Source: Thermodesulfobacteriota bacterium (GTDB lineage: Bacteria; Desulfobacterota_D; UBA1144; Nemesobacterales; Mycalebacteriaceae). From it: DNA of 64,000 nt. The notes under the pieces were generated by a model that was given only the letters and a program-made list of their open reading frames with translations, had not been told where the DNA came from and searched no databases. The translations under genes were made by a program, and so were the position numbers. Shown in pieces: positions 1 to 64,000 of this stretch (its first letter is position 1; every line of letters starts with the position of its first letter). Location of the stretch: the NCBI GenBank assembly GCA_965205855.1, contig OZ242184.1, positions 896,001 through 960,000 on the forward strand, read 5' to 3'.

Positions 1-1616
1 AAACTCTCAGAGAAAACGGAGTAAAGTTCAGTTACGCGAAAAATTCGGGTAGAAGCTTCGGGCAGATTTTAATAAGCTGGGGACCGTTTCTGCTCCTTAT
101 AATACTTATGGTTTTCTTTCTGCGCCAGATTCAGGCAGGCGGCTCAAAAGCGATGTCCTTCGGCAAGAACAAGGCTAAAAAACTGGACACTGAAAACAAC
201 AAAATAACATTTGACGATGTGGCGGGAATCGAAGAAGCAAAAGAGGAAGTCGGAGAGATAGTAGACTTTCTGCAAAACCCGGCAAGGTTCACTTCAATAG
301 GAGGCAAAATTCCGAAAGGGGTGTTGCTTGTTGGGCCCCCCGGAACGGGAAAAACCCTTCTCGCCCGCGCGATTGCGGGAGAAGCCAACGTTCCATTTTT
401 TCTGATAAGCGGAAGTGATTTTGTTGAAATGTTTGTTGGCGTCGGCGCTTCAAGGGTCAGAGACCTTTTCGCTCAGGCGAAAAAGAGTGCTCCATGCATA
501 ATATTTGTGGATGAACTTGACGCGGTCGGCAGGCACAGAGGAGCTGGTCTTGGAGGAGGCCATGATGAAAGGGAGCAAACCCTCAACCAGCTTCTTGTGG
601 AAATGGACGGCTTTGAAAACAACAGGGGAACAATAGTTATGGCGGCAACAAACCGTCCCGATGTTCTTGACCCTGCGCTTCTGCGTCCGGGGAGGTTTGA
701 TAGACAGATAGTTGTTTCCAGACCCGACTTCAAAGGACGCAAAGCCATACTTCAGGTTCACTCAAGAAAAACCCCTCTGCAAACAAATGTGGACCTTGAG
801 GTAATAGCACTGTCAACTCCGGGGTTTTCCGGCGCGGATCTTGAAAACCTTGTGAATGAGTCGGTTCTTCACGCTGCGCGCAATGGAAACAAGATGGTCT
901 CAATGGAAGACTTTGAATACGCCAAGGACAAAATAATGATGGGTTCGGAAAGAAAAAGTCTTGTCATAAATGAGAAAGAGCGGAATATCACTGCTTACCA
1001 CGAAGCCGGACACGCCGTGGTCGCAAAACTCACTCCGGGCGCGGACCCAGTGCACAAGGTAACAATTATTCCGCGTGGAATGGCTCTCGGCCTCACGCAG
1101 CAGATACCCAAAGAAGACACATACACACAGTCGCGCTCTTATCTGAACACTTTGATAATGGTGCTGCTCGGCGGGCGCGCAGCGGAAGAAATCATCTTCG
1201 GAGAACGCACAAGCGGAGCCGGAAACGATTTGAAAAGAGTTACCGAAATAGCCAGAAAGATGGTCTGCGAGTGGGGAATGAGCGAAAAAATAGGCCCCAT
1301 ATCACTCGCGAAAACCGAAGAGCAAGTTTTCCTCGGAAAAGAGTTTGCGAAAGCATTCGACCACAGTCAGCGGACCGCCGAAAAAATAGACATGGAAATC
1401 AAAGCGATTGTGGAAATGAACTATGGGAAAAGCAAAAGGGTTTTGAACAACAACATAGAACTGCTCAAATCGGTTGCCAAGAGGCTTTTAAAAAAAGAAA
1501 GCATCACCGGCAGGGAAATAGACGAAATAATGGAAGCCTCAAACCTTTTCGTCAAACATTTTAAAGACAGAAAATCCTCAGAAATGGAATCGGGGCCGCA
1601 ACAAGCCCGCGCATGA
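1..1616 (+). CDS. ftsH: ATP-dependent zinc metalloprotease FtsH (5' end outside window)
   Basis: Walker A GPPGTGKT, Walker [36 protein letters not shown] zinc motif; frame is open back to the window start through a TM segment. Confidence 0.98.
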
Positions 1617-2506
1617 TAAAACACATGATATCAACAGTCCGGAACATCAAACCGACGCCTGCCGTTTTAAAAACAAAGAGCGGGGATATTCCAATGTCCA
1701 AACCCCTTGTGATGGGAGTGCTGAATCTGACCCCCGATTCTTTTTACGCGGAAAGCAGATGCGCATCCGTTGACGAATCGCTTTTCAGAGTTGAAAACAT
1801 GCTTGATGAGGGAGCGGACATTGTGGATATGGGAGCCGAATCCACACGCCCCGGTTCAATTCCCGTTTCCGAGAAAGAGGAAACCAAACGGCTGATACCG
1901 GTTCTTGAACAGTGCGTGAAAAAATTCGGAGATTCAATTTTTTCCGTGGATACAACCAAAGCCGCCGTCGCACAGCGCGCTCTTGAAAGCGGCGCTTCAA
2001 TAATAAATGACATAAGCGGTCTTGCGTTTGAGCCTTCCATAGCAAAATGCGTAGCAGAGGCGGACGCAGCCATTGTTGTTTCCCACACACCTGAACGCCC
2101 GGGCAAAATGCAGTCCCGAACGGACTACACTTGCGTCGTACGCGATGTCATAAAATCCCTGAAACAATCCGTCGAAAAAGCCGTCAATGCCGGAGTGCGG
2201 ATTGAGTCCATTGTGATTGACCCGGGAATAGGCTTCGGGAAAACGCAAAATCAGAACCTTGAAATACTCAACAGACTTGATGAATTCTTTGAAATTGGCC
2301 GCCCCGTCCTCGTCGGGACATCCCGCAAGTCTTTTATAGGCGGAGTTCTCGGAGGACTTCCGGCTGAGGAAAGGATTGAAGGAACCGCCGCGACCGTGAC
2401 GGTAGCGGTGACGAAAGGCGCTCAAATAGTGCGCGTTCATGACGTAAAAGAAATGGCGCGCGTGGCTACAATGTCATACGCGATAAAAAGCGGGATGGCG
2501 GCATGA
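1613..2506 (+). CDS. folP: dihydropteroate synthase
   Basis: [40 protein letters not shown] motifs; follows ftsH. Confidence 0.97.
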
Positions 2507-3321
2507 GTCAAATTATCGAAATTCTATCGCTGAGTTTTCTCGCCGGCTTTAACATAAAAGATGCCATAGACTTGCTGCTAGTTACGGTGATTCTCTACAA
2601 ACTGATATCACTGCTTGAAGGCAAGCGCGCGATACAGATGATAGTCGGACTGTGTTTGATCTTCGTTCTCTATCTGGTGTCCGGCGAACTCGGTATGTTC
2701 ACAATAAACTGGATTTTGAGGGAGTTTCTGAGTGCCATAATAATAATAATCGTGGTGTTGTTCCAAAATGACATAAGAAAGGCTTTGTCGAGCATCGGAG
2801 GTAGCTCACCGCTGCGGAAATTTCTCAAGAAGTCCGATTATAACGAAAAAACGGTTGATGAGATAGTCAAGGCGGCAAACTATCTGGCAAACAACAAAAT
2901 AGGAGCCATTATCGCGATTGAAAGAACAAACAGTCTTATGGATTACTCGGAAGGAGGAATAGAAGTCAACACATCGGTTTCATCCGAAATTCTGATAAGC
3001 ATATTCAATCCGGATTCTCCTCTTCACGACGGCGGTGTACTTATTCAAGAAAACAAAATCACTTCGGCAGGCTGCTTCTTCCCCATAGACACAAATCCGG
3101 ACATCCCCAATCACCTTGGAACCCGTCACCGCGCCGCTTTCGGCCTGTCCAATGAGACGGACGCAGTCGTTGTTGTTATTTCGGAAGAAAGAGGGGAAAT
3201 CTCCGTAATGATTCAAGACAAGAGAAGATTCAGAATAGATGTAACCGCCTTGAGAAGCACCCTCAATTTGTTGCTTCAATTAAACTCGGAAAGCACGGGG
3301 GCAAAGGAAAGCAAACCATGA
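2503..3321 (+). CDS. cdaA: diadenylate cyclase CdaA/DacA
   Basis: three N-terminal TM helices, SPLHDGG and GTRHRAA catalytic motifs, ISEERG. Confidence 0.95.
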   Translation: MSQIIEILSLSFLAGFNIKDAIDLLLVTVILYKLISLLEGKRAIQMIVGLCLIFVLYLVSGELGMFTINWILREFLSAIIIIIVVLFQNDIRKALSSIGGSSPLRKFLKKSDYNEKTVDEIVKAANYLANNKIGAIIAIERTNSLMDYSEGGIEVNTSVSSEILISIFNPDSPLHDGGVLIQENKITSAGCFFPIDTNPDIPNHLGTRHRAAFGLSNETDAVVVVISEERGEISVMIQDKRRFRIDVTALRSTLNLLLQLNSESTGAKESKP

Positions 3322-4340
3322 CCCCAACAAGTGAAAAAGAAAACAAGCGCGGAGAGAAAATGATAAAAAATCGCGCCGTGTCGCGGTTTTTTTCAAAAAA
3401 TATGCCTTCTCTGAGTTTGGGACGTCTTGCTCTGGCATTTGCTGTCGCGAGCATTATGTGGTTCACCGCAAACTATAAATCCGATTTAGAAAAAGAGCTT
3501 GAAATACCGATTAACTACCTGAATTTGTCCGACAACCTTGTTATAAGCAACAAGCCGAATCTGCCAAGATACGCAAAACTGAGAATCAAGGGAACGCGTA
3601 GCCAGGTTTCTGGGGTCGCAAAAACCAATGCGGCAATCAACATAGATATGGAAAACGAAGGGACGGGAGTTTTTCGCCGTCAGGTAAGTCCCGAATCTAT
3701 CAGTCTTCCACGAAACGTGAAGATAATCAGAATAAGTCCGCGTGAGATTATTTTTGACATCGACACGATTCTTGAAAAATTTGTTTCGGTCAAACCCGTC
3801 ATAGGCCGACCTGGCAGCGGATACAGAATTGACAACAAACCGCAAGTCAAACCCTCCGCGGCAAAAATAAAGGGACCGAAAAAAATTATTCAGGATATCA
3901 AAGAGATTCTTACGAGCCCAATCTCCATTGACAAAGAAAAATCGGGTTTTTCAATAGATGTCGGACTTGTTTCCCCCGATTCGCGTGTTGAACTGAGCAA
4001 TATAAAAACTGTCAAGGTAACGGTGAACATATCCGAATTAAATATTGAAAAATCCTTCCGGGATCTGAAAGTGGAAGTTCACAACGCTCCGAAGACCGGA
4101 ACATTCAGGGTAAAGCCCGACAAAGCGAAGATAAAATTTGACGGGCCCGAGTCTATTATCAACAGCCTTCACAGCGAAGACATAATCATATTTCTGGATG
4201 CCTCCAACGCCGGAAAACTCCCCGCTGGCGGAGAGGCGGTCTACCGCCTGCGTTCCACATATCCGTACGACGACAAAATTCAAGTAATAGAAATCACTCC
4301 TAAAAACGCAAAGATAATAAGAGAGGAGACGGAAAAGTAG
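3318..4340 (+). CDS. cdaR: CdaR/YbbR-domain regulator
   Basis: N-terminal TM anchor plus repeated beta-rich YbbR-like units; lies between cdaA and glmM. Confidence 0.85.
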   Translation: MTPTSEKENKRGEKMIKNRAVSRFFSKNMPSLSLGRLALAFAVASIMWFTANYKSDLEKELEIPINYLNLSDNLVISNKPNLPRYAKLRIKGTRSQVSGVAKTNAAINIDMENEGTGVFRRQVSPESISLPRNVKIIRISPREIIFDIDTILEKFVSVKPVIGRPGSGYRIDNKPQVKPSAAKIKGPKKIIQDIKEILTSPISIDKEKSGFSIDVGLVSPDSRVELSNIKTVKVTVNISELNIEKSFRDLKVEVHNAPKTGTFRVKPDKAKIKFDGPESIINSLHSEDIIIFLDASNAGKLPAGGEAVYRLRSTYPYDDKIQVIEITPKNAKIIREETEK

Positions 4341-4341
4341 A

Positions 4342-5706
4342 GTGCCGCCGGAAAAACTGTTTGGAACCGACGGAATAAGAGGAATCTCCGGGGAATTCCC
4401 CGTGAACGAATCCGGTTCCCGCGCTATAGGATTCGCGGTAACGAAGGTGTTGAAAAAACAAGCCAATGTTCCTCGAATCGCGGTCGGAAGAGACACAAGA
4501 AAGCGCGGTGATTTGCTTCAACGGAAGATTTGCACGGGAATTGCCTCATGCGGAGGAAAAATCATTCGCGCGGATATCTGCCCCACTCCGGCGATTGTGG
4601 CTCTCGTTCTTGAGAGCCGCGCGGATGCGGGAGTTATGATTTCCGCCTCTCACAACCCGCCCGAATACAACGGCTTCAAAATATTCAACTCCAAAGGCTT
4701 AAAGATTGGCTTGAGCGAGGAAAGTGAAATCCAAAAAAAGTTTGAGAAATTGAAATACGACACCCCAACTGACGGTTTGAAAACAATACCGGAAGAAAAA
4801 CCTGACTGGGAAAAAACATACTCTTCCTCTCTTGATACGTCAGCGCGGGAAGGACGCGACTTTTCGGGAATGACAATCTGCCTTGACTGCGCCAACGGCG
4901 CAATGTTTAAAATAGCACCGAAGGTTTTTGAAAAAACCGGAGCAAAAATGTTTCTGACAGGTACAGAACCTGATGGCAAAAACATAAACAAAGACTGCGG
5001 AAGCCTTGAAACCTCACTGCTCGGCAAGATGGTCAGGGAAAGCGGAGCCGCTTTCGGAGCGGCCCTTGACGGAGATGGAGATAGGGTCGCTTTTTGTGAT
5101 GAGAATGGAAACGAGGTAGACGGAGACATAATCATAGCCCTTTTTGCGCGAGAAATGCTGGAAAATGGCGCGTTGAAAAAACCGCTTGTGGCAACGACGG
5201 TTATGAGCAACAAGGGGCTTGAAATATTCCTGCAAAAAACGGGAATAGAAATAGTCAGAACGGATGTGGGAGATAGAAATGTGTCTGATATTATGAGGAA
5301 AGAACTCATAAACTTTGGAGGTGAAAAATCCGGTCATCTGATATTTTCAGACTATTCAACCAATGGAGACGGATTGCTCGCCGCCCTGCTGATCGCGGAT
5401 ATTGTAAAGAAAAAAAACAAACCTTTTTCGCAAATACTTCCCCAATTTGAACTTTTCCCTCATATTCTTGCCAATTTGCGAGTTGCTCAAAGAGAGCCCT
5501 TCGACCAAATGCCCGGACTCACCGAAGAGATTCCGAAGCTTGAACAATACCTCGGCAACGGGGGAAGAATCCATATGCGCTATTCCGGAACGGAACCTCT
5601 CGCGAGAATCCTTGTGGAGGGAAAAAACCACCGGGCTGTTAGGGAAGCCGCGGACAAAATCGTCGATATTGTGGAGCGAAGAGTCGGAGCGGGGCGGAGA
5701 AACTAA
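4342..5706 (+). CDS. glmM: phosphoglucosamine mutase
   Basis: LFGTDGIRG, ISASHNP, DGDGDR, GGEKSGH, RYSGTEP. Confidence 0.97.
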   Translation: MPPEKLFGTDGIRGISGEFPVNESGSRAIGFAVTKVLKKQANVPRIAVGRDTRKRGDLLQRKICTGIASCGGKIIRADICPTPAIVALVLESRADAGVMISASHNPPEYNGFKIFNSKGLKIGLSEESEIQKKFEKLKYDTPTDGLKTIPEEKPDWEKTYSSSLDTSAREGRDFSGMTICLDCANGAMFKIAPKVFEKTGAKMFLTGTEPDGKNINKDCGSLETSLLGKMVRESGAAFGAALDGDGDRVAFCDENGNEVDGDIIIALFAREMLENGALKKPLVATTVMSNKGLEIFLQKTGIEIVRTDVGDRNVSDIMRKELINFGGEKSGHLIFSDYSTNGDGLLAALLIADIVKKKNKPFSQILPQFELFPHILANLRVAQREPFDQMPGLTEEIPKLEQYLGNGGRIHMRYSGTEPLARILVEGKNHRAVREAADKIVDIVERRVGAGRRN

Positions 5707-5708
5707 AG

Positions 5709-6440
5709 TTGGTCGGGTTGAATATCAATATAGACCATATTGCCACTCTCAGACGGGCACGAGGCGGAGAGGAACCGAGTCCAATCAGAGCCGCTCGCGT
5801 AGCGGAGAAAGCCGGAGCGGCAGGCATTGTAGCTCATCTCAGAGAAGACAGAAGGCACATAACGGACAATGACCTTTACGGGTTGAAAAAATCCGTAAAA
5901 ACAAAGCTCAACATGGAAATGGCGGCTACCGATGAAATGCTTGCAATAGCCCTGTCCGTGCTTCCTGATATGGCAACCATTGTGCCGGAAAAAAGAGAGG
6001 AACTAACAACGGAGGAAGGTCTTGATGTCGCGGGAAATCGGTTGAAAATCAGGCGCGTTGTCTCAGCCCTTTCGGAAAGCGGAATAACGGTCAGTTTGTT
6101 TATAGATCCGGTTTTTGAACAAATAGAGGCGGCGGCGGATGCGGGAGCGAGAATGGTCGAAATACACACGGGCGCGTTTGCTAATCAGTGTTTGGAAAAA
6201 GAGAAAGAAAAAGAATTTCAAATGATAGAAAAATCAGTTCCATACGCGCTTGACATGGGTTTACAGGTTTCAGCCGGGCACGGACTTGACTATGAAAACA
6301 CCAAAGCAATAGCATCATTGGAAGGAATTAAAGAACTGAACATCGGATACGGAGTAGTATCAAGAGCGGTTTTTTACGGTATGAAACGCGCGGTTGAAGA
6401 TATGGTTGCCATAATCGCGAAAGCCTCGGAGAGGAAATGA
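5709..6440 (+). CDS. pdxJ: pyridoxine 5'-phosphate synthase
   Basis: NIDHIATLR, HLREDRRHI, VPEKREELTTE, AGHGL. Confidence 0.97.
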   Translation: MVGLNINIDHIATLRRARGGEEPSPIRAARVAEKAGAAGIVAHLREDRRHITDNDLYGLKKSVKTKLNMEMAATDEMLAIALSVLPDMATIVPEKREELTTEEGLDVAGNRLKIRRVVSALSESGITVSLFIDPVFEQIEAAADAGARMVEIHTGAFANQCLEKEKEKEFQMIEKSVPYALDMGLQVSAGHGLDYENTKAIASLEGIKELNIGYGVVSRAVFYGMKRAVEDMVAIIAKASERK

Positions 6441-6814
6441 TACTCGGAATCGGAACCGACATTGTGGACAACAAAAGAATTGCCTCTGTGGTTTCAAAAC
6501 ATGGAGACAGATTTATAAAAAAACTTTTCTCCGCGCGTGAGAGAAAAATTTTTCAAAAATTCAAGGGTGACGAACAAAAACTGGGAACGTCTTTTGCCGC
6601 AAAGGAATCTCTTGTAAAAGCCATGGGAACCGGCTTCAGGTACGGAATATCTTTTTTAAACATTGAAGTGCTGAGAGGCAGACACGGGAAACCTCTTATC
6701 AAACTGTCCGGCAAGGCGGAAGAAGTTGCCCGGGCGATGGGAGTGAAACGTATACACCTGTCCATGTCAAACGAAAAATCACACAGTCTGGCGGTTGTCA
6801 TTCTTGAAAGTTAA
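6437..6814 (+). CDS. acpS: holo-ACP synthase
   Basis: GIGTDIV, FAAKES, GKP motifs; follows pdxJ. Confidence 0.95.
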   Translation: MILGIGTDIVDNKRIASVVSKHGDRFIKKLFSARERKIFQKFKGDEQKLGTSFAAKESLVKAMGTGFRYGISFLNIEVLRGRHGKPLIKLSGKAEEVARAMGVKRIHLSMSNEKSHSLAVVILES

Positions 6815-8081
6815 AAAAGACCCCTTTAAATACCTGGATTCGCTTGAACAACACACCGTAAAGCCCGGGCTTGAAAGAATCTCAAACGTTCTGAAAGCGG
6901 AAGGAAACCCGCATCTTGCCCTGAATACGGTTCTCATAGCCGGGACAAATGGAAAAACCTCCACCGCATCAATACTGGCGGAAATTCTTACGGCGGGCGG
7001 TTTTTCAATTGGGCTTTACACTTCCCCGCATCTCATACGGCTCGGGGAAAGAATAAAAATATCCGGACGGGAAATTCCGATTTCCGTTCTTGGAGAATTG
7101 CTTTGCCGGGCACGCCGCCTTTCGGAAAACCTGAACCTTCAGATGAGTTATTTTGAAACACTTACCGCCGCCGCTTTTATTTATTTTAAGGAAAAAAGAG
7201 TTGATGCCGCGGTTTTTGAAGTTGGAATGGGAGGAAGGTGGGACGCGGTAAATGTCGCGCAACCTGTGGTGTCGGCAATTACCAATATCTCAATGGACCA
7301 TATGCGGTATCTGGGAAGTACATTGGAAGAGATTGCTCTGGAAAAGGCGGGAATAATAAAACGGGAAACTCCTCTTGTTACCGCTGCCGGAGAAGTGGCC
7401 CTTGGCGTGATTGAAAAAAAATGTGAAGAAAAACGCGCTCCGATTTTCAGAAACGAAAAAGAGTTTTTCTGCAGTGAAACTGAAAATGGAGCTTTTAATT
7501 ACGCCGGACCACGGTGGACGGTGAATAACATCCGACCGGAAATAAAGGGAAGTTTTCAGCGGGCAAACGCCTGCGTCGCGCTTGCCTGTGCAGAGGTAAT
7601 AGACCGTCTCAAAGGTTTTAACATTCCACCGGAGCGGGTGAGAAAAGCTGTCGGACAAACCCGTGTCGTTGGGAGAATGGAGTATGCGCGGACAAATCCT
7701 CCCTTCATTATAGACGGCGCTCACAATCCCGCATCGGCGCGGCACCTTGTGGAATCTCTCGGGGAACTTCACCGGGGGCTGCGGTTTGTTTTTGTCATAG
7801 CAATGTCCGGAGACAAAGACCACGCGGAATTTATAAAACAGATAGCACCGGTCTGCTTGCGTCTGATACTCACCCGAAGTCCGGACGGGAAAAGCGCGCA
7901 ACCGGAAACTTTGAGAAAATTCGCGCCGACAAACACTGAAACAGAAATAGCGGCAACACCCGAACGCGCGCTTGAAAAAGCCCGTCAAACCGCCCTGCCC
8001 TGTTGCGTAACCGGCTCTTTGTACTTTGCCGGAGAGGTGAAAAAACTAATTTCACGACCCGATTTTTCAATCGAGGTTTAG
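6795..8081 (+). CDS. folC: folylpolyglutamate synthase/dihydrofolate synthase
   Basis: AGTNGKTS, YTSPHL, EVGMGGRWDA, DGAHNP, TGSLY. Confidence 0.96.
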   Translation: MSFLKVKKDPFKYLDSLEQHTVKPGLERISNVLKAEGNPHLALNTVLIAGTNGKTSTASILAEILTAGGFSIGLYTSPHLIRLGERIKISGREIPISVLGELLCRARRLSENLNLQMSYFETLTAAAFIYFKEKRVDAAVFEVGMGGRWDAVNVAQPVVSAITNISMDHMRYLGSTLEEIALEKAGIIKRETPLVTAAGEVALGVIEKKCEEKRAPIFRNEKEFFCSETENGAFNYAGPRWTVNNIRPEIKGSFQRANACVALACAEVIDRLKGFNIPPERVRKAVGQTRVVGRMEYARTNPPFIIDGAHNPASARHLVESLGELHRGLRFVFVIAMSGDKDHAEFIKQIAPVCLRLILTRSPDGKSAQPETLRKFAPTNTETEIAATPERALEKARQTALPCCVTGSLYFAGEVKKLISRPDFSIEV

Positions 8082-8789
8082 AAATTGACACATCTTGGAA
8101 ACCCTGTTGAACGTCAGGTCTCCCAGCTCGTGTTCAAGTTCGTTTTTTCCGTATTTTGTTGTGAGAATTATTTTCCCCACCGCGCTGTGTCTTGCCAAAA
8201 TCAATCTTTCAAGAATACCCTTTTCCCAGTCGGTAAGACCGCGCCCTCCGAACCCAACGCCATCAACCACAAGCAACTCGACATTGAGAAACCGGCGGAG
8301 AAAGGCACGTTCCGAAACCCCTTCACCTCTGTCCTTTATTTGAAGTATAAAATCACCGAAATCTTGAAACAGACAGTCTATGCCCTGTTTGAGTGTCTGA
8401 TCGGCGACCGTGGCGGCGGCAAGATAGGTTTTTCCGCGTCCCGGGGGGCCTGTGAGTACAAAACCCTTTGCCACCGGATAGGAGTCTATAAAACCACGAA
8501 TGTAGCTGCAGGCCAAAGCTGACTCCTTTGTGCCCAAATCTTCTACTTTGGCAGACACCATAGCAGACGGTATGCGCGCTTTGTTGTATTTTTTAATATT
8601 GCCGTAAAGCGCCGAGCATTGATCACAGGGAACAACGCACCTGTAGTTATCTTTGTCTCTTTGAACCATAACGCCCCGTCCTTCGCATTGTTCGCAATTT
8701 TTTTTGCATTCACAAACACTTGCGTGCGCGAAAGGTTTTTCCTCGCCCAGGATAAAACCTCCCCCGCCGCATCTATCGCACGTCTTCAC
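8067..8789 (-). CDS. DnaC/IstB-like AAA+ ATPase with N-terminal Cys-rich zinc finger
   Basis: CxxC pairs (CDRC, CEC, CEQC, CDQC), Walker A GPPGRGKT, degenerate Walker B LLVVDG; probable GTG start at 8789 (ORF track 8825). Confidence 0.75.
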   Translation of the reverse strand: MKTCDRCGGGGFILGEEKPFAHASVCECKKNCEQCEGRGVMVQRDKDNYRCVVPCDQCSALYGNIKKYNKARIPSAMVSAKVEDLGTKESALACSYIRGFIDSYPVAKGFVLTGPPGRGKTYLAAATVADQTLKQGIDCLFQDFGDFILQIKDRGEGVSERAFLRRFLNVELLVVDGVGFGGRGLTDWEKGILERLILARHSAVGKIILTTKYGKNELEHELGDLTFNRVSKMCQFLNLD

Positions 8790-9453
8790 TTTCCATCCCG
8801 TTTGCCGAAGAAAACAGCCCGTCAAGACCGGATTCCCTCATAATAATTTCATTCAGACAACCCGCCAACGCTTTTTTTCTGTCACCCTTGTTTATAAAGC
8901 TCCTTCCAGAAACCGCCTCGCGCGCTTGCTTGTTTACGCGTTCTGTGCGCTCCAGGTCAAAACCCGCAACCAGTTCTCTGCACATCCTGTCGCGTAATGT
9001 TTCCAAAAAATCACCCACGCTGTTTGCTTTTACTCCAGCTCTGGAAAGTTGTTTGCTGGCTTTTTCAAGGCACCTCTTCACATTGTCGTCCTTTTCCCTT
9101 GCCAGAGCTTTTCGCACATTGCGTGAAACTGCCGCAATCACCGAGTGAACAAACTGTTCCGGCGGCATTTGCCGGGAAGAAACTTTAGAAATGCCGCCGG
9201 CAAGAGAACGGGACTTTATGAAAGATTCCTCAACAAAACGGCTGCATCCCGATATCCGTAGCCTCTCCGGTCTGGAGCTGTTTTCAAAAGCCTTTTTTAT
9301 CCCAAGAAGAACATCGCGCTTCGGAACTCCCTCCCGTTTCCACTGTATCAAAAGATAGTCGTCCTCGGATGAGATTATCGCCCTACCGACAAGGGAGCAG
9401 AAATAGTCTTTTATTTCCCTCATATAGCTGCTTTCGGATATCAAATCGGTCAT
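8773..9453 (-). CDS. hypothetical protein with DnaD/DnaB_2-like N-terminal region
   Basis: 226-aa ORF overlapping both neighbours; YF...GRAIISSEDDYLLIQWKREGVP...VLLGIKKAF resembles a DnaD-like helical domain (inference). Confidence 0.55.
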   Translation of the reverse strand: MTDLISESSYMREIKDYFCSLVGRAIISSEDDYLLIQWKREGVPKRDVLLGIKKAFENSSRPERLRISGCSRFVEESFIKSRSLAGGISKVSSRQMPPEQFVHSVIAAVSRNVRKALAREKDDNVKRCLEKASKQLSRAGVKANSVGDFLETLRDRMCRELVAGFDLERTERVNKQAREAVSGRSFINKGDRKKALAGCLNEIIMRESGLDGLFSSANGMESEDVR

Positions 9454-10127
9454 TGGGAAGTCCGCGGAGCAATCTCTTTCATATCCCTTACCGCTTTGGC
9501 TATATCGTCCCGCCCGAATATACCGGAACCGCTCACCACCGCATCCGCGCCGGATTCCACAACCGCTTTGGCTTTTTCAAAATGCAATCCGCCGTCCACT
9601 TCAATAATTGGAACCCCTTCGGTTGGAGGACCGAGAATACCGCGCACTGCTTCTATTTTTTTCAATGACGACTCCATAAATTTCTGCCCCGAAAATCCCG
9701 GCTCAACGGACATGATAAGAACAATGTCCGCCACCGACAAAGCGCCTTCAATTGAAGAAACCGGAGTTGAAGGATTAAGAGCGACTCCCGCCATAACGCC
9801 AAGCGAACGGATATCCGAAAGCACGGACGAAACATCATCGCATGTTTCAACCTGGACCGTAATGTTGTTCAGTCTGTCTCCTCCGGCCTTGACAAACGCG
9901 CGGATTATCTTCTCGGGATTGTTAATCATCAAATGAACATCCATCGGCGGACACTCAATATTTGAAAGAGATTTAACCACAGGAAGGCCTATGCTTATGT
10001 TTGGAACAAAGCAACCGTCCATAACATCAACATGTATCCAATCTGCGCCGGCATCGGCGACGGCAAGAACCTGTTCGCCAAGTTTTGTAAAATCGGCAGC
10101 GAGTATTGAAGGAGCAACAATGGCCAT
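9450..10127 (-). CDS. rpe: ribulose-phosphate 3-epimerase
   Basis: APSILAADF, HVDVMDG, MSVEPGFSGQKF, EVDGG; start MAIVAPS at 10127. Confidence 0.97.
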   Translation of the reverse strand: MAIVAPSILAADFTKLGEQVLAVADAGADWIHVDVMDGCFVPNISIGLPVVKSLSNIECPPMDVHLMINNPEKIIRAFVKAGGDRLNNITVQVETCDDVSSVLSDIRSLGVMAGVALNPSTPVSSIEGALSVADIVLIMSVEPGFSGQKFMESSLKKIEAVRGILGPPTEGVPIIEVDGGLHFEKAKAVVESGADAVVSGSGIFGRDDIAKAVRDMKEIAPRTSQ

Positions 10128-10300
10128 TGCACGATAGATTATATCATAAACCGCCCCGCCCCACCGTACCACAACCGGAGTGGTGGGGCGAAAACCCGCG
10201 CGCGAATGCCATCTCCGCACCGACACCGGTTTTGCTTGTCCATCTGGTTTCGGCACGGGTTGTGTGATAGATTTTATTTTAAAGGCGGGAGGCACATGCA

Positions 10301-10498
10301 ATGAGTGAAAAAACGACAATACAGATTCTCAAAGACGGTCCGCTGATTGTGTCCGGAATGTTTGAGATAACCGGTTCTTCCAACGAAAAAATCGACTGCC
10401 GAGACAAAGTTGCCCTTTGCAGATGCGGCGCTTCGGCAACCAAACCGTTTTGTGACGGAACTCATAAAAAAATCGGGTTCCAAGAATCAAGAGACTGA
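10301..10498 (+). CDS. CDGSH iron-sulfur domain protein
   Basis: LCRCGASATKPFCDGTH motif; GGAGG RBS upstream. Confidence 0.92.
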   Translation: MSEKTTIQILKDGPLIVSGMFEITGSSNEKIDCRDKVALCRCGASATKPFCDGTHKKIGFQESRD

Positions 10499-10520
10499 CA
10501 GAAGACTCAGGAGGTCTATC

Positions 10521-11075
10521 ATGGCACTTACACCATCCAACATGGTTCCGCTCGGGATGAAAGCCCCCGATTTCAATCTTCCCGATGTTATAAGCGGACA
10601 GAATAAAACTCTGGGGGACTTTCAATCCAACTTGGCAACCGTTGTGGTGTTTATATGTAACCACTGCCCTTATGTGAAACATATTCAGAGCGGACTCGTC
10701 TCTCTTGCCGAAAATTACATTCCGCGCGGCGTGTTGTTTGTCGCAATCAATTCAAATGATGTTGAGAACTATCCCGAGGACTCGCCCGGGAAAATGCTTG
10801 AAGAAGCCAAACGGTTCAACTACCCGTTCGCGTATCTATTCGATGAAACACAGGAAGTGGCAAAGTCATATGACGCCGCATGTACGCCTGATTTCTTTGT
10901 TTTTGACAAAGATTTTTTCTGTGTTTATAGAGGGCAGATGGACGATTCAAGACCCGAAAACGGAAAGCCTGTCACCGGCAAAGACATAAAAAACGCCCTT
11001 GACCGTATTATTAAAGGGAACCCTCCGGTTGAAAATCAGATTCCGAGCATGGGATGCAACATAAAGTGGAAATAG
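10521..11075 (+). CDS. thioredoxin-fold (AhpC/TSA-like) redoxin
   Basis: APDFNLPD, FICNHCPYV, ACTPDFF, C-terminal GCNIKWK; AGGAGG RBS before ATG 10521. Confidence 0.92.
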   Translation: MALTPSNMVPLGMKAPDFNLPDVISGQNKTLGDFQSNLATVVVFICNHCPYVKHIQSGLVSLAENYIPRGVLFVAINSNDVENYPEDSPGKMLEEAKRFNYPFAYLFDETQEVAKSYDAACTPDFFVFDKDFFCVYRGQMDDSRPENGKPVTGKDIKNALDRIIKGNPPVENQIPSMGCNIKWK

Positions 11076-12778
11076 AACCCGCCGAAAAACCCGGTGAGGT
11101 GAAAAAAAAAGATTTCATAAGAGAGATTGTTTCAAGCGACTTGGTCTCCGGGAAAAACGGCGGACTGGTTGTAACACGCTTTCCTCCGGAGCCCAACGGG
11201 CATTTGCATATAGGGCACGCCAAATCAATATGTCTTAACTTCTCCATCGCCACGGAAAACTCGGGAAAATGCAATCTGCGCTTTGACGATACAAATCCCG
11301 GCAAAGAGAAGGGGAAATTTGTCGAGTCAATCAAATCCGATATAAAATGGCTCGGTTTTGACTGGGAAGACCGCATTTTCTTTGCCTCGGATTATTTTGA
11401 CAAACTGTTTGAATGCGCCGTTCATCTGACAGAAAACTCGCTTGCCTATGTGGATGACCTCAGCGCGGAAGACATTCGCCTGCATCGCGGTACTTTGACC
11501 AAACCGGGCAAAAACAGCCCCTTCAGGGAAAGAACAGTTTCCGTAAACCTCGCTCTTCTCCACGAAATGAAAAACGGGAAGTTTTCCGAAGGAGAAAAGG
11601 TATTAAGGGCAAAAATAGACATGACTTCTCCAAACATCAATATGCGGGACCCGGTGATATACCGCATACTGGAAACCCCTCATCACAAAACCGGCACAAT
11701 CTGGAAAATTTATCCGACTTACGATTTTGCCCATCCGCTTTCAGATGCAATTGAGAAAGTAACCCACTCCCTGTGCACTCTTGAGTTTGAAGACCACAGA
11801 CCGCTCTACGACTGGTTTGTTGAGCGCCTTGGTGACCTGCTGGGGAACCGTCCGCGTCAGATAGAGTTTTCCCGCCTTGAGATGAGCCATACCGTTATGA
11901 GCAAAAGACAGTTGTCCGAACTTGTTGAGACCGGGGTTACGGACGGCTGGGACGACCCCAGAATGCCGACAATTTCCGCAATGCGACGGCGCGGATATCC
12001 GCCGGAATCCATAAGGCTTTTTTGCGACAAAGTTGGAATCACAAAACAGAAAAGCTTAATAGAGCAGAGTTTGCTTGAGCACACGGTCAGGGAGTGTCTG
12101 AATAAAACCGCGCTGAGACGGATGGCGGTTTTGAATCCGCTTAAGGTTGTCATAACAAACTATCCGGAAGATAAAGAGGAGTTTCTGTCTGCGACAAACA
12201 ATCCCGAAGACGATTCTGCGGGAACAAGACAGCTTCCATTTTCCCGGACAATCTATGTGGAAAGGGACGACTTTATGGAAAAACCCCCGAAGAAATTCCA
12301 CCGCCTCGCTCCGGGCACGGAGGTACGGCTCCGATACGGATATTTTGTTACTTGTGTTGATGTCATAAAAAACGACAAAGGAGAGGTTGCAGAACTGCAT
12401 TGCGAATACGATCCCCAGACAAAAGGCGGACACGCGCCCGATGGACGCAAAGTACGGGGAACAATTCACTGGGTCAGCGCGAAACACTCCGAACTCGCGC
12501 AAGTAAGAATTTACGACAGACTTTTCACGCCGGAAAACCCGTCCGCCGAAGGAAAGAATTTAAAAGATATTATCAATCCCGCTTCAATTGAAACCCTGAA
12601 AGATATTCCCGTTGAGCTGTCATTGAAAAAAGCAAAGCCCGGAGAAGTCTTTCAGTTTGAGAGGAAGGGCTATTTCGTCGTTGATAAAGATTCGAGAAAC
12701 GATGAGATTGTTTTCAACAGAACTGCAACGCTCAGAGATTCGTGGGAGAAAAAGGGCAAAAACGCAAACAAAGGTTAA
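11054..12778 (+). CDS. glnS: glutamine--tRNA ligase
   Basis: TRFPPEPNGHLHIGH, MSKR, GWDDPRMPT, FQFERKGYF. Confidence 0.97.
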   Translation: MQHKVEIEPAEKPGEVKKKDFIREIVSSDLVSGKNGGLVVTRFPPEPNGHLHIGHAKSICLNFSIATENSGKCNLRFDDTNPGKEKGKFVESIKSDIKWLGFDWEDRIFFASDYFDKLFECAVHLTENSLAYVDDLSAEDIRLHRGTLTKPGKNSPFRERTVSVNLALLHEMKNGKFSEGEKVLRAKIDMTSPNINMRDPVIYRILETPHHKTGTIWKIYPTYDFAHPLSDAIEKVTHSLCTLEFEDHRPLYDWFVERLGDLLGNRPRQIEFSRLEMSHTVMSKRQLSELVETGVTDGWDDPRMPTISAMRRRGYPPESIRLFCDKVGITKQKSLIEQSLLEHTVRECLNKTALRRMAVLNPLKVVITNYPEDKEEFLSATNNPEDDSAGTRQLPFSRTIYVERDDFMEKPPKKFHRLAPGTEVRLRYGYFVTCVDVIKNDKGEVAELHCEYDPQTKGGHAPDGRKVRGTIHWVSAKHSELAQVRIYDRLFTPENPSAEGKNLKDIINPASIETLKDIPVELSLKKAKPGEVFQFERKGYFVVDKDSRNDEIVFNRTATLRDSWEKKGKNANKG

Positions 12779-12792
12779 TCTCCCGAAGAACG

Positions 12793-13740
12793 TTAATTGC
12801 TTTCCGTCTCAAACCATTCTTCATGCTTTCCGTTTTCCGCGCGCGTGATTTCAAAAAACACTTTCTGAAGTTTTTTTGTAACCGGTCCGGGTTTGCCGTT
12901 GCCGATTTTTCTTTTGTCCACTTCGCGCACGGGAGTTATTTCCGCCGCCGTGCCGGTCAGAAAAACCTCATCGGCGGTGTAAAGCTCGTCTCTGGTAAAA
13001 CGCTGTTCACGCACCTCAAGCCCCTCGTCCGCAGCGAGTTGAATAACAGAGTCTCTGGTTATTCCCTCAAGCACGGATGTCAGCGGAGGGGTCTTTATAA
13101 CATCGCCCCGGACGGCAAATATGTTCTCTCCGCTTCCTTCGGCAACATATCCCTCGGCGTCCAGAAGCAACGCCTCATCAAAACCCATTGATATGGCTTC
13201 CTGTTTTGCCAGAACCGAGTTCACATAGTTGCCGCAAACTTTCGCCTTTGTCATAAAAGAGTTGACATTCATCCTTGTGAAAGAGGAAATTTTTGTTCTG
13301 ATACCGTTATTTATTCCGTCGTCGCCTAGATAGGCACCCCAATTCCACGCGGCAATGGCCGTGGACACGGGATTGTTCTTGGGATACAAACCCATAGAGC
13401 CGTAACCGAGAAATGATATCGGGCGTATATAGGCTTCCTGCAGACCGTTTTTCTTGAGAAGTTCAAAAATTGCGCCGCGAATTTCGTCTTTTGTATGAGG
13501 AATTTTCATACCCACTATGTGAGCGGACATAAAAAATCTGTCTATGTGCTTGCCGAGCTTCAACACGGCGGGTTTGTCCGGCTTCTTGGGGTTTCTGTAC
13601 GCCCTTATGCCCTCAAAAACCCCCATTCCGTAGTGCAAAGTGTGGGTCAATATGTGAACATTCGCGCTTTCCCATGGAACGAGCGAACCGTTGAGCCATA
13701 TAAGCTCAGGCATATCAATGGTATTTGAAGGTTCTGGCAT
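12793..13740 (-). CDS. ilvE: branched-chain amino acid aminotransferase
   Basis: [42 protein letters not shown]. Confidence 0.97.
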
Positions 13741-13836
13741 TGGGAAGTTCCGCTTGCTTACAAACGGGCTATTCTAACGACCACCGTCGAAAGTGCAATA
13801 TGCCTTTTTCTCTTCGTGTGGTAGATTTCGATTTTT

Positions 13837-15084
13837 ATGGCTCAGAAAAACGGCGAAAAAAGAGTTCTTTTTATCAATCATTCGGTTCGTGACGGGGGTC
13901 CGGGAAGGAGTCTTTTCTACATACTGAAACATATTGACCGGAAAGTTATCCGTCCGGTTGTGCTTATACCCCGTGACGACATATTCAGCGAAAGGCTGAA
14001 GGAAACGGGAATATACCGTGATGTGATTGTTGATTCCCGTTTTCCGGACGGGCTTTTCCGCCCTTACCTGCAGAAATTTCTCTCTAACTTCAGGTTTTCC
14101 TCTCCAGTGTTCACAACGTTTCTGAAGTTCATATACGCCACGGTCAACATATTGCGGATAGCAGCTCTTGTTTTCACTTTCGGAAATGTAATACGGGAGA
14201 GGCGCGTAGATTTGATACACTGCAACGGGACAATAGCAAAAATCACGGGCGCGTTTATGGGCACTATTTACAAACGACCGGTTGTTTGGCATGTAAGAAA
14301 CATACAGCAAACCCGTTTTTTGAAGTTTCTGATAACAAGTCTCGCCTCTTTTTCATCGGTTAAAAAGATAATATGCGTTTCACGCGCCACCGCTCTTCAG
14401 TTTGGGAACAACCCGAAAGTATGCGTAATACATAACGGCGTGGATATTGAAGATTTTGACTCCAAAGAAATGCGCCGGGGTGGGTTGAGAAAGGAGTTTT
14501 CAATCAAGCCGGACACAATTGTGATAGGAAACGCGGGCAGAGTGGTTCCGCGAAAAGGATATGAGCACATTCTGGAAGTCGCGTCCTCGCTTTTGAAAAG
14601 GGAGGGTTTGAAAGAGAAAATCAAATTCGTGATTGTTGGTGATACGCCCGGTTTTTTCGGGGAAAATCATCTTTCCAAACTCAAGGACGCAATCGTAAAA
14701 ATGGGAATGTCGGACAGCTTTGTCTTTACGGGATTTAGAAAAAATGTCGCTACGTGCCTCGCGGACTTTGACATATTCATTATGCCTTCCAACTACCCCG
14801 ATCCGTTTCCCCGATCCGTCATAGAGGCGATGTCTTGCGGTATACCGGTTGTGGGTTTCAAGGTGGGAGGAATAGAAGAATCGGTTGAGAACGGAGTAAC
14901 GGGGATTTTAAGCCCTCCTGGAGACATAAGCCATATGACCGCGAGCGTAAGCAATCTTATGGAAAATGAGAACTTAAGAAAATCCATGGGAATAGCAGCC
15001 AAACAGCGCGCGGAAAATTTTTACTCGGCGCGGAGCAAAACGATGGAAATTCAGTCCGTTCTTGTTGAAGCGTCCGAAAAGTAG
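13837..15084 (+). CDS. glycosyltransferase family 4 (GT-B)
   Basis: VIHNGVD, GRVVPRKG, PFPRSVIEAMSCGIPVV. Confidence 0.92.
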   Translation: MAQKNGEKRVLFINHSVRDGGPGRSLFYILKHIDRKVIRPVVLIPRDDIFSERLKETGIYRDVIVDSRFPDGLFRPYLQKFLSNFRFSSPVFTTFLKFIYATVNILRIAALVFTFGNVIRERRVDLIHCNGTIAKITGAFMGTIYKRPVVWHVRNIQQTRFLKFLITSLASFSSVKKIICVSRATALQFGNNPKVCVIHNGVDIEDFDSKEMRRGGLRKEFSIKPDTIVIGNAGRVVPRKGYEHILEVASSLLKREGLKEKIKFVIVGDTPGFFGENHLSKLKDAIVKMGMSDSFVFTGFRKNVATCLADFDIFIMPSNYPDPFPRSVIEAMSCGIPVVGFKVGGIEESVENGVTGILSPPGDISHMTASVSNLMENENLRKSMGIAAKQRAENFYSARSKTMEIQSVLVEASEK

Positions 15085-15089
15085 AGGTT

Positions 15090-16451
15090 TCAGACAGTCT
15101 TTCTTGCTTCCCTTTTACGGAAGAACAGCCTTATCGGAGTGCCCTCAAAACCGAACTCCTCTCTGAGCCGCCGCTCAATATATTTTGAATAATGAGAGGG
15201 AACCCCAGCTCCCGTGGAGTTTGTAAACACAACAAAACTCGGCGGCTGTGAGCGAACCTGACTCATGTAGTATGCCTTGAACTCCCGACCCCGAAAAACC
15301 GACGGGCCGCTGCGCACGGCTTTTTTCAGAAAGTCGTTCAGTTTTCTCGTGGAAATTTTTTTCCGGTGCCACAAGTGCGCCTGACAAACCTCCTCAAACA
15401 ATTTGTGAACGTTCTTCCCTTTCAAAGCGGATGCTTTCATCACCGACGAAAAAGAAAGAACGCCTCCAAGCCGCTCAACTGTTTTTTCGCGGATATCCTT
15501 CACTTCCCTTACGTTTTCGGGCGCGAGGTCCCATTTATTCAAAACAACCACCGCCGGTTTTCCCCTGTCCTCTACGAGAGATGCAAGACGTATGTCCTGC
15601 CGTGAGGGGCCTTTACCAGCGTCTATCATTAGCACCGCAACATCACACGCTGCTATGCTTCTTATCGCTTTCAAGGTTCCAAGACGCTCAACCGAATCTC
15701 CTATTCTCGCCCTTTTACGCACGCCCGCGGTGTCCGTCATCACATATTTTCGCCCTCCGTATTCAAGCGGGACATCAACGGCATCGCGTGTGGTTCCGGG
15801 TTCGGAACTTGTTATCATCCTATCGCTTTTCAGTATTGTGTTGACGAGTGTGGATTTTCCCACATTGGGTTTGCCGAGAACCGCGACCCGTATCGGCGGC
15901 TCGCTATCGTCTTTGGTCTGCGCACGTTTCAGGGGCGATAGCGCCGAGGTTATGCTGTCAAGAAGCTCGTAGGTGTTACGTCCGTGAAGAGCGGAAATCC
16001 CGGCGGTTTCCAACTCCCCCATAAAATGAAAATTATTAACAAGTTTCTCGTGCTTTGTATGGTCTATCTTGTTCACAAAGCAAAAAACCTTTTTTCTGCT
16101 TTTTCTTAGCATCCTCATAATCTCCACGTCCTGAGGAACTGGGCTCTCCATTCCGTTGAGAAGCATCACAATCAAATCTGCCTCCGCAATGGCGATTTTC
16201 ACCTGCTCTTTTGCCCCCGACTCCGAGGTATCCCCACCCAGAGACTCAAGCCCAGCCGTGTCAACAACAGAAAAATCCAACCCGTTCCATCTTACGTCCG
16301 CATATATTCTGTCCCTTGTTACACCCGGCACACTCTCCACGATTGCCTTGTCTGTTCCCGTAATCCTGTTGAACAAAGTTGATTTACCCACATTGGGCCT
16401 TCCAACAATTGCAACAAGGGGAACCGGTTGTCTGGCGGATTGAGAAAACAT
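15090..16451 (-). CDS. der: ribosome biogenesis GTPase Der (EngA)
   Basis: two G domains (GRPNVGKS, GKPNVGKS, DTAG, NKID/NKWD) and a C-terminal KH-like domain ending FGFEGTPI. Confidence 0.98.
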   Translation of the reverse strand: MFSQSARQPVPLVAIVGRPNVGKSTLFNRITGTDKAIVESVPGVTRDRIYADVRWNGLDFSVVDTAGLESLGGDTSESGAKEQVKIAIAEADLIVMLLNGMESPVPQDVEIMRMLRKSRKKVFCFVNKIDHTKHEKLVNNFHFMGELETAGISALHGRNTYELLDSITSALSPLKRAQTKDDSEPPIRVAVLGKPNVGKSTLVNTILKSDRMITSSEPGTTRDAVDVPLEYGGRKYVMTDTAGVRKRARIGDSVERLGTLKAIRSIAACDVAVLMIDAGKGPSRQDIRLASLVEDRGKPAVVVLNKWDLAPENVREVKDIREKTVERLGGVLSFSSVMKASALKGKNVHKLFEEVCQAHLWHRKKISTRKLNDFLKKAVRSGPSVFRGREFKAYYMSQVRSQPPSFVVFTNSTGAGVPSHYSKYIERRLREEFGFEGTPIRLFFRKREARKTV

Positions 16452-16482
16452 AACGCTGGCACATTATATATTATTGTCCGTT

Positions 16483-16941
16483 ATGCAAAGGAAAAGAGTT
16501 TTAAAAACAGGAGCCGAAGCAGGCGCGCCAGTATTAGTTGTCAACAGAAGCCTCAAGGCGGAGCCCCGGCACCTCCGCCTCATCAAAAAGTGCGCGCGCA
16601 AAGCACTTGAGATTCTTTCCCTCAAAGGCGAATTGAGCATAGCAGTTGTTGACGACCCGGAGATGCGGGAGATTAACCGGACTTACAAAAAAGCGTCAAA
16701 AACAACCGACGTACTCTCTTTTGAGCAAGGTGAAAACGGTTTGATAGGCGACGTTATAATATCTTTTGAAACCGCCCGCCGCCGTGCCGGTCTTTACGGC
16801 ATCACGATTGAAGAGGAAATAAAGCGCCTCGTTGTCCACGGGACCGCCCACCTTGCCGGACACACTCATAAGAGGAGAAAGGACGGCGCAGAAATGCGCG
16901 CCGAAGAATCAAAAATTCTCTCCGCCGTCTCAAAACTATGA
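16483..16941 (+). CDS. ybeY: rRNA maturation endoribonuclease YbeY
   Basis: TDVLSF, GDVIIS, HGTAHLAGHTH metal motif. Confidence 0.95.
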   Translation: MQRKRVLKTGAEAGAPVLVVNRSLKAEPRHLRLIKKCARKALEILSLKGELSIAVVDDPEMREINRTYKKASKTTDVLSFEQGENGLIGDVIISFETARRRAGLYGITIEEEIKRLVVHGTAHLAGHTHKRRKDGAEMRAEESKILSAVSKL

Positions 16942-17529
16942 AACGTCCGGCACGGGCTCCGGTTTTTGGGGTTTGGCCTCCGACTGTTGCGCTCCGAGGT
17001 CTCTCTCTATTTCTTCAATCTCTTTGAGCGTGGGAAGGTCGGAAAGTCTTTCTATGCCGAAAGTCTCAAAAAACTCCCCGGTTGTTTTATAGAGAAACGG
17101 CCTGCCGGGAACGTCCTTTCTTCCGCATATTTCAAGCAGTCGCCTTTCCATAAGAAGGTTGACGACTGCGGATGAATCCACACCGCGTATTTCCTCCACA
17201 TCGGCTTTTGTCAGAGGCTGCTGATACGCCGATATGGCAAGTACTTCAAGCGCTGCCTTGCTGAGGCGTAGTTTCTTTATTTTTTTGTTGAATTTGATTA
17301 TCTCGCCCGCGTGCTCTTTTTTTGTGCGGAACTGATAACCGCCCGCGACTTTTACAAGCTCAAAACCCCTGTCCAACTCGTTCCACTCATTGGCAAGCTC
17401 CCTGAAAATTGCGCCGATGTCTTCACCGGCGAGTTCGGGCAGATTGTTTTTTACCTCCCCCGGGCTCACGGGTGACTGTGATGTAAAAACAACCGCCTCA
17501 ACCGTTTTCTTTATCAGTTTTTTCTCCAT
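16936..17529 (-). CDS. scpB: SMC-Scp complex subunit ScpB
   Basis: VAGGYQFRT, LSKAALEVLAISAYQQP, EIRGVDS, GRPFLY; start MEKKLI at 17529. Confidence 0.96.
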   Translation of the reverse strand: MEKKLIKKTVEAVVFTSQSPVSPGEVKNNLPELAGEDIGAIFRELANEWNELDRGFELVKVAGGYQFRTKKEHAGEIIKFNKKIKKLRLSKAALEVLAISAYQQPLTKADVEEIRGVDSSAVVNLLMERRLLEICGRKDVPGRPFLYKTTGEFFETFGIERLSDLPTLKEIEEIERDLGAQQSEAKPQKPEPVPDVS

Positions 17530-18307
17530 CCTTTTTTTCCTCCGAATATAAAAGTCGTATTGAAGAGAAAGGTTTTTTTTGAAACAACTCCACAATTTCT
17601 TTTTTCGCAAGTTCAAGAATCGCCATAAAAGAAATAACAATATGTCTCTTTGATGGCGCGCCGTCCTCAAAAAGCATATTGAAATCTTCTATAACTTTCT
17701 TCTCTTTTATCTTTTCATGTATCTCGGCAATTCGCCGCTCCACCGACACGGGGTCTATGACAAAGGTTATGTCTTCGGTGTCATTTTCGTTGATTCTCGC
17801 TCTCATCTCACACAGGGAAGCGATAAGTTTCCACACACCGGACGTTGCCGTTTCGGTTTCAATTTCCGGATCGCCGAATTCCTCCGCATATCCGTATCCT
17901 TTTACAAACACATCCCTGCCCAGTAAATTCATATCAGCCATTTTCATCGCGACATCACGAAACCTCTCATATACAACCAGCCGCCTCGCAAGTTCCATGC
18001 GAGGGTCGAGCTGCGAAACTTCATCCTCTTCTTCGGTACGGGGTAAAAGCATTTTGGATTTTATAAAACCCAGCTCCGCAAGGAGGGGAAGATAAGCCCC
18101 AATGGCGTCAAGGTCGCACTCTTCAATCATTGTCAAATGGCGGTTGTACTGGTCGGAAATTTCCGAAATTGGAATGTCATAAATATTTATTTCGCTTTTT
18201 TTAACGAGAGAAAGCAGAAGGTCCAACGGGCCTTCAAATTCTTCAATATCAACCGTATAAAAGTCTGTATGCGTATCGTCGGTCAATTTTTGCTGTTTTT
18301 CCGTCAT
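17498..18307 (-). CDS. scpA: segregation/condensation protein ScpA
   Basis: FEGPLDLLL, IKSKMLLP, DPRMEL, FMAILEL. Confidence 0.96.
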   Translation of the reverse strand: MTEKQQKLTDDTHTDFYTVDIEEFEGPLDLLLSLVKKSEINIYDIPISEISDQYNRHLTMIEECDLDAIGAYLPLLAELGFIKSKMLLPRTEEEDEVSQLDPRMELARRLVVYERFRDVAMKMADMNLLGRDVFVKGYGYAEEFGDPEIETETATSGVWKLIASLCEMRARINENDTEDITFVIDPVSVERRIAEIHEKIKEKKVIEDFNMLFEDGAPSKRHIVISFMAILELAKKEIVELFQKKPFSSIRLLYSEEKKDGEKTDKENG

Positions 18308-18319
18308 TGCAACACGGAT

Positions 18320-18964
18320 TTAAAGAATGCCCTGCACTCCCGATAACAAAACGGTCATCTCCTTTACAGGCGTCCATAAAACTTTCATAAACCCTTCCCT
18401 TGCAAATATAAAAATTCCAAACAGCAGAAGCATCCCGATTTTTTCAAAACGTATGTAAAAATCCGCCAACCTTCCCGGAAGAATCCCGTAAAGAATCCTT
18501 GAGCCGTCAAGCGGAGGAATCGGAATAAGATTGAACAGCGCAAGGGCGATGCTGTAGAAAACGGTTAGAATCAGTACATTCCTCATAAATATCTCCGCAC
18601 CGGGAGAAAGCAAATTCCCCGTTCCAAAGTCCGCAAGAGCCCTGATTACCCATCCGGCGACAAATGCGGTCAGAAGGTTTGACAGAGGCCCGGCCGCCGC
18701 TATGTATATCATTTCTGTTTTCGGGTTTTTCAGTTTGGAGAGATCCACAGGCACCGGCTTCGCCCATCCGAACCCCACTATGAACATGAGCACGGTTCCG
18801 AGAATATCAAGGTGTGCTATCGGGTTGAGGGTCAGTCTCCCGAGCCTTCTTGCCGTATCGTCTCCAAGCGCGTCTGCCACAAAGGCGTGGCTGAACTCAT
18901 GTACGGTCAGCACAAACAGTATGACGACCGACAGAACCACAATTTGCAAAGGGTCGAAAAACAC
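18320..18964 (-). CDS. site-2 protease family (M50) membrane metalloprotease
   Basis: HEFSH, AAGPLSN, FNLIPIPPLDG. Confidence 0.94.
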   Translation of the reverse strand: MFFDPLQIVVLSVVILFVLTVHEFSHAFVADALGDDTARRLGRLTLNPIAHLDILGTVLMFIVGFGWAKPVPVDLSKLKNPKTEMIYIAAAGPLSNLLTAFVAGWVIRALADFGTGNLLSPGAEIFMRNVLILTVFYSIALALFNLIPIPPLDGSRILYGILPGRLADFYIRFEKIGMLLLFGIFIFAREGFMKVLWTPVKEMTVLLSGVQGIL

Positions 18965-18968
18965 CGCG

Positions 18969-21154
<2,186 letters not shown>

Positions 21155-22318
21155 TTATCCCAGACTGTTTTTCAAACCCTCCGCCCTGTCGGTTCTTTCC
21201 CATGTAAATCCTCTCTCCTCGCGGCCGAAATGACCGTACGCAGCGGTCTGTAAATACACGGGTCTGAGAAGTTCGAGATCTTCTATAATACCCGCGGGTC
21301 TAAGGTCAAAATTTTCCCTTATTGCGGACGCTATTCTGCTTTCCGGCTCGGTTGACGTCCCGAAGGTATCTACCATTACGGAGACGGGATGTGCTATTCC
21401 TATCGCATAGGCGAGTTGAATTTCACACTCCTTCGCGATTCCTGCCGCCACAATGTTTTTTGCTATGTAACGCGCCATATACGCGGCGCTGCGGTCAACC
21501 TTTGAAGGGTCTTTTCCGGAAAAGGCTCCCCCGCCGTGGCGTGCCCAGCCGCCGTATGTGTCTATGATGATTTTTCTTCCCGTAAGACCGACATCCCCCA
21601 TCGGACCGCCTATGACAAATCTTCCGGTCGGGTTTACAAAAATTTTGGTTTCTTTAGTAATAAGAGACTCGTCAATCACGGGCTTCACAACCTCTTCTAC
21701 AATCCCCTCGTATATGGTCTTGCTGTTCGTATCAGCCGAGTGCTGGGAGGAAACCACCACCGTGTCTATTGCAACAGGTTTGTTGTTTTCGTATCTGACA
21801 GTAACCTGGGATTTTCCGTCTGGCCTGAGAAACGGCAGAACGCCCTTTTTCCTTGCCTCGGAAAGATTCTTTGACAGCTGATGCGCGCACATAATTGGAA
21901 ACGGAAGAAGCTCGGGTGTGTCATCATTCGCATATCCAAACATAAGCCCCTGGTCTCCGGCTCCCTGCTCTTTTCCGGGTCCCGAATCAACCCCCGCTGC
22001 TATGTCCTCGGACTGCACATCGGTTGCCACAACAACTGAGCAAGTCCTCGCATCAAAGCCCATTGAACTGTCCGTATATCCTATGTTTTCCACTGTCTGT
22101 CTGACCGTTTCGGGAATGTTAACCCGACTTGAGCTTGTTATCTCGCCCGACACAACGACAAGCCCCGTGGTTATCAAAGTCTCGCACGCGACCCTGCTGT
22201 TGGGGTCTCCGTCGAGCATTCGGTCAAGAACCGCATCCGATATCTGGTCTGCTATCTTATCGGGATGGCCCTCGGTTACGGACTCTGATGTGAAAATAAA
22301 ACTCTTGTTGGAGGACAT
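21155..22318 (-). CDS. metK: S-adenosylmethionine synthetase
   Basis: [35 protein letters not shown]. Confidence 0.99.
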
Positions 22319-22351
22319 AATCTGAAAAATGACTCAACGAACTGAAAACTC

Positions 22352-22380
22352 AACATATTGCCTATATACCTTTGTGTCAA
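22352..22380 (-). promoter_or_regulatory. putative sigma70 promoter of the metK operon
   Basis: minus strand TTGACA-N17-TATGTT, about 35 nt upstream of the metK ATG. Confidence 0.6.
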
Positions 22381-22414
22381 GTTTTCCGGAAACGCAAAAG
22401 AGCGCGCGGCGGTT

Positions 22415-23083
22415 TCAGGCGAGAATCTTTGAGACCATGACGTTTTTCTCCCCTTCCGTTCTCTCCTGGGACGGAGGAATTCGGCTTCCCTTGTGAACCG
22501 CCGGGCGCGCGGCCACGCACTCAAACCACTTTTTCAGATTCGGCAGACGGGAGATATCAACGCCCGCCCTGTCGCAACTGTCCGCCCAGGGCCAAAGCGC
22601 CATATCCGCTATTGTGTAGTCCTGTCCGGCGACAAATGGAACAAGAGAAAGTCTTTTTTCCAGAACTTCATACAACCTGTTTGTCTCTCTTGTGTATCTG
22701 TCCCGCGCGTAGTAGGTTTCCTCCTCGGTAACATAGTGGCGGAAAACATGCGCCTGCCCGTGCATGGGACCAACTCCCGACATTTGAAACATAAGCCACT
22801 GCATCACAACCGACCTGCCCTCCAAGTCGCCCGGCAGGAATTTACCGGTTTTCTCGGCAAGATAGACAAGAATCGCACCGGATTCAAAAACGGCGAACCC
22901 TCCCATGTCTTCATCAACAATCACGGGTATCCGCCCGTTGGGATTCATTGCGAGAAACTCCGGTTTTTTCTGCTCCATCTCATCCAGTTTGACAGTGTGA
23001 ACCTTGTATGGAACCCCTGTTTCCTCAAGCATTATGGAGATTTTTCTTCCGTTTGGAGTCGCCGCTGTGTAAAGATGAATCAT
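22415..23083 (-). CDS. glutathione S-transferase family (YfcG/YghU-like)
   Basis: [29 protein letters not shown]. Confidence 0.93.
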
Positions 23084-23094
23084 TGGTAAAACTG

Positions 23095-23898
23095 TCAGCG
23101 AACAACTTCTATAACTCTGCTTTCACTGCCGAATCTGCCGGGAACAACATCGCCCGAACTGTCCAGGAGCTCAATCCGAAAAGTGTATACGCCGCTTTTC
23201 AGTCCTTCGACAAAAGCCGGACTCCACTTGGCAAACACCTCGGATGCCACAATGGAATCTCGGGACGCGCCCTCTCCTTCATGGACGGTCAGCCTCACCC
23301 TGTATCCATCTTTGCGGAGAACCGCATTGTGAATGTAGAAATCAACCATTATTCTCTCCGCGTCTTTACCTTTATAAGAGCCCTTGGGACGACTGTATAT
23401 AAGCGCGGGACCGGTTGAAAGGTTTTCAAGCGGATAGGGTTTCCCGAAAGATGAGAAAACACTGAAGTTTACAATATCGGACGCGCCTTCTGTTTTAACG
23501 CTTTCGTGATAAGAGCGCGACGGGAAAACGACAAGAGTATGGGTCCCCGGGCTCAAACCGTCCAGGCGAACCGGCTTTGAAACATCGTAGATGGCTTTGT
23601 ATGGCTTGTTGTCAACAATCAAATGTATATGCTGCCCCCGGTCCGAGTTTGCCACAAGAGTTTTTCTTCCGGTTCGGGTCTGAACTCCGAGTTTATAGCC
23701 GGCAACTTCCAGTTTGATTTTTGGCGACCGCGAGAAAACGGACTTACCGTGCTTCGGATAAACAACCCTGACCCGCGGGCTGCGGAACTCGGGCGACCTT
23801 GTAACCTTGGTAATGCGAACCTGCTCCGCTCCGCGAACATCTGTCGAAAAAACTGCTATAAAAAGCCCCGATACGGCAAAAAAAAGTAAAAACCTCAT
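23095..23898 (-). CDS. exported hypothetical protein with His-containing beta domains
   Basis: signal peptide; [13 protein letters not shown] and [18 protein letters not shown] segments. Confidence 0.7.
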
Positions 23899-23974
23899 AT
23901 TTTAGTTTAACACTACAACGCCGTCCGGCGGAAAGAAATTTGAAAAACGCCACCGCCCGTGTAAGTTCCACGCC

Positions 23975-25015
23975 ATGGGCGGAGACCGGAAAAAAAGTGG
24001 GGGAAACTTCGGCGTTCCGGACTCCGACACCACATTGCTTGACATACCGGCGCGTCCGCGCAGGAACAGAAAGACAGAGGCGATACGTTCCCTTGTGAAG
24101 GAAACAACTCTGTCTGTGCGGGAACTCATCTATCCTGTCTTTATTCACGCCGGCAAAGCGGATGAAGAAATAGCCTCAATGCCCGGCAGAAAAAGGTTCA
24201 CGCCGGACGGTCTTCTAAGGGAAACGGAAAACTGCCTCAAGGCGGGAATCACCTCATTTATGCTGTTTCCCGTGATTGACGAAAAACTCAAATCCCCGAA
24301 CGCGAAAGAGGCGGAAAACCCTCACGGGCTTGTTCCCCGAACCGTGCGCAAATTGAAAAAGGAGTTTCCCGAAACAGTTGTCATAACGGATGTGGCTCTT
24401 GACCCGTATTCAAGCGACGGGCATGACGGGATTGTCTCTGCATCGGGTGAAATACTGAACGACGCGACGGTTGAAATCCTCTGCCGGCAGGCTCTCTGTC
24501 ACGCGGATTGCGGAGCAGATATCGTAGCCCCGAGTGATATGATGGACGGACGGGTCGGCGCGATAAGGGAAACGCTTGATGAAAGCGGCTGTACGGACAC
24601 TTCAATACTTTCCTACACGGCAAAATACGCTTCGTGTTTCTACGGGCCATTTCGCGGCGCGCTTGTCTCGGTGCCGAAGTCGGGAAACAAACAAACCTAT
24701 CAGATGGACCCGGCAAACTTGAGAGAAGCCCTCAGGGAGTTGAGCCTTGATGAAGCGGAAGGGGCGGACATAGTAATGGTAAAACCCGCAAGCCATTACC
24801 TTGATGTCGTAAGCGCGTTCAAGGAATCAACCGACCTGCCCATTGCCGCGTATCAGGTAAGCGGCGAATATATCATGATAAAAGCGGCCGCCGAAAAAGG
24901 GTACCTGAATGAACATAACGCGATTATGGAAAGTCTGACTTCAATCAAAAGAGCGGGAGCGGATATGGTAGCGACATACTTCGCCCCCGAAGCGGCAAAG
25001 ATAATCCGGCCTTAA
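23975..25015 (+). CDS. hemB: porphobilinogen synthase
   Basis: RPRRNR, DVALDPYSSDGHDG (Asp-rich, non-Zn type), APSDMMDGR, MVKPA, AYQVSGEY. Confidence 0.98.
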   Translation: MGGDRKKSGGNFGVPDSDTTLLDIPARPRRNRKTEAIRSLVKETTLSVRELIYPVFIHAGKADEEIASMPGRKRFTPDGLLRETENCLKAGITSFMLFPVIDEKLKSPNAKEAENPHGLVPRTVRKLKKEFPETVVITDVALDPYSSDGHDGIVSASGEILNDATVEILCRQALCHADCGADIVAPSDMMDGRVGAIRETLDESGCTDTSILSYTAKYASCFYGPFRGALVSVPKSGNKQTYQMDPANLREALRELSLDEAEGADIVMVKPASHYLDVVSAFKESTDLPIAAYQVSGEYIMIKAAAEKGYLNEHNAIMESLTSIKRAGADMVATYFAPEAAKIIRP

Positions 25016-25032
25016 ACTCCCGTTTCGGTGTC

Positions 25033-26019
25033 TTACGGGTTTATCACAACCTTTCCGAACTGACTTGAATTCTCAAGCGCCAGATGCGCCTCGGCAAGTT
25101 GCGCCAGAGGGAGAGTTCTGTCTATGACGGGAGACAGAATTCCCTCTGCCGCCATGTCAACCGTATCCTGCAAAACGCTTTGCGGAGAGTTAAAAACCGT
25201 TACGCCAATAATGGAAATATCCCTCATAATCACGGGGCCGAGGGAAAATTTCTCAACAAGCCCTCCTCCTACAACACCCACAAGAACAAGCCGTCCTCCG
25301 GGTTTGAGTATCTTTATGTTTTTCTCCCAGTAAGACGCGCCGACAGAGTCAAAAATCAGGTCAACCCCGCCTTTGATTTCTTTGGAAAAATCGGATTTTT
25401 TGTAGTTGAAAACTTCATCCGCGCCGAGGGTTTTTGCTTTTTCAAGTTTCTCATCGCTGCCCGCCGTCGCTATGATTTTCGCGCCGAGATGTTTTGCGAA
25501 CTGTATCGCAGCAGTTCCCGTTCCGCTGCCTGCGGCGTGCACGACAACCGTTTCGCCCTTTTTCAGCCCGCCCCTGTTTACAAGCCCATAAACGGCTGTC
25601 ACATAACAGATGGGAAGCGCAGACGCATCATCATGGGAAAGATTGTCCGGAATTTTGCACACATTCACGGCGGGAACTTTCACATACTCCGCAAAACCTC
25701 CCTGCCGGTTCGCGCCTATGATGCCCGTTCCTCTCTCCCCCGCGATTGCCGGATTCACAACCACCCGGTCTCCCGTGCCGAGGCTTCCGCCTGCCTTGTT
25801 TCCAACCTCTTCTATTACGCCCGAAATATCTATCCCGCCGATATGAGGAAGGTCAACGGGGCGAGGGGATTTGCCAGATCTTAATCTGGTGTCCAGTGAG
25901 TTCATTGCGCATGACTTAACCCTGATTAAAACCTCGTCAGAAGAGATGGAAGGAGTTTTAATATCCTCGTATTTTATTACTCCAGCGTTTCCCAATTCGT
26001 GATATATACCCGCTTTCAT
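25033..26019 (-). CDS. MDR superfamily NADPH:quinone oxidoreductase-like dehydrogenase
   Basis: GroES-like domain plus Rossmann AAGSGTG; GKVV at C-terminus; zinc ligands not evident. Confidence 0.88.
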   Translation of the reverse strand: MKAGIYHELGNAGVIKYEDIKTPSISSDEVLIRVKSCAMNSLDTRLRSGKSPRPVDLPHIGGIDISGVIEEVGNKAGGSLGTGDRVVVNPAIAGERGTGIIGANRQGGFAEYVKVPAVNVCKIPDNLSHDDASALPICYVTAVYGLVNRGGLKKGETVVVHAAGSGTGTAAIQFAKHLGAKIIATAGSDEKLEKAKTLGADEVFNYKKSDFSKEIKGGVDLIFDSVGASYWEKNIKILKPGGRLVLVGVVGGGLVEKFSLGPVIMRDISIIGVTVFNSPQSVLQDTVDMAAEGILSPVIDRTLPLAQLAEAHLALENSSQFGKVVINP

Positions 26020-26095
26020 TTTTTTCTCCCATACCGTCAAATTTTCCTGTAACTATATATCCGGTCACGGATTTTGTGCAAAGCGACTGAGAAAA

Positions 26096-27049
26096 TCAAC
26101 CCTTCGGTTTTCTTCCGAGAGACCAAAGCGTTTCCGCGACACTTGTCTGTAAAGCCCACAAGTCGTAGCCGCCTTCAAGCATAAAAGCCGCTCCGCAACC
26201 ACACAGTTCACGGGCAAGGGATTGAACCTCGGACGCGATGGCTCCGAAACACTCGCTTGAAACATTCATACCGGCAAGAGGGTCCGCCCTGTGTGCGTCA
26301 AAACCAGCCGATACGAGAATGACATCGGGTTTATACGCGCGCGCCGCAGCCGCGAGTTCATTTTGAAATACGCTCATATAAGAATCGTCTGACTGTCCCG
26401 CGGCGAGGGGTATGTTCAAAGTGGCTCCCCTGCCATCTCCGCTTCCGGTTTCCTCTGAGCTTCCGGTGCCGGGAAAAGCCGGATGCTGGTGGACTGAAAA
26501 ATAGAAAACATCGCCTCTGCCGTAAAAACTGTTCTGAGTTCCGTTGCCATGATGAACATCCCAGTCAACTATCATTACGCGGCCCGCGCCACACTCTCTG
26601 AGCGCGAACTCCGCCGCGACAGCGATATTATTGAAAAGACAAAACCCCATCGCACGGTCACGCTCGGCATGGTGTCCCGGAGGGCGGCAAAAAGCGAACG
26701 CGCTTTCCCTTCCGCCTTTGATAACTGTCTCACACGCGCAAATTGCCGCCCCCGCCGAAAGCGCCGCGGCTCGCCATGTTTCTCCCCCCGCGCCGGTGTC
26801 GGGGTCAAGCTGAAAAAAGGGTTTTCCGTCCGTTTTTTCAATCGTTTCCACATACCTTTCATCATGAATCCATGCCAGTTGAGCGGGGGTCGCGGCTCTC
26901 AATTGCATACGTTCAACAAAAGGCGACACGCTTGCCAAGTTCAAAAGGGAGTCAATCGCGGTTATTCTGTCAGGGCTTTCGGGATGCGCGGGACCGTTTT
27001 GATGCCCTTTACAAATATCAGAATCAATAAAAACAGCAGTTTGTGTCAT
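26096..27049 (-). CDS. histone deacetylase family amidohydrolase
   Basis: HPESPDR, RPPGHHA, GFCLFNN, DWDVHHGNGTQ, SAGFDAH, LEGGY. Confidence 0.95.
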   Translation of the reverse strand: MTQTAVFIDSDICKGHQNGPAHPESPDRITAIDSLLNLASVSPFVERMQLRAATPAQLAWIHDERYVETIEKTDGKPFFQLDPDTGAGGETWRAAALSAGAAICACETVIKGGRESAFAFCRPPGHHAERDRAMGFCLFNNIAVAAEFALRECGAGRVMIVDWDVHHGNGTQNSFYGRGDVFYFSVHQHPAFPGTGSSEETGSGDGRGATLNIPLAAGQSDDSYMSVFQNELAAAARAYKPDVILVSAGFDAHRADPLAGMNVSSECFGAIASEVQSLARELCGCGAAFMLEGGYDLWALQTSVAETLWSLGRKPKG

Positions 27050-27072
27050 AGTGCTGAAAAGACTAACATAAG

Positions 27073-27114
27073 ATAACAAAGAGCGCTTCTTTACAAAGAA
27101 GCGCTCTTTGTTAT
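27073..27114. repeat. perfect 20-bp inverted repeat with 2-nt spacer
   Basis: ATAACAAAGAGCGCTTCTTT-AC-AAAGAAGCGCTCTTTGTTAT. Confidence 0.95.
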
Positions 27115-27145
27115 AATTAATTCTTCTAAAGCGGGAAAGCGTAAG

Positions 27146-27394
27146 ATGAAAAAAGACATTCACCCAGAATATAAACCGGTGGTTTTCAGGGATCCTTCAA
27201 CGGATTTTATGATACTTACAAAGTCCACAAAGACCTCGAACGAAACAATAGAGTGGGAAAACGGCGAGACCTATCCGGTTGTGAATGTCGAGATATCAAG
27301 TAGCTCCCATCCTTTTTTCTCTGGCAAAGAGCAGCAGTTTTCAAAAGAAAGCCGCGTGGAAAAATTCCGCAAAAAATACGGCTCGGCAGAGTAA
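27146..27394 (+). CDS. rpmE2: 50S ribosomal protein L31 type B (zinc-free)
   Basis: [32 protein letters not shown]; no Cys motif. Confidence 0.95.
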
Positions 27395-27399
27395 CCGCG

Positions 27400-27867
27400 T
27401 TATACCGCTTCGGACTCTTTCAGGTATCTGGCGACATCCTCCTGAATTGACTCGTCAACCATTTCACGCCAGTCATTCTCGTTGTTTTTGATTGAATCCC
27501 TTATTTTCGTGGCCGATATCCAGCCGATGTTCTCCGGAGGGAAGAACTCATTCATCTCATATCCGACTCCCCTGCCCCAGTTAACCGATTCAATATCGGG
27601 AATCTGTATCACTTCAACATCATCGCCTTTGCTCATATGGTATTTGCGTATCATGTCAATGGTCTGCGCCGTTGTAAAAGGATTTGTCGGGTCTGGCGGA
27701 ATGTCTCTGACCATTATCAGGCACGGAACGCCCTTGTCCAGTTTCTGGCGCACAAGACTTATGTGCCCTTGATGATAGGGCTGATACCTTCCGATGAATA
27801 TGGCCCTCTTGGACTTTACCGGCTCAATTCCGGTATGCCCGTGATTTGTAAATTTCCATTCAGACAT
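27400..27867 (-). CDS. cytidylyltransferase-like (HxGH) nucleotidyltransferase
   Basis: FIGRYQPYHQGH, NPF, GRGVGY, ISATKIR; alternative in-frame start at 27915. Confidence 0.8.
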   Translation of the reverse strand: MSEWKFTNHGHTGIEPVKSKRAIFIGRYQPYHQGHISLVRQKLDKGVPCLIMVRDIPPDPTNPFTTAQTIDMIRKYHMSKGDDVEVIQIPDIESVNWGRGVGYEMNEFFPPENIGWISATKIRDSIKNNENDWREMVDESIQEDVARYLKESEAV

Positions 27868-27975
27868 GATCTTCCTTCTTCGCCAGTTTTCGAATTCTGC
27901 TGGTGATTCAGACATGATGTTTCTCCTTTGTCAGTTTGTTATTTTGGAAACCCATTCTACTGGTAATTCAGACAA
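27858..27975. repeat. degenerate tandem repeat of RBS/start region (units ~60 and 48 bp)
   Basis: minus strand TGTCTGAAT x3; TGTCTGAATTACCAGTAGAAT vs TGTCTGAATCACCAGCAGAAT. Confidence 0.8.
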
Positions 27976-28669
27976 GTTTCAAAAAAGCGCCGAATACGGA
28001 CTCCGCGAGTTTGTTAATTCCGTCCGGATAAATCTCCGCGCCCCGCTCAATCTCTTCAATATCAAGACCGGAGTTTTCAATCTCCAGCCTGTTATCGTTT
28101 CTCTCAAGCCATTGCCGCACAATCTTTTCATCCGTCTCAAGGTGGAACTGAAGCGCATACGCCCTGTCGCCGTATCTGAACGCCTGATTTGGAAAATCAT
28201 CCGAGAACGCAAGGTTGACCGCTCCAGCGGGCGTTTCAAAACCGTCTCCGTGCCACTGAAAAACCTTTTCGCTTTGCGAGAAAAGTGAAAATACGGGGTC
28301 GGATGCGGCAGAGGGTGCCGCGCTGACATCATACCACCCAATCTCTTTCGAACCACCCGCCCTGACCTTCGCGCCGAGCGCGGCCGCCATTATCTGCGCT
28401 CCGAGACATATTCCAATCACTGGCCTGCCACTTTTGATAAATTCACGCACAAACCGTATCTCCCGCGCGAGATACGGATACCTGTCGTTTTGATAAACGT
28501 TCATCGGTCCGCCCATTATGGCAAGAACGGAAAAGTCGTCCGCATTTGCCGGAGCGGACTCCCCGTCACCGAAGTTCACCGTGACGATATCAAAACCGCG
28601 TTTGTCCATCAACTTTCCGAGCAGACCCGGAGATTCGTGGCTTACATGCTGAAAAACAAGCGCTTTCAT
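27968..28669 (-). CDS. class I glutamine amidotransferase
   Basis: MGGPMNVY, GICLGAQ, QWHGD, LQFHLE. Confidence 0.93.
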   Translation of the reverse strand: MKALVFQHVSHESPGLLGKLMDKRGFDIVTVNFGDGESAPANADDFSVLAIMGGPMNVYQNDRYPYLAREIRFVREFIKSGRPVIGICLGAQIMAAALGAKVRAGGSKEIGWYDVSAAPSAASDPVFSLFSQSEKVFQWHGDGFETPAGAVNLAFSDDFPNQAFRYGDRAYALQFHLETDEKIVRQWLERNDNRLEIENSGLDIEEIERGAEIYPDGINKLAESVFGAFLKLV

Positions 28670-28947
28670 TTTATTTTTTTGTTAATATGCCCGAGGCTCT
28701 TTTCTGGCACGACACGGTCTCTCACAAGAGACTTGAGTTCTGCGGCAGATGGAAAACCGCCCTGTTCCCGCCTTGACCACACAAGATATTTTCCGACAAA
28801 GATTCTGAAAACCCCGCCGGAGGAAGGTGCAAGCGCAAAATCGCCTATCTCATCGTCAAAGGTGGAAAACAACTCCTGCGCCATCCAGCCCGCTCTGAGA
28901 AGCCAGCCGCACCGGACACAATACTCTATTCTTATCTTTACGGGCAC
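28666..28947 (-). CDS. Rdx family (SelT/SelW/SelH-like) protein
   Basis: IEYCVRCGWLLRAGWMAQELF, GGVF, GGFP, LGH. Confidence 0.93.
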   Translation of the reverse strand: MPVKIRIEYCVRCGWLLRAGWMAQELFSTFDDEIGDFALAPSSGGVFRIFVGKYLVWSRREQGGFPSAAELKSLVRDRVVPEKSLGHINKKIK

Positions 28948-29025
28948 AGCGGGCTTAAGATAACCGCGCGAACTCGTGGCGCAAACGTTTTCGCAATGTG
29001 CCTTATCGGGAATGTTCGGGGGAGA

Positions 29026-29101
29026 TGGCTCCGGCGGAGGGATTCGAACCCCCGACCTAGTGGTTAACAGCCACCCGCTCTGCCAGCTGAGCTACACCGG
29101 A
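29026..29101 (-). tRNA. tRNA-Asn(GTT)
   Basis: 76 nt: TCCGGTG TAGCTCAG ... CTGTTAA ... GGTTCGAATCC ... CGCCGGA G CCA, with encoded CCA. Confidence 0.97.
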
Positions 29102-29132
29102 ACTGAAGAAGATGTGTTAAATTATATTGCCT

Positions 29133-30050
29133 ATGAAAGACAGTCAAGAAAAACCCGTGTCCGCAACGGAGCCCGAAGAAAAGCCCAAACCCGCAATCCG
29201 GTCTGCGCCGCTTGTTGAAGCCTCGCCTCTGCAGCGCTATGTGTCCGAAATCGCTTCCAACCCCATTTTATCAAATGAGGAAGAGCGCGAACTCGCCGTC
29301 CTCTACAGGGAAAAGGGAGACATAGAAGCCGCGCGCAAACTTGTCGCTTCAAACCTGAAGTTTGTCGTCAAAGTCGCCGGAGAATACAAAAACTACAACA
29401 TCAACATTATGGACATTATTCAGGAGGGGAACCTCGGGCTTATGCACGCGGTCAAAAGATTCGACCCCACAAAGGGTTACAGGCTTATCTCATACGCGGT
29501 CTGGTGGATAAAAGCATATATTCAGAAACACATAATGGACACATGGAGTCTTGTCAGAATCGGCACCGGCAGAGAGCAGAGAAAACTTTTCTACAAAGTC
29601 CGCTCCGCGAGTAGCGCGGCGGGAAGTGGGGCGGAAAAAAATGACGCCGAAATTGCGAACAGCCTCGGCGTTTCGGAAAAAAGTTTCTCGGAGATGAAGC
29701 GGGTTATGGGCACAAGAGATCTATCTCTTCATTCTCCGGTTCAAAATGAAGCCCAGCAGGCACATGTGGATTTTCTGACCGACAGTTCCGAAGGGCCGGA
29801 AGCTGGTTTTGAGCGCGAGGAAACAAAGAGAATTATCCATAACCACATAGGGAAAGTTCTCGAAAAACTCAAAGAAAAAGAGAGGCATATAGTTGAAAAC
29901 AGGCTACTGACGGAAAACCCCGAAACCCTAGACACAATCGGAAGCAGGCTGGGCATCTCGCGCGAAAGAGTAAGGCAGATAGAACAAACCGCTCTGAAGA
30001 AACTCAGGCGGGAATTCGAAAAATACGGCATCACCGCCCCACTGGACTGA
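29133..30050 (+). CDS. rpoH: RNA polymerase sigma factor, RpoH/sigma32 family
   Basis: DIIQEGNLGLMHAVKRFDP, SYAVWWIKAYI, RpoH box QRKLFYK, ISRERVRQIE. Confidence 0.88.
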   Translation: MKDSQEKPVSATEPEEKPKPAIRSAPLVEASPLQRYVSEIASNPILSNEEERELAVLYREKGDIEAARKLVASNLKFVVKVAGEYKNYNINIMDIIQEGNLGLMHAVKRFDPTKGYRLISYAVWWIKAYIQKHIMDTWSLVRIGTGREQRKLFYKVRSASSAAGSGAEKNDAEIANSLGVSEKSFSEMKRVMGTRDLSLHSPVQNEAQQAHVDFLTDSSEGPEAGFEREETKRIIHNHIGKVLEKLKEKERHIVENRLLTENPETLDTIGSRLGISRERVRQIEQTALKKLRREFEKYGITAPLD

Positions 30051-30074
30051 CACCCGCGCACCGGCAGGGACACG

Positions 30075-32684
30075 CTAAATTGACTCAACAACACCGGCGG
30101 ACATTTCAATCGCTTCGGCAACCCCTTCGGGACGGTCTCCGCCCGCCTGCGCGAGCACGGGCTTTCCGCCTCCTCTGCCGCCAATCAGCGGGGCAATCTC
30201 CTTGATGATTTTCCCCGCGTGAAACCTGTCTGAAATATCCTTTGTAACCCCGACAAGGATAAATGCCTTTCCCTCGCGCACGCCGCCAAGCACCGCGACC
30301 CCGCCTTTAATTTTCGCGCGTATCCCGTCCCACAATTCCCTCAACTCTTCGGGGCCGCAGTCCGGAACTTCGCGTGAAAGAAACCGCGCTCCGTTAATTT
30401 CCTTCATGCCGGATATCATCTCACCGGCGCCTTTCATAAGAGCGCTTTTTCTGCGCACACCAGACTCCTTTTCGAGCTCCGTGTTACGCTCAAGCAGTTT
30501 TCCGATTTTTTCCGCAACCGCTCCCGGAGCAACTCCGAGCATCTTTGCGGCGCGCGCAAGAGTCCTTTCGTTTTCCAGAGCGCGTTTGTACGCCGCCTCA
30601 TGGCAAACCGCCTCTATTCTTCTCACTCCCGCGCTTGAAGCGGATTGCGAAACTATGCTGAACATTCCCGCCTCCGCGGAGTTGGCAATATGAGTTCCGC
30701 CGCACAGCTCAACGCTGTATCCGCCGATTGAAACCACCCTGACCCTGTCGCCGTATTTCTCCTCAAAAATCGCCATTGCCCCCCCTTTCAGCGCCTCTTC
30801 GTAAGAAACATCCGCTCTTGTAACAACCTCGTCCGCGCGTCTTATTTTCTCATTCACCATATCTTCAATCCCCTTAATGTCTTCGTGGCTCACGGGCGAG
30901 TGGTGTGTGAAGTCAAACCGCAATCTGTCCGGGGCGACAAGCGAGCCCGCCTGTGAAACATGGGTTCCGAGTTTGTCCCTCAAAACGGAGTGCAGTATGT
31001 GAGTCGCGGTGTGGTGCGCGCACGCGGCGCGTCTGCAGCTTTTGTCAACTGAAAGGCGCACGGTGTCTCCGGGGCGAACCGCGCCTTTTTCAATCACGGC
31101 GCGGTGGCGGATAATACCCGCGATGGGGCGGGTTGTGTCAATCACTTTCGCAAAAAACCCGTCCCCCTCAATGGTTCCCGTGTCTCCCGCCTGTCCTCCG
31201 GACTGTGCGTAAAAAGGCGTTGAATCGGTAACAATGTCCGCTGTGATGTCAGAATTTGCGAAAAAAACAACCTTGCCCGTCCCTTCGGTGGCTTCGTAGC
31301 CGGTAAAAGCCGATGAGAAACCCGCGGAAACAAGTTCCGACAAACCCCCGCCGCCGTCTTCGGTGCCTTTCCACGACCCTTTTGACTGCTCTTTCTGTTT
31401 TGCCATCTCTTTGTCAAAACCTTCCCTGTCAACCCCGATATTTTTTTCCCTGAGCACATCCTCGGTCAATTCAAGCGGAAAACCGTACGTGTCGTAAAGT
31501 TTGAAAGCCACATCGCCGGAAAGTTTTTCACCGCTTGAAAGTTTTTTCACTTCGCTCTCAAGAATCTCAAGCCCTCTGTCTGCGGTTTCAAGAAAACCCT
31601 CCTCTTCTTTCATCACGATTTGAGCCGCAAACTCGGTTTTTTCCACAAGTTCGGGATAGGTTCCGGCAAGTGTGCCGGAGACCGCGCCGAGGATTTTGAA
31701 AAGAAACGGCTCATTTGTGCCGAGGGTTTTCGCATGGCGCGCGGCTCTTCTGATAATTCTTCTAAGAACATAGCCCCTACCTTCGTTTGAGGGAAAAATC
31801 CCGTCCGCGATAAGAAACACAGCGGCGCGCGCATGGTCTGCGATAACGCGCATGCCGCTGTCAATCCTGCCTCCCTTTCCATCTGTGTATTTTATTTGCG
31901 AAAGTTCTTCAATCCGCCCGATTACGGGGCGAATCAGGTCGGTTTCGTAGTTTCCGGGCGCTCCCTGTATGACCGCCGTTATCCTTTCAAGTCCCATCCC
32001 CGTGTCTATGTTCGGAAGAGGAAGGGGTTTTGTCTCGCCGGATTCATTCTGTTCATACTGCATAAAAACAAGGTTCCACAACTCAAGGTAGCGGTCGCAG
32101 TCGCAGCCCGGCGCGCACTCCGGTTTACCGCATCCGGTTTTTTCGCCCTGGTCTATGAGAATTTCCGAACACGGCCCGCACGGCCCCACATCTCCCATAG
32201 TCCAGAAGTTGCTTTCGTCTCCCATGCGCAGAATGTGGGATTGCTCAAGCCCCGCTTCTTTGCGCCAGATTTCAAACGCTTCGTCATCGTCCTTGTAGAC
32301 GGTAACCCAGAGTTTATTTTTGGGAAGTCGGAAAACATTTGTCATCAAATCCCATGCGAAATGCACGGCGTCCTGTTTGAAATAGTCGCCGAATGAAAAA
32401 TTGCCGAGCATTTCAAAAAATGTGTGATGCCGTGCCGTGTATCCGACATTGTCCAGATCGTTATGTTTTCCGCCCGCTCTCAAGCATTTCTGCGACGAGA
32501 CCGCGCGTTTGCTGGCGGGAGGCTGTTCGAGTCCGAGAAAGATGTTTTTGAACGGAACCATCCCCGAATTGGTAAAAAGAAGAGTCGGGTCTTGCACGGG
32601 GATAACGGGTGCGCTTCTTACACGCTTGTGGCCGTTTTTTTCAAAGTAAGAAAGAAAAGTTTCCCTTATTTCGTTTCCGGTCAT
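30075..32684 (-). CDS. alaS: alanine--tRNA ligase
   Basis: DPTLLFTNSGM, HHTFFEMLGNFSFGDYFK, HHTATHILH, ELCGGTH, GGRGGG. Confidence 0.99.
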   Translation of the reverse strand: MTGNEIRETFLSYFEKNGHKRVRSAPVIPVQDPTLLFTNSGMVPFKNIFLGLEQPPASKRAVSSQKCLRAGGKHNDLDNVGYTARHHTFFEMLGNFSFGDYFKQDAVHFAWDLMTNVFRLPKNKLWVTVYKDDDEAFEIWRKEAGLEQSHILRMGDESNFWTMGDVGPCGPCSEILIDQGEKTGCGKPECAPGCDCDRYLELWNLVFMQYEQNESGETKPLPLPNIDTGMGLERITAVIQGAPGNYETDLIRPVIGRIEELSQIKYTDGKGGRIDSGMRVIADHARAAVFLIADGIFPSNEGRGYVLRRIIRRAARHAKTLGTNEPFLFKILGAVSGTLAGTYPELVEKTEFAAQIVMKEEEGFLETADRGLEILESEVKKLSSGEKLSGDVAFKLYDTYGFPLELTEDVLREKNIGVDREGFDKEMAKQKEQSKGSWKGTEDGGGGLSELVSAGFSSAFTGYEATEGTGKVVFFANSDITADIVTDSTPFYAQSGGQAGDTGTIEGDGFFAKVIDTTRPIAGIIRHRAVIEKGAVRPGDTVRLSVDKSCRRAACAHHTATHILHSVLRDKLGTHVSQAGSLVAPDRLRFDFTHHSPVSHEDIKGIEDMVNEKIRRADEVVTRADVSYEEALKGGAMAIFEEKYGDRVRVVSIGGYSVELCGGTHIANSAEAGMFSIVSQSASSAGVRRIEAVCHEAAYKRALENERTLARAAKMLGVAPGAVAEKIGKLLERNTELEKESGVRRKSALMKGAGEMISGMKEINGARFLSREVPDCGPEELRELWDGIRAKIKGGVAVLGGVREGKAFILVGVTKDISDRFHAGKIIKEIAPLIGGRGGGKPVLAQAGGDRPEGVAEAIEMSAGVVESI

Positions 32685-32748
32685 TTAATTGCCGTCCGTG
32701 GCGCGACAGAGTGAAGTGGGAAAAGACGCACGCGGGGAATTGAGAAAA

Positions 32749-33003
32749 TCACTCTGCGGGAGAAACGACCGAGACGGTGTTTCTTTTTCCTTTGCGGAAT
32801 TTCACAACTCCGTCTGCAAGAGCAAAAAGCGTCCAGTCCCGTCCGGTTCCGACATTGTCTCCGGCGTGAAAAGAAGACCCTCTCTGGCGGATGATGATGT
32901 TTCCCGCTTTGACGACTTCTCCGCCGAATTTTTTAACGCCGAGCCGTTTGCCCGCCGAATCTCTTCCGTTTCTTGAACTGCCGCCGCCTTTTTTTGTGGA
33001 CAT
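32749..33003 (-). CDS. rpmA: 50S ribosomal protein L27
   Basis: [19 protein letters not shown]. Confidence 0.98.
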
Positions 33004-33015
33004 TCTCTGTCTCTC

Positions 33016-33333
33016 CTACCCTTTTATACCGGTTATGCGAACCGATGTGTATCTCTGCCGGTGTCCGGCTTTAAGTCTGTATTTTTTGCGTCTTTTGAAT
33101 TTAAAAACGGTAATTTTAGGTCCTTTCTTCTGAGAGACGATTTCGCCTTTAACTTCCGCTCCGTCAACAACGGGAGTACCCACGCGCGCCTCACCCTCTC
33201 CGTCCGAAACCATAAGCACATCGGGAAATCCGATCGTGTCTCCGGGGCTACCCTCGATTTTTTCTATGTCAAGAACATCTCCGGATTTGACCAAGTACTG
33301 TCTGTTTCCTGTTCTTATTACTGCCTGCTGCAT
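33016..33333 (-). CDS. rplU: 50S ribosomal protein L21
   Basis: AVIRTGNRQY, KFKRRKKY...GHRQ. Confidence 0.98.
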   Translation of the reverse strand: MQQAVIRTGNRQYLVKSGDVLDIEKIEGSPGDTIGFPDVLMVSDGEGEARVGTPVVDGAEVKGEIVSQKKGPKITVFKFKRRKKYRLKAGHRQRYTSVRITGIKG

Positions 33334-33357
33334 AAAGATTGCTCCGCTCTTGGAAGG

Positions 33358-34116
33358 TCAATTATGCCACAAAAAGGGATGGAGTGTCAAACTATACGGC
33401 GACCGCCTGATAGTCGGGGAGTTCACCCATTGTTTTCCCTCAAGAGCGCGTCCCGTCTTCTTTTTGTTCACACCGCCCCATTGTTTGAAGAAAAACGGAA
33501 CCCCGCTTTCAACGCAGTTGTCCCTGATTTCCGTAACCCATTCCTCTTTCATCGGTCTTGCGCCGGGGCCGGACTCTCCACCGACAATGACCCAGTCTAT
33601 GCCTGACAAATTGAGGTTTGGAAACGGGGCAAGCAACGGTTCAAGAGAAAGAAACTTCACGCAAGCATCGGTCTGTTTTAAAACTTCTGTACGGGAAAGA
33701 TATTTCTCGGACTCTACGCTTGTTCCCATCCAGATGTTGGAAGTCCAGTGCAGGTGTTTGTTCGCCTTCACAACCCTTTCCGGTCTTTTTGTGAGAACCT
33801 GAAAAGTGTGTTGAGATGCTTCGTTCATAACTTCAAAAACGGACATAATGAATTTTGCGGGAACATCCTTGTGGAACAAATCGCTCATTGAATTGACAAA
33901 AACTATTTTCGGTTTTTTCCATTTAAGCGGGTCTTTCAAAGTGTGTTCATGAGTGGTGAGTTTGAAACCGTTTCTGTATTTCTCCATCCCTTGAGCGTGA
34001 AGCCGCTTTGCCATCCGCTCGGCGTAGCAGTATTTGCAACCGTGGCTGATTTTTGAACAACCGGTAATGGGGTTCCATGTTGTGTGAGTCCATCCTATTT
34101 TGGAGGGTTGGGTCAT
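33358..34116 (-). CDS. DUF5131 / phage Gp37-Gp68 family radical-SAM-like protein
   Basis: [65 protein letters not shown]. Confidence 0.93.
33361..33390 (-). promoter_or_regulatory. putative sigma70 promoter of rplU-rpmA
   Basis: minus strand TTGACA-N18-CATAAT with TG extended -10. Confidence 0.6.
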
Positions 34117-36659
34117 TACTGTTTGTTGATAACACCGTTTATATCGTCCCGCCAGCTGTCTTCAAACATCATCCTGAAAGTAGCGGGCGTCTTATTGATG
34201 GCCATTTCGCCTCTGTCAAGGGCGATCCTGTATGTTTTTTCAAGCGTGTCGAGCAATTTTTTCTTGTAACTCGTATCTTCGCTGCCTTTCAGGTGGATGC
34301 CCTTTGTTTCCAGAATTAGCAGTTTTCCGTTATCTTTTCGGCAGGCCACAAAATCGGGATACACGCGCTGGCGTCGCCAGCCTTGCAGATAGTACGCTTG
34401 TCTTGCAGCTATTCTGTGCCACCAGTAGATGGCGTTGCTCTTATCCAGATAAAGCGCAAAATCCCGCTCCAGACCGTTAAAACTACTTTCATAAACAGGT
34501 TCAAAAAGGTTTTGCTGTATAGGTCTGCCATGTTCGCTCTGTAATGATCTTTCTTGACTGGAAACAAAAACCTCGAACGACTTGCTCAATTCGTAGTCCA
34601 GTCGCTGGTCGGTCTCAAGGTGAAACCGAATCACATTCCGCCCAACCTTTTCCCGAAACACCGCTTCGGCCTCGTCGTCTATGGCCTTGTTCACGCGGCG
34701 GCTCAATTCTTCGGAAAGGTAAATTCGGTTATTCAACAATTTGCTTTCATCGTGTTTCCTGTTTTTATGTGTTTGAATAAACCCCTCCGCCATGCGCGCC
34801 GCCTGCCACGGATTGGGCACCTTGTCCACAAGCCGCCGAACAAAATAATCCACGCTCAGCCGCTTTTCGCTGTCAGGGATTTGTTCCGAAGCCTTAACCT
34901 GCCCTTGAATGTCCACCGTGGTTTTGATCTCCTGAGTGATGTCTCTATCATCCAGATTCACCGCTGCGCCCGCGTCAATGGTGTCCCAATCAATCGCGCT
35001 TAATATATCGCGGTCGTAATCAATGGGGCGCCAGGTGCGCCCCGCTTTGTGTAACACCTGCGGGAGAAAAATTTTCAATGGCCGGTATTTACCACGACGT
35101 TTGACGGTGGTCGGTTTCGGTGCATCGCCCTCGCCATGCCCGTGAACAAAATCGCCAAGCCCGGTCAGCCCTTCATTCTCCAGGCCGGCCTTCACGCCTT
35201 TGATCGCCTTGCCTACGACCTGATTATAGCAATAGATATAACACTGGTTCAGCGCATCGCCTTGTGCGATTCTGCGTGCATGGGGTTGCCGCATCACCCG
35301 ACCGACCATTTGCGTGATGGCGGTGGTTGCGGTGGTGTTATCCAGCAAGGCAAGCAGATATGCAAACGAGCAATCCCAGCCTTCTTTCAGCGCGTCTTTG
35401 GTGATAATCCAGCGCACCTCGCTTGTCTCGCTCAACAAATCCTCACCCGCAAGTTCCTTGCGTTCCGATGATTGAATCCTGATGTGATTCTCCGGCACAG
35501 CAAGATTTTGTATCAGGTATTCGCGCGCATCCTCCGAATGAATTTTTCCTTGCCCTCTTTGTTTTGCGCCCGTTCTTTCCACCCTGACCAAAGCGATGGG
35601 TCGGATATGGCGGTTTTCCTGTTCCTGTAATTTTTGCGCCGCACTTTCAAGCTCATCCAGTTTTTCCTGTGTTTTGGCAAGCGTGTGTTCCCAGTCGGAA
35701 TTGCTGAAACTGTGAATCTCTATCGGCAGTTTGATCATCTCCTCGTCCTGGAGGTCGCGGCCCGATGTGTTGACCAGGATATTGCTGATGCCGATTTTCG
35801 GCGTGGCGGACAGTTCAAGCACAAAACGGGGGTTGAGCCGGTTGACGGATTTGACAAACTCCTGGTTGTTTTGATTATTCGGTCCATATGCTTTATGCGC
35901 TTCGTCCAAAATCACCGTGGGACGAATCAGTTTCAGCACATTGATCAGGCTTTGCTTAACCCAGTCGCCGGGTGCATTTTTCTCCAGGTCGGGATGGTGT
36001 TCCGAAAGCGTTGCATTGGCCGCCGCGTCATCCTGCTCGGGAAAAAACGACATATACCCGCTGCTGTCGCGGAATATTTTGAGAAACTCCCTGTTCTTTT
36101 GCCGGTTGGCGGAGGGTAGCATCAGCAGCATAATGCAAAGATAGTTTTCGGTATCCTGTCGGGTAAAGCGGTCGGTTTTTTGCAACAATTTGACCCTGCC
36201 GCCAGACATATGTTCGAGCATCTGCCGGTAGGTATGTTCGCGGGTGTGGAACGCCTGGCGGGTCTGCTCGTAGATCGCCCGGGTCGGCACAATCCACAAC
36301 ACAAAGCCGGTATCCCGCTTGATCCGCTCAAGCGTGGCCACGCCCAACAGCGTCTTGCCGCCGCCGGTCGGCACCTTCAGGCAAACATGCGGGATGGGTT
36401 CGCCGGATGCCGCAGTGCGGGAAATGTAGCCGGGAACTGCCATGTCACCGTCTTGGGAAATGCCGGGGAGGATATTTTGATCTTTCAGCGCCTTCCAAGC
36501 TAAGAGGGGATAGTTTTGCAGTTCTTCAGGAATATCAATCCCCGACTCTTCAAGAGCTTTGCCCGCCTTTTCACTAGTCAGCCGCGCTTCCTTGAGCGCG
36601 TCCAGCCAGCGGTCTAACTGTTCAAGAGCTTGTTGCTGATAGTTTTTCAGGGAGAGCAT
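34116..36659 (-). CDS. res: type III restriction Res-like SF2 helicase-nuclease
   Basis: Q motif [40 protein letters not shown]-terminal YPDF...ILETKG nuclease; start MLSLKNYQ at 36659. Confidence 0.9.
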
Positions 36660-36660
36660 A

Positions 36661-37218
36661 TCACGGATTTTTTGAGTCAGTACTGTCTGAATTATTTGGC
36701 AAATTGATGATTTCAACAGGCACATTCCTTTTACCAACTGCAAGACCGACAGCGTAGTTACGGATAATAGTTTGATCCATTTCCATATCCGCATAGCCTT
36801 GTGGATAGTACGAACCCCTTAGAATTTCCATCTGTTCTACCTTAAAATCTAGCACCTTGGCCATTGAGCTAAGCATCTCCGTGAGCAATTCCATTTGCTC
36901 CTTGCCGAGTCGTTCATAGTGCGAACGAGAATCATTTTCTTCGTTAGGCCTCTTAGCATGCGTTTCACCATAATGCTTGCGGAGTGCTGCCCATTTTTCT
37001 ATAACTTCTTTATGCTTAACAAATTCTATCTCAACCAGATTAATGGCTCCGACATAATCAGGTGATAAACGCGCATTTCGTGTACGCATTAACGTCTTGA
37101 ATATATCCATTTTTCGCGCCTTTTGTTCGCGCCATCTGTCAAGAAGACCGTTAACCCAGACAGCTGCGCAAGGACCGATTAAGATGGCTGCAATGGTGAT
37201 GATAGAATATGAATTCAT
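36661..37218 (-). CDS. hypothetical protein with N-terminal TM helix (DUF6680-like)
   Basis: hydrophobic N-terminus; RKMDIFKTLMRTR...SPDYVGAINLVEIEF; YYPQG; family assignment from memory. Confidence 0.65.
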   Translation of the reverse strand: MNSYSIITIAAILIGPCAAVWVNGLLDRWREQKARKMDIFKTLMRTRNARLSPDYVGAINLVEIEFVKHKEVIEKWAALRKHYGETHAKRPNEENDSRSHYERLGKEQMELLTEMLSSMAKVLDFKVEQMEILRGSYYPQGYADMEMDQTIIRNYAVGLAVGKRNVPVEIINLPNNSDSTDSKNP

Positions 37219-37220
37219 GT

Positions 37221-38860
37221 TTATCTTATACCCTCATATGGTAATTGGGCAAAAGTTATCCCCATCTCGGTTAATGCTTTTTGTCCCATGAATTTGTGAG
37301 TGGCGAACACCACCGCGGTTTTCTTTTTTGCCTTGGCCTGTTTGGCGATGCGTTCGGCGCGGGTGCTGTTCAAAGCGGAATCCGCACTGCGCAGAAAATC
37401 AAGGTTCGGCTCGTAGATCAGGTAAAACATTTTGTCACCTGCTTCATAAAATAAACCGTCTTTGCCACGCCTTGTTTTCGGGTTGAGTTTATGCGGCGAT
37501 TGTCCGCTTGCGGTATAGATCAGATGGCGGGCAAAGGTTTCATAGCCCGGCAGGTTCCTGCCGGTGAGCATTTTTTCAATGCTGATTTCATCGCCCAGTG
37601 TGCAATAGGCAAAACTGCCGCCCAGTCCGTTTTTTAGGTTCTCATCCTTTGCTTTTGGTATGCCCTTTATCACACGGCGAACGCGCTCGGCGGTGATTTT
37701 GTCGGCGTAGTCTTCGCATTCCACCAAGATAAATTTGCGGTTGCCGCCGTCTTCCTTGTTCAGCGCAAGCACGGCGTGGGCAGTGGTGCCGGAACCGGCG
37801 AAGGAGTCGAGGATAATGGCGTTTTTTGTCGTTGCCAGTTGTAAAATCTTTTTCACAAGGGAAATTGGTTTGGGGTTTTGGAACTGATTAGAACCAAACA
37901 CCGTCCTCAACTCGATTGTGCCGTTGGTTGTTGTACCTACATCATCCCACCAAGTGCTAGGCGTTAACCCCCTTCGGCGTGCCTCTGACAAAAAACGTTT
38001 GCGCTGAGGTCTGGAACTATTTCTCTTTCCGAATACGATTCTATTGTCTGCAAGAAGCTCCTCAAATTTGTTCAAATCGTTTTTCCAGCAATTACCTTCA
38101 GTGGGGTAAAATATTTCTTTTGTTTTAGGGTTTCTTATCGGATACATCTGATTAGGTCGAACCCCACCAGCCTCAAATGGATCCGCCTTCCATGGGCCTC
38201 TCGGATCATTATCAGGATTTTTGAATCCTTCTAAAATGGCAGGAAGTTTGAAATCTTTTCTAATGGTTTTTAATACATTCAGTTGTTTAGCATAAGCTAT
38301 ATTATGAGTGTGTGATATTGATACTAATGCAGGATTTGTAATTGATTTTGTGCTATGCCACACAAAATCTGCAACAAAATTCTCCTCCCCAAAAATCTCA
38401 TCCATGACCATCCGCAGGCGGTGCTGTTCATTGTCGTCGATGGAAATAAAAATTACGCCATCTTCGGCCAGCAATTCTCTTAACAACTGCAATCTTGGCC
38501 ACATCATGCACAGCCATTTGTCGTGCCGCTCCAGGTCTTCGCCATCCACCGGACTTTTGCCTTTCAGCCACGCCTTCATCATCGGGCTGTTGACATTGTC
38601 GTTATAGACCCATTTCTCATTGCCGGTGTTGTAGGGCGGGTCGATGTAAATGCAGTTGACGCGGCTGGCATAGCGCGGCAGCAACGCCTTGAGCGCGTGC
38701 AGATTGTCGCCGTGGATAATCAGATTGTCATCAAGGGAAGGGTTACCCCCCCATTTTTCGCTGAAAGAGATTTTTTAGTGTCTATCTCAAGTGTCCTGGA
38801 CGGAACAGTCAGGTGGTGCGCATAAATGAGTTGCTTCCCTTTGAAATCAATTGTCGGCAT
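37221..38860 (-). pseudogene. mod: type III Mod N6-adenine methyltransferase, frameshifted at G7 tract (38746-38752)
   Basis: ATG 38860 gives MPTIDFKGK...; NLIIHGDNLHALKAL, IYIDPPYNTG and ILDSFAGSGTT lie in another frame; 1640 nt, one added nt gives 547 codons. Confidence 0.88.
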
Positions 38861-39017
38861 TGAAAACCCCGTAAATCAGTTTGATATTGGCTTTGAAGAT
38901 ACCCGATTTACTCCCCCAACCTAAACCCCTCAACCTCCCGATGCACCGCCCCTTCCCGTCTCAATTCACTCTCCATCAAACAAACTCTTTCAGAAGCAAA
39001 ACCAAGTTCAAACTGCG
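38854..39017. repeat. 164-bp direct repeat copy 1 (thpR 3' end + spacer + first 7 nt of mod)
   Basis: identical by manual alignment to 41675-41838 (offset 2821). Confidence 0.95.
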
Positions 39018-39517
39018 CCCGCGGTGACATGGAGAACCGGATCAAGGATCAGCAGTTGGATTTGTTTGCGGATCGCACCTCTTGTCACCGCTGGTGGCCC
39101 AACCAGTGCCGGCAGTTGCTGTCAGGGTTGGCTTACACGTTGATTGAGGGATTGCGGCGCCTTGCACTACAGGGCACCGAACTGGCCAAAGCCAGTCCTC
39201 ACAGGATCAGGCTGACACTGCTTAAAATCGGTGCCGTGATCATCCGCAACACGCGCCGCATCCGCCTACTGATGAGCAGTGCTTATCCCCATCAGGCGTT
39301 GTTCCGCACGGCAGCCTATCGGCTCAACTCCCCATAAACCCAACCCAGTGCTGCCCCGGCATGTTGATAAACAATGGGGGTAGGGGGAGTTGCGCCCGAA
39401 ATCTGTGAACAACGAAAGAATTGATCAAAGAACAGGCAACTGCATCATATGATGCATCGACAGGGATGGCGCTACCGAAAAATCGACCACCACCGCTTCA
39501 CTCATGAAATATCCGGG
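39018..39517 (+). mobile_element. IS1380-family remnant (transposase C-terminus and right end)
   Basis: ARGDMENRIKDQQLDLFADRTS...IRLTLLKIGAVIIRNTRRIR (stop 39337); terminal ATGAAATATCCGGG at 39504-39517. Confidence 0.9.
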
Positions 39518-39528
39518 ATAGTCTCGCT

Positions 39529-40668
39529 TTATTTTCGGATGAGAAACAGAAATTCTTTATTCGGATCGCTGGATTCCCGCAACCACTCATTTGTCCATTT
39601 CATGGCGGCCATCACATTTTTTTTATACTCAATTTTTGCGCTATCCACAATTTCTCCGTTACGCGTTATCACCTCGTTTAATTCCTCCGCGGTTGCTCGT
39701 CCACCGGAACTGTAAGAGAGCAAGATCCATCGGCAAGGAGTTTCCTTCAGCAAACGCTCTATGGCTTCCACCACAACCAATCGTCCTGATTTGCTTCTAC
39801 GAAATTCCTCGAACACTGAAGTCGCCACTTTATCGGATGTGTCTTTTCTGCGGAGGGACTTGCCAAATAGCACGGGATGATCATTTTTACATATGGTCGT
39901 CCACAAATGATAATATGAAGCGTACCGAACCCTTGAAGGTGGCATTTTTTCATTGTTTGACCCATACGGAGGATCAAAATAAGCAAGATCGGCGTCCGCT
40001 TCGGGAAGTACCTTAAAAACATCACCACACAGCACCGTGTTTTCGATTTCATTTTTCCACAACCGTGGCACTTTCAATTGTAAATTTTTGAATGAACGCG
40101 GCGACCAATCTTTTAAATAAGAAACAAAATGACCAAGAGTACTGTCTATCTCATTCAACCCTAAAATCAGGCTTGTCAATGCCACACTTTTGGAAACGTC
40201 ATCCAGCATCAAGGCATCGATCTCTCTCCTGATTGCATCAAGTTTTCTTGTATTTTTTTTCTGCCAAGGCTTTTTGGTTCCATCCTTCTGAATAGCATTA
40301 TGGCAAGTTCCAGAGCGAACATCACCACCGTAATTCTCAGTAAACCATCCGTCTTCCGGAGGAAGCGAATTTAAATGATCAATAAGAGGTTGGTATATTT
40401 TCGGGTTTTTTAAGTTTTTCAAATAGCACGTGGCAAAAATTCTTGACCATTCGGAAATATCATTTGATACCACGCGATATCCTGCTTGTGCAAAAGATTG
40501 ACTTACTCTGGTGGAGCCTGAAAAACCGTCAAAAATGCTTTTTGCTCCGGTCTGTTTTGACAGATTAAAAATATGTGGAAGCAGTTTCAGTTTTGAGCCT
40601 GCGTAATTGATGCCTTCGGTTTTTGGAACATCAATCCAATCACGAAAAATTTGAACTTGCCCTTGCAT
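39529..40668 (-). CDS. D12-class (alpha group) N6-adenine DNA methyltransferase
   Basis: YAGSKLKL, FDGFSGS (motif I), YFDPPY (motif IV), LLSYS. Confidence 0.92.
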   Translation of the reverse strand: MQGQVQIFRDWIDVPKTEGINYAGSKLKLLPHIFNLSKQTGAKSIFDGFSGSTRVSQSFAQAGYRVVSNDISEWSRIFATCYLKNLKNPKIYQPLIDHLNSLPPEDGWFTENYGGDVRSGTCHNAIQKDGTKKPWQKKNTRKLDAIRREIDALMLDDVSKSVALTSLILGLNEIDSTLGHFVSYLKDWSPRSFKNLQLKVPRLWKNEIENTVLCGDVFKVLPEADADLAYFDPPYGSNNEKMPPSRVRYASYYHLWTTICKNDHPVLFGKSLRRKDTSDKVATSVFEEFRRSKSGRLVVVEAIERLLKETPCRWILLSYSSGGRATAEELNEVITRNGEIVDSAKIEYKKNVMAAMKWTNEWLRESSDPNKEFLFLIRK

Positions 40669-41517
40669 TATGTAACTTTAAAGCGGGAAGCCTGCTTGAG
40701 TCTAACAATATCATCTTTCACTTTTGCAAGAGCCTCATTCTGGCCGAAATCAGAAGAAACAAGCGCGTGAGAAAATAGTTGGACCAAGATAGGATTGTGA
40801 GAATAATCAACCCATCCATTGGTTATGCTATCAAAATAGTTTAAACCACTTTTTGTATGAGTCCAAAGCCCTCGCTGGAGGGCATTGGCGGTTGCGCTTC
40901 CATAACGCACCTCGCAAATATAAGAATCGCTTGCATCGTAGAAACGATATACTGGGTGCTTTCTACCTTTCTTTTTTGTTTCTTTTACTATTTTCACCGT
41001 TTCAGTTTCAGCGCGGTGGTAATCGAAGACAAGAATATTACACTGTCGATTTTTTTCGTCATAAATTAATGGCAAAACATTTACATTGTAAAAATCCGAG
41101 AAAGCGGGGTCGGCAAGCACTCGTTGTACATTTTTCTTGCCCACTATTTCATCCCCCTCTTGTGCCAATCTCGGAAACATTTTGAAATTCTTGTCGGTTG
41201 AAAGTTGAAGGGGACCATCACCATACGCTTTGATGCTAACAGGAAATTCAGCTTCGGTTACTTCATTTATTATTTTGATGTCTTCTTCCCGAGATTTGGC
41301 TCTGTATAAATCTTTGCCAACATGGATCGAGCGAAAATCATACATACTACTGGTTGATAAATTCGGCTATGGCGATTTCTGCCAAATCTCCATGTGTTTT
41401 ATTTCCAATGAGGCGCATGGTGAAAATGTTGCTCAATGTCAAGATTATTAAATCCGGGCGTTTACTCGCAAGAAGCTTCAATCTCGAGATGAAATCTTTA
41501 TATGGATCATTTTTCAT
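40668..41517 (-). pseudogene. putative type II restriction endonuclease split by a 1-nt insertion
   Basis: two abutting ORFs joined at CAG TAG T ATG; PD-(D/E)xK-like EEDI...VSIKAYG; TAATG overlap with the MTase; 850 nt, removing one nt gives 283 codons. Confidence 0.7.
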
Positions 41518-41674
41518 GTTTTTCGTTTGATGCCTCTGTTTTGGTATTTTTATCAACCTTCATTTTTCAGATCGTCGCATGAGCTTGGGTTGAGATGATT
41601 CGGTAGCGTCATCGAGAATTCATGTGTATCAATTGCTGTTCAAGTTTAACCCGTTTTGCCTGTAAATCACCCAA

Positions 41675-41904
41675 TCGGCATTGAAAACCCCGTAAATCAG
41701 TTTGATATTGGCTTTGAAGATACCCGATTTACTCCCCCAACCTAAACCCCTCAACCTCCCGATGCACCGCCCCTTCCCGTCTCAATTCACTCTCCATCAA
41801 ACAAACTCTTTCAGAAGCAAAACCAAGTTCAAACTGCGGCAATTCGGGTAGCTTCATCCTTTTTTTTATCCACCCTATCGTAACGTGCGACATAAAATCC
41901 CGTT
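41675..41904. repeat. direct repeat copy 2: diverged duplicate of the thpR 3' end plus mod upstream region
   Basis: 41697-41904 aligns without gaps to 42620-42827 (about 18 substitutions by manual count); 41675-41838 identical to 38854-39017. Confidence 0.95.
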
Positions 41905-42030
41905 ATTGTAGGCTGCTGTTATGTGTAACGGAGTTTCATATGAAAATTCTCTGCTATGAGCAATTGTGGTCACTGGGATTCTCACAATTGCTGGTTGTGC
42001 GAGCCAGCCAGATTTGACAATGACTCAGTA

Positions 42031-42441
42031 TTAGTGCTCGCCCTCTTGATTAATTTGTTTCCACAAACTGCCGATAGCAAGTAGTGCTGGAATAATAAGT
42101 AGCACCACTACAATTGGCACACTTGATTTAATTACCTCTACATTTAATGCATATACGGTAATAACATCGGATATGTCCGTCAATAATCTGACAATTAATA
42201 TCGCTAAAAGTGCTTTATGAGACTTAAGGAATAAAGCAACTATTATCCCTATAACTACCATTACATTTCTTGTAATGTAAAGTTGTGTAACATAATTCAA
42301 TTCGGAAACCTCTGGTATGAAACCACTTGGGTTCATGGCCGTACCAGCTGAGAAGAAAAGCACTAAAGATATTTGTATTAGAACAATGACCCATACCCAA
42401 ATAGGTAAGAATCCATTGGTTTGACCATTTTTGTAATTCAT
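42031..42441 (-). CDS. low-GC hypothetical membrane protein (about 4 TM)
   Basis: 136-aa hydrophobic ORF with GAGG RBS; AT-rich relative to flanks. Confidence 0.75.
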   Translation of the reverse strand: MNYKNGQTNGFLPIWVWVIVLIQISLVLFFSAGTAMNPSGFIPEVSELNYVTQLYITRNVMVVIGIIVALFLKSHKALLAILIVRLLTDISDVITVYALNVEVIKSSVPIVVVLLIIPALLAIGSLWKQINQEGEH

Positions 42442-42462
42442 ATTTGCAACCTCTTATTTTTA

Positions 42463-42619
42463 CCTAATTATCACTTAAACTAAGCAGAGTTTCAAGATAT
42501 TTTCCGGCATCGGCGGCGTTTTGAGCGCTGCATAAGCAAGTCTCGGTATTAACTCGCACAAATCAAAGCGACGATTGAAACGATACTGAAATTCTGACAA
42601 ATAACGCTGTGCGTATTTT
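42463..42619 (-). mobile_element. IS1595-family (ISSod11-like) 3' remnant
   Basis: minus strand encodes KYAQRYLSEFQYRFNRRFDLCELIPRLAYAALKTPPMPE...*, followed by GTGATAATTAGG terminal sequence. Confidence 0.82.
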
Positions 42620-42651
42620 TCAGTTTGATATTGGCTTTGAAAATACCCGAT

Positions 42652-43233
42652 TTACTCCCCCAACCTAAAACCCTCAACCTCCCGATGCACCGCCCCTTCT
42701 CGTCTCAATTCACTCTCCATCAAACAAACCCTGTCAGAAACAAACTCAAGTTTAAACTGCGGCAATTCGGGCAGTTTTATCCTTTTTCTTATCCGCCCTA
42801 TCGTAATGTGTGGTATAAAATCCCGTTTCTCCGGCTCAAAACCGATTGTCTCAAGTTTTGAGTCAATCTCGTCCTTGAGACTGAAAAACGCGTCCCCGGA
42901 TTCCGCAATCACCGCAAGCGTCTGCGTATAACGGCGGAGTATAAGCGCCTCAACCCCGTCCGTTGTGATGTCGAGCGGCACAAACCGCTTGCAACAACTT
43001 TCAATAACCCCGCACAGTTCGGGAATCAATTCGCGGCGCGTCTCTCCGAGAAACCTTAAAGTAATATGGAATTTTTCAGACAGCTCCCAACGCACATGGC
43101 GGAGCGAGCGTATTGCGGCGGAACGGGATTTTATCACCCTTTTTGCTTTTTCGGGAACTTCAAGAGAAATAAAAAGCCGGACGGTAGCGCTGTCAACTCT
43201 CAAGCTCAACATTCCAGTATGAGGCATCAACAA
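42652..43233 (-). CDS. thpR: RNA 2',3'-cyclic phosphodiesterase (2H family); start uncertain (43203-43233)
   Basis: RLFISL, HITLRFLG, PHITIGR, LMESEL...GAVH. Confidence 0.92.
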   Translation of the reverse strand: MLMPHTGMLSLRVDSATVRLFISLEVPEKAKRVIKSRSAAIRSLRHVRWELSEKFHITLRFLGETRRELIPELCGVIESCCKRFVPLDITTDGVEALILRRYTQTLAVIAESGDAFFSLKDEIDSKLETIGFEPEKRDFIPHITIGRIRKRIKLPELPQFKLEFVSDRVCLMESELRREGAVHREVEGFRLGE

Positions 43234-43801
43234 AACTTACAAACGGCTCCCATTCTTTGTAGCGGATTGGGTGCGCGTAAATGTTTGCAAACGGTCCCCA
43301 CTGCGGTTCGGAGGGAATTGTGAGCAATTTCATCCTTGCCTGTTCGGGAGTTCTACCGCCTTTTCTGCGGTTGCACGAGCCGCAGGAGCAGACAACATTG
43401 TCCCATCTGCTTTCTCCGCCGTGCGCGCGCGGAATAACATGGTCTATCGTAAGCTCGGTTTTGGAAAAATGCTTTCCGCAGTATTGGCATTTACCGCTGT
43501 CTCTGCGGAATATGTTGAAGCGCGTAAATCTCGGACGCTTTCTGTGAAATCCGCTGTAACGGAGCAGGATTATAACCCTCGGCGCTTTGATGATCCTTGT
43601 AACGGTTCTCACATAGTCGCCACGCCCTCCGGCGGCAGAGGCGGCGGAAACCTCCGCCCAACTCTCAAAATCAAAAGTCTCGTAGGTTTTTGTTACGGCT
43701 TTCGCCTCGCCGCAATAGAGCATCACAAATGCCCGTCGCAAATTGGTAACGGAAACGGGCATATAGTTTTTGTTCAAAACCAGAACCGGCGAACTCAACA
43801 T
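43193..43801 (-). CDS. HNH endonuclease (McrA-like)
   Basis: VLVLNKNY, RRDSGKCQYCG, TIDHVIPRAHGG..WDNVVCSCGSCNRRK. Confidence 0.93.
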   Translation of the reverse strand: MLSSPVLVLNKNYMPVSVTNLRRAFVMLYCGEAKAVTKTYETFDFESWAEVSAASAAGGRGDYVRTVTRIIKAPRVIILLRYSGFHRKRPRFTRFNIFRRDSGKCQYCGKHFSKTELTIDHVIPRAHGGESRWDNVVCSCGSCNRRKGGRTPEQARMKLLTIPSEPQWGPFANIYAHPIRYKEWEPFVSFVDASYWNVELES

Positions 43802-43905
43802 ATCCCGATATTTTACAGTCGGAAACGGACTATTTCAAAAAAAAACCGGCCGCTGTTGAAAAAAAGTCTGAAAAGATATAAATAGAACAAAGGCGTTTGC
43901 CGGTT

Positions 43906-44037
43906 ATGGATATTACAGCAAATATTGTTTTTCTTGTTAACTTTCTGCTCTGCGCGGGCTTTTTCTCCCTGCTGTTTGCGCTTTCGAGAACAAACGCGCG
44001 CGCGGAAAAAGCCGCCCAAGAGAAACGGCACGGTTAG
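43906..44037 (+). CDS. putative 43-aa single-TM small protein
   Basis: MDITANIVFLVNFLLCAGFFSLLFALSRTNARAEKAAQEKRHG*; its TAG abuts the lgt ATG. Confidence 0.55.
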   Translation: MDITANIVFLVNFLLCAGFFSLLFALSRTNARAEKAAQEKRHG

Positions 44038-44802
44038 ATGTATCCGGATCTTTTCAAAGCCGGAGACTTTACGGTCGGCTCATTCGGCGTTCTTGTCGCT
44101 CTGGCGTTTCTTGTCGCCTACATCGTTGCGGCGGGAGAGTTGAAAAGAAAAGGCGCGCCGCCCTCCGCCGCTCAGGACATGTTTGTGTGGATTTCTTTGT
44201 GCTCAATAGTGGGAGCAAAACTGTTCTTTGTCACGGAAAATTTCACATTTGCAGAAATAATCTCAGACCCCGTTCCGGTTCTTTTTTCGCGCAACGGGCT
44301 GACTTTCTACGGCGGTCTGCTCGGCGGGATTGCGGGCGGGATATACGCCGCGCGTAAAAACGGCGTGCAGGTGCGAAAGGCGCTTGACGCTGTGGCTCCC
44401 GCGCTTGCAATCGGCTACGCGATTGGAAGAATCGGCTGCCTACTTGTTGGAGACGACTACGGAACGGCGTCCGACCTGCCGTGGGCAATGGCGTTTCCAA
44501 ACGGATATCCGCCCGTGGATTTTACCGTTCATCCGACCCAGATATACGAATCGGTTTTAATGTTCGCGGTGTTCGCCCTGCTGTGGAGAATCAGGAAAAC
44601 CGCCATGCCCGACGGACGCCTGTTCGCGCTTTATCTCGCGCTTGCGGGCACAGAGCGGTTTCTCGTTGAGTTTATAAGAACAACCACCCAAAGCGGATTT
44701 GCCGGACTTTCAGTCGCGCAAGTCATTGCCCTTGCGTCAGTAACAATCGGATGTGTGTGGCTTGTCGTTTCCCGCCCATCGGGTTCGCGCCACGAACTAT
44801 AA
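44038..44802 (+). CDS. lgt: prolipoprotein diacylglyceryl transferase
   Basis: GLTFYGGL, GRIGCLLVGDDYG, HPTQIYES, RFLVEFIR. Confidence 0.95.
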   Translation: MYPDLFKAGDFTVGSFGVLVALAFLVAYIVAAGELKRKGAPPSAAQDMFVWISLCSIVGAKLFFVTENFTFAEIISDPVPVLFSRNGLTFYGGLLGGIAGGIYAARKNGVQVRKALDAVAPALAIGYAIGRIGCLLVGDDYGTASDLPWAMAFPNGYPPVDFTVHPTQIYESVLMFAVFALLWRIRKTAMPDGRLFALYLALAGTERFLVEFIRTTTQSGFAGLSVAQVIALASVTIGCVWLVVSRPSGSRHEL

Positions 44803-45882
44803 AACAGCCGGAACAATGTCGCGTAAACAGGCCTCAAACTCACGGTTTTCTTCCGCAAGTCCGACCGTAACCCTGAGACAGTCCTCGACACCGCCACCGG
44901 AAAAATTGCGCACAAGAACGCTTTTTTCAACAAGCGCCCGGTAAACCCTGTCCGCCGCCGCCACGTCCGGGAAACGGATAAGAAGAAAATTGGAATCACT
45001 CCGATAAACGGTAACGCCTTCAACGGCAGAGAGAGATTTGAATATTTTTGCACGCTCCGCCGCGACGGTTTTCACGTTTTCCTCAAACATCGCGCGGTTT
45101 TCAAAAAAGAACATGACCGCCGCCTGCGTGAGCGAGTTTATGTTATACGGAAGCCTGACTTTTGACAGTTGCGCGGAAAGTTCGGGACGCATAAACAAAA
45201 CTCCAAGCCGGAGAGCGGCGAATCCGATTTTGGAGAATGTGCGCATAACGGCAAGGTTCTCGTATTTTTCCATAAGCGGTGTGTTGTCCGCGCCGCAGAA
45301 CGCGCCGTATGCCTCATCCACAACAACAACCCCCGGAGCGTTTTTTATGACCGATTCCACCCTTCGGGGCGACAGCAAATTTCCGGTCGGGCTGTTGGGT
45401 GAGGCGAGAAACACAATGTCGGGGTCGCATTTCTCAATAGCGTGTTGCATAGCAGCTTCTTCAAGGTCAAACTCCGGGTCAAGGTTTTCAGAAACAACCT
45501 TTCTGCCAAGAGCCGCCGCCGTGAGCGCATACATTGAAAATGTCGGAGACGGAACAAGCACGGTTTGAGAACCACCGCAAAAAGCCTCCACGGCCATCTG
45601 TATCAACTCATCCGAGCCATTGCCGAAAACAATGCCGTCCGGACAAACTCCGCTCCATTGCGACACCGCCTCTCTGAGACGCGAGCAGTCCGGGTCGGGA
45701 TAACGGTTGAGCGGAACGCTCGAAAGGTTTTTCAGAATCTCGCCGCGCTCTCCCACGGAAAGCGGAAAAGGGCTTTCGTTGCCATCAAGCCGTATCCGGC
45801 ACTGCGGTCTTGAGGAGTCGTAAGCCGAAAGGTCGCGCACGGAGCCGCGAACCCTGTGCAGAAGTTGTTCAACGCCCGCCAT
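44797..45882 (-). CDS. hisC: histidinol-phosphate aminotransferase
   Basis: NESPF, RYPD, GNGSDE, PNSPTG, VDEAY, RTFSK; adjacent to hisD. Confidence 0.95.
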   Translation of the reverse strand: MAGVEQLLHRVRGSVRDLSAYDSSRPQCRIRLDGNESPFPLSVGERGEILKNLSSVPLNRYPDPDCSRLREAVSQWSGVCPDGIVFGNGSDELIQMAVEAFCGGSQTVLVPSPTFSMYALTAAALGRKVVSENLDPEFDLEEAAMQHAIEKCDPDIVFLASPNSPTGNLLSPRRVESVIKNAPGVVVVDEAYGAFCGADNTPLMEKYENLAVMRTFSKIGFAALRLGVLFMRPELSAQLSKVRLPYNINSLTQAAVMFFFENRAMFEENVKTVAAERAKIFKSLSAVEGVTVYRSDSNFLLIRFPDVAAADRVYRALVEKSVLVRNFSGGGVEDCLRVTVGLAEENREFEACLRDIVPAVL

Positions 45883-47176
45883 TTGAGAAGTTTTTCTTCC
45901 TTGTGGTTACGGAAAGAGCGTGAGCGGAAAGCCCTTCGGCGAGGGCGAGGTTGACCACTGTGTCCGAGAGGTTTTCAAACCCTTTTTCCGTAAGTTCGGC
46001 GACACTCGGTGTTTTCACAAAATCCGCGGCGGAAAGAGGCGAAGAGAACCGCGCCGCGCCGCCCGTAGGTAGCACGTGGCTTGAGCCGCAAACATAGTCG
46101 CCAAACGCCTCGGTGGTGTTTTTCCCCATAAAAATGGCGCCGGCGTGCCGTATCAGAGGCAGAACCGAACGCGGAGATTTAACGCAAAGCTCAAGATGTT
46201 CGGGAGCGACCGCGTTTGCGATACGTGCGGCCAGATTGATGTTTCTCACAACAAAGATTCTTCCGTTGTTTCGTATCGCCGCAAGAGCGATGGCGCTTCT
46301 TTCAATCCCGTGCGCCATTTCGTAAAGCGCGGATTTAACCTTGGCGGCGTGGGACGCAGAGGTTGTAACAAGGGTCGGGGTCGCCATTTCATCATGCTCG
46401 GCTTGGGCGAGCAAATCCGCGGCAATCCACCGCGCGGGACATGAACCGTCTGAGATAACAAGCACCTCGCTGGGCCCGGCCATCATGTCTATGTCTGTTT
46501 CGCCGTAGACGAGTTTCTTCGCAATCGTAACATAGATGTTTCCTGGACCGACAATCTTGTCCGCACGGGGAACCAAGCGTGTTCCAAAAGCGAGCGCGGA
46601 GATTGCCTGAGCGCCTCCGATTTTGAAAATACGGTCAACACCCGCAATACCTGCCGCGGCAATCGTTTCGGGATTTAACTCCCCCCCGCGGCACGGTGTC
46701 GCCATGACTATTTCACGAACTCCGGCGACCTTTGCCGGAACAGCCGTCATGAGAACGGTTGAGGGATACGCCGCTTTTCCTCCGGGAATATATATCCCGA
46801 CTCTGTCAAGCGGCCGGACAACCCAGCCCAGTTTGTTCCCGTATTTGTCCCTGTGCTCATGAGAGCGCGGCAGTTTTTTTTTCTGGTATTCCGCTATGCG
46901 GCGGCGCGCGGTTTTCAAATCCCTTATGACGGATTTTGCAACCTTTGCAGTCGCCATCTTCGCTTCGTCCGGCGAGACCTCAACCGTCCGGGAGTTTACG
47001 ACCGTGCCGTCAAATTTTTTTGTAAGCGAAAAAAGAGCCCGGTCGCCTCCGGTTCTTACGAGTTCAACAATCTTCGCAACAGAGGCAACCTCCCGCGTAC
47101 TGAACGGAGAAGCCGTCTTGCGTATCCGGGCAATCTGTTTCTCAATGTTGGAGAAATCTATTTTGACAGTTTTCAT
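45869..47176 (-). CDS. hisD: histidinol dehydrogenase
   Basis: GIYIPGG, GGAQAI, GPGNIY, AGPSE, AQAEHD, APEHLE, SHVLPT. Confidence 0.98.
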   Translation of the reverse strand: MKTVKIDFSNIEKQIARIRKTASPFSTREVASVAKIVELVRTGGDRALFSLTKKFDGTVVNSRTVEVSPDEAKMATAKVAKSVIRDLKTARRRIAEYQKKKLPRSHEHRDKYGNKLGWVVRPLDRVGIYIPGGKAAYPSTVLMTAVPAKVAGVREIVMATPCRGGELNPETIAAAGIAGVDRIFKIGGAQAISALAFGTRLVPRADKIVGPGNIYVTIAKKLVYGETDIDMMAGPSEVLVISDGSCPARWIAADLLAQAEHDEMATPTLVTTSASHAAKVKSALYEMAHGIERSAIALAAIRNNGRIFVVRNINLAARIANAVAPEHLELCVKSPRSVLPLIRHAGAIFMGKNTTEAFGDYVCGSSHVLPTGGAARFSSPLSAADFVKTPSVAELTEKGFENLSDTVVNLALAEGLSAHALSVTTRKKNFSNGGR

Positions 47177-47188
47177 ATCCGCGCCGCA

Positions 47189-47476
47189 TCATTCTCCGGT
47201 GTGAGCACCCTCCCCGAATCCGCTCTCCACAAAGCCGGATATCTGCTCGGAGGCTTCCTGAGCATCGCCGCCCGAAACCCTGATATCAATCTCCGTGCCT
47301 CTTGTGGCGCCGAGGGAAAGAATTCCGAGAATGCTTTTGCCGTCCACTTCGTATCCGTTTTTAATTATCTTCACATCCGATGAAAATCTGCTTGAAAGTT
47401 TGACAAAACCCGCCGCCGCTCGCGCGTGCAAACCGAGGGTGTTGACAATTGTGAGGGTTTTGTTTATTGAATCCAC
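47189..47476 (-). CDS. ptsH: HPr phosphocarrier protein
   Basis: GLHARAA (His15) and GKSILGILSLG (Ser46); probable GTG start at 47476. Confidence 0.93.
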   Translation of the reverse strand: MDSINKTLTIVNTLGLHARAAAGFVKLSSRFSSDVKIIKNGYEVDGKSILGILSLGATRGTEIDIRVSGGDAQEASEQISGFVESGFGEGAHTGE

Positions 47477-47561
47477 TACTGTTGCCTCTGTAAAAATACG
47501 ATGACGGATTATACACAATTATACGGCAAGCATTAAAAACCGTGGCACGGCAAGTTACAAT

Positions 47562-48647
47562 GTGAGCAGTATGAGCATCAAAGAAATATGTGGCAAGGTA
47601 ATGGACTGCGAAAGACTGCGCGGCGATGACGGACTTGAACTCCTGCGCGGTGCGACCCTGACGCAACTCGGTGGCCTTGCGTCTTTTTGCAGACAGAGGT
47701 GCAACCCCGGCAAAACCGTAACCTTCATCTGCGACACAAACCCGAACTATACAAATGTGTGCGACACAGAATGCCTTTTCTGCGCCTTCTGGAGACCCGC
47801 GGATGCGTCGGACGCCTACACTCTTTCAGTGGACAGGCTCATTGAGATGATGAAAACATCTTATCACAACGGAGCCACAACGGTTTTGCTTCAGGGCGGT
47901 CACAATCCCGATATCGGAATTGAGTATTACGAGAAAATTGTGAGGCGCGCGAGAGAGGAAATTCCCGGTCTTCATCTTCACGCCTTTTCCGCGCCGGAAA
48001 TAGCGGCAATCGCGAAATACGAGGGCATCAATACGCGGGATGTGCTGTGGAGACTCTGGAATGCCGGACTCAGAACAATCCCCGGCGGTGGCGCGGAGAT
48101 ACTTTCCAACAGAGTGAGAAAAAAAATCAGCCCGCTCAAGATAGATGCGGACAAGTGGATTGGAATTACAAAAGAGGCACATGAAACCGGATTCAAAACC
48201 ACCGCGACAATGATGTTCGGTCATTTAGAGCGGGACGAAGACATTGTGGAGCATCTCACGAGGGTGCGCGATTTGCAGGATGAAACGGGCGGTTTTCTCG
48301 CTTTTATACCCTGGATATTCAAGCCTTCCAACACCTTCCTTGAGCGCAAAATTTCCGCCGAAATAGGCGGGGAACGCTATTTACGTGTGCTTGCGGTGTG
48401 CCGAATCTTCCTTGACAACTTCAGATTTATTCAGGGCTCGTGGTTCACTCAGGGGTTTAAAATCGGGTCTGCGTCAATGAATTTCGGCGCGGACGACCTT
48501 GGGGGAACATTGTATGAGGAAAACGTGCTCAGATGCGCGGAGAACAGAATAAAGGCGAGTGCCGGAGAGATTTCCGGAATGATAGAGCGCGCGGGCTTCA
48601 AGCCGGCGCGGAGAAACACTTTTTATGAAATCATACCCAAACCCTGA
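47562..48647 (+). CDS. mqnC: cyclic dehypoxanthine futalosine synthase (radical SAM, CofH/MqnC family)
   Basis: NYTNVCDTECLFCAF, LLQGGHNP, PGGGAEIL, TATMMFGH, FGADDLGGT..EENV. Confidence 0.85.
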   Translation: MSSMSIKEICGKVMDCERLRGDDGLELLRGATLTQLGGLASFCRQRCNPGKTVTFICDTNPNYTNVCDTECLFCAFWRPADASDAYTLSVDRLIEMMKTSYHNGATTVLLQGGHNPDIGIEYYEKIVRRAREEIPGLHLHAFSAPEIAAIAKYEGINTRDVLWRLWNAGLRTIPGGGAEILSNRVRKKISPLKIDADKWIGITKEAHETGFKTTATMMFGHLERDEDIVEHLTRVRDLQDETGGFLAFIPWIFKPSNTFLERKISAEIGGERYLRVLAVCRIFLDNFRFIQGSWFTQGFKIGSASMNFGADDLGGTLYEENVLRCAENRIKASAGEISGMIERAGFKPARRNTFYEIIPKP

Positions 48648-49390
48648 TGGCTGAGCGTATACAGAAACTGCTCGCGGGCGCCGGAGCGGGCTCGCGGAGA
48701 CAGGCGGAAAAGTTGATAAAATCCGGCGCGGTTTTTGTCAACGGAAAGATTTGCAAACTCGGAGACAAAGCGGAGCCGCATGACGCCATTACAATAGACG
48801 GAAGGGAAATTGATTGTAAAACAGACCCGTCCGAAAAACTCGTAATCGCATACAACAAGCCCGCCGGAAAAATCGTGAGCAGAAGCGACCCTCAAAACCG
48901 CCCCGTTGTTTTTGATGATTTGCCCCCGTTAAAGAAAGCCCGCTGGGTTTGTGCGGGGCGGCTGGACGTGAATACATCGGGGTTGCTGCTCTTCTGTTCG
49001 GACGGACTGCTTGCGCACAGGCTTGCTCATCCCTCAAGCGGAATTGAGCGCGAATATATGGCGCGTGTGCGCGGAAACACGGGTCCGGAAACGATTAATA
49101 AACTGCTCGCGGGCGTTGTTCTTGACGGCAAAAAGGGGCAGTTTGAAAAAATTACAGCAGTTGCCTCAAAGAACAAAAGCAACAAATGGTTCAAGATAAT
49201 TGTACAAGAGGGAAGAAACAGGTTTGTCAGAAGAATGTGGGAAAGTTGCGGGTGTTCGGTCAGTCGCTTGATAAGGGTCAGGTTCGCAACGGTGAGGCTT
49301 CCGAAAAAATTGCCCACGGGAGCGTCGGTATTTCTTGATGGGAAGGAAATCCGGAAGATTTATAAAGCCACGGGGGTTAATACGGGTTAG
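48647..49390 (+). CDS. rluB: rRNA pseudouridine synthase RluB/RsuA family
   Basis: S4 domain ERIQK..SRR, GRLDVNTSGLL, HPS, EGRNR. Confidence 0.88.
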   Translation: MAERIQKLLAGAGAGSRRQAEKLIKSGAVFVNGKICKLGDKAEPHDAITIDGREIDCKTDPSEKLVIAYNKPAGKIVSRSDPQNRPVVFDDLPPLKKARWVCAGRLDVNTSGLLLFCSDGLLAHRLAHPSSGIEREYMARVRGNTGPETINKLLAGVVLDGKKGQFEKITAVASKNKSNKWFKIIVQEGRNRFVRRMWESCGCSVSRLIRVRFATVRLPKKLPTGASVFLDGKEIRKIYKATGVNTG

Positions 49391-49417
49391 GCAATTTGCG
49401 TGCCGTCGCGGGTGGAA

Positions 49418-49984
49418 TCACTTCACCCTTTCAACATAACTTCCGTCCCTTGTATCAACCCTTATGATATCCCCAGGGTTGACAAAAAGCGGGACGTTAA
49501 CCTTCGCTCCGGTCTCAAGAGTCGCGGGCTTTGTCGCGGACGCGGCGGTGTCTCCCTTCACTCCCGGTTCCGCCTCGGTAACTTTCAATTCCACAACCGC
49601 CTTGGGAAACTCAACTCCACGCGGCTCCCCGTTGATGAAGTTGACCTGGACCTCCTGGTGCTCGCTGATAAAATCCGCCATGCTCCCAACCTGAGCGGCC
49701 GAAAGCTCCCATTGGTCAAACTTCTCGCTGTCCATAAAATGGTAGGAAGAACCGTCCGAATACAGAAACTGCATTGCCGTTTTTTTTATGTCAGGAGTAT
49801 CAAATTTGTCTCCCGAACGGAATTTTTTTTCCTGTACCGCTCCCGTAACTATGTTGCGCACCTTTACCGTTACGATGGGACTACGTTGAGCCATCTTTGA
49901 GTGCTGATACTCAATGATCTCCCAAATCCCGTCATCGGTCTGTATTTTCATTCCTCTGTGAAAATCGTTTGTTTCAACAACCAT
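49418..49984 (-). CDS. efp: elongation factor P
   Basis: MQFLYSDG, PGVKGDTA, KPATLETG, VPLFV, VDTRDGSYVER; start MVVETNDF at 49984. Confidence 0.96.
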   Translation of the reverse strand: MVVETNDFHRGMKIQTDDGIWEIIEYQHSKMAQRSPIVTVKVRNIVTGAVQEKKFRSGDKFDTPDIKKTAMQFLYSDGSSYHFMDSEKFDQWELSAAQVGSMADFISEHQEVQVNFINGEPRGVEFPKAVVELKVTEAEPGVKGDTAASATKPATLETGAKVNVPLFVNPGDIIRVDTRDGSYVERVK

Positions 49985-50006
49985 TTTATTCTCCGGACAA
50001 GTGAGA

Positions 50007-51809
50007 TTACTTTCTCTTGAACATCTTCTCAAGACTGCCGTAAGTAATTCTTACCGCGACCGGCCTGCCGTGCGGACAGAAATGGGGAGACTCGCATTTG
50101 TCCATATCGGAGAAAAAAGTATTTAACTCCTCCTCCGCCGTTATGTATCCGGCACGGATGGACCGGTGACACGCCATTGTGGCGAGAATGTGCTCGGTTT
50201 TTTCGTCAAGCTTGTTGGAAAGTTCCGGACAGTCGGCCTCTTTCAGTTCGGTAAAAATATCGATAAATAGGTTTCTACCACTTACGCACGGCAAAATGGC
50301 GGGAAGCGCACCAAGTCTGATGGCATCTTCTCCAAACGCTTCTGCGCCAAACCCTATTCTGCTCATTTTCGGTTCAATCTCCGCAAACAGGATGATATCT
50401 TCGGGACGCATCTCTATAATCTCCGGTATGAGAAGCCTCTGAGCCTTCAAGCCGCCGTCGTTGAGGTAACTGTTTTTAAGCCGCTCAAAATTGACTCTCT
50501 CGTGCGCTGCATGTTGGTCAATCAGCACAAGTCCCTCTTTTGACTCACAGATAATGTAAAGCCCTGCTACCAGCCCGATACGGTTAAGTTGGGAGAAAAA
50601 ACCCCTCTCCGCAGGGGAAGAGATTCCTTGCGGATTGCCGGTTCGCGGTGGCTCCTCCAAAGCTGTGAAATCCAAATCGGGGGCTTTGTTTACCGGTGGC
50701 TTTCCGTAAACCTGAGCACCGATAGACTGCCGTGCCGCGCGGGAGCCGGAACCGTACCGTTCGGATTCGGGGGTCTCTCTCATCGGAGATGTTTGCCGGG
50801 GAGCGGACGGTTCCGGATAACCGGTAATCCACGGAGCGGATGAAAGGAAAGCCTCCACCGCCGCGCGAACTGACGCGGCAACCGCGGCGGGAGACTTGAA
50901 ACGAACCTCGTGTTTTGTGGGATGCACATTGACATCAACCTCCTCCGACGACAGGTTGATAAAAAGCGCCCCTTGCGGATAACGCCCCCTTTCAAATGTG
51001 CGCCCGAAGGCGCCTATCACAACCTTGTTGACAAACCTGTCCCGCACATACCTGCCGTTAACATAGCAGTAAAAATGCGTCATTGAGGAAAATCCGTCCA
51101 AAGGGGAACAGAGAAATCCCTTTATTTCAACTGCGCCGCCCGTGGCTTCAATCTCATACGGCTTTATCTTTCCGAGCACATCCCCGACTCTGCGCTCAAG
51201 GTCGCCCGGAGAAAAACTGAAAATGCTTTTGCCGTTGTGCAGAACCTCAAAGCCAACTTCGGGATTTGCCAGCGCGATGGAACGGATAACTCCGGCGCAC
51301 CTTGAAAGCTCGGTTTCATTTGTTTTCAGAAATTTGAGACGCGGACGCGTGTTGAAGAAAAGAGAGCGCGCCTCAACGGTTGTTCCTGCGGGACAGCCCG
51401 TGTCCTTCACACCGCCTGATCTTCCGCCCTCCACAACTATAAGGGTTCCGGTGTCGCAATCGCGCGGGCGTGTCTCAAGAGAGAATCTGGACACAGCGGC
51501 AATGGAGGCAAGCGCCTCTCCCCTGAACCCAAAGGTGGACACAGAGGCAAGCTCCTTTTCGTTCTTTATCTTGCTTGTGGTATGCCGTTCAACGCTCAAC
51601 ACAGCATCTTCGCGCGACATTCCGCAACCGTCATCGGCAACCCTTACAAGGCGTTTTCCACCCGAATCAAGCTCAACCGAAATCCTTTTCGCTCCCGCAT
51701 CAACGGAGTTCTCAAGAAACTCTTTGAGAACCGACGCGGGTCTTTCAATTACTTCTCCGGCAGATATTTTGGAAATAAGGATATCGTCAAGTTTTTGAAT
51801 GTGGTTCAT
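50007..51809 (-). CDS. mutL: DNA mismatch repair protein MutL
   Basis: ISAGEVIERP, GFRGEAL, DVNVHPTK, endonuclease motif DQHAAHERVNFE, ACHRS, CPHGRP. Confidence 0.98.
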   Translation of the reverse strand: MNHIQKLDDILISKISAGEVIERPASVLKEFLENSVDAGAKRISVELDSGGKRLVRVADDGCGMSREDAVLSVERHTTSKIKNEKELASVSTFGFRGEALASIAAVSRFSLETRPRDCDTGTLIVVEGGRSGGVKDTGCPAGTTVEARSLFFNTRPRLKFLKTNETELSRCAGVIRSIALANPEVGFEVLHNGKSIFSFSPGDLERRVGDVLGKIKPYEIEATGGAVEIKGFLCSPLDGFSSMTHFYCYVNGRYVRDRFVNKVVIGAFGRTFERGRYPQGALFINLSSEEVDVNVHPTKHEVRFKSPAAVAASVRAAVEAFLSSAPWITGYPEPSAPRQTSPMRETPESERYGSGSRAARQSIGAQVYGKPPVNKAPDLDFTALEEPPRTGNPQGISSPAERGFFSQLNRIGLVAGLYIICESKEGLVLIDQHAAHERVNFERLKNSYLNDGGLKAQRLLIPEIIEMRPEDIILFAEIEPKMSRIGFGAEAFGEDAIRLGALPAILPCVSGRNLFIDIFTELKEADCPELSNKLDEKTEHILATMACHRSIRAGYITAEEELNTFFSDMDKCESPHFCPHGRPVAVRITYGSLEKMFKRK

Positions 51810-51813
51810 AAAT

Positions 51814-51999
51814 TCAGAACGCCCCGGATACCCTCAAAACTGCTATGATCGCAATCACAGCAACGGGAACAACAACGGCGGCAAAAGCGAAAAGTACATA
51901 GAAAAAAAGAGCGCGGGAAGCATTTTTGCCGTAAACATCACCGGACTGCTCTTTTAAGGAAGCAAATAGCGACAGAAAAAATCCGCCGTCCGAGCTCAT
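51814..51999 (-). CDS. small hypothetical membrane protein
   Basis: 61-aa ORF with a C-terminal TM; ATGA overlap with the upstream gene, 4 nt from mutL. Confidence 0.6.
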   Translation of the reverse strand: MSSDGGFFLSLFASLKEQSGDVYGKNASRALFFYVLFAFAAVVVPVAVIAIIAVLRVSGAF

Positions 52000-52313
52000 C
52001 TTTTTTCGTTTCTCCTCTCGGCTTTGTCTTTGGCAAGAGTATCCACCACCGAGTCAATTGAAATAGCCACAAGAGTAATAATCTCAACGGTTCCCCTTGA
52101 GCAAAGCTCAACCGACACCTGACCTATGGTTTCATTGTCCGGGGCTTCGACGATATTGACAAAATCGTAATGACCGAGAGTGGCATACTGCTCAATAACC
52201 TGGACACCGAATTTTTCAAGCTCCCTGTCAACTTCTTTGATTCTCTCCGGCCTTTCCTTGACTGTTTTTCTTCCTTCGGGCGTTAACTTGCTGAGTAGAA
52301 TATAGATTGACAA
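51996..52313 (-). CDS. GYD domain protein
   Basis: YILLSKLTPEG, YATLGHYDFVNIVEAPD. Confidence 0.88.
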   Translation of the reverse strand: MSIYILLSKLTPEGRKTVKERPERIKEVDRELEKFGVQVIEQYATLGHYDFVNIVEAPDNETIGQVSVELCSRGTVEIITLVAISIDSVVDTLAKDKAERRNEKR

Positions 52314-52369
52314 AACCCTTTCCGTTCCTGTGATATAGTCTTATTTTAATTGTATCGGTTCTTTGCCAC

Positions 52370-53476
52370 ATGACAACAAGGAAAATAAATTCACTCACTC
52401 TTACTGCGTTCTTTTTTATGGTTTCGGCGTTTTGGATTGCGGATGCGCACGCTTTGTCGCGCATCGGCATTTTCGGCGGGCGGCAAAGCACGGACATCAC
52501 CGTTGAAAGCTTCAAATGGCAGTCTGGCGGAATCGGCAGAAAAGCGGTTTTTTCGGAAGTAACGCTCCGCAACAACAGCAATCTGGACTATTCCTCGGTC
52601 ACATTGAGAGCCCGGCTTCTGGTATCGGGAAAGTCAAGAGGCGGCGTTCGGGGCAAACTGAACACCGCTTTGAAAGCCTGGGAGATGAAAACATTCAAAA
52701 ATGTGCGTCTCGGAAGAATGAACTTCAATGCGGACTCCGTCTCGCTTGAGGTTGTCGGCGCAACTCTCGCGTCAGAGGACGGAAAACGGCGAAACCCTCT
52801 CAAAATAACGGATTGGGAATGGAAAAGCGGAGGGCAACAGATGGGAAGCGGAACAATTGAAAAAATTGTCATAAAAAACCCGTCAAATACTCCGTACGGG
52901 AAAGTGCGCATTCTCATAGTTCAGAAAAGAGCGGGAAAAAGACTTCAGGCTTATCCGGTAACGATAAATAAAATCGCCCGACCCGGCACGGAGACGGTTT
53001 ATGAAAACGTGAATCCAGGATTTATCCACCCTTCGGCCGACGAGATTGAAGTCTCCATCGTCTCCGCATATCCGGTCTCGGAAAAACAGATAGCTTTGAT
53101 GAGCGAAAGAGCCGGAGAGAAAAACACAAAGGCCGTAAAGTTCGGTGGCAAAGCCAAGGCCGTTCCGGGTTACGATATTGTGGTAAGAGAATTCGAATGG
53201 GGAAGCGGAGTCGCCGGTTCGCTGGGGGTTGTCAAATCTCTTGTCTTGACAAATAGAAGCGCTGTCCGATATGCGGAAGTTTCCATGGCGGTGGAGTTTC
53301 TCTCAAGAAAAGGAACGGTTGTTAACACAAAAGTTTTCAAGATAAAAAAACCACCGACACCCGGAGAAACCGTCACTTTCAAAAACTTGAAATTGGGAAT
53401 TCTAAATTACTCTCCAGAAAAAAGACTGATGAGAATATATGTTAAAGGTGGCAAGAACACAGACTTGGAACAATAA
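52370..53476 (+). CDS. exported protein with three tandem Ig-like (FxLYD-like) repeats
   Basis: signal peptide ADA-HA; three ~115-aa units with W.SG...N.S...Y..V...PG....F.N...G pattern. Confidence 0.75.
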   Translation: MTTRKINSLTLTAFFFMVSAFWIADAHALSRIGIFGGRQSTDITVESFKWQSGGIGRKAVFSEVTLRNNSNLDYSSVTLRARLLVSGKSRGGVRGKLNTALKAWEMKTFKNVRLGRMNFNADSVSLEVVGATLASEDGKRRNPLKITDWEWKSGGQQMGSGTIEKIVIKNPSNTPYGKVRILIVQKRAGKRLQAYPVTINKIARPGTETVYENVNPGFIHPSADEIEVSIVSAYPVSEKQIALMSERAGEKNTKAVKFGGKAKAVPGYDIVVREFEWGSGVAGSLGVVKSLVLTNRSAVRYAEVSMAVEFLSRKGTVVNTKVFKIKKPPTPGETVTFKNLKLGILNYSPEKRLMRIYVKGGKNTDLEQ

Positions 53477-53479
53477 AAA

Positions 53480-53698
53480 TCAGTCCGTTACAAGAGATGC
53501 CTTTTTCATAATATCCGCTAAGCTTTCGCTAAACGATTGAGCCCCGCTGAGAGGAATCACTATGCATGAACGACCGCCGCTCACTTCGGTTATGCGTACA
53601 TATTTTCCCTTATGGTTTTCTTTCAAGTCAAAAAAGAACTTTTTCTGTTCTATGTTAATCTGTTTACTGATATGGTCTTTTTCAAAATTTCCGCTCAT
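53480..53698 (-). CDS. PUR-alpha family ssDNA/RNA-binding protein
   Basis: IEQKKFFFDLKENHKGKYVRITEVSGGRSCIVIP matches a single PUR repeat. Confidence 0.88.
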   Translation of the reverse strand: MSGNFEKDHISKQINIEQKKFFFDLKENHKGKYVRITEVSGGRSCIVIPLSGAQSFSESLADIMKKASLVTD

Positions 53699-53808
53699 TG
53701 TTCACTCCCGCTAATTAAGACACTCTGACAGAAATTCTATACTACAAGCAAGCGGAGAAAAATCAAACCGGCTTGGCAGCCGCGGAAAATGAATTTATAT
53801 TGCCATAT

Positions 53809-54255
53809 ATGGCGAAAATTAAGATAGAAATGCCGGATTTTTTTCTGTTTTCCACCGATATTACCGTAAGAATAAACGACATCAACTATGGAATGCACGT
53901 TGGGCATGACTCATTTCTTACAATAACCCATGAAGCACGGGTCAGGTTTCTGAGAAGTCTCGGAGCGACCGAAGGCGATGTGTTTGGAAAAGGAATAGTG
54001 TTGTCTCACGCGGCCCTTTCATACACAAACGAGTCTTTCTACGGAGATGTGATAACGGTCAAAATAGGAGCCGGAGAGTTTAGTAAATACGGGCTGGAGC
54101 TTTTCTATCTGCTTTCCGAAAATACGCGCGAGACAGAGATAGGCAGAGTGCGAACCGGAATTGTCTTCTTTGACTACAAGAAACGGAAAGTGGCGCGCGT
54201 GCCGGCGAAATTCGCGCAAATGATTTCCAGTATCCGCGCGGCCGCGGACATTTGA
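53809..54255 (+). CDS. hotdog-fold acyl-CoA thioesterase
   Basis: VRINDINYGMHVGHD, HEARVRFL, TGIVFFDY. Confidence 0.9.
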   Translation: MAKIKIEMPDFFLFSTDITVRINDINYGMHVGHDSFLTITHEARVRFLRSLGATEGDVFGKGIVLSHAALSYTNESFYGDVITVKIGAGEFSKYGLELFYLLSENTRETEIGRVRTGIVFFDYKKRKVARVPAKFAQMISSIRAAADI

Positions 54256-54258
54256 CGC

Positions 54259-55833
54259 CTATTTGCCATTCGGGTAATCAACCCTGAACGCAATAAACAG
54301 GTTGCCACCCCTTCTCCGGACAAGAAACCGCACCGGCTTGTTTTTATCAATGTCTTTTATCTTTGCGTTGTAATGGTCTACGGATTTTATCTCATCACCG
54401 TTCACCTTAAGCACAATATCCCCACGACGAACACCGGCATCCCACGCGGGACTGTCTCCGCGCACGTTGACCACAACAACACCGGAGCGCGAATCCAGAG
54501 CGTAACGTTCCGCAAGACCCTGAGTAACCTGAGCAACCCGTATTCCGGTTGAGGAAGATGGCTCTTGCTTTTGACGCTGTTGCCCAGTTTGCTTCTCTTC
54601 CCCAATCTCCATTCTGGCAATTTGAATTTCCAGAGTATTCTTCGCTCCGTTCCTGAAAACGACAACCTTGACCGGGGTGCCGGGTTTCAAGTCGGCGACT
54701 ATTCTCGGCAAATCGGAAGATTCTTTCACATTCCGCCCGTTGAACTTGAGTATCACATCTCCCTCTTTTATTCCGGCTTTTTGGGCGGGGCCGTCTTTGA
54801 AAACCTCGCTTATAAGAGCGCCCTCGGTCTTTTTGAGGCCAATGCCCAGCGCGAGATCTTCGGTCAATGCCTGTATTGAAACCCCTATCCATCCCCTCAC
54901 GACCGTTCCGTTTTCTTTCAACTGGCGGACGATTCCGGAAACCATGTCAATGGGAATGGAAAACCCTATTCCCTGCCCGCGCGAGGCGACCGCCGTATTT
55001 ACCGCGACTACAAGACCGTCCAGATTGAACAGAGGACCGCCGCTGTTGCCCGGATTGAGGGAAGCGTCTGTCTGTATGAAATCGTCATATGCCCCCATGC
55101 CGAGCAGTCTTCCCTTCGCGCTGACTATTCCAGCCGTTACCGTGTAACCGAAACCGAGCGGATTGCCTATTGCGATAACCCATTCGCCTATCCTCAGCTT
55201 CTCCGAACTTCCGAACCGGACGGGAACTATTTTCTCGCGCGGTTCTATTTTGATAAGGGCAATGTCCGTTTTCGGGTCCGAGCCGACAACGGACGCCTCG
55301 TATTTTGAGCCGTTTGAAAGAGTTACCTCTATTGTCTCCGCGCTCTTCACAACATGGTTGTTTGTTACGATATGTCCGGCGGTGTCAATAATGAAACCGG
55401 AGCCAAGTCCGCGGTTTTTGAATTCCCTCTCCGGCACCTGTTCGAAGAAACCCTTAAAAAACTGCTCAAATAAATCCCCTCTCCCTCCGAACGGAAATTG
55501 ACCGAAAGTCCCGACCCGCGAAACGGTTGTTGTGTTTATGTTCACAACGGACGGTTTGTGTTTTTCAACAAGTGCGACAAATGACGGAAAAACTTCTCGT
55601 ACAACAACCCTCTCCTCCGTTTTGGCTGCGGGCGGAGCGGATATTACGGATTTTTCCGCCACGGCGGGAGGTACAAACACAGACGCGGGCGGCTCGTCGG
55701 GTTTTCCAGCAGGCGGTTCAACAACGGCGCCGTCAGGAAAAACCGGCGAGGCAACAAAGGAAAAGCCCCGTGAAACGACAACGCCTACAACAACCAGTGT
55801 AAGAGCAATAAGAAGAACATTTGTTTTTTTCAT
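54259..55833 (-). CDS. degP: Do/DegP/DegQ family serine protease with two PDZ domains
   Basis: GSGFII, TNNHVV, DIAL, QTDASLNPGNSGGPL, 2x PDZ. Confidence 0.93.
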   Translation of the reverse strand: MKKTNVLLIALTLVVVGVVVSRGFSFVASPVFPDGAVVEPPAGKPDEPPASVFVPPAVAEKSVISAPPAAKTEERVVVREVFPSFVALVEKHKPSVVNINTTTVSRVGTFGQFPFGGRGDLFEQFFKGFFEQVPEREFKNRGLGSGFIIDTAGHIVTNNHVVKSAETIEVTLSNGSKYEASVVGSDPKTDIALIKIEPREKIVPVRFGSSEKLRIGEWVIAIGNPLGFGYTVTAGIVSAKGRLLGMGAYDDFIQTDASLNPGNSGGPLFNLDGLVVAVNTAVASRGQGIGFSIPIDMVSGIVRQLKENGTVVRGWIGVSIQALTEDLALGIGLKKTEGALISEVFKDGPAQKAGIKEGDVILKFNGRNVKESSDLPRIVADLKPGTPVKVVVFRNGAKNTLEIQIARMEIGEEKQTGQQRQKQEPSSSTGIRVAQVTQGLAERYALDSRSGVVVVNVRGDSPAWDAGVRRGDIVLKVNGDEIKSVDHYNAKIKDIDKNKPVRFLVRRRGGNLFIAFRVDYPNGK

Positions 55834-56393
55834 TTTTTACGCTCCGATATTTTTATAACTCCTTTTGCAATAAGAATATCCGCAACTTTATCCGCAACCT
55901 CACGGGAAGAAAACCCGTCCGTTTCTATTGTAAAGCCCGCCGTTTTATAAAACCGCTCGCGAGCGGAAAAAAGCTCCGCCGCCTTTGAACACGGGTCTTC
56001 AACCTTGAGCAAAGGTCTCGGAGTATCGCCTGATATTCTCCGCATCAGTGTTTCCATTCTGGCCTTCAAGTATATAACAACTCCGCACTGTTCCATAGCC
56101 CTGCGGTTTGCGGTGGCGACCACGGCTCCGCCGCCGGTTGAAACAACTGCCGCTCCCGGTAAGGAGCAAATCTCGGCAAGCAATTCGGATTCAAGCCTGC
56201 GAAACTCCGGCTCTCCGAACGAGGAAATTATCTCCTCAATCCCGACGGAGTGCCGTTCGGCAAGCATAGAGTCCAAATCGTGGAACCTCATATTTAAAAT
56301 GCCAGAAAGAGACGAACCGACCGATGTTTTACCGGCTCCCATAAATCCTGTAAAAAAAACCTTCTCAGGAAGTTTTTCCACTGTCAAAATCAA
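55830..56393 (-). CDS. aroK: shikimate kinase
   Basis: GFMGAGKT, GEPEFRRLE, STGGG, RPLL. Confidence 0.96.
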   Translation of the reverse strand: MILTVEKLPEKVFFTGFMGAGKTSVGSSLSGILNMRFHDLDSMLAERHSVGIEEIISSFGEPEFRRLESELLAEICSLPGAAVVSTGGGAVVATANRRAMEQCGVVIYLKARMETLMRRISGDTPRPLLKVEDPCSKAAELFSARERFYKTAGFTIETDGFSSREVADKVADILIAKGVIKISERKK

Positions 56394-56970
56394 TCAACCT
56401 CTCAATATATTTTGCGACAATATCGCATTCAAAATTCACTTTGTCTCCCACAGAAAGCGATGAAAAAGTCGTATGCGAGAGAGTGTGAGGTATGATGTTG
56501 ACAGAGAACCCGTTTTCCCCCGCCTCATTCACGGTCAGGCTGACGCCGTCAAGGGTTATACAACCCTTGGGAGCAACATATTTCATAAATCCGTCCGGCA
56601 GTAAAAAATTGAATTCAATCGATTCTCCCTTCGTCACAGTTGACTCAACGGCCCCGACTCCGTCTATGTGTCCGGTGACTATGTGGCCTCCCACAAGTCC
56701 GTCCGGGGTTACAGACCTTTCAAGGTTCACAACCTTTCCGGGCTTGGCTTCAAGCATCTTCGTCCTTGAAAAGGTCTCACGGGACACTTGAATGAAAAAA
56801 GCATCTTTCCCAACCGAGACGACTGTGAGGCAAACGCCGTCTACGGAGACGCTTTCCCCTGTTTTCATGGACGTGGGATCAATCGCCGAGGGCTTGATTT
56901 CCACGGTGGCGTCGCCGCCGGAAATAATGGAGGTTATCACTCCGGTATCTTGAACTATCCCCGTGAACAC
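56365..56970 (-). CDS. ribE: riboflavin synthase (alpha chain)
   Basis: MFTGIV, GVCLTV, VNLER, GGHIVTGHIDG, DGVSLTVN. Confidence 0.97.
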   Translation of the reverse strand: MFTGIVQDTGVITSIISGGDATVEIKPSAIDPTSMKTGESVSVDGVCLTVVSVGKDAFFIQVSRETFSRTKMLEAKPGKVVNLERSVTPDGLVGGHIVTGHIDGVGAVESTVTKGESIEFNFLLPDGFMKYVAPKGCITLDGVSLTVNEAGENGFSVNIIPHTLSHTTFSSLSVGDKVNFECDIVAKYIERLIDFDSGKTS

Positions 56971-57443
56971 TTTCCGCTCCGATTGAGAAAATCCACCATA
57001 ATCCCGGCCGCTCCGACTGTTATAAAGAAATCCGCAATGTTAAATGCGGGCCAATGCAACGACTCATTTCCGAACCAGTGAAAATCAAGAAAATCGGTTA
57101 CATATCCGAACAAAAATCTGTCAATGGAATTCCCTATTGCCCCTCCGAGAATAAATGAGCCGAAAAGTGCCGCGCCGCCGCCGCGTCTCATAAAGACCGC
57201 GGCAAAAACGCAAGCCGCAACAAACGCGCCACTGTAAAGAAAAGTAAGGAAGATGCCATTTAAATCCCCGAGTATCCCAAATGCGATTCCCGTATTTCTG
57301 TAATGGACAATGTCAAAAAACGACAACACATTCAGCCCCGTTCCCGGAGCAATTGCCGCGGCAACCAGCATTTTTGAAACCCTATCGCATACAACAATCA
57401 AAAAAACAACCAGAAAAAATACCGGAGTTCTGTTAGAAATCAT
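56955..57443 (-). CDS. lspA: lipoprotein signal peptidase
   Basis: NTGIAFG, GGAIGNSIDR, VTDF, FNIAD. Confidence 0.96.
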   Translation of the reverse strand: MISNRTPVFFLVVFLIVVCDRVSKMLVAAAIAPGTGLNVLSFFDIVHYRNTGIAFGILGDLNGIFLTFLYSGAFVAACVFAAVFMRRGGGAALFGSFILGGAIGNSIDRFLFGYVTDFLDFHWFGNESLHWPAFNIADFFITVGAAGIMVDFLNRSGKCSRG

Positions 57444-58003
57444 TAAACCCCTTTTCCCGGTCTTTCATGAAAAAGACATACCGAGTTGACACAATAGCGT
57501 TTTCCGGCGGGCGGCGGCCCGTCGTCAAAAATATGTCCGAGATGGGCCCCGCACCTGCCGCACAATATCTCGGTTCTTGACATACCGAATGAACCATCGC
57601 TCTTGTATGCAACGGCGCCTTTCTTTATGGAACGGGTGAAGCTCGGCCATCCGGTGTGAGAATCGTATTTGTCCTCGGAAGAAAAAAGTTCAAGACCGCA
57701 ACTTGAGCACTTGTAAACTCCGTTTTTGTAAAAACTGTTGTATTTTCCTGTGTAAGGAAATTCTGTGCCCCCTCGCCTGCATATTCTGAAACGTTTTTTT
57801 GACAAAGCATCCCGCCAGTAAACGGTGTCTTTGGCCTTCCAGTCAACACTGTCAACGTCAACTCCGGCAAGATGGGAGGGGAACCCATCGTCCGAGCGCA
57901 CATCAAAAACCGCCGCGGAAAAAATCGACACAAGCGCGAGTGCAAGAAAAACCACACGCGGAAACGGCTTTGCCGGAGGTGAGGCCGAGGAAACGCCCAT
58001 CAA
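57443..58003 (-). CDS. msrB: peptide-methionine (R)-S-oxide reductase with N-terminal signal/TM
   Basis: GTEFPYTG, GWPSF, HLGHIFDDGP, RYCVNS. Confidence 0.95.
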   Translation of the reverse strand: MMGVSSASPPAKPFPRVVFLALALVSIFSAAVFDVRSDDGFPSHLAGVDVDSVDWKAKDTVYWRDALSKKRFRICRRGGTEFPYTGKYNSFYKNGVYKCSSCGLELFSSEDKYDSHTGWPSFTRSIKKGAVAYKSDGSFGMSRTEILCGRCGAHLGHIFDDGPPPAGKRYCVNSVCLFHERPGKGV

Positions 58004-58473
58004 TCTATTCCCATTACCACAAATTCCCTCACCCCGCCCGGAGCCATAACTTTCACTTCATCGTCAACTTCCTTGCCTACAAGGGCTTTTCCTATTGGGG
58101 AAGTTACGGAGATAAGACCTTTGTCCGGATCCGTTTCGTCGGGTCCGACAAGTTGATACTTCTTTGTGTCACCGGTCTCAGTATCCTCAATGGTAATCGT
58201 AAGACCGAAAACAACTTTGTCTTTTTTCATTATAAGTTTGGGGTCAATGATCTCCGCGAGTCCGAGTTTTGCTTCAATATCCTTGATTTTCCCCTCAACC
58301 ATTGACTGTTTGTTTTTTGCGGTTTCATACTCAGCGTTTTCGGATAAATCCCCGAGGGAACGCGCGTATTCAATCTGCTTTATAACATCCGGGCGCTCAA
58401 CATCCTTAAGGTGTGTCAACTCCCGTTTGAGTTTTTCATATCCTCCTGGTGTTATTGGTATTCTGTCGCTCAT
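58000..58473 (-). CDS. greA: transcription elongation factor GreA
   Basis: GDLSENAEY, ISVTSPIGKAL. Confidence 0.97.
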   Translation of the reverse strand: MSDRIPITPGGYEKLKRELTHLKDVERPDVIKQIEYARSLGDLSENAEYETAKNKQSMVEGKIKDIEAKLGLAEIIDPKLIMKKDKVVFGLTITIEDTETGDTKKYQLVGPDETDPDKGLISVTSPIGKALVGKEVDDEVKVMAPGGVREFVVMGID

Positions 58474-58497
58474 TGTTTAATCCTTCCGTAAAACAGT

Positions 58498-61400
58498 TTA
58501 TAGAATTGAACTCCAATTCTCAAAATCCTGTAGCGCGTTCACGGCAAGGCTCTCTCCCGATATTTCCTCTATGGCTCCGGCGGCGGCTTTCGCGCCCTCA
58601 ATGGTCGTAAAATACGGAACCGAACTCACAAGCGAAGTGCGCCTGATGGAAAAAGACTGAAGGACTTGTTCCTTTCCGCTGGTTGTGTTAATAACAAGCT
58701 GAACCCCGCCGTTTTTCAAAATGTCAACAATGTTGGGCCTTCCCTCCTTGACTTTTTTGACGGTTTCGCACAAAACCCCGCTTTGGAAGAGAAACCGCGC
58801 CGTTCCGGAGGTCGCGGCAATCTGAAACCCGACAGCGCTCAGACGACGGGCTATGTCAACGACGGTGTCGTTTTTATCTTCGTCCCTTACGCTTATAAAA
58901 GCGGTTCCCGAAACGGGAAGTGAATTGCCCGCAGCTATCTGGGACTTGGCAAAAGCCCTGTTCATATCGGCATCCATACCCATGACCTCTCCGGTTGATT
59001 TCATTTCGGGGCCGAGGATTGTGTCCACTCCGGGAAAACGTAGAAAAGGAAAAACCGACTCCTTCACGCAAAACATCTCTGGTTCAATCTCTTTTGTGAA
59101 CCCGATTTCCTCAAGATTCATTCCGGACATAATGTAAGTCGCCACCTTTGCAAGAGGCACGCCTATGGCTTTGCTGATAAAAGGAACCGTTCTGCTCGCC
59201 CTCGGGTTGACTTCAATGATAAAAACCTCTCCACCGCAAACGGCAAACTGCACATTGAGCAGTCCCAGAACCTTGAGTTCAAGTGCAAGCGCTTTTGTCT
59301 GGTCAATAATTTTGTCAACTGTCTCATTCTCTATCGAAACCGGAGGAGTTATCATCGCACTGTCGCCCGAATGGACTCCCGCCTCCTCTATGTGCTCCAT
59401 TACCGCACCGACCACAACCCTTTTGCCATCACAAACGGCGTCAACATCAACCTCACCGGAGTTCTTCATAAACTCGTCTATAAGTATCGGACGGTTTGGA
59501 GATACTGAAACCGCCTCTTTTATGTAGCGGACAAGGTCTTCCTCCTTGTAAACAATTTCCATCGCCCTGCCACCGAGAACATAAGAGGGGCGCACCACAA
59601 CCGGATACCCTATCTCACTGGCTTTGAGAGTCGCCTCGTCCGCGCTGTGCGCGATAGTGCCTCTGGGTTGCTTCAACCCGAGATTTGACACAAGCTTGTT
59701 GAATCTCTCCCTGTCCTCCGCAAGGTCTATGCTGTCAGGGGAAGTCCCCATTATTTTCACCCCGTGCTTTTCAAGCGGAATTGCAAGATTGAGCGGAGTC
59801 TGCCCACCGAAATTAACGATTACCCCTTCGGGTTTTTCCCTGTCAACTATTGAGAGCACGTCCTCAAGTGTAAGCGGCTCAAAATAAAGCCTGTCCGAAG
59901 TGTCGTAATCCGTGCTGACGGTTTCGGGGTTGCAGTTGACCATAATGGTCTCATACCCGCGCTCTTTGAGCGCGAACGCGGCATGGACGCAACAGTAGTC
60001 AAACTCTATGCCCTGCCCTATTCTGTTGGGCCCGCCTCCGAGAATAACAACTTTTTTAGAGTCCGTAACTGGCGCCTCGCTCTCGGTGTCATACGAGGAG
60101 TAGAGATAAGGCGTTTGGGACTCAAACTCCGCGGCGCATGTGTCCACCATCTTGTAGGAGGGAACTACTCCAAGCCTTTTGCGCTCTTGTCTTATTTCGT
60201 CCTCCGTTTTACCGGTAAAACTGGCTATGGCAAGGTCTGAAAATCCTTTTCTTTTCGCGTCTCTGAGAACTTCTTCGGGTGGAAACGACCCTTTGTGACT
60301 CCTGATGGCTTTTTCCTGCTCAACTATCTGAAATATATTGCGCAGAAACCACGGGTCTATGGAAGTGAGACGGTAGACTTCGTCCTCGTCCATGCTGCTT
60401 CGAAAAGCGTCCGCAACAAACCAGAGCCTGTCTGGCCCAGGGGTAGCAAGGTTCTGTTTTATACGCTCGGCGTCATCTGTTATATGATCAAAAAAAGGTC
60501 TGTCTGTCTCAAGAGACCGGACGGCTTTTTGCAACGATTCCTTGAAAGTTCTACCCATTGCCATTGCCTCGCCGACAGATTTCATCTGTGTGGTCAGGGA
60601 CGAGACCGTATTGGGAAATTTTTCAAATGCGAACCTCGGTATCTTGACGACAACATAGTCTATCGCAGGCTCAAATGAGGCGGGAGTGTGGCGGGTTATA
60701 TCATTTGAAATCTCATCAAGCGTGTATCCCACGGCGAGCTTCGCGGCAATTTTGGCAATGGGGAATCCTGTGGCTTTTGAAGCCAGAGCGGAGCTTCGCG
60801 AAACTCTGGGATTCATTTCAATCACAACAAAATCGCCGTTTTGCGGATTCACGCCAAACTGTATGTTAGAACCCCCGGTGTCCACCCCTATCTCCCTTAT
60901 TATTGCGACCGAAGCGTCCCGAAGACGCTGATATTCCTTGTCCGTAAGGGTCTGCGCCGGAGCGACCGTTATGCTGTCACCCGTGTGAACTCCCATAGGG
61001 TCAAGGTTCTCAATTGAGCATATGATAACGACGTTGTCTTTTATGTCTCTCATAACCTCAAGTTCAAACTCTTTCCATCCCAGAACCGACTGCTCAACCA
61101 GAATCTCTCTTATCGGACTGGAATCCAGCCCTGCCTCCGCGTAAAGAGCAAACTCTTCCTTATTGTAGGCAATGCTCCCACCGCTGCCGCCCAGAGTGAA
61201 TGAAGACCGTATAATCGCCGGAAAGCCTACTTCCTCAACCACTTTCCAGGCTTCTTCCATATTGTGGGCAAGACCGCTTTGGGGCAGCCTAAGCCCTATT
61301 TTCAACATGGCTTCCTTGAACAACTCTCGGCTTTCCGCCTTCTTTATCGCCTCCAAGCTGGCCCCTATCATGCGCACCCCGAATTTTTCAAGCGTCCCGT

Positions 61401-61713
61401 CCTCCGCGAGGCTGACGGCGGTGTTAAGTGCGGTTTGGCCTCCAAGAGTTGGCAAAAGAGCGTCAGGACGCTCTTTTTCTATAATTTTGGCAACCGTTGC
61501 GGGCTCTATGGGTTCAACATAAGTCCGGTCGGCAATCGAAGGGTCGGTCATAATCGTGGCAGGATTGCTATTTACAAGGATTGTCTTGTATCCGTCTTTC
61601 CTGAGCGCTTTGCACGCCTGAGTGCCAGAATAATCAAACTCACAAGCCTGCCCTATCACAATGGGGCCTGAGCCTATGATGAGAATGCTTTCAATATCTG
61701 TTCGCTTCGGCAT
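58498..61713 (-). CDS. carB: carbamoyl-phosphate synthase large subunit
   Basis: [24 protein letters not shown], duplicated ATP-grasp halves, C-terminal MGS domain. Confidence 0.99.
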
Positions 61714-62045
61714 GGGAAATTCAGTCCAAGTTATACAACAAAATGCCCGACTGCAACCGCAAAGTCGAGAGACAAACCTGACAACTACACCCGTACCAGG
61801 CCTTAAATAATCAACAAAAAAGTTAACTTGGATACTTAACCAACAGAAAGCAATACTGAATATTTACAATGCTTCTCAAACTACTGGTATACTTGTATAA
61901 TTTTATACTACAAGAAAACTGTCAAATATATTTTGACAGCTTGAAAACCCGTTTGAACACTCATCGACGACAGGGGAAAATCCGTTCAAATACACGGTAT
62001 GAGAAAACTTCCTGAAACTCCGCCGCATCTACATATGGAGAGACT

Positions 62046-63110
62046 TCAGCAACATGAACCGCCAAGCTCCCGGTCAGAATCAGAAACGGGATTTCCGCAA
62101 TCGGAGAAAACTCCCAGGTGTGTGCTCGTATCACCGAAAAAATCAAAATACGGCGCGAACCGGGTTTTTTGAAGCATATGAAATGTGTTTGCGCAGACCA
62201 GCACAACCCTTCCTTTTTCAAAACTGTGTCCGGTGTCCAAATCAAAGAAAAAAGGAAAATCCGCGATTCCGCCCCTGTAACGCACGGCTTGCCCGTAGTC
62301 TTCACAGCAATCCTCAAGTTCGGGAATTTTGAAAAGACGGTATGTTACAGAATCAAACTTTGCGCTACCGACAAGCAAGGCAATTTCTGTGTTTTGAATT
62401 ATTATGGGTTCTGACCGCACAACTCTGCAGTCGGAAAAGCCCGTTGCGGCCGCTATTCTGCGAAAATCCCCGCCGTACAGAGCCCCTCCGAGACATTCCC
62501 CGTAGAGAAGAGGGTTTTCCGCCACATCTCGGGCAATGCGTCTATCGCAATAGACATCGCTGAAATAGAATTCTCCACCGGGTTTCAAAGCCCTGTAAAC
62601 CCCCTTGAGAACAGACTTTTTGTCGGGAGAAAGATTTACAACACAGTTTGAAACCACAATGTCAAACTCGCCTTCGGAAATTCCGGCGTCTTCAAGAAGC
62701 TCAATATATCCCTTTCTGAAATCTACATTCGGTTTTTTATAGCCAAAAAGAGAGGTGTGATAGTTAATGTGGCGGCTTGCAATTTCAATCTGCTCATCGG
62801 TCATGTCAACTCCCACAACACAGCCGCTGTCTCCGACAAGTTTGGAAAGAACAAAAACGTCCCGTCCCGAACCGGAGCCGAGGTCAAGAATTTTCATCCC
62901 CTCAAGCAACGGAGGAATAACCGAGCCGCAACCGTAGTATCTGGAGGTTACTTCCTTGTGAAGAAGGGAAACAATATCGGCCACGGAGCCGCTTGGAGGT
63001 TCGGCACAACAAGCATTGGTACTCAAATCCGAGGAAGACTTAAGTGTGCGACCGTAGTACTCTTTTACAACTTCGCGAAGGTTGTCCCCGCTTTTAAAAA
63101 CCGTTTTCAT
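62046..63110 (-). CDS. arsM: arsenite methyltransferase (ArsM/AS3MT-like)
   Basis: TNACC, YYGCG, LDLGSGSGRD, SNCVVNL, LYGECLGGALY, C-terminal CC. Confidence 0.82.
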   Translation of the reverse strand: MKTVFKSGDNLREVVKEYYGRTLKSSSDLSTNACCAEPPSGSVADIVSLLHKEVTSRYYGCGSVIPPLLEGMKILDLGSGSGRDVFVLSKLVGDSGCVVGVDMTDEQIEIASRHINYHTSLFGYKKPNVDFRKGYIELLEDAGISEGEFDIVVSNCVVNLSPDKKSVLKGVYRALKPGGEFYFSDVYCDRRIARDVAENPLLYGECLGGALYGGDFRRIAAATGFSDCRVVRSEPIIIQNTEIALLVGSAKFDSVTYRLFKIPELEDCCEDYGQAVRYRGGIADFPFFFDLDTGHSFEKGRVVLVCANTFHMLQKTRFAPYFDFFGDTSTHLGVFSDCGNPVSDSDRELGGSCC

Positions 63111-63133
63111 TGTGAGTTGACTCTGGGCAAACC

Positions 63134-64000
<867 letters not shown>

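Follow-up and report, generated by a model that had tools for sequence, protein, structure and literature searches.

Repeated thpR 3' ends around two cassettes with cut insertion sequences at a defence-island border: a possible scar of two recombinase-free captures of foreign DNA

How did the 3' end of a single gene come to stand three times in direct order, with different cargo between the copies and no integrase nearby? The question arises in a 64,000-nt stretch of contig OZ242184.1, here called the window. The host is a small, symbiont-type bacterium with a reduced 1.4-Mb genome. The gene is thpR, predicted to encode RNA 2',3'-cyclic phosphodiesterase; it scores 102 bits against TIGR02258 (cut-off 65.7), and both HxT motifs are kept in the alignment of the intact gene. 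Its true start is likely near 43212, and it overlaps the end of a conserved HNH gene (43193-43801). The repeat copies and the flanking genes are listed below in window coordinates.

42652..43233, minus strand: intact thpR (RNA 2',3'-cyclic phosphodiesterase; Pfam LigT_PEase and 2_5_RNA_ligase2; TIGR02258)
42620..42827, minus strand: repeat copy C, made up of the final 173 coding nt of thpR with its stop codon and 32 nt of spacer
41675..41904, minus strand: repeat copy B (230 nt), which begins at thpR nt 407, runs through the stop codon and 32 nt of spacer, and ends with 22 extra nt
38854..39017, minus strand: repeat copy A (164 nt), with the final 107 coding nt of a B-type thpR allele and the stop codon, then 32 nt of spacer and 22 nt running into the mod start codon
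37221..38860, minus strand: type III mod gene, whose reading frame is broken at a G7 tract (38746-38752)
36661-37218: DUF6680 gene, downstream of mod
34116 to about 36659: res, after the DUF6680 gene

Repeat search, MAFFT alignment, ungapped base-by-base comparison and blastn against the whole 1,401,274-bp genome agree on the repeat coordinates, and the three copies lie exactly, to the base, where the first-pass annotation had put them. Its claims of a 164-bp identity between A and B and of about 18 substitutions without indels between B and the real thpR end were likewise borne out: A (38854-39017) and B (41675-41838) match at 164/164 nt (E 3e-80), and B (41697-41904) and C (42620-42827) at 190/208 nt (E 1e-79), with 18 substitutions and no indels. 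Copies A and C match at 133 of 142 nt. Blastn of the region against the whole genome revealed no fourth thpR-end copy. The 22 extra nucleotides of copy B are common only to copy A and include ATGCCGA of the mod open reading frame. The stop codon lies within the repeat, which leaves thpR whole; mod retains its start too. Two cassettes lie between the copies.

39018..41674: cassette 2, 2657 nt, type II restriction-modification (R-M) module and IS1380 3' piece
41347-41556 and 40668-41345, minus strand: R gene in two pieces (PADLOC REase_II, model positions 58-278 of 281)
39529-40668, minus strand: D12-class methylase (Pfam; PADLOC MTase_II)
39018-39522, plus strand: 3' 505 nt of an IS1380 element, transposase codons 332-437
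41905..42619, minus strand: cassette 1, 715 nt, 37% GC
about 42486-42617, minus strand: IS1595-family transposase tail, approximately the last 44 codons (tblastn)
42031-42441, minus strand: membrane-protein gene, 136 aa, followed by 126 nt to the end of cassette 1

All cargo named in the first-pass annotation (the IS1595 tail, membrane gene, D12 methylase, restriction enzyme and IS1380 piece) was recovered, and two frameshifts, in the R gene and in mod, are added to it here. The R gene is frameshifted near 41347, where contigs of all four sequencing runs are 1 nt shorter; an unsplit R open reading frame of 281-286 aa is present in 9 of the 15 related loci examined. The R-M module is 98.3-98.8% identical to locus L027, titled Candidatus Spongiihabitans, with homology to this foreign parent spanning 39519-41683. 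In 4/4 runs, R-M genes about 99% identical were found on contigs with L027-type flanks, at 12-28 times the depth of this organism (runs X3, X6 and X7, in which both are measurable). Compared with this abundant form, the R-M module of the window shows 25-26 substitutions and one indel over about 2.1 kb. Judged by these matches, cassette 2 is recent foreign DNA from a donor lineage that differs from the host. Among 48 loci of other genomes with this R-M module, none carries thpR-end, IS1380 or cassette-1 sequence, so the repeat does not travel with the cargo.

Cassette 1 contains no R or M genes, only the IS1595 tail and the membrane gene, whose GC content is 35% (genome 49.7%). The membrane protein matched no Pfam family in a Pfam scan and was found in 0/60 relatives; a database search yielded 682 clusters at E<=0.001. 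In both cassettes the insertion-sequence piece breaks off within the transposase gene just where it meets a repeat, as had been claimed and as both contigs and full-length transposases confirm. The IS1380 piece matches positions 332-431 of the 435 of Pfam PF13701; against the full-length transposases P0129 and P0130 (437 aa) it shows 100% identity over their last 106 aa. The IS1595 piece is 58-65% identical to the C-termini of annotated IS1595 transposases (tblastn), and IS1595-type contigs continue past 42617, where the window piece is cut. With the last 106 of 437 codons left in one and approximately the last 44 in the other, neither piece is able to transpose. Four joints connect the cassettes to the repeats.

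39012-39017: IS1380/thpR joint, ACTGCG common to the intact insertion sequence and to thpR (copy B, 41833-41838)
41675-41683: R-M/spacer joint, TCGGCATTG, also present in the uninterrupted spacer at copy A
41904/41905: distal joint of cassette 1
42618-42619: filler of 2 nt at the IS1595 joint, fitting neither parent

In runs X6 and X8 the insertion-sequence contigs align from 39012, and the loose-end letters that precede this position encode ..GDQYLYDKV(Y), as in P0129. At the R-M/spacer joint, the foreign parent L027 matches 7 of the 9 nt of TCGGCATTG, the last four exactly, giving a microhomology of 4-9 nt; loose ends of contigs begin directly after 41683 in 4/4 runs, the donor limit being taken as the point where contigs stop fitting. 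The seven nucleotides of mod, which the first-pass annotation had read as regeneration of the target, are present in both copies and lie inside this junction microhomology, and are thus not clean evidence. With microhomology at two joints and two filler nucleotides at the IS1595 joint, the joints are, as far as their letters tell, illegitimate. The repeat borders differ between the two events both upstream (thpR nt 407 versus nt 473) and downstream (32 nt versus 45-54 nt past the stop codon), so there is no common crossover site.

The differences between copies B and C form a mosaic, with 15 in the first 98 nt (85% identity) and three in the last 110 nt (97%), an uneven split (Fisher p = 0.002) in which the first 13 nt at the upstream border are identical. 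Of the 17 coding differences, 10 are at third codon positions. Copy C is equally distant in both halves from the ortholog in G005, a relative in the genus; family-consensus residues lost in C are still present in B, and derived residues occur in both lineages. Because B and C did not start as identical copies and then simply drift apart, an extra recombination step is needed, and we infer an allelic patch or gene conversion within thpR. The proposal of two independent events of different age therefore holds for two separate foreign acquisitions but not for their ages, which a mosaic divergence leaves unreadable.

The array forms the thpR-side border of a defence island that extends from HNH-thpR to rplU. 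The annotation had recommended a comparison of this interval across relatives; island content differs in 5/5 genus relatives, but none of them showed an empty site or other cargo between thpR-end copies. In the only one of the five with thpR (G005), a single thpR-end copy is followed by an alpha/beta hydrolase gene, and the neighbours differ. An empty site has only one stand-in within the genome itself, the unbroken thpR-spacer-mod sequence at copy A. The ancestral order thpR-mod suggested earlier is supported as an adjacency that preceded the second event (13 unambiguous nucleotides and nine that also fit the foreign parent), but it is not ancestral for the genus. No conspecific genome was found, metagenome scans giving 0 matches or only <=35% identity, and no excised cassette form was found. 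With no empty site, alternative cargo or excised form among these results, the earlier description of a self-renewing capture site is an idea only. Its statement that the island lacks an integrase is upheld: Pfam scans of open reading frames from 25 to 52 kb were clean. The nearest tyrosine recombinase, and the only one in the window, is XerD at 18969-19904 (TIGR02225, 341 bits), and tyrosine-recombinase matches number three genome-wide. Ku was not found in the genome; a ComEC match was, as in 10 of 14 control genomes.

The reading we prefer, to which we give about an even chance, is that the array is the scar of two successive recombinase-free captures of foreign fragments at the thpR end. 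On each occasion a linear piece of foreign DNA with arbitrary ends would have entered the last 110-175 nt of thpR and the spacer. One piece would have reached from the middle of an IS1595 element to 126 nt beyond the membrane gene; the other would have started 118 nt upstream of the type II R gene and stopped midway through an IS1380 element. The ends would have been joined at a staggered break by illegitimate recombination, through microhomology or end joining, and fill-in or templated repair would have placed the DNA between the two break points on either side of the insert. The result would belong to the class of insertion with long target duplication, the duplicated stretches being 208 nt and 155-164 nt long. 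We infer both the staggered break and the order of the two events. The repeats would be passive by-products that permit RecA-dependent loss of a cassette, rather than a dedicated capture device.

The same genome holds a second locus of this architecture. There the 3' end of a HAD-hydrolase gene is repeated, at 92% identity over 159 nt, 2852 nt downstream of the intact gene, and the pair of ends brackets a PADLOC HEC-01 gene pair. A DUF7387 gene lies inside this insert, and its homolog (48% aa) directly adjoins the same HAD gene in G005. The second locus counts in favour of capture with target duplication and brings the total to at least three events at two loci. It speaks against this reading that a random process does not account for two hits falling within one stretch of 200 nt in a 1.4-Mb genome.

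The best surviving alternative, which we consider possible if rather doubtful, is that a relative's form of the locus was imported, with homologous recombination at one side and an illegitimate joint at the other (homology-facilitated illegitimate recombination), or through one-ended break repair templated by the donor. Donor thpR with its cargo would pair within thpR and the far end would join by microhomology inside the resident gene, so that the resident 3' end survives as the remnant and intact thpR bears the donor 3' end. Copies B and C resemble different alleles in this way, being 15% apart in the first 98 nt with derived residues in each and with most coding differences at third positions. 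The 6-nt microhomology at the distal joint of cassette 2 and the presence of ComEC agree with import, although ComEC is also matched in most control genomes, and an imported locus is expected to place the DUF7387 homolog beside the same HAD gene, as G005 does. However, donors would already need illegitimate proximal joints (R-M/spacer and IS1595/spacer), which merely shifts the problem of origin, and the complete identity of A and B demands a donor with an identical allele. A search of 5.8 billion proteins yielded no full-length B-type thpR (best 80-82%), and none of the 48 R-M loci offers a donor with a homologous anchor joined to cargo. The 97% likeness of B and C over the last 110 nt is not predicted by a plain split between donor and resident, and the copy differences at the second locus are even over codon positions (5/3/4).

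An assembly artefact, in which strain haplotypes or DNA of an abundant organism are threaded serially through repeats of 164-208 nt, is highly improbable. The R-M module, both types of insertion sequence and type III R-M genes do occur in more abundant community members, and no contig among the pieces listed bridges any of the four joints, so the order of the array is that of the assembly. However, the joints share 0-9 nt, far below the overlap length of assembly; the R-M module has its own haplotype, distinct from the abundant form; and a real molecule must underlie the joints that link a cut insertion sequence to the interior of thpR. Run X3 yielded contigs without errors for cassette 1 and for both flanks at the organism's own depth (442-488), and the second locus of the same kind lies in the same genome.

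Site-specific integration at the thpR 3' end by a recombinase acting in trans, with the cassettes as integrase-less satellites accreted in tandem, has the least chance of these readings and is hardly credible. It would fit the layout of intact gene, cargo and remnant, as known from tandem accretion at att sites, and the 13 identical nucleotides at the upstream border of B and C; against it, the borders differ on both sides without a shared core, the supposed elements are cut insertion sequences and gene fragments with arbitrary ends, the island has no integrase, tyrosine-recombinase matches in the genome number only three (the one in the window being XerD), and a thpR end lies beside the R-M module in 0/48 other genomes. 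Insertion mediated by the insertion sequences themselves was rejected, given an IS1380 cut at codon 332 of 437, an IS1595 with about 44 codons left and duplications of 164 and 208 nt.

Recombinase-free capture allows a broader reading, which is speculative and which we regard as unlikely: the end of a core gene at a defence-island border would be a preferred entry point, where staggered breaks lead to microhomology-mediated capture of any available foreign fragment, with a long duplication that leaves the genes on both sides whole, and this would occur often enough in this reduced genome for cassettes to stack. Restriction attack, or the adjoining conserved HNH nuclease gene, might be the source of these breaks. 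If true, this would be a general route by which symbionts free of integrases build and shuffle defence islands, and identical repeats would let cassettes be lost or passed on.

The array shares traits with several known systems. As in one-ended transposition of adjacent DNA by ISEcp1-type IS1380 elements, an IS1380 end adjoins the R-M module, about 6 nt beyond the stop codon of the methylase gene, and such transposition may explain the module's first exit from a Spongiihabitans-like context. Unlike that type, the window IS1380 is without its first 331 codons and left end, and the module is bounded at its far end by a microhomology joint rather than by an IS-like end with a short target duplication. 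Accretion at att sites in gene 3' ends, as in integrative and cis-mobilizable elements and prophages with a replacement gene end, needs an integrase and a fixed core. The array resembles it in that cargo is separated by copies of the target 3' end and the target gene is regenerated, and differs in that borders vary between events and an integrase is absent. Homology-facilitated illegitimate recombination in natural transformation was reportedly described by de Vries and Wackernagel and by Prudhomme et al., both in 2002. It shares a homologous anchor at one end, a few nucleotides of microhomology at the other (here ACTGCG) and the lack of a dedicated recombinase; it usually deletes resident DNA beside the anchor rather than duplicating part of the anchor.

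The closest likeness is to insertion with long target duplication of restriction-modification genes, which Nobusato et al. are said to have described in 2000 (in Gene 259:99). The terms "long target duplication" and "microhomology" were not found together in the literature searched. The match to this class put forward in the first-pass annotation agrees in its traits with the available part of Furuta, Abe and Kobayashi 2010 (PMC2853133), where cases comprise R and M homologs in an insert of <20 kb with direct repeats of >30 bp, no linked mobile element or mobility gene, and a repeat that aligns with a single-copy empty site. In the same part, repeats often cross a stop codon, no integrase is involved and the authors suspect double-strand breakage. 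Here, cassette 2 carries R and M, the target gene is whole, no integrase is present, both inserts (2657 and 715 nt) are under 20 kb, and the direct repeats (164/164 and 190/208 nt) exceed 30 bp. Unlike the cases in that part of the paper, whose screen excluded mobility genes, each insert holds a cut, incomplete transposase gene, two events stand in tandem at one gene end, and one cargo is without any R-M genes. The repeats are 164 and 208 nt as against 46-47 bp in the three rows listed of Table 2 (PMC2853133). Both parents of two joints are partly known here, with microhomology, whereas the words "illegitimate" and "tandem" do not occur in the available text of PMC2853133.

A total of three direct copies of the thpR 3' end and its downstream spacer (A, B and C) were found by repeat search, MAFFT alignment, ungapped base-by-base comparison and a blastn search of the complete single-contig genome (1,401,274 bp) with 38000-43300 as query, confirming both the triple repeat reported in the first-pass annotation and its position. 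No further copy was found by blastn elsewhere in the genome.

Pairwise comparison of the thpR-end copies.
Copies A and B: 38854-39017 and 41675-41838; 164 of 164 nt identical; E 3e-80
Copies B and C: 41697-41904 and 42620-42827; 190 of 208 nt identical, 18 substitutions, 0 indels; E 1e-79
Copies A and C: 142 nt in common; 133 of 142 nt identical; E 8e-56

Copy C belongs to the intact gene and comprises its final 173 coding nt, the stop codon and 32 nt of spacer. Copies A and B start within thpR at coding nt 473 and 407, respectively, and copy B has 22 extra nt, in common with A alone, that reach into the mod ATG.

The array and its neighbours in minus-strand order.
lgt, plus strand
43193-43801: HNH-nuclease gene, conserved
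42652-43233: intact thpR, TIGR02258 over the cut-off, both HxT motifs present
41905-42619: cassette 1, made up of 2 nt fitting neither parent, an IS1595-family transposase tail, a 136-aa membrane-protein gene and 126 nt beyond this gene
Copy B, between cassette 1 and cassette 2
39018-41674: cassette 2, made up of 118 nt of upstream sequence, a split type II restriction (R) gene, a D12-class methylase (M) gene and, in opposite orientation, the 3'-terminal 505 nt of an IS1380 element
Copy A, followed by type III mod, a DUF6680 gene, res, a DUF5131 gene, rplU and alaS

Analysis of the cassettes revealed that both insertion sequences are partial. The IS1595 tail translates into 47 aa that are 58-65% identical to annotated IS1595 transposases, and the IS1380 piece matches the final 106 of 437 residues of the full-length transposases P0129 and P0130 at 100% identity. 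The membrane-protein gene has 35% GC against 49.7% for the genome. The R gene (40668-41556, minus strand) is split into 69 and 225 codons, and the 225-aa part covers positions 58-278 of the 281-position PADLOC REase_II model; a single R ORF of 281-286 aa is present instead in nine of the 15 related loci examined, and one base, at 41347, is missing in contigs from all four sequencing runs described below. The R gene is thus broken by a frameshift, and the methylase gene is whole. At L027, a related locus on a chromosome titled Candidatus Spongiihabitans, R is short of 639 nt and M has about 139 extra nt; once transferred, the R-M module seems to degenerate into an orphan methylase. The type III mod gene (minus strand) loses its reading frame at a G7 homopolymer (38746-38752), 108 nt past its ATG; with G8 its ORF would be unbroken from 38860 into the methylase core, and related contigs of the runs differ in length exactly at this tract, which marks either a phase-variable mod (phasevarion candidate) or a homopolymer error. 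The DUF6680 gene (36661-37218) between mod and res had no PADLOC match, and other small genes (DUF6731, DUF1828) lie between the mod and res homologs of genus relatives.

Comparison of copies B and C revealed an uneven distribution of their 18 differences: the first 98 nt account for 15 of them, the remaining 110 nt for three (Fisher p = 0.002). Seventeen are coding, spread over codon positions 1, 2 and 3 as 4, 3 and 10, with five synonymous and ten non-synonymous codons. Copy C is equally distant from the ortholog in the genus relative G005 in the two parts (76.5% and 77.5%). In the alignment of the diverged part, copy B keeps the family-consensus residues K, M and E, which are derived in C; it has a W in common with P0001, a protein with the source name Candidatus Mycalebacterium sp., and three states unique to B. 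This mosaic divergence, together with the consensus residues and the states of its own, suggests that copy B is not just a decayed C and that a diverged-allele patch or gene conversion probably acted on one of the two. A full-length thpR protein of the B type was not found among 5.8 billion proteins (best match 80-82%), an exact 29-nt piece of the repeat had no match in metagenome contigs, and a profile search of such contigs gave 15 thpR loci, all at 40% identity or less and most at 25-35%, with no close relative among them. Since the B/C divergence is mosaic, the substitution count gives no date for the first event, which had been taken to differ in age from the second. The identity of A and B shows only that either the second event or an A-B conversion is recent.

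The origin of the cargo was traced in contigs of four public runs, each from a different study (X3, X6, X7 and X8), aligned on 33000-45000. Run X3 contains exactly this strain, with zero-difference contigs over 33000-34191, 42082-42584 and 42670-45000 at depth 442-488; the depth of this organism is 27 in X6 and 32 in X7. Contigs of X6 and X7 identical over about 43060-44270 end within thpR, and the bin 42624-43024 is uncovered, which could at best hint at strain variation within thpR. Each of the four runs has the R-M region 39519-41683, or its covered part, on contigs of about 99% identity (one gap and 25-26 differences in about 2.1 kb) that have different flanks on both sides and reach depths of 5852, 528, 893 and 166. 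The flanks of these foreign contigs are present at L027, which matches most of the module at 98.3-98.8% identity. Relatives of the methylase were found at 48 loci in species-representative genomes, many of them MAGs of other phyla with titles pointing to sponge symbionts. As none of the 48 R-M loci resembles the window beyond 39519-41683, the thpR end is not carried along with the module; as only two of them (L055 and L058) have direct repeats of about 90 nt flanking R-M, long duplication is no regular trait of the module. Both IS types occur in the runs at depths far above that of this organism, and there their sequence runs on past the cut points.

The IS1380 piece was absent as DNA from all five R-M-carrying genomes searched, and cassette 1 gave just two chance-like 31-nt matches, both in one of these genomes. 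The membrane protein of cassette 1 (42031-42441) was found in none of 60 relatives and none of five further R-M-bearing genomes; viral contigs held no relative and plasmids no match. It belongs to no Pfam family and matched 682 database clusters at E<=0.001, mostly from very short contigs (0.5-5 kb), the best 120 of the 682 being 72-88% identical, the window's own entry aside; in its behaviour it resembles a passenger of a mobile element. One source is named as a gammaproteobacterial symbiont of a tubeworm. The type III res/mod genes (34200-38600) are about 90-98% identical to sequence on other organisms' contigs at far greater depth in the same runs, so the older part of the island is also drawn from a shared gene pool.

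The joints of the cassettes were read against these parents. At the IS1380/thpR joint (39017/39018), IS contigs of X6 and X8 match from 39012 on, and the X6 letters before 39012 encode ..GDQYLYDKV and the first base of Y, the residues preceding CARGDMENRIK in P0129; ACTGCG (39012-39017) is therefore common to the intact IS1380 and to thpR (copy B 41833-41838). At the R-M/spacer joint (41683/41684), the fit of the foreign contigs ends directly behind 41683 in all four runs, and the nine bases TCGGCATTG (41675-41683) also occur in the uninterrupted spacer at copy A; L027 matches seven of the nine, the final four exactly, inside a looser similarity patch. The seven nt of mod in copy B, which had been read as a regenerated target, fall within this microhomology. 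At the IS1595/spacer joint, IS-type contigs fit to 42617 and the repeat begins at 42620, leaving two bases that match neither parent. No foreign parent of the far end of cassette 1 (41904/41905) was found in R-M-bearing genomes, viral contigs or plasmids. The joints are illegitimate, being neither IS ends nor a recombinase core.

Self-comparison of the genome for close repeat pairs found one further isolated pair of this type. The last ~155 nt and stop codon of a HAD-hydrolase gene are repeated 2852 nt downstream (1,154,293-1,154,451 and 1,157,145-1,157,303; L093 2794-2952 and 5646-5804; 159 nt, 92%), with differences even over codon positions (5/3/4). The pair brackets AAA ATPase, DUF4276 and DUF7387 genes, the first two identified by PADLOC as HEC-01. 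Neither the HAD-end repeat nor the HEC-01 pair was found at this locus in the four genus relatives examined; in G005 a DUF7387 homolog (48% aa) lies directly after the HAD gene and the same UvrD-like gene further along. The remaining close pairs are mostly tandem repeats within giant genes. A 72-nt repeat pair was noted at L095. The pair 854163-854909 and 862181-862917 (L094) was rejected as one of this type, being two 94.5% copies of a DUF772/DDE_Tnp_1 transposase gene; between them lies a 2024-aa gene encoding DUF4011, AAA_11/12 and MTES_1575 nuclease domains, and the arrangement resembles that of a composite transposon.

The HNH gene and rplU are both present in all five genus relatives, and the interval between them is a variable defence island whose content differs in each. 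It measures 3.9, 5.6, 10.5 and 10.9 kb in the four relatives with both genes on one contig.

Content of the HNH-rplU interval in the five genus relatives.
One relative: AAA_15 ATPase gene and TIR-domain (CAP12/Pycsar-type) gene
One relative: three ThsB-like TIR genes
One relative: type III-like R-M genes and AAA_21/RloB genes
One relative: type III-like R-M genes and DUF5131 gene
G004 (flanks on two contigs): katG, AAA_15 ATPase gene, FRG-TPR gene and type III R-M genes

At the edges of this island, the HNH-nuclease gene (43193-43801) is 78-81% identical (aa) in the five relatives, and its HNH domain is similar to those of IscB, Cas9 and PtuB; the DUF5131 gene (33358-34116), which adjoins rplU, scores E <=1e-115 against the PADLOC candidates PDC-M41B and PDC-M30B, has an 84% identical counterpart in G005 and forms the rplU-side edge in two of the six genus genomes. 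Among the five relatives thpR occurs only in G005 (65% aa), with one thpR-end copy and then an alpha/beta hydrolase gene. The order thpR-mod, proposed earlier as ancestral, is thus not ancestral for the genus and can at most have immediately preceded the later event in this lineage.

Overall, we give about even weight to a reading of the array as two successive illegitimate captures of linear foreign fragments, that is, as insertion with long target duplication. On this reading, a staggered break would have opened the thpR end and spacer region, a linear foreign fragment with arbitrary ends would have been joined there by illegitimate end joining, twice in succession, and the stretch between the two break points would have been left on both sides of each insert; no donor with a ready-made joint would be required. 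Such capture would account for the cut IS pieces, the differing borders of the two events, the microhomologies and the identity of A and B, but it leaves the double hit in the same 200 nt unexplained and needs a later allelic patch or conversion for the B/C mosaic. ComEC is present in the genome (the same search was positive in 10 of 14 control genomes) and Ku was not found in it, which fits DNA uptake and Ku-independent end joining and is proof of neither.

The allele-like divergence of B and C and the DUF7387 gene at the second locus would also be accounted for if a relative's version of the locus had been imported by homologous pairing in thpR, with an illegitimate far joint within the resident thpR. 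We take this as the main rival, though rather unlikely; it shifts the origin of the proximal joints to a donor, and no such donor was found. An assembly artefact is very improbable: the joints have 9 nt or less of common sequence, and the R-M copy of the window is a haplotype of its own. No contig among those listed for the four runs crosses an array joint, and none has a joint skipping 2821, 923 or 3744 nt, although contigs drop rare variants and so do not bear on deletion alleles. Site-specific accretion is hardly credible, since an integrase and a common core are both absent; the island holds no integrase, as had been stated, and of three tyrosine-recombinase matches in the genome the one within the window (18969-19904) is XerD. 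An integron was rejected, IntI and a common attC-like border being absent.

How R-M and defence genes enter genomes without integrases or active transposons has been a question since this class of insertion was described. The present locus is well preserved, with an uninterrupted target beside the insert, a foreign cargo parent at 98-99% identity and an intact copy of the cut IS; because of this two joints can be read, both in short microhomologies, which points to end-joining capture of random fragments rather than to anything intrinsic to the R-M genes. The same architecture is found for the R-M-free cassette and for the HEC-01 cassette at the second locus. The locus is also a record of very recent gene flow between distant lineages in one host-associated community. 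Its practical value is modest: a well-resolved natural example with testable predictions and no new system. The first-pass interpretation is partly supported: two acquisitions of foreign DNA bracketed by thpR-end copies hold up, the genus ancestry of thpR-mod and the dating by substitutions do not, and a self-renewing capture site at the thpR end is no more than an idea.

The array would be a well-resolved case of a known insertion class. As set out in the available part of Furuta et al. 2010 (PMC2853133), this class comprises inserts of less than 20 kb with R and M genes and a duplication of more than 30 bp, without other mobile elements and with a related genome in which the site is empty; a start or stop codon often lies within the repeats, and double-strand breakage, the sole mechanistic idea in that part, is suggested as the common cause. 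The words 'illegitimate' and 'tandem' do not appear in the PMC2853133 text, and no publication combining 'long target duplication' with 'microhomology' was found in the literature searched. Measured against the class so described, cassette 2 has the R and M genes, the insert size and the duplication length, and departs from it in mobility genes solely through a dead IS piece, whereas cassette 1 lacks R-M genes. New relative to the known class are the tandem pair at one gene end, the R-M-free cargo, the HEC-01 cargo at the second locus and the joints with known parents.
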